Source: Octopus vulgaris
Lineage: Eukaryota
Length of the DNA stretch: 64,000 bases
Reading direction: 5' to 3'
NCBI GenBank assembly: GCA_951406725.2
Contig: OX597823.1
Coordinates: 86,304,001 to 86,368,000, forward strand
Position numbers and translations under genes: made by a program
In this document: positions 1-64,000 of the stretch, piece after piece
Position numbering within the stretch: position 1 is the first letter of the stretch
How the letters are laid out: every line of letters starts with the position of its first letter
Notes under the pieces: generated by a model
Seen by the model: only the letters and a program-made list of their open reading frames with translations
What the model was told of the DNA's origin: nothing
Database searches by the model: none

Positions 1-44
1 CACAACGTTTCGACTGATATACTCTCCAGCCTTCTTCAGGTGTC
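1..44 (-). ncRNA. Minimal type-I hammerhead ribozyme motif (family F1) in a Penelope-pLTR-like repeat
   Basis: Minus strand reads gacac-CTGAAGA-a-ggctg-gagagtatat-cagtc-GAAACGTT-gtg: CUGANGA and GAAA cores, stem II ggctg/cagtc, palindromic AACGTT stem III, stem I cac/gtg (cut by the window edge). The same repeat occurs at 41640-41812 and 42690-42826. Confidence 0.7.
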
Positions 45-508
45 TCGGGGAAATTTCGAGATGAGGACAAATATCCGTCGAATGTAAATAATGCAAATAA
101 TGTAAAGAAGGAAACCTTATTCGGTCAAGCCCTCATTGAGGTTCCTAAGTTCCACATGTAAACTGACGACAGATGAGCTCTCTCTTTCTCTCTCTCTCTT
201 TCCCTCTCGCTCTCTCTTCCCTCGCGTATTAGTCTAATGGTGGAGGAATGTTCGAAGAAAGGTTTAGGGTGAATGGACGCACTCAAAGCATATGCTTGTG
301 GATTGGGAAACCATATTTGTATGAAGGCTTGTGTGCTCGGTAGTCAGAGTGATCCTGGATCGGTGGGGTACCTCGATTTGCGGTAGTTATGGGATCTCTT
401 GTATCAGAAGGGCTGAATCTTTCGCGTGTTCACATATTTTGTACGCTATCTATATCTTCCTCTCATTTTCTCTCCCTTTCCATTTTCTCTCATCTTTTAA
501 GTACCCCG

Positions 509-545
509 CCACACACACACACACGCGCGCGCACACGCACATACA

Positions 546-609
<64 letters not shown>

Positions 610-874
610 AACAAATTGTAAACTGTCCTTCTAATGTAATTTCATCTGAAAACCTTGTGGCAAATAAAAAGAAATTATTATCATTCTTCTTCTTCTTCTT
701 CTTCTTCTTCTTCTTCTTCTTCTTCTTCTTCTTCTTCTTCATATTATTATTATTATTACTTTCCCTTTCATCCTTTCGGGATCAAAAAATTAAGTAGCAG
801 TTGTGTACTGGGGGTCGATGTAATCGACTTAACCCCTGCTCCCAAGTTTCAGGTCTTGTACCTATAGCAGAAGG

Positions 875-940
<66 letters not shown>

Positions 941-942
941 GG

Positions 943-1009
<67 letters not shown>

Positions 1010-1049
1010 TATAGCAGAAGGATTATTATTATTATTATTATTATTATTA

Positions 1050-1091
<42 letters not shown>
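509..1091. repeat. Microsatellite cluster (CA)n, (TTC)n, (ATT)n around a SINE-A 3' fragment (760-875)
   Basis: Directly visible tandem repeats. The SINE tail 'ctatagcagaaggattatt' is duplicated at ~862 and ~1009. Confidence 0.9.
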
Positions 1092-1094
<3 letters not shown>

Positions 1095-1737
1095 CTCTTA
1101 TTCGGATTGCCATCGAATACAATCATGCGCATTCTCATCATTATCACAATCATCATCATCCCCATCAACATCATCATCATCCTCATCCTCATCATCATCA
1201 TAATATGTTACACGCTAAATGTTATACATTATATGTAATAAATACGTTTACTTATCTGCTATTGTCACCAATATGATAGTCATCATTATCATCATCATCG
1301 TCATCATTATCTTCATTATCATAATACTTATAATCACTTTAAAAAGAGGGAATTTTGAGTGAACCACAAATAATAAATATTCCATTCTCTCGTTCAATCC
1401 ATTTCCATTTCATCGGACTACAAATAGAGAAATAATTGATATTTTAGCTTTGAGCTTTTGCAACTTTCATCATTTTGTATTGAAAATTCCTTGCGGTTCT
1501 TAAAATCTATATAGTTGCGAAAGATGTATTGTCAACAAATATCTCGGCCAGTTCTTGGAGTACCAAGCATTCTATGACAAAAAAGAAAATCTATTTGGGC
1601 CTTTTCACCCGTCCTTGTTATAACTCTAATTCATTAAGATCCTTTTATAAATTCTTTGTTCAGATTAACTTTACGCAAAGACACACCTAGATACCTACAT
1701 ACATACATACATAGATACATACATAATGCATACATGC

Positions 1738-1778
<41 letters not shown>

Positions 1779-1993
1779 CATACATGCACAAACGCACACA
1801 CTAACATATATGCCTAGATACACACTCAGGCATGCATACATGCACATATACATATATACATACATACATGCATACATATGTATGTATATATATTGATAGA
1901 CAGATAACACAGAAACACATATAAGTGCACGCATGCGCATTACATACACACGCTTGTCGTCATGTATGTATGCTTGTATGCTTGTATGTATGC

Positions 1994-2027
<34 letters not shown>

Positions 2028-3006
2028 GGGGGGATAATATATAATATATACGTTTTGTGCATGTATACAGTGTATATATATGTATATAAAAAACGGAAAG
2101 GTGTGTTGACATGTAGCAACGTATGTTCATCGACTTTCTCCCACTCTTTCCGTGTGTATATATACACATGTATATGTGTACGTGCGTGTTACATGCGTGT
2201 ATGTATGTATATATATATAATGATTATGATAATGATGACTATATATATATACATGAGTGTGTATATATATGCGTATACACACAGCACACGTATATCAAAA
2301 GAGAGTGGGAGAGAGAATGTGAAATAGATGTGTATATATATATATATATCTATGTACATGTGTGCGCGTGTATCTATAACTATATACATGCGAGTATGCT
2401 TGTTCTGCACGAGTATATTTTTACGTAGACTACTGCGTCTACTTTACGCGTGTCTATGCACGCGTGTATACGTATGTATGCACTAGTATATAAATATACA
2501 TACATATATGTATATATACATAGCAGTGTGTATATCTAAAAAAAATACCTATATAATAAGAAGAAACCTTACTGACACGATTGTCTTCTATAGCCTGTTT
2601 CAGTTTTACTACACATACATACACGCACAATATTATATACATTTATTATATACACATATCGTTATAGATATACTCAATTTATTATGTATATTTATTACAT
2701 ACATATAATGTAGAATAAAATATTAGATATGTATGTGTGTGTATCTTTGAAAGTCATGAATGCATAGAAAGTTGTATTGTTAAAGATCAGCAAATACAAT
2801 GATTTGTTGATGAACAAATGATAGAAGGCAATTTTGCCTTCATTTTTCTCCTTTATAATAAGCATAGCAGAGCAAAATATTAACTTCTACAAATAAAGAT
2901 CACTAAACAAGAAAAGTATGAACATTAGTTGATTTCTAGAATTTTGTTTATAGAAATAAACACACGCAGTCTTATATGCACACAAGGAGGTAAGCATGAG
3001 CACACG

Positions 3007-3040
<34 letters not shown>

Positions 3041-3350
3041 CATGCGTACGGCTAAAATATTATTTCTGTATTTCTAATGTATACGTTTATGTATATTTAT
3101 GTCGATTTGTGTAAGTATGCATTTATATGTATAGAAGTGTGTGTGTATGTATGTGAGTGTGTGGGTGTGTTTGGGTTAGAGGAGTAGGGGTGAGGGTTAA
3201 TATATTCTTCGTCTCTGTATACGTCCATTATATTTATCTATACATACGAAAATATAGTATCATAGAATCATAGAATCCGAAATATTACTTGAAAGAGATC
3301 ATTGATGAATAGTCTAAAATTGAATATATATATTGCATACAGATATGAAC

Positions 3351-3420
<70 letters not shown>

Positions 3421-4088
3421 CATATATATGAATGTATATATATTTGTATATATATGTATGTATATATAGGATTATGTTCATATGAATTCATACAATGTGT
3501 GTCAGTATCAACAGTCCATATGAACATACGTTAATAAGCAGAGATTGCAGTAAGTTCATTGAATCCTATGCTTATTTTTCATAATAACTCAGTGACACAC
3601 ACGGACACACCACTCCTATATACCTTCACACTCACATATACACGCATGATTATATATAAATACATACATACATATATATATGTGTGTGTGTGTGTGTATG
3701 TTTATGAATATATATGTAAATATAAATGTATATGTATTTGTATTTATGCATGCAGGTGTATATATTATGCATAAAAATGTAGAAAGATATTTAGTTTGAA
3801 TAGAAATATATAAACATATTTATATATGAATGGAAGCATCGCTCCCCCATCACTCCTCTGCTCTCTCGTCGTTCTTGCCTTCTTAATACGTCCATACATT
3901 CTTCCAAACATACACCCACATAGCTAAATACATACACACACTCATATACATACATGCATTCATATAATCGTACTTACATCAATAAATATATCTGTATTTC
4001 TATATATATATGTATATATGTGAGTGTGTATGTGTATATATATGTATATATGTATGCGTATTTATGTATAAATTATGAACATATATAT

Positions 4089-4133
<45 letters not shown>

Positions 4134-4635
4134 TGTATGTATTTGTTTATGTATATGGTTATTGATATCGTAATAATTGAGTAAATTCCCAAATGAATAT
4201 GATATTCAGAATATCTTTTGTCCATACTTTAAGCTACCTTACGATATTTTCCTTCTTATATCAACTTGAAAAGATGATCTAGGGCCAATATTTTTGAATA
4301 CAAATCAAGAAATATCTTGTCCATTATTTGCTCTAGTCGTTCGGTAGAACATAACGATGGCCGATATAATATGGCGATTGGAAGATTGCAGTAAAATGAC
4401 CGCAGATAACTCTTTTTACTAATTCTATCATACATAAGTGTGCTCCGTGAAAAAGGAGAAAAAAAAAAGAAATAAAAAACGCATATGCGTAATTGTATGT
4501 ATGTATTAATGTGTGTGTATGTGTATGTGTGTATGTATGTATGTATGTATGTATGTATGTTTGTTTGTATATAGTAAATATCGAGTACCTGTATCAGTCG
4601 CAGTAGTACCAATTTTAAAGAATGAGAACTTCTAA

Positions 4636-4768
4636 GGAAGAAGAAGAAGAAGAAGAAGAAGAAGAAGAAGAAGAAGAAGAAGAAGAAGAAGAAGAAGAAG
4701 AAGAAGAAGAAGAAGAAGAAGAAGAAGAAGAAGAAGAAGAAGAAGAAGAAGAAGAAGAAGAAGAAGAA
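4636..4768. repeat. (GAA)n microsatellite
   Basis: Perfect GAA tract; the source of the spurious poly-E and poly-S ORFs. Confidence 0.95.
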
Positions 4769-5084
4769 GGGTTTATGGGTTGGAAAAGCGATGATGGTGA
4801 GAATACGAAGTAAATATAGCAGATTTTATCGATGATGCTTATGTCCTGTATTAATGCATACATACATGTGTTAATGTATATATTCGGACAATACGTATCT
4901 GACATGGACATATGTTGTATATGCATATCTCTCTTAAGAGTTCAGAATATCGGACTTTGCCTTTTAAATGCATAGATATATACATACATGCATGCATTCA
5001 TATATAAATACATACGCATATATATATGTGTGTATGTATGTATGTATGTATATATGTATGTATGTATGTATGTATGCATGTATC

Positions 5085-5130
<46 letters not shown>

Positions 5131-5327
5131 CATATATATAAATACATACGCATTTATGTATATATGTATATATATATAGTTATATATATATATATGTATA
5201 TATTTATATATATATATATATATTCATTTATATGTATACACACATAAAACCATGTATGTATATCTATATATATATGCATATATATTTACATATATATATA
5301 CGTATACATATACATTTACAACTATGC

Positions 5328-5366
<39 letters not shown>

Positions 5367-6419
5367 TGTGTGTGTGTGTGTGCGTGTTTAAATATATGTG
5401 CGTGTGTATGCATGTGTCTATGTAGGTGGTTATCTCTTCATGTGTGCGTAATGCTATAAGTCCAAACTCACACAGACACAACTACACGCACATATGCAGG
5501 AATACATATACATCAAAACACTCGCACACACTTTTATATATAAACCACACCTACACCCTTACACAAACACACAGAGACACACACATAGAGTAAAAAAAAG
5601 AGATTGGATATAGGAGGTGAGACAAAAGTGAGTGGCAAATATGGTGACGTGGAGATACACAGATAACAAATAGAAAGAAATAACGAGAGAGAGTGAAAAA
5701 CAATAAGGAAAGAGTGGTACAGAATACAATGCAATTTTATTAGATGTTTACTATAGGAGAAAAAAGAGAAGATAAGAGAAAGTGAAAGATAGAAGGTGAA
5801 TGAACGACAGAGAGAGTGAGAGAGAGAGGCTGGGGAGTTACTTCATCCCTTGAAGTAGCTTTCTAAATTATAAATTGTGTATGTATCGTTGGATACAAAT
5901 GAAATTGATACGAATTTTTGTATTAAGGGAAAAATAAAACTAAGTAAATAAACACAAGACGAATAGTTGGTCTTTGATTAGGAGAACAAGAGAGGTTCGA
6001 GTATGAAAGAGAGGCTGGTGAAAGCGCATCTTATGAAGGTATATGCTTTGTGTTATGGAGACAGACGTCCAAGCTAGAAATATGTTTTACGTAAAATAAT
6101 TAATTGTCGAACAGTTGAGCTAAGATAACACAAAAATTTCCAATTATAAAATAGATAGAAAGTTTGAAGGAGATAATAACCATTGCACAAGAATTATCCG
6201 GTTCAATTCCGGTTTAAAGTAAGTTTCGAGTAGACATTAGAGCACTCAAAAGTTGCATTTATCATCGTATTTTTTTTCATAGCAGATATCATAGTGTTCC
6301 TGTGTTCTTTGTATTCTTTTCACTTTCACTAAAACATTTGTTTTCTTGTTGAGATTAGAGATTGCGATTGGACTTGCTTTTAAAATTTTTTCTTCTAAAT
6401 TTAACAATGAAATGTTAAT

Positions 6420-7100
6420 ATCGGTTTCAAATTTTGGCACAATCCTGGGTATTTCGAGGAACGAGGTAAGACAATTACATTGACCCCAGTGCTCAACTGG
6501 AACATATTTCATCGACCCCGAAAGGATGAAAGGCAGAGTCGATGGAATCTGAACACAGAACGTGTGTAGCCCCTTGTGGGTAGTAAAGAAATAGGTATTT
6601 CGTCTGCCGTTACGTTTTGAGTTCAAATTCCGCCGAGGTCGGCTTTGCCTTTCATCCTTTCGGAGTCGATAAATTAAGTACCAGTTACGCACTGGGGTCG
6701 ATGTAATCGACTTAATACGTTTGTCTGTCCTTATTTGTCCTCTCTGTGTTTAGCCCCTTGTGAGTAATAAAGAAATAGAAATAGGTATTCCGTCTGTCTT
6801 TACATTCTGAGTTCAAATTCCGCTGAGGTCGACTTTGCTTTTCATCCTTTCGGGGTCGATAAATTGAGTACCATTTGCGTACTGGTGTTGACATAATCGA
6901 CTGCCCCCTCTCCCAAAATTTCGGGCCTTGTGCCTAGATTAGAAAAGAATAATTTAAAATTATGCCACAAGGTCAGAAAGGTTGATTGGAGGAAGCGAAT
7001 CGATTGTCTGAACCTCAGCACTTGACTGGTACTTATTTTATCGATCTCAGATGTATAAAGTGGGTAAGTCGATGTCGCTAGCATTTTAAGTCAGATAACG
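6420..7100. mobile_element. Cluster of SINE-A copies (minus fragment 6420-6565, plus dimeric copy 6565-6950, minus fragment 6955-7100)
   Basis: B-box gagttcaaattc plus the conserved block gcctttcatcctttcggggtcgataaattaagtaccag, shared with more than 15 other copies in the window. Confidence 0.85.
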
Positions 7101-7213
7101 ATCATGATTTTTATATTAGAAGCAAATGCTCTAACATTTATATTTTTTAAGTTAGGCAAAGTAAAGGTACATAGTTGATTAGACATACCTCTAATTCTCC
7201 CTGCCTCATGATA

Positions 7214-7720
7214 CATTGGGTCAGGTCAGGTGTTAGAGCATGTATGTGCAGTTGCAGCGCGTTGCTGCATTCGGCAATCGTCGGTATATTCCCGAGCCCT
7301 CCCGAACGACTTCTCAATCAGAGTCCCAGTCAGTCCCCAACTCTACGAGTTGGGACCATGTGGTATGCGATTGACCATGTGGTATGCCATTGACCATGTG
7401 GTATGCCATTGACCATGTGGTATGCGATTGACTAACATGAGCCGTCAGTCCAGCAAGATTCTCAGTGAAGAGAAGGCAGTAAGCAGGGGAAATTGAGCAA
7501 CATAGCCAAAGAGTTAGAAGTGGCTCTTCTGAATCTTGCAAGTAACAGTTCACATTCGAATTTCTGAACAGAGTTGTTGTTTGGATACGAAATCCGACCC
7601 CTGGTACCACAAGAGTTCAGACGGCTCCTAAGGTCCCAAGACAGTATCCAAGTCTCACAGCTATAAAGCAAGTCGGTAGAACCAATGACCTAAAGATATG
7701 TTGCTGATAAGTATTAGCCA
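7214..7720 (-). mobile_element. Decayed 3' fragment of an RTE-clade LINE
   Basis: Minus translation LLYSCETWILSWDLRSRLNSCGTR resembles the RTE post-RT motif LLYGCETW. It ends in a cctgacctgacc tail and contains a 19-bp tandem repeat (gaccatgtggtatgccatt, ~4 copies) at ~7354-7433. Confidence 0.7.
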
Positions 7721-7759
7721 TAAACTGACGTCAATTCCTTGAACACTCGGGGAAGTAAG

Positions 7760-7810
<51 letters not shown>

Positions 7811-8129
7811 GAGAGGGATTAAGTATGAAGCTAAAAGAAATGTTGCTTGAGTGGTATTTATTTAAACGCGTCTGTGGGAATGAAGGCAAAAAGGTTCCGG
7901 TTGAAATTTAAGTCAGAACAGAAAGAGGAAGACTTATTCCACTGATCAGTGTTCCTAAACAATGATTTGTCACATTGGTTCAAGACCACAAATTTGTATG
8001 GAAACGCGCAATTGTTTGGACTGGAATTGAACGTGGTAGGATGAATCAATAAATGGACCTCGATGAGGAACTGGAATCAGACTCTAAAGAAGGCTTACTA
8101 AATAATTTAACAGTTATGTTTGTGCAAGC

Positions 8130-9168
8130 TCATAAAGAATCCATTTAAAATTTCGGATTAATTTTAACCATTTTATAATTAATTTAGATTAGATTCATCT
8201 CAGTCACTGTATGAATTCAAAAGGGACTTTTCAGCCTTGGAAGCGATCAGAAATATATTAATTCTGTCTATAGAAACGAAGAATAAAATACTGGACATAC
8301 CAACTATTATTTGGTATGTTCTCCTCAGTCTGGACGACGGATTTCAGTTGATAATGAACTCCTGAAAACTGCAGTTGAGGAAAATCCAAAACTGACGGCA
8401 CAAAAATTTGCAGAATATCTCAATTCAATTCCCAACTCGATCATAAAATACCCTCAGCTTAAACAAAGTGTGACTGATCGTCAATGAAGAATGGACATGA
8501 TGCCAAACTTTCCTGGGTAGTAGAATCCTCACAAGTAATGAAATGTGGATTCTCTAAAATCACACCCAAAGAAAATGTCATTGGTTAGAACCCAATATAA
8601 AAGAAAACCCATGATTACACCTGGAATACCTATCGAAAAATGTTATGCTCTGTGTTTGGTGGAATATAAAGCATGTTGCCTTACATGAAGGTGTGTAACT
8701 AAAACGAAACAGTTAAAACGGAGAGGTGTTCTTGTCAATTGGAAGCGTTGCAGAAAAATTGGTAGAAGTCATCGTGTTTTCTCAGTCGGAAAGGGATATT
8801 GCCGTTACCTGATCATCCAAAATCACATATTACCCAAGTTATTTAGCAAAAGATCATACCACTAAATTAGGAAGATTCTCCTAATCGTCCTTACTGTCTT
8901 CATTTTGCTCCATCTAGTCTTGATCTTTTCAGATCATTGCAACGTTAACCATTAAGAAATTTATTAATTGTGGAGATGCTAAAAATAACAGTGAATGATG
9001 TCTTGCTTCGAAACCTGAAGAATTTTTATACCAGAGGATTTAAAAGATTTACTAAATAAATGGGATTATTTTCTTAAGTAATGATGTGAAATTCTATCAC
9101 TTAATATCAAAGCAGCATTTGTTTCTTCCACATTTTGAAATGCGAAAGGAATTTGTTTGCAACCTAAT
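8130..9168 (+). pseudogene. Highly decayed mariner transposase/element
   Basis: Fragments translate to SGRRISVDNELLKTAVEENPK (HTH-linker), RILTSNEMW (TGDEKW-like), VMLCVWWN, PYCLHFAPSSLDLFRSLQ (PYSPDLAPSD-like) and KPEEF, with many stops and frameshifts. A TIR-like end lies near 9140-9168. Confidence 0.75.
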
Positions 9169-10210
9169 GTTTTTGAAAACATCGCTACATGTGAGTGTGT
9201 GTATGTGTGTGTGCGTGTGTGTGTGAATGTGTGTGTGTGTTTGTGCGTATGTGTGTGTGTGAGTGTGAGTGTGTGTGTGTGTGTCTGTGTGTGTACGTGA
9301 GCTAAATGAGAAATAATTGGTATGAAGTTAAGAGATATACTGATAATTTTTTTCTTGATTCACCATTGACACGATAATTATATAGCTATGCAAGTGAAAA
9401 ATTATTTTACTGCTTCAATAATTATATATTAAGCAGCTAAAGTGTATTAGAAAAATTTAATCTGTGACTAAATATTGTTCGGTGTTAAGTTAAGCTTTCT
9501 TCCTGTTTTCTGTTACTCTACCGAAATGGATAATAGCATTGATAATTTGAGAAGTAATTTTATCGGAAATCTTGCGTGTACATTGAGACATTGTATTAGG
9601 CAATCAACTACAGATCGTAGATAATGCTTCAATATGATGAAATTAATTAGAATTTCCATGAAAAGCCAAATAAGGCTTCCGATTGTATTATCAGAACAGT
9701 GCCTTCACTTTTCATATTTGCTATTTGCAATATATGAAACCGTTTAATTTCATGCGTTTGGCATATAATAAAAACAATGTGTTGTCGAAGAAGAAAATCT
9801 TTAACGATAGAATATTTCGGAAAATACCAATAACATTTGGCTTCCGATATTGACAATGGAAAAAATGCGACGATATAAAACATGGCTTTGCTCAGATAAA
9901 GTATGTGTGTGTGCGTGTGTGTGTGTGTCTGTGTGTGTGCGTGTGTGTGTGTGTGTCTGTGTGTGCTTGTGCATGTGTAAGGTTGCGTGTGCCTGTGTAT
10001 GTGCATGTGAGCGTAAAATACGTATGTGTGTGTGTGTCTGTGTGTGTGCGTGTGTGTGTGTGTGTGTGTGTCTGTGTGTGCGTGCATGTGTAAGGTTGCG
10101 TGTGCCTGTGTATGTGCATGTGAGCGTAAAATACGTATGTGTATGTTTATTGTGTATATACAAGTGTATATACACCTGTATGTAAATATATAGAGATGTA
10201 TGTGTATATG

Positions 10211-10241
<31 letters not shown>

Positions 10242-10801
10242 ATGTGTGTGTGTGTATACAAATATATGTATATATATATTCATATATATATATGTGTGTT
10301 TAATATGTATGTATGTAAACATACATACATACATACATACATACATACATACATACATACATACATACATACATACATACATGATACGTATCCATTTTCG
10401 TCATTTGTATACATTTCCTTCTATCGCAGTGCATATGTTCTTATATTCCCCGGGTGAAACAAATAAAGCACACGCCGCTCACTTACAATCTTCTATTTTG
10501 GTTCAAGAATATAACAAATGAATACATAAATAAATAACCAGATAAGCAAAGAATTAGAATCATTTTATTCCTCTACTAATTTTCGAATCGTACTTTTAGT
10601 TATAAAAATGTTCGTTCTTGAAATGGATTTCGTAAAATTATGACATTGGTTACAGCTGTGATTCTCAAGTTTTCTTTAATTATGGACCATTCTGGTTCTT
10701 GTTTTGTTCGTCTGGAGCCTCATAGCCATTCGCTGTTTCAAAAAAAAAAAAAAAAAATTCTTGTCGTATTTCTATATATAAATGTTATGAAGAATTGTAT
10801 T

Positions 10802-10975
10802 AAAACAATTGCTGCGTGGAAGGTGTTTATAAACCATTTAAGAAAAAACACAAAAACCGTTCGATTCACTTCAACATTTAAATGTTTTAAACGGTTTTAA
10901 ATGTTGAAGTGAATCTAACGGTTTTTGCGTATTTCTTAAATGATTTATAAACACCTTCCACGCGGCAATTGTTTT
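10802..10975. repeat. ~80-bp-arm palindrome (inverted repeat, ~13-nt spacer)
   Basis: 10802-10882 is the near-exact reverse complement of 10896-10975. Confidence 0.9.
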
Positions 10976-11476
10976 CATTCTAGCACACGATCTCAGATCA
11001 AGTCACTCGCTAAAGAAGTACATCTCCGTAATGTATTAAAATATTTTTTCTTAATATTTTGTGTATGCGAGAAGAAAACCAATATATTACACATAAATTT
11101 TAAATAATAATCCCATAGAGACCCTGGGTCCATATCCGGAAGGCGCCGAAAGACCTCTGGATGATCTCAGAGAATAATTGAAATTCTAGATGGAAACCAG
11201 AATAATTTAGAGTAACTCCGAATCTGCGAGGTTCCTCTTTTGTCTTAGATAGTTTTTTCTTTTGTATACTTATATGTTATATGCCTGTTTTTCTTCGATA
11301 ATCAAGTGATATACGTTCTTACCAGAAGATAGTGAATCCTCCATTCAAGAGGCACCCGAATCCTTCTCCAAGAGGCATCCGAACAAGTTCATGGAGTCTT
11401 GACCAATGAGGAAGAGTTTGTCTTTAATCCTTTAAATCGTTTTTATTATAGAATTATTTTGACACTATCATTATCA

Positions 11477-11503
11477 CCCGGCAACGCCGGGTCATAGTGC
11501 TAG
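11477..11503 (+). mobile_element. Helitron 3' terminus (hairpin + CTAG)
   Basis: cccggc-aac-gccggg hairpin followed ~8 nt later by CTAG|T, the same terminus as at 27571 and 55773. The 5' end was not found. Confidence 0.7.
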
Positions 11504-12114
11504 TGCATGCATATACAGCTGCGTGCGTGCGCACATACACGCGAGTACTGTCCAAATCTCCGACTAATTACATACAGCTAGCTGGCATTCAATTGGCGTA
11601 TCAAGTTTCGGGCATTTTGATTGGGTTTTGGATAGAAAATTCACAAAAATGTCACTGTTATTGATTTTATAATGACGTTTGAATGACCATAGAAAGTGCG
11701 AGCCCTGTAATTGAAAAATTGTGGATTTATATAAAGGACACACACACACACACACACATTTTGCCATTTATATAGAGAGATGACAATGAGAAACTGTTTG
11801 CTTTTCGCAGCCAAGGGAATACAACAATGAGATAACCTTCATCATGTGCTGCACCCAAAAAGCTGCGCCAAATCGTTTCGTTCTGAGTTTTACATCCCCA
11901 TCTTAGCTCATTTCTTGTTTCCTTTTTTTTTTTCAATTTTCCTCAAAATTTTCTGACCCTCGTTCAATCCTCAGCTTTTCACCATTGTCACATAACGATG
12001 AAATGGTACTAATGGGAGACGATTTTCCGTTTCATGGTCTGGCACTAACGAAAGGGCCTTTTCTCTTTGGTCATTTGCTGAAGTGCGACCAATGATCATC
12101 GAGAAAGAGCGATA

Positions 12115-12352
12115 TCTATTTCTTTACTACCCACAAGGGGCCAAACACAGAGGGGGCAAACACGGACAGACATAGGTATTAAGTCGATTACATCGACCCC
12201 AGTGCGTAACTGGTACTTAATTTATCGACCCCGAAAGGATGAAAGGCAAAGTTGACCTCGGCGGAATTTGAACTCAGAACGTAACTGCAGACGAAATACG
12301 GCTACGCATTACGCCCGGCGTGCTAACGTTTCAGCCAGCTCGCCGCCTTAAG
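12115..12352 (-). mobile_element. SINE-A (tRNA-derived), monomer
   Basis: Reverse complement begins aaggcggcgagctggctgaaacgttagcacg and carries B-box gagttcaaattc and the conserved central block. Confidence 0.88.
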
Positions 12353-12756
12353 AGCAATATCTGTTACCTTTTGTTGATGTTGCTACTTCATATTTCCATA
12401 TCTGTTTCACATTTCCTACAAAATAAACCTTAAGTAGCCCCTTGTATCCATGCATATAGCAGTCCGGCCTTCTACCCCGTACCACCAGTCACCTGTTACT
12501 TCTTTACGCATCCAAAACGAAGTATAGTTCCAAAGTATCTTTCGTTGGTCTTCACATCCTCGTGTCTGCTCACTTTATTTACCAGCAGAGTCTGTTCACT
12601 CAATACAGAATGTTACAAAGTTGTCACAAGACATGTGATCATGTGCATACAGTGATTCAAAACCGATATACAATAGATTTACGTACATTTATTTGAACTG
12701 ACAGATAAAGACAGACAAACTGCACAAACGAATTACATATATATTACACACATATG

Positions 12757-13373
12757 TAAGGTGGTGAGCTGGCAGAAACGTTAGCACTCCGGGTGAAATG
12801 CTTAGCGGTATTTCGTCTGCCGTTACGTTCTGAGTTCAAATTCCGCCGAGGTCGACTTTACCTTTCATCCTTTCGGGGTCGATTAAACAAGTACCAATTA
12901 CGTACTGGGGTCGATATAATCGACTTAATCCGTTTGTCTGTCCTTGTTTGTTCTCTCTGTGTTTAGCCGCTTGTGGGTAGTAAAGAAATAGGTATTTCGT
13001 CTGTCTTTACGTTCCGAGTTCAACTTCCACCGAGGTCAACTTTGCCTTTCATCCTTTAGGGGTCGATAAATTAAGTACCTCTTACGCGCTGAGATTGATG
13101 TAATCGACTTAATCCGTTAGTCTCTTCTTGTTTGTTCCCTGTATGTTTAGACCCTTGTGGGCAATAAAGAAATAAGAAACATTTGCATGCCGGGCGAAAT
13201 GCTTAGCGTTATTTCGTCTGTCTTTACGTTCTGAGTTCAACTTCCACCGAGGTTGACTTTGCCTTTCAGCCTTTCGGAGTCGATAAATTTAATACCAGTT
13301 GCGTACTGGGGTCGATCTAATCGACTGGCCCCCTCCCCCAGAATTTTGGGCCTTGTGTCTAGAGTAGAAAAGT
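12757..13373 (+). mobile_element. SINE-A, trimeric copy
   Basis: Head ggtgagctggcagaaacgttagc, then three tandem modules each with a B-box and central block; tail ccttgtgtctagagtagaaaag. Confidence 0.88.
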
Positions 13374-13777
13374 ATATTAGATACGTATATTCATTTATAG
13401 ATATAAATAAATGCTTCTGAATTAGGGAAATACATCCACACAGAGGTAAAAAAAAAAGGTGACAACTGGATTTGTTCAGGTACGCACGACTCGAATTAAC
13501 ATTCGATCCTGAAGCTGAAACCTAAGTTTCTTTAAAGAGCAAGTGAGCTCGAATCTTGTCTTATATTCTGTGAAGATCACATGTAGTTTCCTATAGAAAA
13601 TTTTATTTTGTTATTGTCTCCATAAAATCTGAAATTATCTTCCCACTACCACCACCACGATCACTACCACATATTCAATCAAAATATCGTCTCTCTTATA
13701 CTCTTTCTTATGAAATTTGTCAGCTCTTTGTATACGATTTTAAGACTTCAAATTACGTGCTGTTGTATGGAGAAATA

Positions 13778-14197
13778 GGTGCTGAAGTGGCTGTGTGGAA
13801 AGTAGCTTGCTTACCAACCACATGGTTCTGGGTTCAGTCCCAGTACGTGGCACCTTGGGCAAGTGTCTTCTTCTATAACCTCGAGCCGACCAAAGCCTTG
13901 TGAGTGGAGTTGGTAGACGGAAACGTAAAGAATCCCGTCGTATATATGTATATATACATATGTATATGTTTGCGAGTGTGTTTGTGTATCTGTGTTTGTC
14001 CCCCCAACATCGCTTGACAACCGATGCTGGTGTGTTTACGTCCCTGTAAATTAGCGGTTCGACAAAAGAAAACGATAGAATAAGTACTAGGCTTATAAGG
14101 AATAAGTTCTGGGGTTGATTTGCTTGACTAAAGGCGGTGCTCCAGCATGGCCACAATCAAATGACTGAAACAAGTAAAATAGAGTAAAAAGAGAGTA
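13778..14197 (+). mobile_element. SINE-B (tRNA-derived, CORE-like), full length
   Basis: A-box-like tggctgtgtgg, B-box-like gggttcagtccc, CORE-like ggcaccttgggcaagtg, internal (TA/TG)n, and 3' tail ggcggtgctccagcatggcc...tgactgaaac. Confidence 0.88.
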
Positions 14198-15084
14198 AAT
14201 GGGAATTTTCCGGTACATATCTTTTTTCTTTGATTTTGGGTTAACTCTTTCGATTCTGTATATTTTCCCTCTTTCATTTGAAGTCCAAGACGGTTTCCTG
14301 TTCCTCTTCAGCCTCCATTCTATCTCAGCACCATAAGTCGATGGGGGCGCCACTAGTCTGGAAAAGTTTCTCTGTCTTCTTGTATAGCTTATTCTCAGTT
14401 ATTATCACTGCCATCTCAGAGATTTAGTATCCCTTATGTGAAACCTTAATTCATTCTGGAAGAAATTGCTCAATCAGGGACGAGCTATATAGAAAAGCAC
14501 GTTTTATAACTGAGAACTGGAAAGTTCCTCAATTTTTGTAACATCAATCCATTCTTAGATGATAAGATACTCCCTGGAGCAAAACAGTTCGAAACTTAGA
14601 AATTGAAAAACTACACATCTCAAATAACTGCGAGTGTTGCAAATTGCAGTACACGTATATGAAGATAAAAGCACAGAAGTCTGGGATTTTCGGATAAATT
14701 AAAAGATCAAACTATCCTGCTTTTAAACTTTCTTGAACATACTTTCGAAGTAGATTCTGTACGCAAGCAATCTTTCATACTACTTTCATTTATCTCCTGA
14801 ACTTTTAAGAATCAAAGTTTTTTTTTTAAATCTAGTCTTTGGTTCATTTCTTTTAGCAAATAATTCTGTAATAGGCTGTATATTTTAGATGCTCACACGT
14901 CTCAAAACTTCATGCATCTTCTTAGAATCGGGTGTCAAATACCGATTATGGTTTTAAGAATAATTAATATTCCGTGGTTTTAGACACTCCCAGGCATTTT
15001 CCACCGAGATCCATCGAAAGCTTTCGTATCCATTATCTTGCAGCACGAGAATTAGAATATTCCTAATTATCTTTATTTATTTAT

Positions 15085-15388
15085 TCTTGCGCCCTTATCA
15101 AGCCTAGCCAAGCTCATGGGCTCGGTTTCCTAGTTTCTGTGGCGTATGTGTTCTCCCCAGCTGGTTGGGACGCCGTCCATCGCAGCGTTTCTCAAGAAAC
15201 AGGAAGAAAGAATGAAAGAAAGTTGTGGTGAAAGAGTACAACAGGGGTCATCCCCCCCACTGCCGGAACATCGTGGAGCTTTAGGTGGTTTCACTCAATA
15301 AGCACACGCAACGCCCGGTCGGGGAATCGAAACTGCGAGTCTCCGACCGCGAGTCCACTGCCCTAACCACTGGGCCATTGCGCCTTCT
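15085..15388 (-). mobile_element. SINE-C (tRNA-derived), tail type 1
   Basis: Reverse complement ggcgcaatggcccagtggttagggcag...ggtttcgattccc shows A/B boxes; homologous to 53510-53808 throughout. Confidence 0.85.
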
Positions 15389-15683
15389 TTAATAAATGGT
15401 TAAGAAAGCATCTCTATCCCAGTAAACAAATAATTAGACAGCAAATGGAATATATGTATGACCAAATACAGTTAGATGATCTTCGGCTTTAGAATGAATA
15501 CATAAGGAGTATTTTGATCAGAAATACGCCTTCACATATTTGATAGTGAAGTTACTTTAGCGTCCGTAAAAATGTTAATGTAATATTCACAACTTTTCTC
15601 TTGTCGGGTAATTTATGGAAAAGTCCCCGCAGTTAATTTTCTGTTTCTATTTTTACTTACTGTGGGAAAGGGGCTTCCTTGTT

Positions 15684-15718
<35 letters not shown>

Positions 15719-15997
15719 TTGTAGTACCTCCATGAGTTTCTATTATTAATATATTCTTCGGCGTTTCACGATTTCAGTCATGTGCAGCATAATCCCTTCC
15801 CTTAATCCTTTACATCAAGACATACAGTTTTGCAAGAATGGTGCGTTTTAGACTATACCAAATTGCAGCTTGATGTCGATAAAACACAGATTTCGCCAAT
15901 TAAGAATAGAATAAACCTTCGAGAGAGAAAAAAAAAAATAAATAAAATATTGACTCAGGCAACAGTCATGTCTTCTACATATTCTCGATCAAATCTC

Positions 15998-16219
15998 TAC
16001 GATGGGTTGCCGAAAAGTTCTTGGCTTTAAGGGTATTACGAAAGACCTGGTTGGAAGGCCTAAACTTCCGAGTTCTTTTACAGAGCTTAGAAAAACTGAA
16101 GGACCGTAGCAATAAGTATGTGAATCTTAGAGAGGAATATGCTGAATAAAGTCATAATTAACTGATCTACCTGTATTTTCTTTGACCCAAAGTCAAGAAC
16201 GTTTCAGCACCCGCTTGTA
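15998..16219 (+). mobile_element. Internally deleted mariner (MITE)
   Basis: Imperfect ~30-bp TIRs (tacgatgggttgccgaaaagttcttggcttt / aaagtcaagaacgtttcagcacccgcttgta) flanked by TA. The interior encodes LEKLKDRSNKYVNLREEYAE*, resembling a mariner C-terminus. Confidence 0.7.
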
Positions 16220-16437
16220 TGTTGTTCGAATCCGCTTTACAAAACCCTGTATGAACTCATTTTTGTTATTTATGGCCAACATTTTTCAGTGGTCTACTCC
16301 TTTAGCATCTCGTATTATTTCCGACTGTATTATCAGTTCCACGATTACTACTTTTGTTGGTGTCATGTTCTAGTTCCCTATTACTGATGATCATGTGGCT
16401 GTTCTTGTTATCGCCATCTTTTCTGGTTGTAGCAATT

Positions 16438-17537
16438 TACCGTACATACTCGTGTAAAAGTCGAATTTTTAGACCATGTCTTAAGGTCAAATTTATGGGT
16501 TCGACTATTACATGGATACTACTTTTGAGGGGTTGAAATTCAAGCTAGAATCCGAAGTACTGTATCAGCAACAGAAGCCCGACTGATCTCTAAGCAAATA
16601 AAAAGAAAATCCCAATGAGTTACAGTGCGTCCTAATAAAAAAGAAAACTCATAAACAAAACTGCTTAGCTCTCATGAGAAGCTACCAATAAATGTCCATA
16701 ATGTGGTGTAGAGTTGTTAATCTGGAACAGGGATTCCTAAAATGTGTTCTACAAGACCCCAGAGTTCCCTGAAAGTTATCAAGGGTTCCACGTTTTAAAA
16801 GATAATGTCGAAGAATTCCGCGACAAAAGAAGTTTGGGAACTACTGATTTAGTGATTAACTAAATGTTTTTAGGATTACCGAAGTGTTGCCTCTGTACGA
16901 ATTCTTACAGTGGCGTTTGTTGTTGTTCCCTGATAGTATTGTCTGAGACACGTTTCTCCCCAAGTTAACACACAAGCGTATGACTCATGCATTTATTGTA
17001 TTTGGAGATGAAGAAAATATATAGGTCGTATGGGAACCACAGATCTAGTGATTAATAGAATGTTTTTAGCCTTATCAAAGTTATACCTTTGTACGAATTC
17101 AGTCAGTGGTGTTTAGCAGTCTTCGCCAATAGTGCTGTCTCTGAAACACGTTCCTCATCATGTAAACAAGTGTATGATGCTTGTGTTTATTGTGCTTCAA
17201 GATATGTGTAGGCTTGCAGCATATTCTGCGCATACATTTTAGTAATGGTGATCTAGCAGCCATCAACAGATGTGTAGTGCTCGCTATTAAATTGTGTTTT
17301 ACTATAAGCACCAAGCATTCCACGTATAGAGCAAGCTACAGTTAGGTAGCCGCGCAATTTTGTAACAGTTCTATTTCTAGGTACAGGATAATACCCACAA
17401 ATGGCCCACAAATGATATTGTTCGTGAAATACAAGGGTCGTCTATTATACGGGTCTATGGAAAATACCTAATTTTTGACCAAAAGTAGGGAGTTGTCTTT
17501 TACATGAAATCAATTATTACTCAAGTATATACCGTAT
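16438..17537. mobile_element. Old pogo/Tigger-like non-autonomous element containing a nested hAT-like MITE (16728-16846) and a ~197-bp diverged tandem duplication
   Basis: Ends taccgtacatactcgtgtaaaagtcga ... ttactcaagtatataccgta form imperfect TIRs. Nested cagggattcctaaa...tttgggaactactg. The duplication starts at ~16835 and ~17030. Confidence 0.55.
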
Positions 17538-18969
17538 ATTCTGCTGCATATTTCTCTTATCGGAAGCAGTATTAAAATCTTTTGTTTTCTTGTTATTGAT
17601 ATTACTGCAATAAACACAGCCGTTTTCTTAAAATCATTTATGCATCGCTACTGTGCTTCCACAGATCGCATGACTCTAAGATCACAGTCCGTATTCCTTG
17701 GGTGATTACAGTATAGTCCGTAGTATCGCTGGACATAGTATCGCAGTATAATCCGTAGTATCGCTGGACATCGGGTAGATCATCTTCTTTGATTCATGGA
17801 TTTTTTTGGTGAGGAGGAGAAGACCTTCCTCTCTTCCCCACCGAATACACACAGAAATACCCACATAATTCAGCCAACCATCTCACCGCTCAAAGGGGAT
17901 GGACAATCCCCAATTAAACATCTATTAATGTTATATCGACTCTGGAAGGAGGAAAGACAAATTCGACCTCAGTGGAATTTGGACGTAGAAAGTTAAATCG
18001 AAAGAAATACCGCAGAGAATTTTGCTTGGCGTGCTAACAGTTTCTGTCTGCTTCCCGTATTTTTCTCTTCTGAAATATTGCTTTCAAATTTTGGTACAAG
18101 GCCAGCAAATTCGGAGGAGTGCTGAGTCGATTACATCCACTCCAGTGTTCAACTTGTTTTTATTTTATCAACCCCGAAATGATAGAAGGGAAGGTGAAAT
18201 TCCTCCAAGATCGACTTTGCCTTTCATCCTTTTGGAGCCGATAAAATGAATACCAGTCAAGTAATGAGGTCGATATAACGATATATCTCCACCCCAAATT
18301 TCAGATTTTTTTTCTATATAAGATAAGAATACTAATGCTTGTTAAACGTTGGTAAACTATTTATTTTAGTTCATCAAACAGTATGCCAAGTGTCATTGTT
18401 TGAAAAAGTACACTACCTTAAATAAAGCATTAGTTGTATAAAATATAATGAAGGCTAGATCATAAAACATAAAAGCTTTATAAAAATTCCTTACATCAAG
18501 TGTGATTTTATAGTCTCTTAGAAAGTACTGTTGCATATGGGTCAGGAGATAAGTTCTGCTGGAGGAGATAATAAAATAATCAAGATTATTGTTCAAGTGT
18601 CGATAATATGCACCAAAAATAAAAATATAAATATTTGTTAATATAATTGAGTAGCTAAGTGGTTGTATATTATATTACATTATATTATAGCTAAGAAAGA
18701 AGGCTTAAAGATATTAATGTGGTGGTTATTCTAGTAGCGTTGCCTGTAACTAAAATATATGACTCAGTCAGTCAGTGTGGACATCTAGTCATTCAAATAC
18801 ACTGTCCATAGTTGGTTCTATACAAATATATGTATAAGTATAGACAAACATACACATACACAGAGAGACACAGACAAACACGCACTCTCATATATACATA
18901 TATAACAGATATACATGCTTGTATGCTTATATATATATACATCCATACATCCATACATACATACACACA

Positions 18970-19011
<42 letters not shown>

Positions 19012-19035
19012 TATACATACATACGTATATATACC

Positions 19036-19093
<58 letters not shown>

Positions 19094-19098
19094 CATAC

Positions 19099-19129
<31 letters not shown>

Positions 19130-19144
19130 TATAACACACACATA

Positions 19145-19555
<411 letters not shown>

Positions 19556-19735
19556 CATATATGTACATATATTTTATTAATGTTTAACAGATGCAATAGA
19601 GTGACTCACGAAACTCTTGGCCTTTGAGGTCACCCTCTTACATCTGTTAAATATTCATTTGAGAACAATGTATATGTATATGTATGTGTATATATATATA
19701 TATATGTATATGTATATATATATATACATATATGC

Positions 19736-19855
<120 letters not shown>

Positions 19856-19871
19856 GTTGTATATATATGGT

Positions 19872-19954
<83 letters not shown>

Positions 19955-20262
19955 TTCTATGTGGTGGTGGTGGTGGTTGTTTGTGTGTGTCTGTGCATGT
20001 ATATATATATATATAGGGTTGGTCAAAAGTCAACTGACAGTAAATCAAAACCATTGAATTCCAAGATATATTTAGGAATGAATTTGATAAAAGCATCTAA
20101 ATATGAAACATCATGAAAATTATTCAAACTGAAGTCCTTGAGCGACACATTTTTCAATTCGAGTCAATACAGAAGTACATATATTATTTATGGACTTTTG
20201 ATTTACTATCGAGTGATTTATGTCCAGCACACACACACACACACACACATATATATAAGGGA

Positions 20263-20305
<43 letters not shown>

Positions 20306-20952
20306 AGAGAATTAAATTAAGGCTTACAAGTGTAAAGCTAGGTGAAGAATATCAACGCAACGGAACATTTAGTGATGAAACTAATTAGTTCTAAATGGAA
20401 AGTCAAATTAAATTTTATAAATTCTTTTTTGTTGTTCAACTTGAATGCCATTCACCATTGCGGGTTTTTTCAATTCGCTCATTTTCGTTTGATTTATGCA
20501 AATTATTCTTACGATAAATGTGCTCTGTCTTTTGTATATGTCTAAATGTCATGCCTGTAGAAAATACTGTAGGATAATCGCTGTGCTGTTGATGCCTGTT
20601 GAGGCAGAAACACTTATTCACGATTATTCTTTTGCCTACAGCTTAGCAGCTTATCTTTTCATTAATGTCATCACAATTTCAAGGAAATTCGTGATTCATG
20701 AAATTTCTCCCCTCTTCGCATTTAGAATTGGTAACAACTGCTACCAAATAATTGGAGTACTATTTTTTCTGTGATGAGAATTAATTTCAAAATAATTGTG
20801 TATGATTTTTAGTATACAGCTAATTGCCTTTGTTATGAATATATATACACGAGCCCGCGCACAGCCATACAACATATACCTATACATACATACATACATA
20901 CATACATACATACATGGATAGATAAATAGATAGATATATGTATAAATATATA

Positions 20953-20996
<44 letters not shown>

Positions 20997-21347
20997 CACA
21001 CACACACACACAAATTAACCCCGAAACTCGTATACAGTTAATCAAAGCCGGGTGGATTCGTTATTTTTTTTTTTTTTTTTTTTTTTACCTGAGTGAGTTG
21101 TAGTATATTGCTGTCTGGGAGATATCTTATGGTACTAGAATAGTATTTTAACTGCTATTTCTGAATTTCGGTATGTGGTGAAGCAAATTTTGCTGAAGCC
21201 TAATTATAATTATGCTCATAATTATAGAATTTTTGTATAAGTTTACCGATAATGGTTCTTTTAACATAACCAAACTACTTGGGAAACTTATTAATTATTA
21301 ATTGATTAATTTATTTTACCCTTTATTATTATTGATATATATATATA

Positions 21348-22928
21348 CAGTTGCGGCCAAAATGTTCAGAACGGCATTGTTTTCGTCAGAAAAATAGGTA
21401 TACGTTTTTATCAAAGTTGTTTTATATTCTATAATCTTCACAGAGAATAAATACAATATGAATTGTTATTCTCCGAGATTTTGGTGTAATTTGAGAGGAT
21501 AATACAAAAGTTATGGATGATTTAGTGATTTACTGCAAAACCCATGGCGGCCAAAATGATCAGAACAGTTGCATTTACTCCGTGTTTTAGTATATTTAAC
21601 CGGCGAACTCTAATGTTTTGAATTTGTTTACGTGACGGTTTGTTTACTAAACATTAGTAAGAATATCTGCAGTGTACTTTGTTAATATAATGTCACTTAC
21701 TCCGTTACCAATTCGCGAGAAGATTATTAAACTTCGAAAGAAGGATAATTTAAGTATTGGGTCTATTGCAAAGATTGTTAACAAGTCAAAAAGTGTTGTA
21801 CAGGGTATTCTTAAGGTCTTCGATGATTGTGGTTCGTGTGAAGCAAGAAAGTTTACAGGTAGGGCAAGAAAAACGATCAAGAAAGAAGATCGTGCTATGG
21901 TAAAATTGGTTTAAAAAGGACAGATTTAAAACTGCTGCTGCTGTTTCTCGGAAAATGAGCATTGTACTGAAGAAAACTTTATCTCGAAAAACTGTGTCTC
22001 GTCGTTTAGTTGAACATGACCTACAAGCAAGAGCACCTGCAGTGAAGCCACTGATCAGCTCCAAGAATAAAAAGTGTCATCTTACCTTTGCAACCGAAAA
22101 TGTGTTGTGGTCTCAAGAAAAATGGCAAACGGTGCATTTCCGTGATGAATCTAAGTTTATATTATTTGGCTCAGATGGGAAAAGGTACGTTCGTCGAAAA
22201 GTAGGTGAAAAATTGTCGCCTAAATGCCTTAAGACTAGTGTTAAATTCGGTGAAGGAAGTGTCATGGTTTGGGGGATGATATCTGGAGATGGTGTGGGGC
22301 CCTTTGGTGCGATTACATGGAAAGGTAAATGCAGGAATTTATAAACAACTTGTAAAAGATCAAGCCTTGCCTGTGCTGAGAAATTCAACTAAGCGACCAC
22401 CCATATTCATGCAGGACAATGCCCCATGCCACAAGGCTAAGGTGATCATGAACTTCCTCAAGGCTGAAAAAGTTATTGTTATGGATTGGCCTGTTCAAAG
22501 CTCAGATCTCAATCCTATTGAAAATGTGTGGAATATTCTAGGAGAACGTTCGAAAGCCAGAAATCCTAAAACAACCGAGGAATTATGGAATGCCCTTCAG
22601 GAAGAATGGAATAAGATCACCCAACAAGAAATTGAAAATTTAATTTCCTCATCCAGTCGAAGATGTCAAAGTGTGATTGAAGCTAAAGGGCTTCACACTA
22701 AATATTAAATAATTCCAGTATTTCGTTCTGGTCATTTTCGCCGCCATGGATTTTGCAGTAAATCACTAAACCATCCATAACTTTTGTATTATACTCTCAA
22801 ATTACACCAAAATCTGGGACAATAACAATTCATATTGTATTTATTCTCTGTGAAAATTATAGAATTTAAAACTTATACCTACTTTTCTGACGAAAATAAT
22901 GCCGTTCTGAACATTTTGGCCGCAACTA
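21348..22928 (+). mobile_element. Full-length Tc1-family DNA transposon with ~210-220-bp IR/DR terminal inverted repeats
   Basis: TA|CAGTTGCGGCCAAAATGTTCAGAAC ... GTTCTGAACATTTTGGCCGCAACTA|TA. Arms are 21348-21568 and ~22722-22928, each with an inner copy of the terminal motif (gcggccaaaatgatcagaac). Confidence 0.95.
21690..22708 (+). pseudogene. Tc1 DD34E transposase with two frameshifts (~21910, ~22300)
   Basis: HTH SIGSIAKIVNKSKSVV, GRARK linker, FRDESKF, MVWG, and QDNAPCH...DLNPIENVW with exactly 34 residues between D and E. Ends in GLHTKY*. Confidence 0.93.
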
Positions 22929-22980
22929 TATATATCACCATATACACACGCATACACATTACACATAAAAAACTATGTGG

Positions 22981-23089
<109 letters not shown>

Positions 23090-23901
23090 ATATATATATA
23101 TATTAAACATACATACATATATACATACATACATACATACATACATACATACATACATACATACATACATACATACATACATACATACATACTCAGAGAA
23201 ACAGAGAGAGAGAGAGATAAAGAGTTCTCTTATTATGTCTGAACGCCAGTAAACCTTTATACTTACGTTTATTGTTGTTGTTGTTGTAGTTCTTCTTTTT
23301 TTTCCCTTTTCTTCTCTTTCCTCTTCTTCTTTCTTCTGCTTGTAAATAAGCATTGAATAAAGGAACACAGCGAAACCTAAAACTCATGCGTGCAATGATA
23401 AATAGATTTTTAATACACGAAGAAAAGTAAAGTTAATAGATTTATAAACACCTTAAAGCAATAATAACATTTATACAACGATGGTGATGATCGGCTAAAA
23501 TGGTAGTTTGTCAACCGGGTTGTGCAAACAATAATATTAATCAAGTAAAAAGCATCAGAACGAAACGAGCATACGCGCATGCGCATCTGTTTGTGTTTCT
23601 GCGTATAGGTCTGTGGATGTGTGCGGGCGGATGAAATATGAACAGGATTTATTTATTTATTTATTGAGCCTTTTATAAATGTATATTTGTGTTCAGCACA
23701 AGCTTCCCATTTAGTAGGGTGCGCAATCTGGTGCATGTGGATGTGTAGCTGCAGTTTTGTGACTATTAGTTCATTAGTTTTCAATATATATATATGAAAT
23801 ACAATAAGAGGTTTCCAAATAGGAAAGCCTTGCGCTAGAAAGAGCAGTAGAAAACTCAAAACCACCAAGCTTCTTATTGTATTTCTACGTGAATAGTATA
23901 T

Positions 23902-24266
23902 AGGCTGTGTGGTAAGTAGCTTGTTTACCAACCACATGGTTCCGGGTTCAGTCCCACTGCGTGGCACCTTGGGCAAGTGTCTTCTACTATAGCCTCGGGC
24001 CGACCAAAGCCTTCTGAGTGGATTTGGTAGACGGAAACTGAAAGAAGCCCGTCGTATATATGTATATATATATATGCGTGTGTGTGTTTGTGTGTCTGTG
24101 TTTGTCCCCCTAGCATTGCTTGACAACCGATGCTGGTGTGTTTACGTCCCCGTCACTGGGCTTACAAAGAATAAGTCCCGGGGTCGATTTGCTCGATTAA
24201 AGGTGGTGCTCCAGCATGGCCGCAGTCAAATGACTGAAACAAGTAAAAGAGTAAAAGAGTAAAGAG
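23902..24266 (+). mobile_element. SINE-B, near full length
   Basis: Same head, CORE-like block and tail as 13778-14197, with an (agtaaaag)n end. A second 3' partial copy lies at ~24540-24775. Confidence 0.88.
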
Positions 24267-24337
24267 TCTAATGACTAATTCGTTTTTCTGCTAGGCCACT
24301 GGTAATAATAATTTCTTATTACCCTATTGCTGTTTAT

Positions 24338-24372
<35 letters not shown>

Positions 24373-24491
24373 GTATATATATGTGTATATATATATGTAT
24401 ATATATGTGTATATATATATATATATATGGTGTGTTTGTGTGTGTATGAGTTTGTGTATATGTATATGTATATGTATATATGTGTGTGTGC

Positions 24492-24528
<37 letters not shown>

Positions 24529-25049
24529 TTATATATCTATGTGCGTGTGTCTTTGTGTTTCTGTTTGTCCACCACCACCGCTTGACAACCGGTGTTGGTG
24601 TGTTTAAGTCCCAGAAACGCAGCGGTTCTGCAAAAAGTGGGGCGCGACAAAATAAGTACTAGGCATAAATAAAATAAGTCTTAGGATCGATTTGTTCGAC
24701 AAAAAACCTTCAAGACGGTGCTCCAGCATGGCCGCAGGTCTAATGAGTGACACAAATAAAAAAGATAAGAGATAAAATATATGTATACATATGTCTTTGG
24801 GGGTGGGGTGGCAACCTTCATTATTTTATAATTATCCTGTTACCACTTTACTGAACCAGGCAACTGTGGGGCGGTTATCTCCCCTGTACACAAACGTGTG
24901 CTTTGTGGCTATAAGGGTCATTCACGCTTGTTTCTTCCAATGTAGGCGCTACCCTGCACACACAGTCACTATTAGTAACAAACGAATTTTTCCTTTATGG
25001 TATTACATTGCGTCTAGCCACCTTCATTATTTCATATGTGCGTGTGTGT

Positions 25050-25107
<58 letters not shown>

Positions 25108-25282
25108 AGGTGTCTGTCGTCTGCTCAGTCTCTGGCACGTTAATTTCACGAGAACGTTGTTCCGTTGATCGGACCAACTGGAACCCTCGTCGTCGTAAAC
25201 GGAGTACCAGTGTGTGTGTGTCTTTGTGTGTTAGTATATGTGTGTGCATGTGTGTGTATCTTTCTATCCGTGTGATTTTGTG

Positions 25283-25314
<32 letters not shown>

Positions 25315-25507
25315 AGCGTGTGTGTGCATGTGTGTGTATCTGTCTATCCTTATGTGTTTGTATATATATATGTGTGTGTGTGTGCATGTGTGTATCTGTC
25401 TATCCGTGTGTGTTTGTATATATATATATATATATGTGTGAGCCTGTGTGCATGTGTGTGTATCTGTTTATCCGTATGTGTGCATGTGTGTGTATCTGTC
25501 TATCCGT

Positions 25508-25572
<65 letters not shown>

Positions 25573-25869
25573 TGCGTACGTGTGTGTGCATTCCGAGTAG
25601 TGACGAAGTTTCCAGAATCTGCTGAGCTATTTTTTTTTATTCCCTTTGTACCTCATAACTGCAATTTCCGACTGCTGTAAACAACCCAGGAAAGATTTCC
25701 GGCAGGTTGTCAGGTTGATCTGATAATGCCACATTACATAAAGACCAAACATAAGGTAGTGATCCGGTAATACAATGAGTAGAACATTTGAAACATTTTA
25801 AGCTTTACATTATCACTGGCTCATAAATTGTAAGCTACAGCTATGATATAATGGCGATATCAATGTGTC

Positions 25870-26273
25870 TCTTTACTCTTTTACTCTTTTACTTGTTTCA
25901 GTCATTTGACTGCGGCCATGCTGGAGCACCGCCTTTAGTCGAGCAAATCGAACCCAGAACTTATTCTTTGTAAGCCTAGTACTTATTCTATCGGTCTCTT
26001 TTGTCGAACCGCTAAGTTACGGGGACGTAAACACACCAGCATCGGTTGTCAAGCGATGTTGGGTGGACAAACACAGACACACAAACATATACACACATAT
26101 ATATATATAGATATACATATATATGACAGGCTTCTTTCAATTTCCGTCTGCCAAACCCATTCACATGGCTTTGGTCGGCCCGAGGCTATAGTAGAAGACA
26201 CTTGCCCAAGGTGCCATGCACTGGGACTGAACCCGGAACCATGTGGTTGGTAAACAAGCTACTTACCACACAG
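25870..26273 (-). mobile_element. SINE-B, full length
   Basis: Reverse complement of the SINE-B consensus from head to (agtaaaag)n tail. Confidence 0.88.
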
Positions 26274-26556
26274 CCGGATCCAGTTTAGCGAATTTATTCT
26301 GTTTTATTTATGCATTTATGTATTTATTTAATTTTCGAGATTTTCTGAGATGCTTTATTATTTGTAGTTTGGGGATTCCGGCTCATAGGAGACTATGAAA
26401 AGAGTACCCGTGTTAAATATTGCAGAATATACACACGGGACAATATAATCCCTGAAGGGACAGCAGGGATGGCTGTAGCTTGAAATCCTATGATTATTTG
26501 TAGGTATGTCCGATGGGAGTTGACATGTTAATGCACAACAAAAGGAAATGCATTAA

Positions 26557-26611
<55 letters not shown>

Positions 26612-27189
26612 ACACACACACACACACATATATAAAGCTTGCGGAGTCATTACTGTGGCGGGCAAAATGCTTCGCGGCATTTCGTCCGTCTTTATGTTCT
26701 GAGTTCAAAGCCGAAGCCGATTTTGTCTTCTACCCTTTCGGGCTCGGTAAAATAAACATAATTTGAGCACTGAGGCCGCCGAAATGTAGAAAGTTAAATA
26801 GGGTAGAGGTGGAAAGTATTGAAGGATGCAGAGTGATGTGGAAGTGGAAGGATGGTAAAGTTTTATGGTAATAACGAGGTCAGTTTAAGTGAGTTTTATG
26901 CGGCAACAGCCAAGTCAAGTTTATTACTTGAGAAGTAAGAAGCTATGAAGATGGTGCCGATGGACAAAAGTGCATAAAGAGAGAAAAAAAACAATCGTCT
27001 TCCAAAAATAAAATGAAAGAAAGAAAGAAGTGTGTAAAAGAAACAGCGGGAAATGCGCGTGAGGAAATTAAGCAAAGAATTTTCAGAAATAAGAATTGTA
27101 AAGACAAATAGTTGTTGACTTAATAGAGAAGGAAGACAGCCAAGTGCAGAGATATAGGACGAGATGTAGAAAGAGGCCTGAAGTAATCA

Positions 27190-27571
27190 TCTCTCTCTAT
27201 ATAAACGGCAGTTTGTCTGTGCGTTTTCTGTGTGTCTGTTTTCTCGTACCCTCACTCTGACCACGGCTTTCAACCGATTCTGATGAAACTTGACACACAC
27301 ATAGCCCAATGTCATAATTCAAAACTAACGCAGCGAAAATTTTGAAAAGTTCCCCCAGTTCTGAAAAAAATCGATAAATTCGACGTGGGGTCGAGAATCA
27401 GAAACCCAAACCACAGACCGCCTAGGGGACGCAACTCCACCTTTTTTAACTCTCACCTTTTTTAACATCATTTTTTTTCCATTTTTTTGCTATTTTTTGG
27501 CTATAACTCTCTAAAAATGCTTTATAGTTATTTCCCTTACAAACCTGAGCAACGCCGGGCGATACTGCTAG
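27190..27571 (+). mobile_element. Non-autonomous Helitron
   Basis: A|TC 5' end; 3' imperfect hairpin cctgagc-aac-gccggg plus CTAG|T; no TSD. The first ~210 bp are nearly identical to 55374-55577. Confidence 0.8.
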
Positions 27572-27709
27572 TTTAGCATATGGGCAATCTACAGAAATGC
27601 TAAATAGAAGCAGAGTGTACACTGTTTGAATGCATTCAATAGGTGAATTGAATATGCAATCTGCACACATCTAAGATGGAGCGGAATGCATGCATACAAA
27701 TATCTGTGA

Positions 27710-28258
27710 GTATGTACGTTCTGAGTTCAAATGCCAACCGGGTTCGACTTTGCCTTTCATCCTTTTGGGTTCAAGAAAATAAGTGCCTGTTTAGCACTGG
27801 ATTCCATGTAACAGACTTACATGCAAGCCAGAAATTGCTGGCCTTGTGCCAAGATTTGAAACAATTATTACTGTGGCGAGCTAGAAGGATCGTTAGTACG
27901 ATGGACGAAATGCTTAGTGGTAATTCGTTCGTCGCTACGTTCTGACTTCAAATTCCGCCGAGGTCGACTTTGCCTTTCATCCTTTCAGGGTCGATAAATT
28001 AAGTACCAGTTACTCACTGGGATCGACATAATCGACTTGATCCGTTTGTCCGTCCTTGTTTGTCCCTTCTGTGTTTAACCCTTTGTGGATTGTAAAGAAA
28101 TAGGTGTTTCGTTTGTCTTTATGTTCTGAGTTCAAATTCCGCCGAGGTCGAATTTGCCTTTCATCCTTACAGATCCGATTAAGTAAATACCAGTCATGCA
28201 CTGGGTCGGTGTAATCGACTAGACACCCCTCCCTTAAAATGTTTGGCCTTGTGCTTAT
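27710..28258 (+). mobile_element. SINE-A fragment (27710-27865) and dimeric copy (27874-28258)
   Basis: B-box and central block are repeated; 3' ggccttgtgc tail. Confidence 0.82.
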
Positions 28259-29384
28259 CGTATGTGTATGATTCATATTAATATTATCAGAGTCATCGTT
28301 ATTGATGAGGCTATATTTATCTCCATGGTTTCAAGCGTGCTGTATTTCACACAATAGAACAATAAAAAAAATGCTTTAACATAGCTCAAACAAGGATAAG
28401 TAAACAAAATGGCCGAACGAAAGAAAGTAAGAAAAAAGAAAGTAAGAATAAAGAAAGAAAGAAAGAAAGAATTAGTAAAAGTGTTATAAGATCTTCCTAC
28501 TTTCGTGTTTCATAGATACCCTCGTTATCTCGTCTAGCAACGGGTGTTAAAACTGGTGACAGCATGATTCGTACCAGCGCAAAGCTATAAGAACCGAGAA
28601 AAGACATTCTAACGATGGATTTTTAATAAATAATTTCAATAATACAACTTAAGTGACTGTAAACCGGTTGTAACTGAGCTATATGAATTTTATGAAAATT
28701 AAAAAATGTAAATTGTAATATAAATGTATATAACTATATTTTGCTATAATTTTTATTATCATATGAGCACAATTTATTGTGATTGAGAACGAAATGCCAC
28801 GAAGCTGTTTGAATGCTGAAGAAATTAAAAATTAAAATAGACTTATGTTAAATTTACATACCTATTTTCTTCCTTTTTTAAAAAAAAATTCAGCAAACAG
28901 AACAGAGGTAGCAGGGTGGGGTATTTACACTGGTACATATGTAAAACATGTTTTGATAAATTCAAGTGATTTTTATACATTTTTCTGGCGCTGAATTAAA
29001 AATGAAAACCATTTTTCTTCATCACAAAAACCTTAGCATAAACAAAAAGAAAAGAATTAACCACTTCTTTTTTATATTTTCATTTATACTTTTTTTTATC
29101 ATTTTGCATATGTAATTATAATTAATTATGCAGAATGATAATAAAGTAGCCATGTGTACATAATCAAACAGTCATTTACATATTGATATAAACTCTCCAT
29201 GTAAATATATAATTATTTACACATGGTTATTTTATTCCGATGCTAAGTTCGTATTTAATGTGTATGTAAGTATGTATATATTATATGTTTATATGTTTAT
29301 GTCTATGTACACGTTTATATATATGCATGTATGTATATGTTTATATGTATATACATGTATGTATGTATATATACATTTATGCAT

Positions 29385-29425
<41 letters not shown>

Positions 29426-29488
29426 TATATGTATATATATATGTGTGTGTGTGTGTATGTATACATATAAATATTATATATATATATG

Positions 29489-29526
<38 letters not shown>

Positions 29527-29618
29527 GTACAAACACACCCATGCTTACATGTACATGCACACATGCACACACTCGCCGCGCACACATTCATGCACGCGCA
29601 CACTCACACACACATATA

Positions 29619-29835
29619 AGGCGTGTGCTGGCGGAATAGTTAGCACGCCGGGAGAAAATGCTTTACGGCGTTTCATCCATCTTTTCGTTCTGAGTTCAAA
29701 TTCCACCGAGATAGACTTTGTCTTACCTCCTTTCGGGGTCGATAAAATAAGTACCAGTTGAACAACAGGGGCTATATAATCATCTTACCCCCTTCCTCGA
29801 AATGGCTTGATTTGTTCCCAAATTTGAAATCAATA
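29619..29835 (+). mobile_element. SINE-A monomer
   Basis: ggcgtgtgctggcggaatagttagcacgccgg...gagttcaaattcc...ggggtcgataaaataagtaccag. Confidence 0.8.
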
Positions 29836-30164
29836 TTATTTTTATATTGCATTTTTTGTTCTCTTATATCACGTTTTCATTTTATTTATAGACAAATTAA
29901 AATTTTACCCTACTGATAATGGTGTTTAGATAGCTGGTGTTTAGTATATAGTGTCTAAAAGACGAATGAAGACGCTTGATCTGTACTTGCTGTCCACCAA
30001 TTTGTTTACTCATTAACAAATAAACGGTGAGGATATAGTTTTTTTTATGTGTTCTTAAATAACTAAAATGATTTATCCTCAATGTAAAATACTCTTTCTA
30101 GTTTATAAATATTTTATATTTGTGACAAAAATGTGCTGAAGATGAAACACATTGGTTAGCATAC

Positions 30165-30580
30165 TCTCTCTTTTACTCTCTTACTTGTTTCAGTCATTTG
30201 AAAGTGGCCATGTTGGAGCACCACTTTAGTCGAGCAAATCGACCCCACGACTTATTTTTTGGAAGCCTAGTACTTATTCTATCAGTCTCTTATGCTGAAC
30301 CGCTAAGTTACGGGGACGTAACCACACCAGCATCGGTTGTCAAGCAATGTTGAGAGGGGGCAAACACAGACACACAAACATATACACACAAATTCATATA
30401 TATATACATAAATACGACGGGCTTCTTTCTGTTTTCGTCTACCAAATCCACTCACAAATCTTTTGTCGACCTGTGGTTATAGTAGAAGACACTTGCCCAA
30501 GGTGCCACGCAGTGGGACTGAACGCGGAACCATGTGGTGGGTAAGCAAGCTACTTACCACACAGCCACTCCTACGCCTAT
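30165..30580 (-). mobile_element. SINE-B, full length
   Basis: Reverse complement starts ggcgtaggagtggctgtgtggtaagtagc and carries the CORE-like block and tail. Confidence 0.88.
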
Positions 30581-31085
30581 GTTTGTTTCCAAAGTTTATT
30601 AATCGTTTGAAATGAAACGTAATTACCAAGACAAAAAGAAGGCCATTGAAAATGTCTGTTATAATAAAAGAAAGATATGAAACGATTCTTGCTTTTGATA
30701 TTCTGATGATATTGAGGGAAGTAAAATGTCAATCTAACGAAATTCAGATTCAGTAAAAATTGGTTGCCTCAATCTTTGCGAGTGAAACAGCAGTTATGTA
30801 TATCATTGAGTTGGGTATTGAACGGTTAAAAATGGCTGATGGCATAACACTGTGTACAATAGTTGAAGAATAAAAGCAAACCTAGTATATAATTCTATGT
30901 TGAAGGAAGCAGCTTCTTACTGTGGCGATCTGATAAAAAGCTAACATAATTTGTGATAATCCACACTGTTGTTATGGTACCTTGCAGCATTTAAAATATT
31001 TGCAGTGTTTCATATGTAGGGCAAGTCGACATGGAATAGTTCTTCTCTGGTGGAGTCCTCAGTGGTATTTCCTGCAGCAATGTCA

Positions 31086-31483
31086 GTGGAGGCGCAATGG
31101 CCCAGTAGTTAGGGCAGCGGACTCACGGTCGGAGGATCGCGGTTTCGATACCCAGACCGGGCGTTGTGTGTGTTTATTGAGCGAAAACACCTAAAAGCTC
31201 CACGAGGCTCTGGCAGGGGGTGGTGGCGACTCCTGTTGTACTCTTTCGCTCCAACTTTCTCTCACTCTTTCTTCCTGTTTCTTTCCCCGACTTCCTACGC
31301 AACCGCTGAGCCTGGATGTGCATTCATCCATCCATCGATGCTCTCAGTGTCGGGGGTTGACCTGCTTTCTCTTCGGCAGGTTCTACGAATAGCAAAGGAC
31401 CACGTTTCGGACTTCTCCCACTATCCTGAGGCGCGATCTTGCGAGCTCTGAGACGAAGACCACTTTGCTCAACAAACAAACAA
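31086..31483 (+). mobile_element. SINE-C with alternative tail (type 2), (CAAA)n end and 12-bp TSD
   Basis: tRNA-like head ggcgcaatggcccagtagttagg...ggtttcgataccc. TSD gcagcaatgtca at 31074-31085 and 31484-31495. Confidence 0.88.
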
Positions 31484-31500
31484 GCAGCAATGTCACTCAA

Positions 31501-31820
31501 CAAATCACCAATAATTATAAAGAGTTGCCACAGCAGGGAATGACTTCCCGATACTTATAAAGGGTTGCTACCACCGAGAATGAACCCCCGATACTTATGA
31601 AGGGCTACTCCCGTTACGAACGAATAATCCATACTTATTAAGAATTGCCACTACTGAGAGCGATTCTCCGATACTTACAAAGGGTTGTCAATCCTGAGAA
31701 CGAATCAACTATATCTATGAAGGGTTCCCTACTACTGAACATGAATCACTGATATTATAAAGAGTGGCCGCTACTAAGAACGAACTCCGGATACTTCTAA
31801 AGGGTTGCTACTGCTATGAG
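31501..31820. repeat. Diverged 40-bp minisatellite, ~8 units
   Basis: An atacttataaagggttgc-like motif recurs at 31511, 31551, 31591, 31631, 31671, 31711, ~31752 and 31791. Confidence 0.85.
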
Positions 31821-32720
31821 TAGTACAGTGTTACTGCTTGGTGATACCTCTTCATAACTCGGTGAACTATAATATTTAAGAGTTAAAGCCTGTTGGCCAG
31901 CGCCGAGGCATAATTGACGTTAACAGGATACGAAACATCTGCTTCGTCCGATATTCTATCAACGCAGCCATCTGTTCTCTCTGTGGTGTTGAAATATAAA
32001 TGCATAGAAATTAAGCATAAGTCCATTTTAATTTCCTTAGCATTCAGAGAATAAAACTCATTCTTCCCGTTTATATTTGATTCATATTTGATCAATGAAT
32101 TCTATTTCTTTTTATATACTATTTTACTCTTTCTCGTTTTCTTTTCCAACGCCATAATTGACAATTTATCAAGAATAATAAACAGAAACATTCTCATTTC
32201 TGTGGAACTCTTATAACATATAAATTCATTGATTTCTAAAGCAGTTCGGTGACGCTATATTTAACAAGTAATTCGCCGACTTTCAGCAAGAATCTAGCTA
32301 CATTTAATTTCCCTTTGATTTTTGCATTATGGTCAAATGTTAAACTCTCTATGAAAGTTTCACTGAAAGCTGAAATATATTTTCATTTATCAAATTGACA
32401 GAAGACCAAAAACGGTCGAACTTTTTCTTTTAGACTCTTGCTAATTTAAAAGATTTCATATGAACCCACTATTTCCATAATATCCTCAAAAGCAAAAGCT
32501 GCTTTGTTGATGACATTATTGTGATTTCCTCTTAATATTTTATATAGTATGATTTAAAGACGACTCCTGCTCTTCTTACAACGCTCACGTTGTTCACATT
32601 ACAATTTTAATAACATATCAGTTTGGATAATAGAATATACCGTAGTTACATATTTTATTTGTAATTCAAACAGCTATTTTTAAGGCTACTCTATAGCCAT
32701 TCCTTCTTGTTCTCATTCTC

Positions 32721-32774
<54 letters not shown>

Positions 32775-32775
32775 G

Positions 32776-32834
<59 letters not shown>

Positions 32835-34210
32835 TCCAGTTTTCTGCAAATTCTTTTCAGCATTTATGTTTCTCTGATAAGAAATATTCAGTTCGTGAAT
32901 TGAATTTATTTCCAGGCTTTAGTGGATAACAAAATAAATCTTCCCCACCTCGCACCGCCATTTCAGCCACCATCTTTTTTTTATGTAATTTTCGGTTTTA
33001 CGTCTAATGGGAGAACTTAAATAAACTAATGCGTTTCGTGTATTTCAAAATCACGATCTCATTATGTATTGTAATAGTGACACTTCACGTCTGTTCAAAG
33101 TAGATTTTTCTCTAAATTACTTTCGATTCCGAAATATTTTCTTGAAATAAATGTGTTCTGCTTCTGTTCAAATTCGGAATTGATAAAATGATTCCGTGAT
33201 TTCTTTTACTTTGCTGAGAAGATAACAAAGTCTTCAATACTTTCTAAAATAACCGACCTGTACAGACAGAAGAGCTAAGAATTGTAAGCAAAGGGGTTCC
33301 AATGAAATAAAATACACCGAATCATCCACTTTCAGTGAATGGCGTACTCTAACCCAATGGAGTTTAAATTTGACAAAAGTTCACAAATATGAAGTTTTGG
33401 TGCTGAATTGATTAAATCTACCCCAGGATTTTAATGTTACTTATTTTTATCTATCATTCTTGAATCAGTTGTAAGTAGTATCCTGATGAGATCTAAACCT
33501 AGCTAAGCACTGCAAAAATATCTAATTCAATATTGGTGGTAAAAATCTCTCGGGAGGGTTGAACAGCAGTATGTCTTCTGAGAAGAAACCCCGTTTCAAG
33601 TAAGTTATTTCGCCCTTAGTTTCAAGTAAGTTATTTCGACCGGTCCACATCCAGGTCTTGAGTCCTGGCTGCTCTTCTGTTGACACTTCTTAGCTACTTA
33701 TAATCAGACTTTAATCTGTACATTTAAGCTGTATGGAGACAACTATGGCAGAAACATGCCCAAAGCGCCGTGATGTGGGACGGAACCATGTAGTTTACAA
33801 ATCAAGTTTTTTAAACTCACAGTAATGCCTTCGCCTACATATAAGTTTTACAGTATTGAATTATAGCTGCATCCCTGTCATATTTTCTTCTGAAATATTT
33901 GCCATAATGTACTATAATACAAGGAGTGCTTCATCAAGTTAATTACTTAGTCAATGACAACGAATGAATAATTTCAGATAGAGGTGTAGCTATTATGTCG
34001 CCGATAAGGTCTTTGCATAGCAGTTAGTGTTTCCTGCCACCATACACCACCCTGTCACTGCACAGCCAGAGCCTTCTACTATACTCTCGGCGTAACCAGT
34101 AATTTATTTCAGAAGAATTTCCTAGACGGTGACTGTGCGTAATATGTTAGTATGCATGTGAATAATACATTCAAGTATACATACACATATACATACATTC
34201 AAACATACAC

Positions 34211-34310
<100 letters not shown>

Positions 34311-34404
34311 AATCATGTGGTTTGTAGTAGATACATAATTCTGGTGACATGCAAGGACACAGAAATCATGATTTAGCAGTTCCATCCCCGATCATGGACG
34401 CTTT

Positions 34405-34620
34405 TCGTTTGCTAATCCCCAAAAAACGAAGAACAAGCACAAAAGAAACAACAACTCGATGACGTGGTACATGTAAAGTATTAGCAGACGCTCAGGGAAC
34501 GAAAGAAAGGTGGTTTAACATTTCGAGTAAAGCTCTTCTTCAGAAAAAGAGAAAAGTCCAATGGAAAAGGAAGATGGAGGAAAAACAAAATTGCCAACGA
34601 TTCACATGTGGTTACATATA
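34405..34620 (-). mobile_element. ~210-bp repeat carrying a minimal hammerhead motif (family F4, 34513-34546)
   Basis: Minus strand: ttt-CTGAAGA-a-gagc-ttt-actc-GAAATGTT-aaac. Homologous over its length to 50810-51005. Confidence 0.65.
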
Positions 34621-34623
34621 CAC

Positions 34624-34745
<122 letters not shown>

Positions 34746-35256
34746 TGTATGAGTGTGTACTAGTCAAAGAGATTCCAACATAGATTATATATCATTGTAT
34801 TATTTACTTTATGTAGTCTCAATGACTTTCATGTTTTACAACATCTGGTAAATATTTACATAGCAATACTAAGAATAGCTAGGCAGCTTTGCTGTGTAGT
34901 TAAACATAGATAATCTATAATATACTTTCAGCTTCACAACAGTTTATGTGTAAATGCTAATTTTGTAGATCATATTATATTGAAGATCCATATTTTGTCG
35001 ATCCAGAAATGCTTTGAATTTGAACAATAAACTTAACATGAATTTATTAAATTGACAGGAATTTATAAAATTCAAATTTTTAAAAAATCCTGCAGCAAGA
35101 TTTCAAATGAATACTCAGTGGGATCTTTATGTCACTTAGGTGAATACTTTGCCGTTGATATACTCGCATGCGTCCATTTTTTCATTGTCTGGTAAATTTA
35201 TGTTTTCAAATGTACAGGCATTTAATATGCTTAAGCCATTTTCTCGTTTTAATCTC

Positions 35257-35779
35257 CGGCGTGACTGTGTAGTAAAGAGCTTGCTTTCCACCTACACGTT
35301 TCCGGGTTCACTCCCACTGCGTGACACATTGGTCAAGTGTCTTCTGCTATAGCCTCGGGCCGAACAAAGCCTTGTGAATGGATTTGGTATACGTAAACAG
35401 AAAGAAGCCCATTGTATATATATGTATGTATATATACATACACACACACACATATATATATATTTGTTGGCATCCTTTTTGTCTCGGGAGACAATGGAGT
35501 TGCGCATAAAGTAGTCTAGTCGGGCTTTTACATTTCATATCCTGATAATTTTCCTGCTGTGGCTGTGTAGTCCTATCCTGGGCAAACACTCCCTCTGGCA
35601 GGTACCGCAAATGTAGCGAAGACTGTTCCTGGCTGGTTGTAATGCCATAGTTTCTTGTTGACGTCTTTTCTTGTCTTTCCATTTCTTCTCTCTCTCTCTG
35701 TCACTCCTTTGTATTCCCTCTTTTACGGTACGTTGCCAGTCTCCACGGTTGCCGGCAACTGCCTCCCAACCGCTAATAT

Positions 35780-35821
<42 letters not shown>

Positions 35822-36057
35822 ATATATACCTATATGTTTGTGTGTCTGTATTTATCCCCCGCCCCACCATCGTTTGACAACTGATGTTGATGTGTTTACG
35901 TCTCCGTAACGTAACGCAAAAAGCGACCGATAGAATAAGTACTAGGCTTATAAAGAATAAGTCATGGGTCTATTTCATCGATAAAAGGCAGTGCTCCAGC
36001 ATGGTCGCAGTCAAAGCACTGAAACAAGTAAAAGAATATGAAAGAATAAAAGAATAT
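35257..36057 (+). mobile_element. SINE-B split by an RTE LINE insertion
   Basis: The 5' half (35257-35460) and 3' half (35785-36057) flank the RTE fragment. Confidence 0.82.
35466..35784 (-). mobile_element. RTE-clade LINE 3' fragment (C-terminal zinc knuckle and 3' UTR)
   Basis: WEAVAGNRGDWQRTVKEG...YICGTCQRECLPRIGLHSHSR is a typical RTE/BovB-like C-terminus; 3' end ccattgtctcccgagac...atgccaac. Confidence 0.82.
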
Positions 36058-36582
36058 ATGCATTTGTTAGTAGATTTATTTCGATCTGAGTTGTGATATT
36101 AACCAGATCGTGTAGATTGACACGAAACACAGATTGTCACCACTCGTAGATATTGGAAAGCTTTTACGGTTGTTCTTTAGAATAAACTTTACTTTGTCAA
36201 CAATTTTTGATGATATAAATACTTGAGTAAAATGACAGACAATGTCCAAACGATTTCTACTTGAACAAAAATACCCAACCTTTTTTATGCAAAATAGTAT
36301 ATACCGCGCAAAACAAACTCTCACAGAAAAACGTTGAGCTAGTGAATAGTCCCACGCAACAGGATATAGAATTTTTGTGATAAAAAATTATCCAAGCCAC
36401 CAGAATATTTTAGAATGGTTGTATACTGTCAATCTAACAAGAACGTGACAGTAGGAGGTACACCACCGCTGTATAGCCCTAGGAAGCATCGAACGCCTCC
36501 TGATGGCTTTGACACATTTTTCCCTGTGTCCTTATATACATTTATGAAGGGGAGACAAACACCCCCGGCTGCCGGAACTGCA

Positions 36583-36627
36583 TCTAGGGACACGTGTTTC
36601 AGGATCGTTGTCCTTCATCGGCCTAGA
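36583..36627 (-). ncRNA. Type-I hammerhead ribozyme motif (family F2), minus copy
   Basis: Exact reverse complement of 36872-36916. Confidence 0.75.
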
Positions 36628-36871
36628 GTAGCAGACACCGGTCAGCCGGTGATATTTGCCTCGACTTCGTATTTGTATATATCTATATTCAGTGAAGTCT
36701 ATTCACTGATTATCAAAATAAGAAATATTGAATTTCTAAATCTCTCGTAGAGACATGTACGGTGGTGGGGCGATAGAATGGTTGTATACTGTCAATCTAA
36801 CAATCACTGAATATAGATATATACAAATACGAAGTCGAGGCAAATATCACCGGCTGACCGGTGTCTGCTAC

Positions 36872-36916
36872 TCTAGGCCGATGAAGGACAACGATCCTGA
36901 AACACGTGTCCCTAGA
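36872..36916 (+). ncRNA. Type-I hammerhead ribozyme motif (family F2), plus copy
   Basis: tctagg-CCGATGA-agga-caacga-tcct-GAAAC-ACGT-GTC-cctaga: perfect 6-bp stem I, 4-bp stem II, palindromic stem III, GUC triplet. Helix I extends via ccggctg/cagccgg. Confidence 0.78.
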
Positions 36917-37399
36917 TGCAGTTCCGGCAGCCGGGGGTGTTTGTCTCCCCTTCGTAAATGTATATAAGGACACAGGGAAAAATGTGTCAAAGCCATCAGG
37001 AGGCGTTCGATGCTTCCTATGGCTATACAGCGGTAGTGTACCCCCTACTGTCACGTTCTTGTTAGATTGACAGTATACATCCATTCTATCGCCCACCACC
37101 GTACATGTCTCTACGAGAGATTTAGAAATTCAATATTTCTTACAGAATATTTTAGTATCACTAAATCAAATTTCTCGCATTGTTCAAATTAATAACTTAA
37201 AAGTTGCAATTACAAAAAAAAAAAAAAAAATTCAATACAAACGACAACCCCAAATTTTGAAATGCTTAGTTATTAGAAATTCTTTATTAGAACGCACCCG
37301 AGTATACCGTCAGCAAATCAGGGATCATCATGTCAGACTAATTACACTAAGCAGACATTTGGAAATATGCTACAATAATTTTTTAATGTATATTTTCAT

Positions 37400-40187
37400 C
37401 ACCGACAGGAAAGAAAGGAGTCACGGAGGTGTTGCTATGTACATCCGTGAGGACCTCACACCCCAGGTCCTCTTGTCATACTCAAACTCGGTGTGTGACA
37501 CACTAATTGTACATATTAGGCAACTTGATGTAGTTGTGTGTGCTACATATCGCCCTCCAGATGCCCCAAGCCATGTGGGCAAGTTTGAAGACTGCCTTAT
37601 AAAAATAGAAGAAATTCTAACCACATTAGAACAACACGTAGGTGTGCTTCTTATGGGAGACTTCAATCTGCCCAATGTCAGATGGCCCGAGGGCCTTTCT
37701 CTCCCAGGAATGACAAGATGTGAACGAGGACAGGCGAGGTCCCTCCTGAACCTCATCAACACCCTGTACATGGAGCAGGTAATACTCCAACCAACCAGGG
37801 CAGGTAACACACTGGATCTCTGCTTCACAAATGACATGGATCTCATCCATAATGTGAAAGTGACACCGACACTACTCTCGGATCACAACATGATAGAGCT
37901 GACCATGTACGGGCCAAAAGAGAGCACGGGCATGCAGCCTACAAGAAACCCTCAAAATCCTTCCAGCTTGAACTACCATAAGGCAAACTGGAAACAAATT
38001 GAGAAAGAGATCCTCAAACAAAACTGGCCTAAATGTCTCTCCTCGCCAGACATCGACGTGAAACTTCAACAATTCATGTCTGTAATGCAAGCCATATGCT
38101 ACAAATGTGTCCCAGAGAGAAAGGCCACTGTACACAAGAACAAAATCCCCAGAGAGAGGAAAATTTTAATGAGACGGCGTACGAAATTTTCAAATCGCCT
38201 AAACAAACAGATTGAAAGCAGTGAAAAGTCCCGCCTAAAAATAAAACTGTTGGAAATCGAAAAATGTCTGCAACTCTCCCATGAAAAAGAAAGAGCAGAC
38301 AAAGAAGCCTGGGCTATAGAAAACATAAAATCTAACCCCAGAGCTTTCTACAGGTATGCCAAAGAAACAGCTACAGTGCACTGTAGAATAGGGCCACTCC
38401 TCGAAAAGGATGGCACACTTACAGGAAAACCAATGAGGGTAAGTGAAATACTGAATGAGCAATTCAAGAGTGTTTTCACTCCACCCCTTGGGCATCTCCA
38501 AATCACCAACCCAACTGACTTTTTTACCACTGCAGATATAAAATCAGAGGCGGCGACGATAGATTACATCGATATAAAGGAAGACGATGTAACCAAGGCT
38601 ATAGATGAAATGAAAACAGACTCAGCTACTGGCCCCGATGGATTCCCGGCAATCCTCCTAAAAGCATGTAAGAGAGTCCTAGCAAGACCACTGCAGTTCC
38701 TCTTTCAGAGCTTCCTTGCAGCTGGCAAACTTCCAGGAAAACTGAAGGAAGGTAAAATATGCCTCATTCATAAAGGAGGTAGCAGAGCGGAAGCCAAGAA
38801 CTATAGACCTATCTCTCTGACCTCACACATCAGCAAGGTCATGGAACGAATAGTCAGAAGGAAGCTGATCACCTTCCTTGAAGAGAATGACTTGCTGCCC
38901 GACACCCAACATGGTTTCCGACCAGGGAGAAGCTGTTTAACTCAGCTCCTAGAACACTATGACTGGGTGCTGAAACGGCTGCTCAACCACTCAAATGTGG
39001 AAGTGATCTATCTCGACTTTGCAAAGGCCTTTGATAAAGTCGATCATGGAATGATATGTCACAAACTGCGTGATCTCAACATAGTTGGAAAACTGGGAGA
39101 ATGGCTTCATGACTTTCTGAAGGATAGAAGTCAGGTGGTAGTAGCCAATGTGGCCACCTCCATTAACACACAAATAATGAGCGGTGTTCCGCAGGGCACT
39201 GTTCTGGGACCACTACTGTTCATAATGGCCCTCTCAGACATGCCCTCAGCCACGCAGAGAGCCACGATCACAAGTTATGCAGATGATACAAAAGTTTCAC
39301 AGGCAATACAGAACCCTGAGGACACTAAACACCTGCAATGTGAGCTGGACGAAATATACAAGTGGGCTGAAAAGAATAGCATGCAGTTCAATGCTGGAAA
39401 GTTTCAAGCTTTATACTATCAGCATGCAAAACTGAATGCAATACCCAATGAATACACTGGACCCGGAGGGATTGCAATCCCAGAGGCACAATCAGTGCGT
39501 GACCTGGGTATTCACATGAGTGATGACGCGACCTTTCATGTACATGTTGCTAAACTGACAATGAAATGTAGACGGCTGGCTGGATGGATTCTTAGAACCT
39601 TTAGAACAAGAGAACAAGAAACCATGATGGTCCTCTGGAAGACACTTGTCCTAAGCCACTTTGACTATTGCTCTCAGTTATGGTCACCATCCAGTGTCAA
39701 GTTGATCACAGAACTTGAGGCGATCCAACGAAGCTACACGAAGAAGATAGCCTCTATGCAGAATGTAAGCTACTGGGAAAGACTCAAGAGATTAAAATTA
39801 TATTCCCTGGAGCGTAGGCGGGAAAGATATGCCATAAAATACATCTGGAAGATCCTGGAGGGAAGTGTCCTGAACTTTGGCATCGAGAGTTACGCAAATG
39901 CCAGAACTAGGCGCCACTGCGTGGTGCCTAGGACTCCAAACCTGCCATCAAGATGTAGGACAAGATTCTGTGATAGCCTGGGCTTCCGAGGCCCACAGCT
40001 CTTCAATATCCTCCCGAAGAACCTGAGAGACCTGCATGGGGTGGATACAGATGTCTTTAAAATGAAGCTGGATCTCTTCCTGTCAGGTGTCCCAGATGAA
40101 CCAACTTCACGGCAGGAGGGGCAGATGAGGGCAGCTGCATCGAATTCTCTCATGCACCAAATAGCAGTTGCTAGAAAGCCCCCATGA
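37400..40187 (+). CDS. LINE ORF2 (partial APE endonuclease + reverse transcriptase), CR1/L2-group, 5'-truncated but with no stops or frameshifts
   Basis: APE motifs GGVAMY, YRPP, MGDFNLP, PTRAGNTLDL, SDH. RT motifs GPDG, NYRPISLTS, QHGFRPGRSC, YLDFAKAFDKV, GVPQGTVLGP, YADD, RDLG. Sequence upstream of ~37400 is AT-rich flank, so the listed start at 37257 is fortuitous. Confidence 0.95.
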
Positions 40188-40274
40188 AGTGAAACCAAGT
40201 AGCAACACCAAATGGCGGTGCCCCAGCATGGCCACAGCTCATAAGCTGAAACTAGAATCAATCAATCAATCAAT
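37400..40274 (+). mobile_element. Young 5'-truncated LINE with short 3' UTR and (ATCA)n tail
   Basis: Intact ORF; 3' UTR ...ggcggtgccccagcatggccacagctcataagctgaaactag followed by aatcaatcaatcaatcaat. Confidence 0.92.
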
Positions 40275-41812
40275 TATGGCTTTATGGATTCAAAGTAATC
40301 TAAAATAAATGCAAAAGAGAAATTTTCATTCAGAAAAATCAAAGTAATTCTAAATGACAATGATATCAATTCATTTGGTCTCAATATAACATTCACTAAG
40401 AAATTCTTGCACAGCTAGAATATTTTATAGACTTTCGTTTTAGATACACTGTAACGAAAGTTAGTTATAGTCTTATGTAAACACTTGCATAACTGTTGTT
40501 ATAAAACCAGAAAGTACTTGGGAAGATGCAAATATATAATTGAAAAATAAAATCTGAAAATCCGGCTAGGTTTGAATTTCATTGAATAATGTATTACCAT
40601 GCATAGCCTAACAATCTGTAAAGTGTATGTGTTGGAGTAGTGCATATGCTTCAGCGCGTATGTGAGCGTGAGATCATTGTGTATGTATAGTTCATATATC
40701 CAATACATTCACATTCACATATTTATACTAAACAATCTGTCCTTAGTAATTTGTCTTGAATAATACTAGACCTGACCACAAGATTGACACGAAACCACAA
40801 AATCATCTTAATTAAAAAAAATCATCGTAATTAAAAAATCATGTTAATTAAAAAAACAAAAGGTGCTGCTATATATATACAGACACTCCAACCAGCCATT
40901 TTCAATAACGTTGTTAGCAACAGAAGGTACAGAGCTAAAGCTTTAATCACCGACCTAGAATTATTCTACAATGAACCATAAAAGTTGCTGAGTTCGAAAA
41001 AATGTATATACCCAAAATCAGAACCATGAACCGTAAATTAACAAAATCTAGAACATCAGTGGACACTTGAATCAACTTTCCCTTCGTCATTAACGTAACA
41101 ACAAATGATTCAAAGAACTTACTAATATTAATCACTAGATATTTGTTAACTAACAATAGATGTGATGATAGGAATCCAAATTGATACGATGAAGTTAGTT
41201 AAAACTTCATTAAAATCATATAATTTCGTCCAAGCCATATCAAATCATTGACCTTGAATACACACCTACACACCAAAAACGGATGCGATACCAACGAATT
41301 AAAATCTTTAAGTGTGAATAGGCTGTGAAAGGAAATAATCTACAAGACAAAAATGATTGAACAAATGACTAAACAAGCAGATACAAAAACCTACATTTAA
41401 TAAACAAAAAAAAATGTCAACACCATATGCATTGAATACATACGAGTGTTTCATAAAATTTACGAAAAATGTATGATGATTCCACTTCCTCAACGTATAT
41501 TTGGGATTCGAAGGAAAATATTTAAAAAAGAAATATAAAGAGGATAATGCCATTCTTCCCATAAATGGATCCATGATATAGTCTATACAAAGCTCTCAAA
41601 TTAGTAAAACAATTCTGCAGAATACAGTTCTATATTTAAGAGATGAGGAATTATGTACGTTATTTACATTATTTTCATTATTTACATTTGACGGATATTC
41701 GTCCTCATCTTGTTTGCTGTTAACACAACGTTTCGGCTGATATAACTTCCAGTCTTCATCGGGTGTCTTGGGGGAAATTTCGAACCTGGGTTCTCATTCC
41801 TAAGGTATTTTT

Positions 41813-42636
<824 letters not shown>

Positions 42637-42989
42637 CAACAACAACAACAACAGCAACAACAACAACAACAGCAGCAGCAGCAGCATGTAAAATTACTTT
42701 ACGAATGGGAACCCAGGTTCGAAATTTCCTCAAGATACATGATGAAGGCTGGAGGGTATATCAGCCGAGTCGTTGTGTTAACAACAAACAATATTCGTCA
42801 AATGTAAATAGTGTAAATAATTCCGCAGAAAATAACTTATTAAAGTAAAAAACATGAGATGATATGTTGCAGATTTAAAAACAAAAGAAATAGACAGAAA
42901 AAAGTATTTCATCTGAATAAGCATTATATTCCACATTTTGTTCTGAATAGTCTCATCCACTTTCATCGACAAACAATATCATTTGAATA

Positions 42990-43215
42990 TATATTTCTTT
43001 ATTGCCCACAAGGGGCTAAACACAGAGGGGACAAACAAGGCGATTAAGTCGATTCCATCGACCCCATTGCATAACTGGTACTTAATTTATCGACCCCGAA
43101 GGGATGAAAGGCAAAGTCGACCTCGGCGGAATTTGAACTCAGAACGTAACGGCAGACGAAATACGGCTTCGAATTTCGCCCGGCGTGCCAACGTTTCTGC
43201 CAGCTCGCCGCCTTA
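42990..43215 (-). mobile_element. SINE-A monomer
   Basis: Reverse complement of the SINE-A consensus head and central block. Confidence 0.85.
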
Positions 43216-43439
43216 TATCGTTTGAATATAGGTAATACTTTTATATGCATGAATGTACGTTTTATGTATGCTTACACACACACACAAACACACACACACA
43301 CATTCGAAGATTTTTTTATCAAACACATGCCTGAAAATCCACATGTATCCGCAGAGTTTTTACAATTACATACAAGAAGAATGAAAGTGAGCGAGTCCTT
43401 TTATTACATCAATTTAGAATTGTTTCATTGAAATTCGAG

Positions 43440-44120
43440 TTGCTTTCGAGTTTATTTGTGGCGGCTCGAAACGCTTCTCCTGTGAGCGTTTGCACTTCAC
43501 ATTGTTATAGACGATCCAATTTTCGTACCCTGATACCATTTATTTTTTAAAAAAGGGGGTCGTTTTCTTCATGTTACTCTAACGAATCCCAGATACAAAT
43601 TCAATTGGAGAGCATAACCTCATTTGATTGAAATATGAAACCTGCAGATGTTACCAAGTTGATGCGATGTAATTAGCTTTGAACACTCGATCAATATATT
43701 TGGGGAATATCTACACTCACCTTGTATAACGGGGATTTGTGTTAAGGTTAACATTAGTTAACCAGCCAGACCAAGGGGTGTCTCGAAAGGAAAGGTTTAC
43801 CAGTCAAAATCTTAAAAACCATTCCTGGCACATACGTTCTATGACAGTATCTTCTCTGTATACAATACAGGTTGTCATTTTTGCTTATTTTTGTAAATAA
43901 AGTAAGAGATGTCGGTAATGTTTGTTTTGGTTCTCTATTTTCAAGGTGATCCCAAGCATACAAAATACAAGCTGTCAAGTCGCGAGTTCGCGGCGAACTA
44001 TATTGAGGAGTTAAGAATTTAACGAGTGAGCAAGAGTCGGACTGAAGTTAGCTACTTCTAAGAGTGCTTGAAGTTTAGCTACGACAAAAACTGAACGGAC
44101 ATTTTGGCCAACCTATTACA
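43440..44120 (-). pseudogene. Decayed mariner 5' half
   Basis: TIR-like tagttggccaaaatgtccgttcagttttt. Fragments EDTVIERMCQEWFLRF (HTH) and MVSGYENWIVYNNVKCKRS (TGDEKWIVYNN-like). Confidence 0.72.
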
Positions 44121-44254
44121 TTGAGGTAAATATCCTTTGGGTAAAAATAATGATGAAAGGCTCGAGTCCTTCGGGTAACCTTGAAAATTTTTTCTATCCA
44201 TGAGTGTTATTTTTTTTTAGACCAATATATTAATTACATGACTTTATTTATAAA

Positions 44255-44942
44255 GTGGCGAGTTGGCAAGTTCATTAGCACGCCGGGCAAAATGCTTAGC
44301 AAACATCTCGCTCGTCTTCACTTTCTGAGTTCAAATTCCGCCGAGGTCGATTTTGCTTTCATCCTTTCGAATTCGATAAAATAAGTACCAGTTCATCATT
44401 GGGATCGATATAATCTCTCCTAAAACTGCTGGCCTTGTAACAAAATTTGAATTCATAAGGCGATGAGCTAGCTGAATCGTTAACGCGCCGGACAAAATAC
44501 TTAGCGGCATTTCGTCCGTTTTGTTCTGATTTCGCATTCCACTCAGAGGGGCTTTGCCTTTCGTACTTTCGAGATTGATGAGTACCAAATGAGTTACCAT
44601 CTCCCCCTTGTGCCTATAGTGTGAAGGCCCATGGCTCAGTGGTTAGAGCGCCGAGCTTACGATCGTGAGGTTGTGAGTTCGATTCCATGACCGGGCTGCG
44701 TGTTGTGTTCTTGAGTAAGACACTTTATTTCACGTTGCTCCAGTTAACTCAGCTGTAGAAATGAGTTGTGACATCACTGATGCCAAGCTGTATCGGCTTT
44801 TGCCTTTCCCTTGGATAACGTCAGTGGTGTGGAGAGGGGCGACGGCTGACCTTCCATAAACAGCTTTGCCCGGACTTGTGCCTCGGAGAGTAACTTTCAT
44901 GACCGAAGGGGGTCTCCCTCCGCTGTACCTATAGTAGAAATC
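44255..44942 (+). mobile_element. Two SINE-A copies, with SINE-D (44621-44922) nested in the tail of the second
   Basis: SINE-D head ggcccatggctcagtggttagagc...gagttcgattcc, flanked by the duplicated tgt(g/a)cctatagt, which is the SINE-A tail. Confidence 0.78.
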
Positions 44943-46174
44943 ACTAGTTATGCCTGTATCTACATCGGACTCACCTTTAAAATAGTTTAATTCATATCTC
45001 AAACTTGTGAATTTTAATGGGGTAATTATATACATATATACGCACATGTGTGTGTGAGTGTAGATGTATATGTATTATTTGTAGTATTCTGAGTGCTTGT
45101 TTGTTCATGTGTGTGTAATGTGTGTGATCATATTTCTTCCAGACTTTGTGTCTAAGGAAAGTGAGTACGTAATATAATATAATACTGGACAGAACACACT
45201 GTATATTTATTTACAAACAAAAAGAAAGTCCTTGCTGACCATAACTTCCATGACCGCCTTGCTCTCTTCAGTTACATGCTAATATATTTGACAAGTTAGC
45301 AAGGGTGTCTCAAACGGTCACGCTACTTAGGAATAAACACTAAATAATCTCCCTCAAGCTGCACTTTACTCTCCTGTTAAATATATATATGTGTATTTAA
45401 GAACTGATCGGATAATATGTGTAGTGAGCACTCGTCCAGAGAAACAAACGGAATGGACATAGCTGGAACGCATTTGACGACATATTGGTGCCATCAAGTC
45501 TTGTTTACCTTTAGATCAGCCCTAACCAAGCAGGCCTGTGATCAAGGACCAATACCGATGCACAAGTATTACCTTGTAAATCGGACACCCTTTTTAGACA
45601 CAAGATATAATACAAACCCAGAGATACAAAGGACCGACATCCAAGAAGAATTTCAGAAGTCGAAAGAGGGACCTGGAAATACAAGAAAGGTCCTGGCAAT
45701 CCAGAGAGAGACTTGGCGATCCAAACAAGGGATCGGAGATATATGAATAGGCCTATAGGTTCAATAAGGATCACAGAGAATTAAAGAGTGGCTTTCAGAT
45801 GCAAGGAGAGTCATGAAGATCCAAAGAGTGTCACGAAGATTAAGAGCATGAGCCTCGAAGTCCGAAAGAGGACCGTGACGAATAAGAATTGACACAAAGA
45901 TAAAAACAGTGGCCTGAAGATCGAAGAAAGTGACTGGATGTTTAAGTCTAGGAAATAAAAAAACCGAAGACTCAAAGAGGGGACCTTTAGTCTAAAGAAA
46001 GGTGCTGGAGTCCAATGTGTTTCAAGGAATGATCCTGTGAAATTATGAAGGACAAAGGTTCATACATACATACACACACACATACATACATACATACATA
46101 CATACATACATACATACATACATACACGCACACACATACATACATGCATACATACATACACGCACATACATACA

Positions 46175-46205
<31 letters not shown>

Positions 46206-46214
46206 TTTTTATGT

Positions 46215-46315
46215 TTTACTTGTTTGAGTCTTTAGACTGCAGCAATGCTGGGGCACGGCAACGTAAAAGGAAGTAACTCCGACTGTCAAGCGCTGGTGGA
46301 TGGCAAACAAAGACA

Positions 46316-46354
<39 letters not shown>

Positions 46355-46495
46355 TCTTTTATTCTCTGCGGCCGTGCTAAAATACCGCCTGAAAGTTTGT
46401 TAGTCGAAGAAACTGACCGCAGGATTTTGTAATCCAAGTACTTATTCTATTGTCTTTTATGACGAACCGCTATATTACGGGGACATAAACACACA
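46215..46495 (-). mobile_element. Degenerate SINE-B fragments
   Basis: gactgcagcaatgctggggcac, gaaccgcta...ggggacataaacac. Confidence 0.65.
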
Positions 46496-46522
46496 ACCAC
46501 ACTTGCACCTATGTCACACCTC

Positions 46523-46581
<59 letters not shown>

Positions 46582-46586
<5 letters not shown>

Positions 46587-46841
46587 GGGACTCCTAGAGA
46601 AACCAAAATACTTGAAGATTATTCACACAAGCAGAGAGTAAAGCAGCGAAAATCAATCAATATCTGGTCATCCATGGACGCGCGTTTCGGAATTAGGTTT
46701 TATAATTTTATATTCTTTATGCAAAACCTAATTCCGAAACGCGCGTCCATGGATGGCCAGATATTAATTGATTTTCGTTGCTTTACTCTCTGTCTGTGTG
46801 AATAACCTCAAGTATTTTGGTTTCTCTAGGAGTCCCTTTTT
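46582..46841. repeat. ~120-bp-arm palindrome with a hammerhead 3' half (GAAAC-GCGC-GTC) in each arm
   Basis: 46582-46701 is the reverse complement of 46722-46841. The following ~46845-47035 is homologous to ~21135-21330. Confidence 0.85.
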
Positions 46842-47030
46842 AAAGTAGAAGAAATAGCTAAGATTTTTGGCTGCTATTTCTAAAGTTCGGTGTGTGGTGA
46901 AGCAAATCTTTGCTGAACCCTTTTATTAAGTATTACTTATGTTTACCGTGAAATGGTCCTTTTTCATACCAAATTCTACTTGGTGAAATTATTGATTACT
47001 TCTTAATTAATCAATTTTACCCTTTGTTAT

Positions 47031-47092
<62 letters not shown>

Positions 47093-47144
47093 GTACACAC
47101 ACAATGTGTATATGAGTGTGCGTGTGTGAGTGTGTGTATGCACG

Positions 47145-47175
<31 letters not shown>

Positions 47176-47788
47176 TAACACTGCATCATTGTATTTATAT
47201 GACGTTTAGGGTGCCATCTCCAGACATCCGGCTGCTCTTTCTTGCGATCAAGCCTCAAATAAAAGTCGCACTTGTCGGATTATTAATAAGTAAATGATAG
47301 CCTGAACTCACGTTTAAAATGTCTGTCGGGGGTCATCGTCGCGTAATTTCAATTGAATCCTTTACATACAGATCATATAACAACCTTCCGTTTATTGCCT
47401 TTGTTTTATGATATCAATTTTCTTAATACAGCTGTCAAAGGTGGATTCGTATGACGCTAATGACAGGACAGATAGTCGCCGACGAGACATTTCGCTACTT
47501 CACTGTTGGTGTTGTTTAATGGGTGTCGGGTTTAGAGATTATTCTGTCTCTTTTTGTCATCCTCTCTTTATATTTACATGCATGCACACACACGCACTCA
47601 GATACGAACACACGCACACACACATACACACACACATCTATACATAGGCATGAATATGTATGCTATACATATATATACGTATATGTATATACATATGTAT
47701 ATACATATATATAATATACACGTATACAAACACAACTATATATTCATTCAAATATATAACATTTTATATATATATATATATATACATA

Positions 47789-47973
<185 letters not shown>

Positions 47974-48005
47974 TTTATTTAAAAGCAGCAGAAATATAAC
48001 AAAGG

Positions 48006-48043
48006 CTGTTACTCAGAGTTTCTCGTTCCCGTTCATCGGACAG
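48006..48043 (-). ncRNA. Minimal hammerhead motif (family F3)
   Basis: ctgt-CCGATGA-acg-ggaa-cga-GAAAC-tctga-GTA-acag: stem I ctgt/acag, GNRA-capped stem II with one mismatch, GUA triplet. Confidence 0.6.
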
Positions 48044-48304
48044 TTTTGTTAAAATGGAACAGAAATAACAATTTGGTCAAAACTAGTTAAAGGATACACC
48101 TTTAAAAATGGATTTGTTTCATTGGTCCTTTCAAATAATGATCTTAATCATGCGATAAACAGAATAAGCAAAATTAATGAATTCAATATAAATTATAATT
48201 TTTTTTAATAATCTATAATTTATATTGAATTCAGTTATTTTGTTTATCGCATGCTTAAGACCGTTATTTGAAAGGACTAATGAAACAAATCCATTTATAT
48301 ATGT

Positions 48305-48953
48305 ATATGTGTGTCTGTTTCTCCCTCCCCATTGCTTGACAATCGATGTTGGCATGTTTGCGTTCCCGTAATTTAACGGTTTTACAAATGAAATAAGCTC
48401 TAGGCTTACAAAGAATTAGTCCTGGGGTCGATTTTTTTTTACTATAGGCGGTGCTCCAGTAAATGACTGAAACAAACAAAAATATAAATTAAACGGTTAA
48501 TATTTCATATTTACAATTATATTTTCATTAAAAAGAAGCATTTTTCTTTGACGAAGGGTCCAGACCCGAAACGTCCGCATGCACATCTCATACCCACAAA
48601 CAAACTTGCTGTTTTCATAACCGTCAAGCAATCAGGTGGCTCGGTCTCTCACTCAAAATGTCTACGTTATTTTTTTATTTTTTCATCAGCGCTGGGCTGC
48701 ATCTAAGACGTCTGGCAATTACATCGATCACGTCTGTTTAGTTAAACGGCGCTGTGCTGCATCGAAGTTGATTAGAAGTTGCATTAAGTACATTTAGCTT
48801 AAATAATCTACTGTTTTATGTATCCTAAGCTATGTGCTATTTAATAAATGCTTTACTGATATTCAATTACAAAGCTGAAATCCGTCCGCGAACATGTGTC
48901 ATATAAATAGGCATAATTGATTATATCTGAGTAATTCTAACTTCTAATGGTCG

Positions 48954-49022
<69 letters not shown>

Positions 49023-49590
49023 TATGGCTTTGTATTTTCTCTGACAGAAAACAATTAAAACGCTATAGCAGCGAGCTAATGTCTGTGTTACTTGCGTTTT
49101 ATTTTTTTACTGTTTCAGTCATTGGACTGCAACCATTCTTCGGCACGGCCTTGAAGGGTTTGAATCGAAAAGATTGATCCTAGAAATAAATTTTTCTGTC
49201 TCTTACTTATTCTAACGGTTCCTTTTACCGAACCGCTACGCAACAGAGATGTAAACAGACCAATATCGGTTATCGAACGGTGGCACACACATAAACACGT
49301 ATTCACTCGCACACATACGTACATCATAAAATATACATACATATGTATTTATGAACGTATTTACGTACGAATGTACGTACATATGTACGTTGTACGTACA
49401 TACGTATGTATGTATGCATGTCTACGACGGGCTTCCACTCATTATTCGTTTACTAAATCCATTCACAAGGTATCGGTACATTCATAGCTACTGGAGAAAA
49501 CTTTTATCCAAAGTGCCGTTTAGTGAGATTGAACTCAAATCAACAGGGTTTCTCAGTAAGCTTCTTAATCGCTCAGCCGTGCTTGTGCCT
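48305..49590. mobile_element. Diverged SINE-B copies (plus 48305-48480; minus 49110-49590)
   Basis: Recognisable SINE-B body and tail motifs. Confidence 0.7.
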
Positions 49591-50465
49591 ACGAACAGAG
49601 AAAATCCCGTGTGGAATGCTTCAAAAATTTGCGTGTCATCATTTCGCAGGAGCCACGCTAATCTGTATGTCGTTCAAGTTTTACTATATGTAATGCCGCA
49701 ATCTTTACCCTGAGTCCATATAAGTTGAGCTAAAATTACCCCATGCTTGGAAAAAACGCAAGTACTGCTTGGTTGACTCGTACCGCATACTCTGTATAAG
49801 AACGAAAAACATGTTTAAGTGGTTCCATAAGAGACAAATATTTGAAAGTACTTTAAACAAACCACCGCCATCAACAACACCACCACCGCCACTACAAACA
49901 TCACTAGCAACAACAAAAGCGACGACGATACCAATGGCATTGTCACAAAGAACATGATGGTTAATTGTATGATAATCCAGATTTAACTTTAGAGGGGTCT
50001 TCGAAGATCTACGGTGTTTAGTTACCAAGCAACGAGCTTCGTATTATACATAAGTATAATGTTGGAAACGATTAACTTATAGAGATAGTACTTCAAGTGC
50101 ATTGAGTTGATAGCTTTCTTGGTTGTCAATGAGGACAATGGAGATTATTCTAAAACACTTTATATTCTCAGTATTAAAACAAACTAAACAATGAACTAAT
50201 AGTTTACAACTAATAGGTCTTAACTAATGGTTGAGAAACTCAGCGAATCGGCAACAATGTTAATTCTTATATCTATGTTTGTGTGCGTGTGTGTGTATGT
50301 ATAATATACATACATATACATATACACACACGTACACACACATACACACAATACATATATGAGTGTATGTATATATATATATATATATACGTATATATAT
50401 TTATATATATATATATATATGTTTATATGTCTATCTATATATCCATACATATATATATATACATC

Positions 50466-50610
<145 letters not shown>

Positions 50611-50809
50611 TATATACATATAAATATATATATGTATACATATAATAGCATGTCGGCAGTGACCTGACAGAGTTGTTAACACACCGGCCAAAAAGTCTTA
50701 GCAGCATTTAATTCTATTATCGGAGTTCGAATCCTGCTGATTGAACTTTAATTTTTCATCCTTCCTTTAACCTACCCTATGAGCCCTAGGCCCCGAGAAT
50801 AGTAATGTG

Positions 50810-51005
50810 ACCGCGTGTGTACTGTTGGCGATTTTTTTTTCCCTCCGTCTTCCCTTTGGATCTGACCTTTTCCTATGTTTCTGACAAAGAGCTCCGCTCG
50901 AAACGTTAAACCCTCCTTCCTTCCTGAGCGTCCAATAATACTATACTTGTTCCACGTCCTCGCGTTGTTGTGTTTTCTCTTTGTGTTTTCATGTTTGGAT
51001 TAACT
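50810..51005 (+). mobile_element. F4 repeat with minimal hammerhead motif (50877-50911)
   Basis: gttt-CTGACAA-a-gagc-tcc-gctc-GAAACGTT-aaac. The core G8 is mutated to A, so this copy is probably inactive. Confidence 0.65.
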
Positions 51006-51403
51006 TTATATATATCCCCGATTTTCTAAGCTGTCCTCACAACCTCCTGCGTTCGTGATTTCCTTCATTTTCTCTAGAATGCCGTCACAGTGGGCAATTA
51101 TGAGTTGGTTTACAAAATATTCTCACGTTCTAAAAGTTGCTATTTAGCTCTAAAAAAAGAGGGTATATTCTTTCAGGGCTCTTTTACCTTAATGGTACAG
51201 AACGCTCGGTCGGAATTTGAGAGATTCACTGTGCGAACCCCTGTGGGAGTTTGCTGGCATCCCCGCTCCCTAATTTCTAAGCTGTCTTCTCAGCCTTCCG
51301 GATTTCGCATTGCATCTTATAGCAGAAACAACTGTAAGCTAATGAAGTTCTTGGCATAATTGATTATTACTTTGTCATTTTAATTTCTTATATATATAAA
51401 TAT

Positions 51404-51764
51404 AGGCCCAGGCAAGTCTGTGTGGTAAGAGGTTTGCTTCCCAACCACATGGTTCTGGGTTCAGTCCCACTGCCTAACACCTTGCACACATTTGTCTACT
51501 ATAGCGTCGGACCGACCAAAACCTGAGTGGATTTGGTAGACGGAAATTGAGAAAAGCCTTTTGTATGTATATATGTGCGCGCGCGCACGCGTGTGTGTGT
51601 GTGTGTGTGTGTGCGCGTGTGTCTGTGTGCCTGTGTTTGTCCCCCATCATTGTTTAACAACCGTTGTTGGTGTGCTTACGTCCCCGTTACTTAGCGATTC
51701 GGCAGACGAACCGATAGAATAAGTACTAGGCTAACAAAGAATAAGTCCCCGGTGTCGATTTGAA
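51404..51764 (+). mobile_element. SINE-B, 3'-truncated at a junction with a LINE fragment
   Basis: Head, CORE-like block and body run up to gtcgatttg. Confidence 0.8.
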
Positions 51765-52255
51765 AACCGGGATGACAGACTGGGATAAGGTCTGTTTCGG
51801 TATACAACCTGAGTCTAAAGAATCTCTCCAGAGGTTGGTTAGAGGGACTACAAGTTGTTCTCTATATTCCTTCAATTCGATCAATAGGCCAACGAGTGAG
51901 ACAGCGGTCCTATGCTTATTTGCATATGAATAGAACACTTTTGGGTTTTATTCATCCATTCGATTGATGGGTAATTCTGCTGCTGCTTTGTCTGGTGTAG
52001 TGCGGTTGCCTAACTTCAGGGTATTTGTGGGCCAGTTTACATAAGGTAGGTTAAGATCATCCATCACCAGTATGCTTCGGGGTTGCATTTTAGAAGGAAG
52101 GAACTGATTTTGTTGAGGCACTCTTCAAAGCACTTAAGAGGTGCTTGAGGAGGCCTGTAGAGATCAACAATGGTTATGTCATTGGTCTGGTTAAATAGCG
52201 ACATGGATTCACAGTAGCCGTTGGAAAATATGTCTTTCGCAAAGGAGTCATGGAG
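51760..52255 (-). mobile_element. Decayed, internally deleted CR1/L2-group LINE fragment (APE + pre-RT)
   Basis: DLYRPPQAPLKCFEECLNKI, DDLNLPYVNW and LKEYREQLVVPLTNLWRDSLDSGCIP...VIPVFK parallel the motifs of the LINE at 37400. Confidence 0.8.
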
Positions 52256-52483
52256 AAAGATGTATGTATGTATGTATGTATGTATGTATGTATGTATGTA
52301 TGTATGTATGTATGTATGTATGTATGTATGTATGTATGTATGCATGTATGTATGTATGTATGTGTATATATTTATATATATATATATATGTGGATATATA
52401 TATATATATCCATATATAGAAAAATATATGCATACACTTCTATATGTCCACATGTATACATACACATATGCACAAATCTCTCT

Positions 52484-52548
<65 letters not shown>

Positions 52549-52552
<4 letters not shown>

Positions 52553-52758
52553 GGTGTCCCAGACGTCGCGCACCATTCTGTTTTTCATTTTAAATAATTA
52601 AAGCATTTTATTTTATTATATTTTTCTGCATGTTTTAATGTAGAGGGTGCTCAATTTGAGCATTTGTTACGATTAATTTCAATAAAGTGTTTTTGAAATC
52701 AATAAGAGTGTATTCTTTTAAAAAAACTAGGATGGTCCGCAACTTCTGGGATACCCTG
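52549..52758. mobile_element. Tc1/mariner-type MITE
   Basis: TA|cagggtgtcccagacgtcgcgcaccattctgtttt ... aaaactaggatggtccgcaacttctgggataccctg|TA; imperfect ~35-bp TIRs inside (TA)n. Confidence 0.78.
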
Positions 52759-53509
52759 TATATATACACACGCACATATACACATATATATGTGTGTGTG
52801 CGTGAGTGTATATATGCATAAACATGCACATTCATGCATTCGTAGATAAAAGTAATGCATTGTATGTGTATACGTGTTTGTGCGCGCGCGCGCGTGTATG
52901 TGTGTCTGCGGGGGCAGGAATAATTGACCTTCCTAAAAAGAATTGCGTTAAAAATTTTAACACCAGCACCTGAAGACATCCACAAAACTGGAAAATACAC
53001 ACATCAAGTCTTTTAAACGACTCTTCTACAATATTAATTGTTTCCGTTTCATCCCACAGTCTCGTATAACGCCACTTGCCAAACAAGTACGGATCTGAAC
53101 TGCCATTAATATATTTCTTTGTGTTCGTTTTATATTCTTGATACTTGTTTTTTAATCACTTTTTTTATTGTCTTGAAAGTTCACAGGTGCAATAGTTTAT
53201 TATTTCTGATTGTTTAATAAATCCGGCAATTGGACTGTAACGATGTCAATATATGAAGACAACCTCATTTCCATATATTTGCATGAATAAAAATAGAGGT
53301 AAACGACTTTGTGTATTTTAAATGGGTCGTGCATTATATGAAGATGCTCTTGCACTTAACTTAAATTGCAAAGGAAGAGCATGCTGTAAACATGTGTTAA
53401 GTTCAAACGGTATGAACGATTTGAGCAAGAAGGGCAAAGAGAGTGACAAGGTAGCCTCATGCGCTTAATTTTTCTCGACAAATCGTGTTATGCTCTGTAT
53501 TCTTCTTCT

Positions 53510-53808
53510 CGCCCTTTTCAAGCCTAACCAGGCTCGTGGGCCCGGTTTCCAGGTTTCTGTGGCGTATGTGTTCCCCTCAGATGGACGGGACGCCAGTCCA
53601 TCGCAGCGTTACTCAAGAAACAGGAAGAGGGAGTGAGAGAAAATTGTGGTGAAAGAGTACAAGGGTCGCCACCACCCTCTGCCGGAGCCTCGTGGAGCTT
53701 TAGGAGTTTTCGCTCAATAAACACACACAACGCTCGGTCTGGGATTCGAAACCGCCATCCTCCGACCGCAAGTCCCTTGCCCTAACCACTGGGCCATTGC
53801 ACCTCCAC
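53510..53808 (-). mobile_element. SINE-C, tail type 1
   Basis: Homologous to 15085-15388; contains gcgatggactggcgtcccgtcca. Confidence 0.85.
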
Positions 53809-53869
53809 ATGGTCAGTATTATTGGAAATTAATTCAAATTCGACTTTTTGGGGTTGATCAATTCAAAAC

Positions 53870-54770
53870 CAGTTACGTACTGGGGTCGATCTGATCGACT
53901 GGCCCCCACTCCTCAAAAATTTCGGGCCATGTGCCTAGAGTAGAAAAGATTATTCGAAATTGATATCTCTTAGCCTTTGACCCTCTATTTATTTCAGTCA
54001 TTAGACTCTGGTCATACTGGGGCACCGCCTGGAAGAATTTTTAACCGAATGTATCGACTCCAGTAATTTTATTACACCTGGTACTTATTCTATCGTTCTC
54101 TTTTGCCGAAATGCTAATGTTTCGGAGACATAAACATACCATCAACGGTTGTCAATCAGAGGTGGGAAACAAGCGCAGACACAAAGATACACACACATAC
54201 ATAAATAAATGACGGGCTTCTTTCAGTTTCTATCTACCAAATCCACTCACAACGCTTTTGCCGTTGGCCTGAGGCTATAGCAGAAGTCATTTGTCCAAGG
54301 TGCCACGCAGTGGGACCGAACCCGGGGATATATGGTTGGGAAGCAAACTTCTTATCACACAGTCACTCCTACGCTGAAGATATAATAATTTATATACATG
54401 TCCTTATAATATTGGTTTCAAAGTTTCGCACAAGCCTAGCAATTTCGTGGGAGAGTGAAAATCAATTACATCATCCCCATATTCATCTGGTACTTATTTT
54501 ATCGACCCCGAAAGGATGAAAGACAAAGTCGACCTCGAGGAATAACATGTCATTCTAGTATTGGGTTAAAAATCGATGAGCTTAGCTGAATGATCAGCAC
54601 GGCATTTCGTCCGTCTTTTACATTCTGAGTTGAAATGACACGGAGCTCGACTTTACATTTCATCTATTCGGGTTCGATAAAGCACCAGTTGAACATTGTG
54701 GTCGATGTAATTCACTAATCCACTCTCGACAAAATTTCATGTATTGTACCAATAGTACACTAGAAAGATT
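53870..54770. mobile_element. Cluster of SINE-A fragments and one minus-strand SINE-B (53990-54375)
   Basis: Family-diagnostic motifs as above. Confidence 0.75.
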
Positions 54771-55007
54771 AAAGTATTTAAAATACTAGATAGTCAAATA
54801 GATTCGTTTTCTTAATTTCTGTTTTTGCTCCCCCTCCACCTCAATTTAAACTTTTTCATTGCTATTTGAACTCACATGAAAAATATTTTTATCCTGTTTT
54901 ATGGCTTTTGCATCCCTATTGCTCTTCTAAAACTTATGTTCATCGTTTTGAGTAAATTTTGCCTTCTTTTAGACTTATGACGATAGGGTGTATATATATA
55001 TATATAC

Positions 55008-55067
<60 letters not shown>

Positions 55068-55373
55068 GGAAAAGCACTATTATGCAATTCAAACAATGAT
55101 AGACATAAACCAAATCATAAATAAAAAGTAAAATATATTTTTTAAATATAAATAAAAAATATATTTTAAAACATATAACTAGATCACAAAAAGTTTAAAA
55201 ATTAATAATCAATATTTAATAAGTAACATATAATAAGTAATAAGTTTTTCTCTAATTTATATATTATATATTTAGATTGTAAAATTTGATTTGATACTAA
55301 ATTGAATGTTTTTTCCTGTAAGTTTGGAGTTATACTCCCTAATGTTTTATAAATATATATATATATATATATA

Positions 55374-55773
55374 TCTTTATATATATAAACGGCAGTTTGT
55401 CTGTCTGTGTGGGTGTCAGGTTGTAGCCTCACTCTGACCACGGCTTTCAACCGATTCTGATGAAACTTGACACTCACATAGCCCAATGTCATAATTCAAA
55501 ACTAACGCAGCGAAAATTTTGAAAAGTTCCCCCAGTTCTGAAAAATATCGATAAATTCGACATGGGGTCGATAATCTAAGCTTTTTATATGCAACACATT
55601 TACTGTCGGGAGACAGCTAGGAACATCGTATACATAGAAGTATTCGAGTGAAGAGAAGATATTGCAACCTACACATGCGCCTTCGTTCCCTAGAGGGAAA
55701 GAACTAGATTGGGATTAGTCGTTGCCTACTAGGGGCTCTTACATACCCGGGCAACGCCGGGCTATGCTGCTAG
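55374..55773 (+). mobile_element. Non-autonomous Helitron retaining a RepHel C-terminal remnant
   Basis: A|TC start; cccgggc-aac-gccggg hairpin plus CTAG|T end. 55616-55651 translates ARNIVYIEVFE*, resembling the TKNIVYKEV helicase terminus. Confidence 0.8.
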
Positions 55774-56461
55774 TATATATATATATATATATGAAAGGAA
55801 AAATTGAACGATTTTATCTGACAAGCCAATATTTGTTAATCGTTAAAACTAAATTAATTAAGTAAAATCAACAGAGTCTGTTTGTGGTGACACCTAATGC
55901 TAGAAATAACGGTTATGTCATTCTCAATTCACCGCTTACTCTATTAAATTAGAATAGCGTTCTAATCGTTAAACGCTTTCTTTGAAGAAAAGACGTCAAC
56001 GCTGGAATATTTTTATTGTAGGTCAATTCGAGTTTAGCTGACGTGGACTTAAACAACATCAGTAACATTGAACAAAAACACCTAAGCTCCACGAGGTTCC
56101 GGCGGTGGTGGGGTGAACCCCGCTGTACTCTTTCACCACAACTTTCTCTCACTCATTCTTCCTATTTCTGTCACATAGCAGAGGAACCATGGTGTTAACT
56201 ACTATGGTGTGGTAAACTTTCAGAGCCTAGTCTAGATTGCGAATCCACTATACCCCAGGAGGGTTCAGCTCTCCACCCGTTAAAAGCCACCATTTACGGA
56301 ATGAGGATAACAACGTAGCTTTCGCGCCCGTGCAACCGCCAGTCTATCATGCGTGTGGTGGGTGGATCTTCAAGTTACCATACACATTCTTAGTAGCTTA
56401 GAGGAGTAGGCTAGAATTAGAGATTATTCTTTGTGGCTAATGGCGTGGTGAGTCCTCATTG

Positions 56462-56550
56462 GAAGAAGAAGAAGAAGAAGAAGAAGAAGAAGAAGAAGAA
56501 GAAGAAGAAGAAGAAGAAGAAGAAGAAGAAGAAGAAGAAGAAGAAGAAGA
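56462..56550. repeat. (GAA)n microsatellite
   Basis: Perfect tract; possibly the tail of an unclassified retroposon at ~56175-56461. Confidence 0.9.
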
Positions 56551-57464
56551 TGAAGTAGGCACCAGCAACAATAATAGCCAAAATAATAACAGGACATCAA
56601 CAACAATGAAAATAATACAAGAACATCAACAAAACCAATTCCATATAAAATCAAGGCCTAGAGGGTATAACTGATACAGTCGAAACCAAAGACCAAGTTT
56701 TCGTTTCATAAATGAATATGTCTGACTATAATGGTGAAAATTGGCAAAAACGTATTTGCCATTAGAGTCTCACTAGAATATTTAGCAGGTATGAATAACA
56801 ATGGTTTGATATGTTATGCAAATATAATTAAACTGGTTAACCTTCAGTCTGATGGAAACAAATATCTGTGCATGGGAAATATTTGATAATAATCTAACTC
56901 ATATAACAATGGCTGTTTGACTATTTCGGTAACAGATTTATACGTTGAATAAAAAAAAAAAAAAGGAAAAGTATTTTTTTTTATTTGCATTTCATTTTCT
57001 CGATTGTTATTTATAGGTAAATATCATTAAAGCAAACACAAAGAGAGGCTAAGTAAATAAAGATCGGGGCAACAATGGCGAGAATAAAAAGAATTGCATA
57101 TAAAAAATTGTAGAATAATATGAATACAAATTGGGAATATTATGTTTTATGATGTATTTTATTTTGAAATAATTATTATTGTTGTCGCTATTGTTGCAGT
57201 TGTTGTTGTTAAGGTAGTGAGCTTGTTGAATCGTTAGCACGCTGGACAACGTGCTGTTTGGCGGCATTTCGTTCTCTTTTACGCTAAACGATTCAAATTC
57301 CGCTGAGGTTGATATAACATTACATTCTATTCAGGTTGGGTGAAATATGTACCAGTCAAACACTGAGGTAGATGTAATCGACTATGGCCCTACCCCACAA
57401 AATTCCACACCTTGTGCCTATAGCATAGCAGAAAGTATCATCATCATCATCATTATTATTATAA

Positions 57465-58020
57465 TTGAGTGAGAGAGCAGTGCAATGCCATCAAAGTGAC
57501 ACCGGGGTAAGATATACGAAGCCCAATATACCCATCATGACTACCCGTCTGATAAGGGTACACCAGGCACATGCATCACAACCATATATGCGCGACAGGT
57601 GATCTCATATCAAAATAAACAGCACATGACCTTGCAGGTGGGACCCAGTTAGAATTTTCTTCTGGTCGAGTAACCCATCCCGCTCAAAAGGTCCCTGAAT
57701 AAGGGTTGTTTAAAGATGTTGAACGAAATACCCATGTTTCCAGAGGTGAATTATTCAAACCCCAAAGAATCCCTCTCAACACATGGCTATGATGCTTCTC
57801 CACTACTTCTGCTTGTGATCAGAGATGCACATATCATCAGCCACTAAGGGACATGCTCAACTGGTTACGGTCAAACAACTGACAAGCAAATCTGTGGTAT
57901 TGAACAGAATATTTGCTGTAGCCCATCTTTTATACCAAGACAAAACAATGTACATGATAACACTTCCAATCAGTTAAGTTCAGACGCTATGAGAGCCACT
58001 GCCTGGTACTGCATCAGGGC

Positions 58021-58063
<43 letters not shown>

Positions 58064-58594
58064 ATTGAGTGAGAGAGCAGTGCAATGCCATCAAAGTGAC
58101 ACCGGGGTAAAATATACGAAGCCCAGTATACCCATCATGACTACCCGTCTGATAAGGGTACACCAGGCACATGCATCACAACCATATATGTGCGACATGG
58201 TGATCTCATATCAAAATAAACAGCACATGACCTTGCAGGTGGGACCCAGTTAGAATTTTCTTCTAGTCGAGTAACCCATCCCGCTCAAAAGGTCCCTGAA
58301 TAAGGCTTGTTTAAAGATGCTGAACGAAATACCCATGTTTCTAGAGGTGAATTATTCAAACCCCAAAGAATCCCTCTCAACACATGGCTATGATGCTCCC
58401 CCACTACTTCTGCTTGTGATCAGAGATGCAAATATCATCAGCCACTAAGGGACATGCTCAACTGGTTAAGGTCAAACAACTGACAAGCAAATCTGTGGTA
58501 TTGAACAGAATATTTGCTGTAGCCCATCTTTTATACCAAGACAAAACAATGTACATGATAACACTTCCAATCAGTTAAGATCAGAAGCCATGAG
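57465..58594 (-). mobile_element. Two tandem copies of element E (57465-58023; 58065-58594) separated by (ATT)n
   Basis: 600-bp period; the copies are nearly identical; the second lacks ~28 nt of the 5' end. Confidence 0.88.
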
Positions 58595-58600
58595 ATTATA

Positions 58601-58663
<63 letters not shown>

Positions 58664-58680
58664 ATTATTATTATTATTAT

Positions 58681-58834
58681 TTATTGTCTTTGCACGGCTT
58701 CTATCGCTAAGGATGTAGTACGGTGCCAGATGTTCACTACCAGAGAACTAAGGTAACACCTCTTATTTTTCGAGCAACATCCGGAGTATTCAAACGGTTC
58801 TAAGTAGTGCTGTTTTCTGCAAGTGCTCCAATCT
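58681..58834 (-). mobile_element. 3' end of an R4/Dong-like (RLE) non-LTR retrotransposon
   Basis: Minus translation RLEHLQKTALLRTV*ILRMLLEK* resembles the QKTALLGTARILR C-terminus of R4-clade elements. A short 3' UTR runs directly into (AAT)n. Confidence 0.72.
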
Positions 58835-59193
58835 ACTGTCCTTAGGGTTTAACTTTATTAATGAGGACTTCGAACTGGATGTTTTGTAGTATCTAGACCG
58901 GCGCTCTAATGTCTGTTACATTACCTTCTTTTGGCAGCGAGGTGGCTAAGTCGTTACAATGTTGGGAAAATGGCTTTTGGACATTTCGTTGTTTCTGTTC
59001 TGAACTCAACTTCTGCCAAGGTTGACATTGCCCGTCATTTCTCCGTGTTCGACAAAATAAAGTACCCGTGAAGCAATTGGGTTGATGTTATCGGTTAACT
59101 ATATTTACGCAAAATAGTTGGTCCTGTAGCCAAATTATCAAAATTTGGAACAGTGATTCTTCCCCCGCTTCTGTGCGTGTGTACGTGTGTACT

Positions 59194-59272
<79 letters not shown>

Positions 59273-60052
59273 TGATTTTTGTCTCTTTCAATAGAACACT
59301 TCTATAGCAGTCCTATTAATCTTTTTGTTCCAGACAAGAAACAATCACTGTATTATTGATATATATATATATCCATGGGCTCTTAGGAGCCTAGTTCGAT
59401 TTGTTTTTGCTCCGCCTCTGTTCTGTTTTTGTTTTTTCCAACGGATTTCCTATTTTCTTCCTGAAGAGAAAGACACAATATGGTCCCATTATTCAATCGG
59501 ATTTTGATAAATTGTGCCTTTCGAAACACGTGTAGAATGAAATAAAACGATTTCTGTTCAATCTGCGTTCAGCTCCATTTCTTCAATTCACCAATAATAT
59601 TTTAATTTCAATTATCCGCACCAACGCACGGTTGCAACACCATATGGTTGTACCTCCAACCGTGCTGTTTACTGCTGTGATTTTTGCTACTAAGGTATCG
59701 GTTAAACTTTTGATTAATCTACTACAAGATTATTCATCTTTCTATTTCACATATATATATATATATATATACATACATATGTGTGTGTATACATGGATAT
59801 CTATACACAGTCATACGTGTATTTATATACATGTGTAGGTGTGTGTGTGTATGTGTGCATCTGTCGCTCATATCGTAGCTTCCTGGGCTGTTTTACCTAA
59901 ATCTAGAGTACATTGTACTTGTTAAGACAATAGATCGTTAAAGAAATTTCTCCCTGGGGGGAAAACTGCAGGTTTAACTTTTCAACGATACGCCCTACGT
60001 TAAATATGTCTCACAGATAAAGAACATATATCGATAGACAGATAGATAGATA

Positions 60053-60451
60053 TTCTTTTCTACTCTAGGCATAAGGCCCGAAATTTTGGAGGAGGGGACC
60101 AGTCAATTAGATCGACCCCAATACACAACTGGTACTTAATTTATCGACCCCGAAAGGATGAAAAGCAAAATCGACCTAAGTGGAATTTGAACTCAGAATA
60201 TAAAGAAAGACGAAATACCTATTTCTTTACTACCCACAAGGGGCTAAACACAGAGAGTACAAACAAGGACAGACCAACGGATTAAGTCGATTAAATCGAC
60301 CCCAGTGTGTATCTTGTACTTAATTTATCGACCCCGAAAGGATAAAAGGCAAAGTCGACCTCGGCGGAATTTGAACTGAGAACGTAACAGCAGACGAAAT
60401 ACGGCTACGCATTTCGCCCAGCGTGCTAACGTTTCTGCCAGCTCGCCGCCT
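60053..60451 (-). mobile_element. SINE-A dimer followed by (AGAT)n (60452-60553)
   Basis: Two modules with B-box and central block; head ggcggcgagctggcagaaacg. Confidence 0.87.
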
Positions 60452-60543
<92 letters not shown>

Positions 60544-61179
60544 GTAGGTAGATACTGCCTTCCATTGTGTCCCTTGTTTTTATAAGACGGTAGGGTTATA
60601 ATTTCTTGATTTCACTGCTATTTCTTGCAAACACACTGACTTATCTTTTGAATGTTGTATTCATTACTCAGCAAAATTTTCAGTTGATGTTTGCGCCTCT
60701 ATTTACTACAAAGCTCTCATGTATTTACTTAGATTTATCCTAGTCTTATTTACCTGATAACATATTATTTGCTGGAATCCGTTGATGAAATAAATACCTC
60801 AAATGAATTGTGTATCACGCCTTAACTATGCATCATTAAAAAAGAATTTACATACAAAAGGAATACTTGAAGAAGCTATTAACAGCCGTAAAAGAAAAAG
60901 AAGCGTTTGACCAAGCGTATTCCACTTCGTAAATAAAATAACTGCTGGGCAGTGACACAGAAAGTTCACATTGGCTTTTAATAATATTCTCTCCTCATCA
61001 TAAGAGACGTTAGGTAGGGTAAGTTGATGGAATCTAGACATTCTTTCACATATTAGCACAAAGTGAATGTGTGAGTGGAGTCGATCTGATAGACATACAC
61101 AAGTGTGCTATGTCTGGACTTTGTTTCCTCATAACATACAGAAATTTTGAATGATATTTAAGGAAATTTTCGGGTAAGA

Positions 61180-61970
61180 TGTTTGCTTACCAGCCACATG
61201 GTTCTGGGTTCAGTCACACTGCATGCCACTTTTGGCAAGTATCTTCTACTATAGCTTCGGGCCGACAAAAGCCTTCTGAGAGGATTTAGTTGACGGAAAC
61301 TGAAAGAAACCCGTCGTGTATATGTGTGTATGTGTGTGCGCGCGCGATTGTGTTTGTGCCTCCACCATTGCTTGACAACTGTTGTAGGCGTGTTTAGGTC
61401 TCCACAACCAGCAGTTCGGCAAAAGAGACGGATAGAATGAGTACCAGGCTTAAAGAAAAAGACAATGGGATCGATTCGTTCCTCAAAAATACTTCCATGT
61501 GGTGCGTCAGCATATCCGCAGTTTAATGACTGAAACAAATTTTAAAAAAAAAAGGAAAAAAGAAATATTTGCCACACAGTGTTATACCTTTCACATGGTC
61601 GTCAGCGTGGCCATGTGGTAAGAACCCCACCCCAGTCATTTGGTTCCAAGTTCAGTCCTATTCCGTGACATCTTGAGCAAGTGTCTTCTATCATAGTCCA
61701 AGTCTTCTGACGGAAATTGAAAGAGGTATATCGTATACATACATGTGTGTGTGTGTGTGTGTGTGGATATGTGTGCTTGTCTTCACCACCGCTGGCAATC
61801 AGTATTGGCTTGCTTACTTTTCCGTAACTTAGCGCTTAGGCAAATGCGAACGATAGAAAAAATACCAGACTTGAAAAGAAATAGAAACAATAAGTAGAGA
61901 TCGATACGTTCGACTAAAACCTTAAGACAGGCTCCAGCATGGCCGTAGTCCAATGACTGGAACAAGTAAA
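61180..61970 (+). mobile_element. Two diverged SINE-B copies (61180-61540; 61605-61970)
   Basis: Head, CORE-like and tail motifs. Confidence 0.75.
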
Positions 61971-61994
61971 AGCTATATAAAAGAAACTTGCATC

Positions 61995-62770
61995 ACAACC
62001 ACATGGTTCCGGGTTCAGTGCAACTGCGTGGTAGATTGGGCGAGTGTTTTCTACAATAGCATCGAACCGACCAAAGCTTTACGAGTGAATTTGGTAGACG
62101 GAAACTGAAAGAAGCCTGTCGTATATATTTATTGTTATATACAAGTCGGCGAGCTGGCAGAAACGTTAGGACGCCTGGCGAAATGCTTAGCGGTATTTCG
62201 TCTGCCGTTACGTTCTGAGTTCAAATTCCGCCGAGGTCGACTTTGCCTTTCATCCTTTCGGGATCGATTTAGAAAGTACCAGTCACGCACTGGGTTCGAT
62301 ATAATCGACTTAATCCGTTTGTCTGTCCTTGTTTGTCCTCTCTGTGTTTAGCCCCTTGTGGGTAGTAAAGAAATAGAAATAGGTATTTCGTCTGTCTTAA
62401 TGTTCTGAGCTCAAATTCTGCCGAGGTAGACTTTGCCTTTCATCCTTTCGGGATCGATATATTAAGTACCAGTTTCGTACTGTCGTCGATCTAATCGACT
62501 GCTTCGCTCCCTTAAAATTTCGGACCTTTTGCCTAGAGTAGAAAATAATAGTTATGTGTATAAATTTATGTGTGTCTTTGTGCCTGTGTTTGTCCTCCCA
62601 TTACCACTTGGCAAACAACGTTGGTGTATTTAGCCCCCGTAACTTAGCGGTTCGTCAAAAGAGAAACGATTGTAGTAGCATAACAAAAATAGTCCTGCGG
62701 CCGATTTGTTCAACTCAAACCCTTCGAAGCGGTGTTACAGCATGGCTTCAGTTGAATGAAGAGAGAGAAA
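61995..62770 (+). mobile_element. SINE-B split by a nested SINE-A dimer (62147-62548)
   Basis: The SINE-B 5' half ends at its internal (TA)n at ~62125 and the 3' half resumes at ~62555. Confidence 0.8.
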
Positions 62771-63084
62771 GAGAAGGAGTTGCTCACAGCTGGTGAACAG
62801 GACCAACCTGAAAGCTAAATAGCAACAACAATGATTATTATTATGGTTCTTATTGACGTTTTGTCTTTTAATTGTTGCATTCACTGGACCGTGACCATAC
62901 TGGGGCAACGCTCTGAAGGGTTTAGTCGAATATATCTAGCCCAGTTTTTATGTTTTTCTAAGCTTTCCCTTTTTGCAGAAAAACACTAGATTTTGAGGAT
63001 GCAAACAAACCAACATCGATTGGGTGGGGAATCACAATGACATACATACATATAAGTACACATATATACAAGCATGCAGGGATT

Positions 63085-63340
63085 TTTTTTTGTTGCACTC
63101 CGTCAGTTACGACGACGAGTGTTCCAGTTGGTCCGATCAACAGAAGAGCTTGCTCTTGAAATTAACGTGTAAGTGACTGAGCACTCCACAGACACTTAAT
63201 GTAGTTCTCCGGGAGATTCAGAGCGACACGGAATACAAGGCTGGCCCTTTGAATTACAGGTGCACCTTATTTTTGGCACCGAAGTAAAGTGGAGCAACGG
63301 GAAATAAAGTGTCTTGCTCAAGGACAAAACGCGCCACCAT
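63085..63340 (-). mobile_element. SINE-D-related element with a different tail
   Basis: Shares cttgagcaagacactttatttc.cgttgctcca with ~44700-44740. Its tail gttgatcggaccaactggaac.ctcgtcgtcgtaa also occurs at ~25120-25210 (plus). Confidence 0.7.
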
Positions 63341-63374
63341 GAGTTACCCTATACACTAAACGATGTGCCTTCAC

Positions 63375-63532
63375 GGATGAGTAACTGTGTGGTAAGTAGC
63401 TTGCATACCAACCACATGGTTCCGGTTCAGTACCACTGCATGGCATCTTGGGCAAGTGTCTTCTACTATTGCCTCGAGCCGACCAAATCATTGTGTGTGG
63501 ATTTGATAGCCGGAAACAGAAAGAAGCCCGTA

Positions 63533-63605
<73 letters not shown>

Positions 63606-63955
63606 TGTGTCTGTGTTTGTCCTCCCCCATCGCTTGACAACCGATGTTGGTGTATATATTCTCCCGTAACTTAGCGGTTCGGCAAAAGTGACCGATTGAA
63701 TAAGTACTGAGCATACAAAGAATAAGTGCTGGGGTTGATTTGGTCGACTAAAGGCGGTGCTCCAGCATGGCTGCAGTCAAATGACTGAAACAAATAAAAG
63801 AAAGCGACTAAAAGAATGCATACATACAAACATATGACAGGTTTTCACACAGTTTTCCGTCTACCAAATTCACTCACAAGGCATTGGTCGGAGCAGATGC
63901 CGCATAGTGGGACTGAAATAGGAATCGTGTGATCGGGAAACAAATTTCTTACCAC
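63375..63955. mobile_element. SINE-B full copy (plus, 63375-63810) and inverted 5' fragment (63835-63955)
   Basis: Family-diagnostic motifs. Confidence 0.82.
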
Positions 63956-64000
63956 AATCCATATTTTCTGGAAATATTTCAAAGTTTCATTACAGGCTAA

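Follow-up and report, generated by a model that had tools for sequence, protein, structure and literature searches.

A non-autonomous hammerhead retrozyme family of Octopus vulgaris, probably inserted in trans by a Penelope-type enzyme

What kind of element leaves two differently opened copies of one non-coding repeat, lying in opposite orientations, within a single target-site duplication (TSD)? The question is raised by a 729-bp insertion in a stretch of 64,000 nucleotides of Octopus vulgaris DNA (contig OX597823.1, positions 86,304,001 to 86,368,000; the window, whose numbering is used below). A preliminary description made from the letters alone had reported a 363-nt unit with a 27-nt recurrence, an inverted copy of about 340 nt and a 13-bp TSD, and all of these were recovered. 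The insert is bracketed by CAGAATATTTTAG at 36401-36413 and 37143-37155, and the chance of this 13-mer at one given place is 7e-8 (6e-5 with 30x30 boundary slack); the last 3 nt also match the unit and thus represent microhomology. Two arms of the 363-nt unit, differing by 5 substitutions and 1 gap, meet 5' end to 5' end with zero overlap. Their junction lies at 36803|36804, and not at the small hairpin around 36688-36709, where the inversion point had been placed. Related copies (see below) end at one of two fixed 3' sites, here called short (tail-less) and long (tailed). The features are as follows, with unit positions (u) counted along the reverse complement of 36414-36776.

36401-36413, plus strand: TSD, left copy, last 3 nt shared with the unit; single copy at the empty site of run X17
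36414-36803, minus strand: left arm, 390 nt or 1.07 units (period 363, with a terminal repeat of 27 nt), running from unit position 337 at its 5' end to the short fixed site at its 3' end
36583-36627, minus strand: type-I hammerhead motif of the left arm, core CCGAUGA, C17 at 36589
36689-36709, plus strand: small hairpin, u68-88, part of the unit and distinct from the inversion point
36803-36804: point where the two 5' ends meet head to head, without overlap
36804-37142, plus strand: right arm, 339 nt, running from unit position 82 at its 5' end to the long fixed site at its 3' end
36818-36823, plus strand: TATA-like box by sequence, u96-101, 25 nt before the Tx1 target; putative promoter
36843-36859, plus strand (also 36640-36656, minus strand): Tx1 site, u121-137, occupied in other family copies and vacant here
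36850-36934, plus strand: extended helix I around the ribozyme
36872-36916, plus strand: type-I hammerhead motif of the right arm, predicted cut after 36910; helix I 36872-77/36911-16, core CCGAUGA 36878-84 (C at position 4 = 36879), stem II 36885-88/36895-98, GAAA 36899-902, palindrome 36902-909
37089-37142, plus strand: tail of about 55 nt between the two fixed 3' ends, only on the outer end of the right arm
37143-37155, plus strand: TSD, right copy

The assembly comprises 2.8 Gb in 227 contigs. The left junction of the insertion is spanned by assembled contigs of runs X15 and X16, and the right junction by one contig of X15. An empty site, for which the preliminary description had proposed to look, was found in run X17, where a contig passes from a single CAGAATATTTTAG copy directly into the right flank; this contig carries another organism label and shows 7 differences in 215 nt. 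No contig of runs X18 and X20 matched the flank. Since the empty site holds one copy of the duplication, and the flank-plus-TSD pattern was found once in the animal's own genome, we consider the TSD to be real. At 13 bp it exceeds the 4 bp taken as a lower limit for retrozymes, and the GC content of the two 1-kb bins containing the element (40-42%) lies below the corresponding 50% limit. Only chance reading frames were found in the 363-nt unit, none with a domain-like motif.

Both arms carry the parts of a hammerhead ribozyme: helix I and stem II, the GAAA stretch, a palindrome (ACACGTGT) and a GUC site. The type-I geometry, palindrome, GUC site and extended helix I that had been described are all there; what had been overlooked is that the core reads CCGAUGA, i.e. 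it carries a U4C change. The Rfam search returned no hammerhead hit at the gathering score or at E<=10. Among exact 20-mers of the genome, 174 have C and 6 have T at core position 4. A looser core pattern gave 813 matches versus 4 in the control, and T occupied position 4 in 14 of the 100 looser-pattern matches listed (manual count). The canonical core is present in the most diverged subfamily, which is 77-82% identical to the window unit. The unit folds much more stably than shuffled sequences do (z=-8.1), and covariation was analysed in 17 hand-picked copies from several subfamilies, in which 91.5% of the cells pair. Both sides are changed in seven pairs, two of them in stem II and one in helix I; 4/500 shuffles reach this number, and kinship among copies inflates such counts. 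In the register used, only 79% of the cells of the outer extended helix are paired. Self-complementarity of loop III is seen both in the oldest and in the youngest subfamilies. Helices I-III and the compensatory changes thus point to a type-I hammerhead fold in each unit, with a core that deviates at position 4.

How active such a ribozyme would be is a separate matter. Leaving tertiary terms aside, adopting the active fold costs the monomer 2.7 kcal/mol by MFE and 4.0 by ensemble energy; the palindrome duplex was estimated at -10.3. These energetics of a palindromic loop fit the dimer-dependent cleavage described for such hammerheads (PMC4209133). The U4C change is reported to lower activity considerably in vitro, yet to leave enough for a viroid in vivo (PMC3088659), so that cleavage may be lacking altogether in young copies. 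Together, U4C and the short helix III would slow cleavage and make it dependent on dimers, leaving templates intact. Searches based on CUGANGA miss a family with U4C throughout.

To place the window copy, we parsed 96 non-redundant loci, a subset of the family (30 best DNA matches, 57 loci picked through the exact-core lists and 9 through the looser pattern). The arms at these loci end in a highly regular way: in 143/160 the 3' end falls at either of two fixed sites, which are separated by about 55 nt, with 72 at the long site (u54-68), 71 at the short site (u361-4) and 17 at other positions, bearing in mind that 30 of the 96 loci were chosen by similarity to the tailed arm, which inflates the long ends and leaves the partner arm unfixed by the choice. 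Both ends are used equally at single-arm loci (22 short, 20 long, 1 other). TA repeats abut 113 of the 143 fixed ends. All adjacent inverted pairs (54/54) are head to head, and the junction overlap is 0-5 nt in 43 of them. When both ends of a pair are fixed (n=39), the pair consists of one long and one short arm in 36 cases, of two short arms in 2 and of two long arms in 1 (p=2e-8). The family is dispersed as monomers and tandems, with arms of up to 2.2 units, and the tandem units are seamless, the tail being joined to the head with no ORF between them.

The two permutations in the window copy thus follow from two fixed reverse transcription start sites, one per arm, combined with random 5' truncation. 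The copy obeys the long-plus-short rule, and its only oddity is its location outside a TA repeat, which is why its TSD is visible; it is an ordinary member of its family. These observations support the assignment of the element to young, ORF-less, TSD-flanked hammerhead retroelements of the retrozyme kind.

The preliminary description had explained the inversion by template switching at the hairpin. This reading, in which the cDNA folds back and primes itself there (self-priming has also been proposed in PMC3846280), is favoured by the right arm of the window copy, which, in unit coordinates, does begin in the 21-nt hairpin, within its second arm, and by the single haplotype common to both arms of an insertion. 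Across the family, however, 5' ends are not enriched in the hairpin (u68-88; 8/143 arms, 8.3 expected; 9/108 junction arms), and the long-plus-short rule is not predicted by fold-back. Moreover, the right arm lacks unit positions 59-81, whereas the left arm lacks 82-363 followed by the tail; since neither arm is a sub-copy of the other, folding back on its own cDNA cannot build the window copy. We therefore regard this origin of the inversion as unlikely.

Two fixed 3' ends with a tail, head-to-head inversion and an AT-rich target, the marks of mobilisation by Penelope-like elements, are all present in this family. For the element PAc, the tail is bounded by the two internal sites at which reverse transcription starts; the enzyme cuts AT-rich DNA on both strands and extends them, and ribozyme cleavage is dispensable (PMC11167929); inverted pLTRs of Penelope lie head to head with the tail on one of them (PMC3846280). 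We propose that the 363-nt family is a non-autonomous retrozyme that was probably inserted by a Penelope-type RT/GIY-YIG protein acting in trans. Such a protein would make the 13-nt staggered cut, and both nicked strands would prime reverse transcription on the same RNA, one from the long site (the tail end), the other from the short site, which lies about 55 nt further upstream. Synthesis of each cDNA would stop at a random point, and the two cDNA ends would be joined head to head with an overlap of 0-5 nt, on a template other than the ribozyme-cut linear monomer. Exceptions to this model are the 17/160 arms that end elsewhere and the 3/39 pairs that break the long-plus-short rule. The model predicts two reverse transcription start sites about 55 nt apart, one per strand, and the 36/39 rule constrains how Penelope integrates.

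The targeting of (TA)n points to a Neptune-type element as the likely helper. At one locus (L009/L037) a truncated RT-GIY-YIG ORF of the Neptune type, with a CX4CxxC linker, lies immediately upstream of a unit; the Neptune/Nematis type with this linker has been associated with microsatellite targeting (PMC8557442). Among the best 30 copies of this Neptune family, which are 93-98% like the query copy, the family has its own terminal repeat, a minimal hammerhead and its own two 3' ends about 36 nt apart, with the same (TA)n flanks. The unit is adjoined by the query copy alone (1/30), and no nucleotide similarity between the Neptune family and the unit was better than E=0.04. The unit is therefore non-autonomous, and this Neptune family is at present a helper candidate only. 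As owner of the repeat it was ruled out by its own terminal repeat and by the 29/30 copies without the unit. The linkage to a GIY-YIG/RT ORF that the preliminary description had proposed to check thus holds at a single locus and fails for the other 29 of the best 30 Neptune copies. In the other loci examined, no terminal repeat resembling the unit was found with the GIY-YIG hits. At L037:2900-4876 we observed a truncated Neptune-type element joined to a retrozyme arm with a 2-nt overlap and TA repeats on both sides, possibly by a template switch between helper and passenger RNA or by insertion into the AT-rich end of the element. Recently active Penelope-like families have been described in Octopus vulgaris, in a main text that does not mention hammerheads or retrozymes (PMC13282606).

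Another reading takes the copies to be 5'-truncated pLTRs of an autonomous Penelope element, in keeping with the shared tail, inversion and (TA)n signature and with the ORF directly upstream of the unit at L009/L037. However, that ORF family has a different minimal hammerhead in a terminal repeat of its own, and 29/30 of its copies lack a unit after them. An autonomous element would carry an RT and GIY-YIG ORF between its pLTRs, but tandems of the unit join tail to head without an ORF, and summed contig depth is far above flank depth across the whole unit. We accordingly give this reading little credence, and the earlier view that the element is not merely a truncated Penelope is borne out by the ORF-less units and their tail-to-head tandems. 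Mobilisation of the RNA by an APE-type LINE through L1-like twin priming is very improbable: a 13-bp TSD with a 5' inversion does resemble twin priming, and this genome has active LINEs, Tx1 types among them, but poly(A) is absent, the second primer in twin priming anneals at variable places, and the fixed internal 3' ends on both arms, the (TA)n targets and the seamless tandems match the Penelope family of the same genome.

Within Penelope-type mobilisation, the form of the RNA template can be narrowed. Only 1/143 arms has its 5' end within 5 nt of the cleavage site (4.3 expected), and 12 arms span two cleavage sites, the longest arm being 809 nt; the missing ends and the two-site arms exclude the cut linear monomer as the usual template. 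Divergence between passes of one arm (155/7091) equals that between arms of one insertion (192/8748), both being 2.2%, below the 3.9% found between loci. Discordance at common variants is 9/7091 between passes and 6/8748 between arms, versus about 1.5% between loci. One unit haplotype per insertion favours a monomeric circle, and we lean slightly towards such a circle copied beyond one round, the alternative being an uncleaved tandem transcript; homogeneous tandem masters or gene conversion would likewise yield one haplotype per insertion. A circular or uncleaved multimeric template, as suggested in the preliminary description, is hence plausible from the arms longer than one unit, the scarcity of ends at the cleavage site and the single haplotype. 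Run X1, putatively RNA, gave only short matching contigs, which carry no weight as to expression.

A second hammerhead repeat family (L286-L305, L076) was also found, with 394 pattern matches against 0 in the control and a tandem spacing of about 351. It has U or C at core position 4 and a few TCGA starts, shows the same two-3'-end pattern with TA flanks, and also hosts Tx1-type elements at the corresponding position.

These passengers are a further property of the first family: in some of its copies a cassette of about 1.75 kb, with an AATAAA end, is flanked by u137 and u121, and 15 exact cassette-to-u121 junctions were counted. The cassette has one ORF, open over 277-459 aa in the 13 copies measured, with a CCHC knuckle; the encoded protein shares 27-35% identity with ORF1 of APE-RT LINEs lying nearby, and YTX2 and fish pol-like proteins are among the homologues of the ORF2 of these LINEs. 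Pfam hits comprised ORF1 with the CCHC knuckle and ORF2 APE-RT with a C-terminal zinc motif, and the sole homologue of one family-associated protein is from Octopus bimaculoides. Judged by the names of the homologues and by this architecture, the passengers probably belong to the Tx1 clade. When 14 ORF1-only cassettes were searched by their own 5' ends, 10 occupied the family site itself, 2 followed another cassette, 1 sat in the second family and 1 was atypical, so that 13/14 were at the site or in arrays there; for the autonomous LINE this held for 9/9 copies, at the site of either retrozyme family or in arrays there. The insertion position is constant, about 25 nt behind the TATA-like box and just upstream of the ribozyme, and the target sequence varies among subfamilies and families. 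Related cassettes occur at four other kinds of target, with TATAWA upstream in 7/7 copies of a third repeat and at 3 single sites (background 56/1698). The strict TATAWA is absent upstream in 4/5 Tx1-bearing copies of the second family and in 3/10 of the first.

In 11/14 composites the 5' duplicate differs from the 3' one (one further composite was unparsed), so that the 5' duplicate was probably brought along by the donor RNA; the retrozyme promoter would then have driven transcription. On these sequence grounds the Tx1 passengers likely borrow that promoter. Distances between cassettes and between host units are uncorrelated (Mantel r=0.16, p=0.14, 13 composites; divergence 8.7% for the cassette and 5.5% for the unit), and most cassettes are thus independent insertions. 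Hitchhiking as the main route of the ORF1-only cassette is unsupported, the Mantel correlation being absent, and may apply to L164 and two close pairs. At L164:6177-7093 a 5'-truncated cassette is joined directly to an inverted retrozyme arm, a junction that suggests that a composite was copied in the Penelope manner. At L281-L284, L169 and L187, ORF1-only Tx1-like cassettes from several families, with open frames, form arrays of up to five or more, stacked at one site 30 nt behind TATAAAG in the third repeat or beside an autonomous Tx1. A hammerhead scan near the third repeat found none, and the same scan missed most known hammerheads. Conceivably, the downstream hammerhead might shape the 3' end of the LINE.

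Retrozymes and their proposed link to Penelope are already known (PMC7229834; bioRxiv 10.64898/2026.07.22.740005; PMC11722881). The family resembles metazoan non-LTR retrozymes, as characterised in the first two of these texts, in its non-coding repeat within 150-450 nt (350-390 bp in mussel, 363 nt here), the type-I hammerhead in each unit, the dispersal as monomers to short tandems, the long TSD and the proposed Penelope helper. Unlike them, its young subfamilies have the U4C core, and no homologous autonomous pLTR was found here. Where those texts use co-occurrence and pLTR homology, the insertion ends here directly evidence Penelope-type priming. With Penelope-like elements (Poseidon PAc and the Neptune clade; PMC11167929, PMC3846280, PMC8557442) the family shares a pair of fixed 3' ends with a tail between them, inverted repeats that lie head to head and of which one bears the tail, targets in AT-rich DNA or microsatellites, and a TATA-like box in the repeat; it differs in the absence of an ORF, in the tail of about 55 nt versus 30-40, and in a hammerhead with long helix I and real helix III versus their minimal form.

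Tx1 families that target other transposons are also known (PMC4494074). Target-specific Tx1 LINEs (Tx1L in Tx1D, Tx1-Mar in Mariner-N4, Keno in U2), as described there, likewise have a CCHC-knuckle ORF1 and an APE-RT ORF2, a fixed site in a multicopy element, tandem pile-ups between target duplications and likely transcription from the flank; in contrast, the target here is a hammerhead retrozyme, the position is constant despite differing target sequence, and ORF1-only protein-coding derivatives use the same site. We found no report of Tx1 elements targeting retrozymes in the literature, and subscription journals, Repbase or supplements may hold one. What is new in the family is the variant core, the strict two-site rule and the Tx1 targeting, the window element itself being of a known kind. 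The family provides a countable genomic signature of Penelope priming, which bears on which enzyme spreads animal retrozymes and on the circle as template, questions raised in PMC7229834 and bioRxiv 10.64898/2026.07.22.740005, and a LINE aimed at the promoter of ribozyme retroelements would constitute a new target class for Tx1. In a tentative scheme that we hold to be less likely than not, Neptune might copy a circular ribozyme RNA, each nicked strand starting at one of two fixed sites; U4C might have replaced the canonical core here, and recur in the second family, through favouring of intact templates; and Tx1 might aim at the retrozyme transcription start behind the TATA box, taking the promoter and, about 70 nt downstream, the hammerhead for a defined 3' end with target-homologous sequence.

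Finally, some minor observations were made nearby and at one other locus. Just to the right of the insertion, a frame open for 1038 aa from stop to stop (window 37071-40187, plus strand), which contains APE and RT domains, represents a near-intact LINE ORF2. At L170:8345-9082, the translation resembles what we take to be large-subunit rDNA. A degenerate U6 snRNA copy (49.3 bits) lies at 49605-49708 of the window, on the minus strand.
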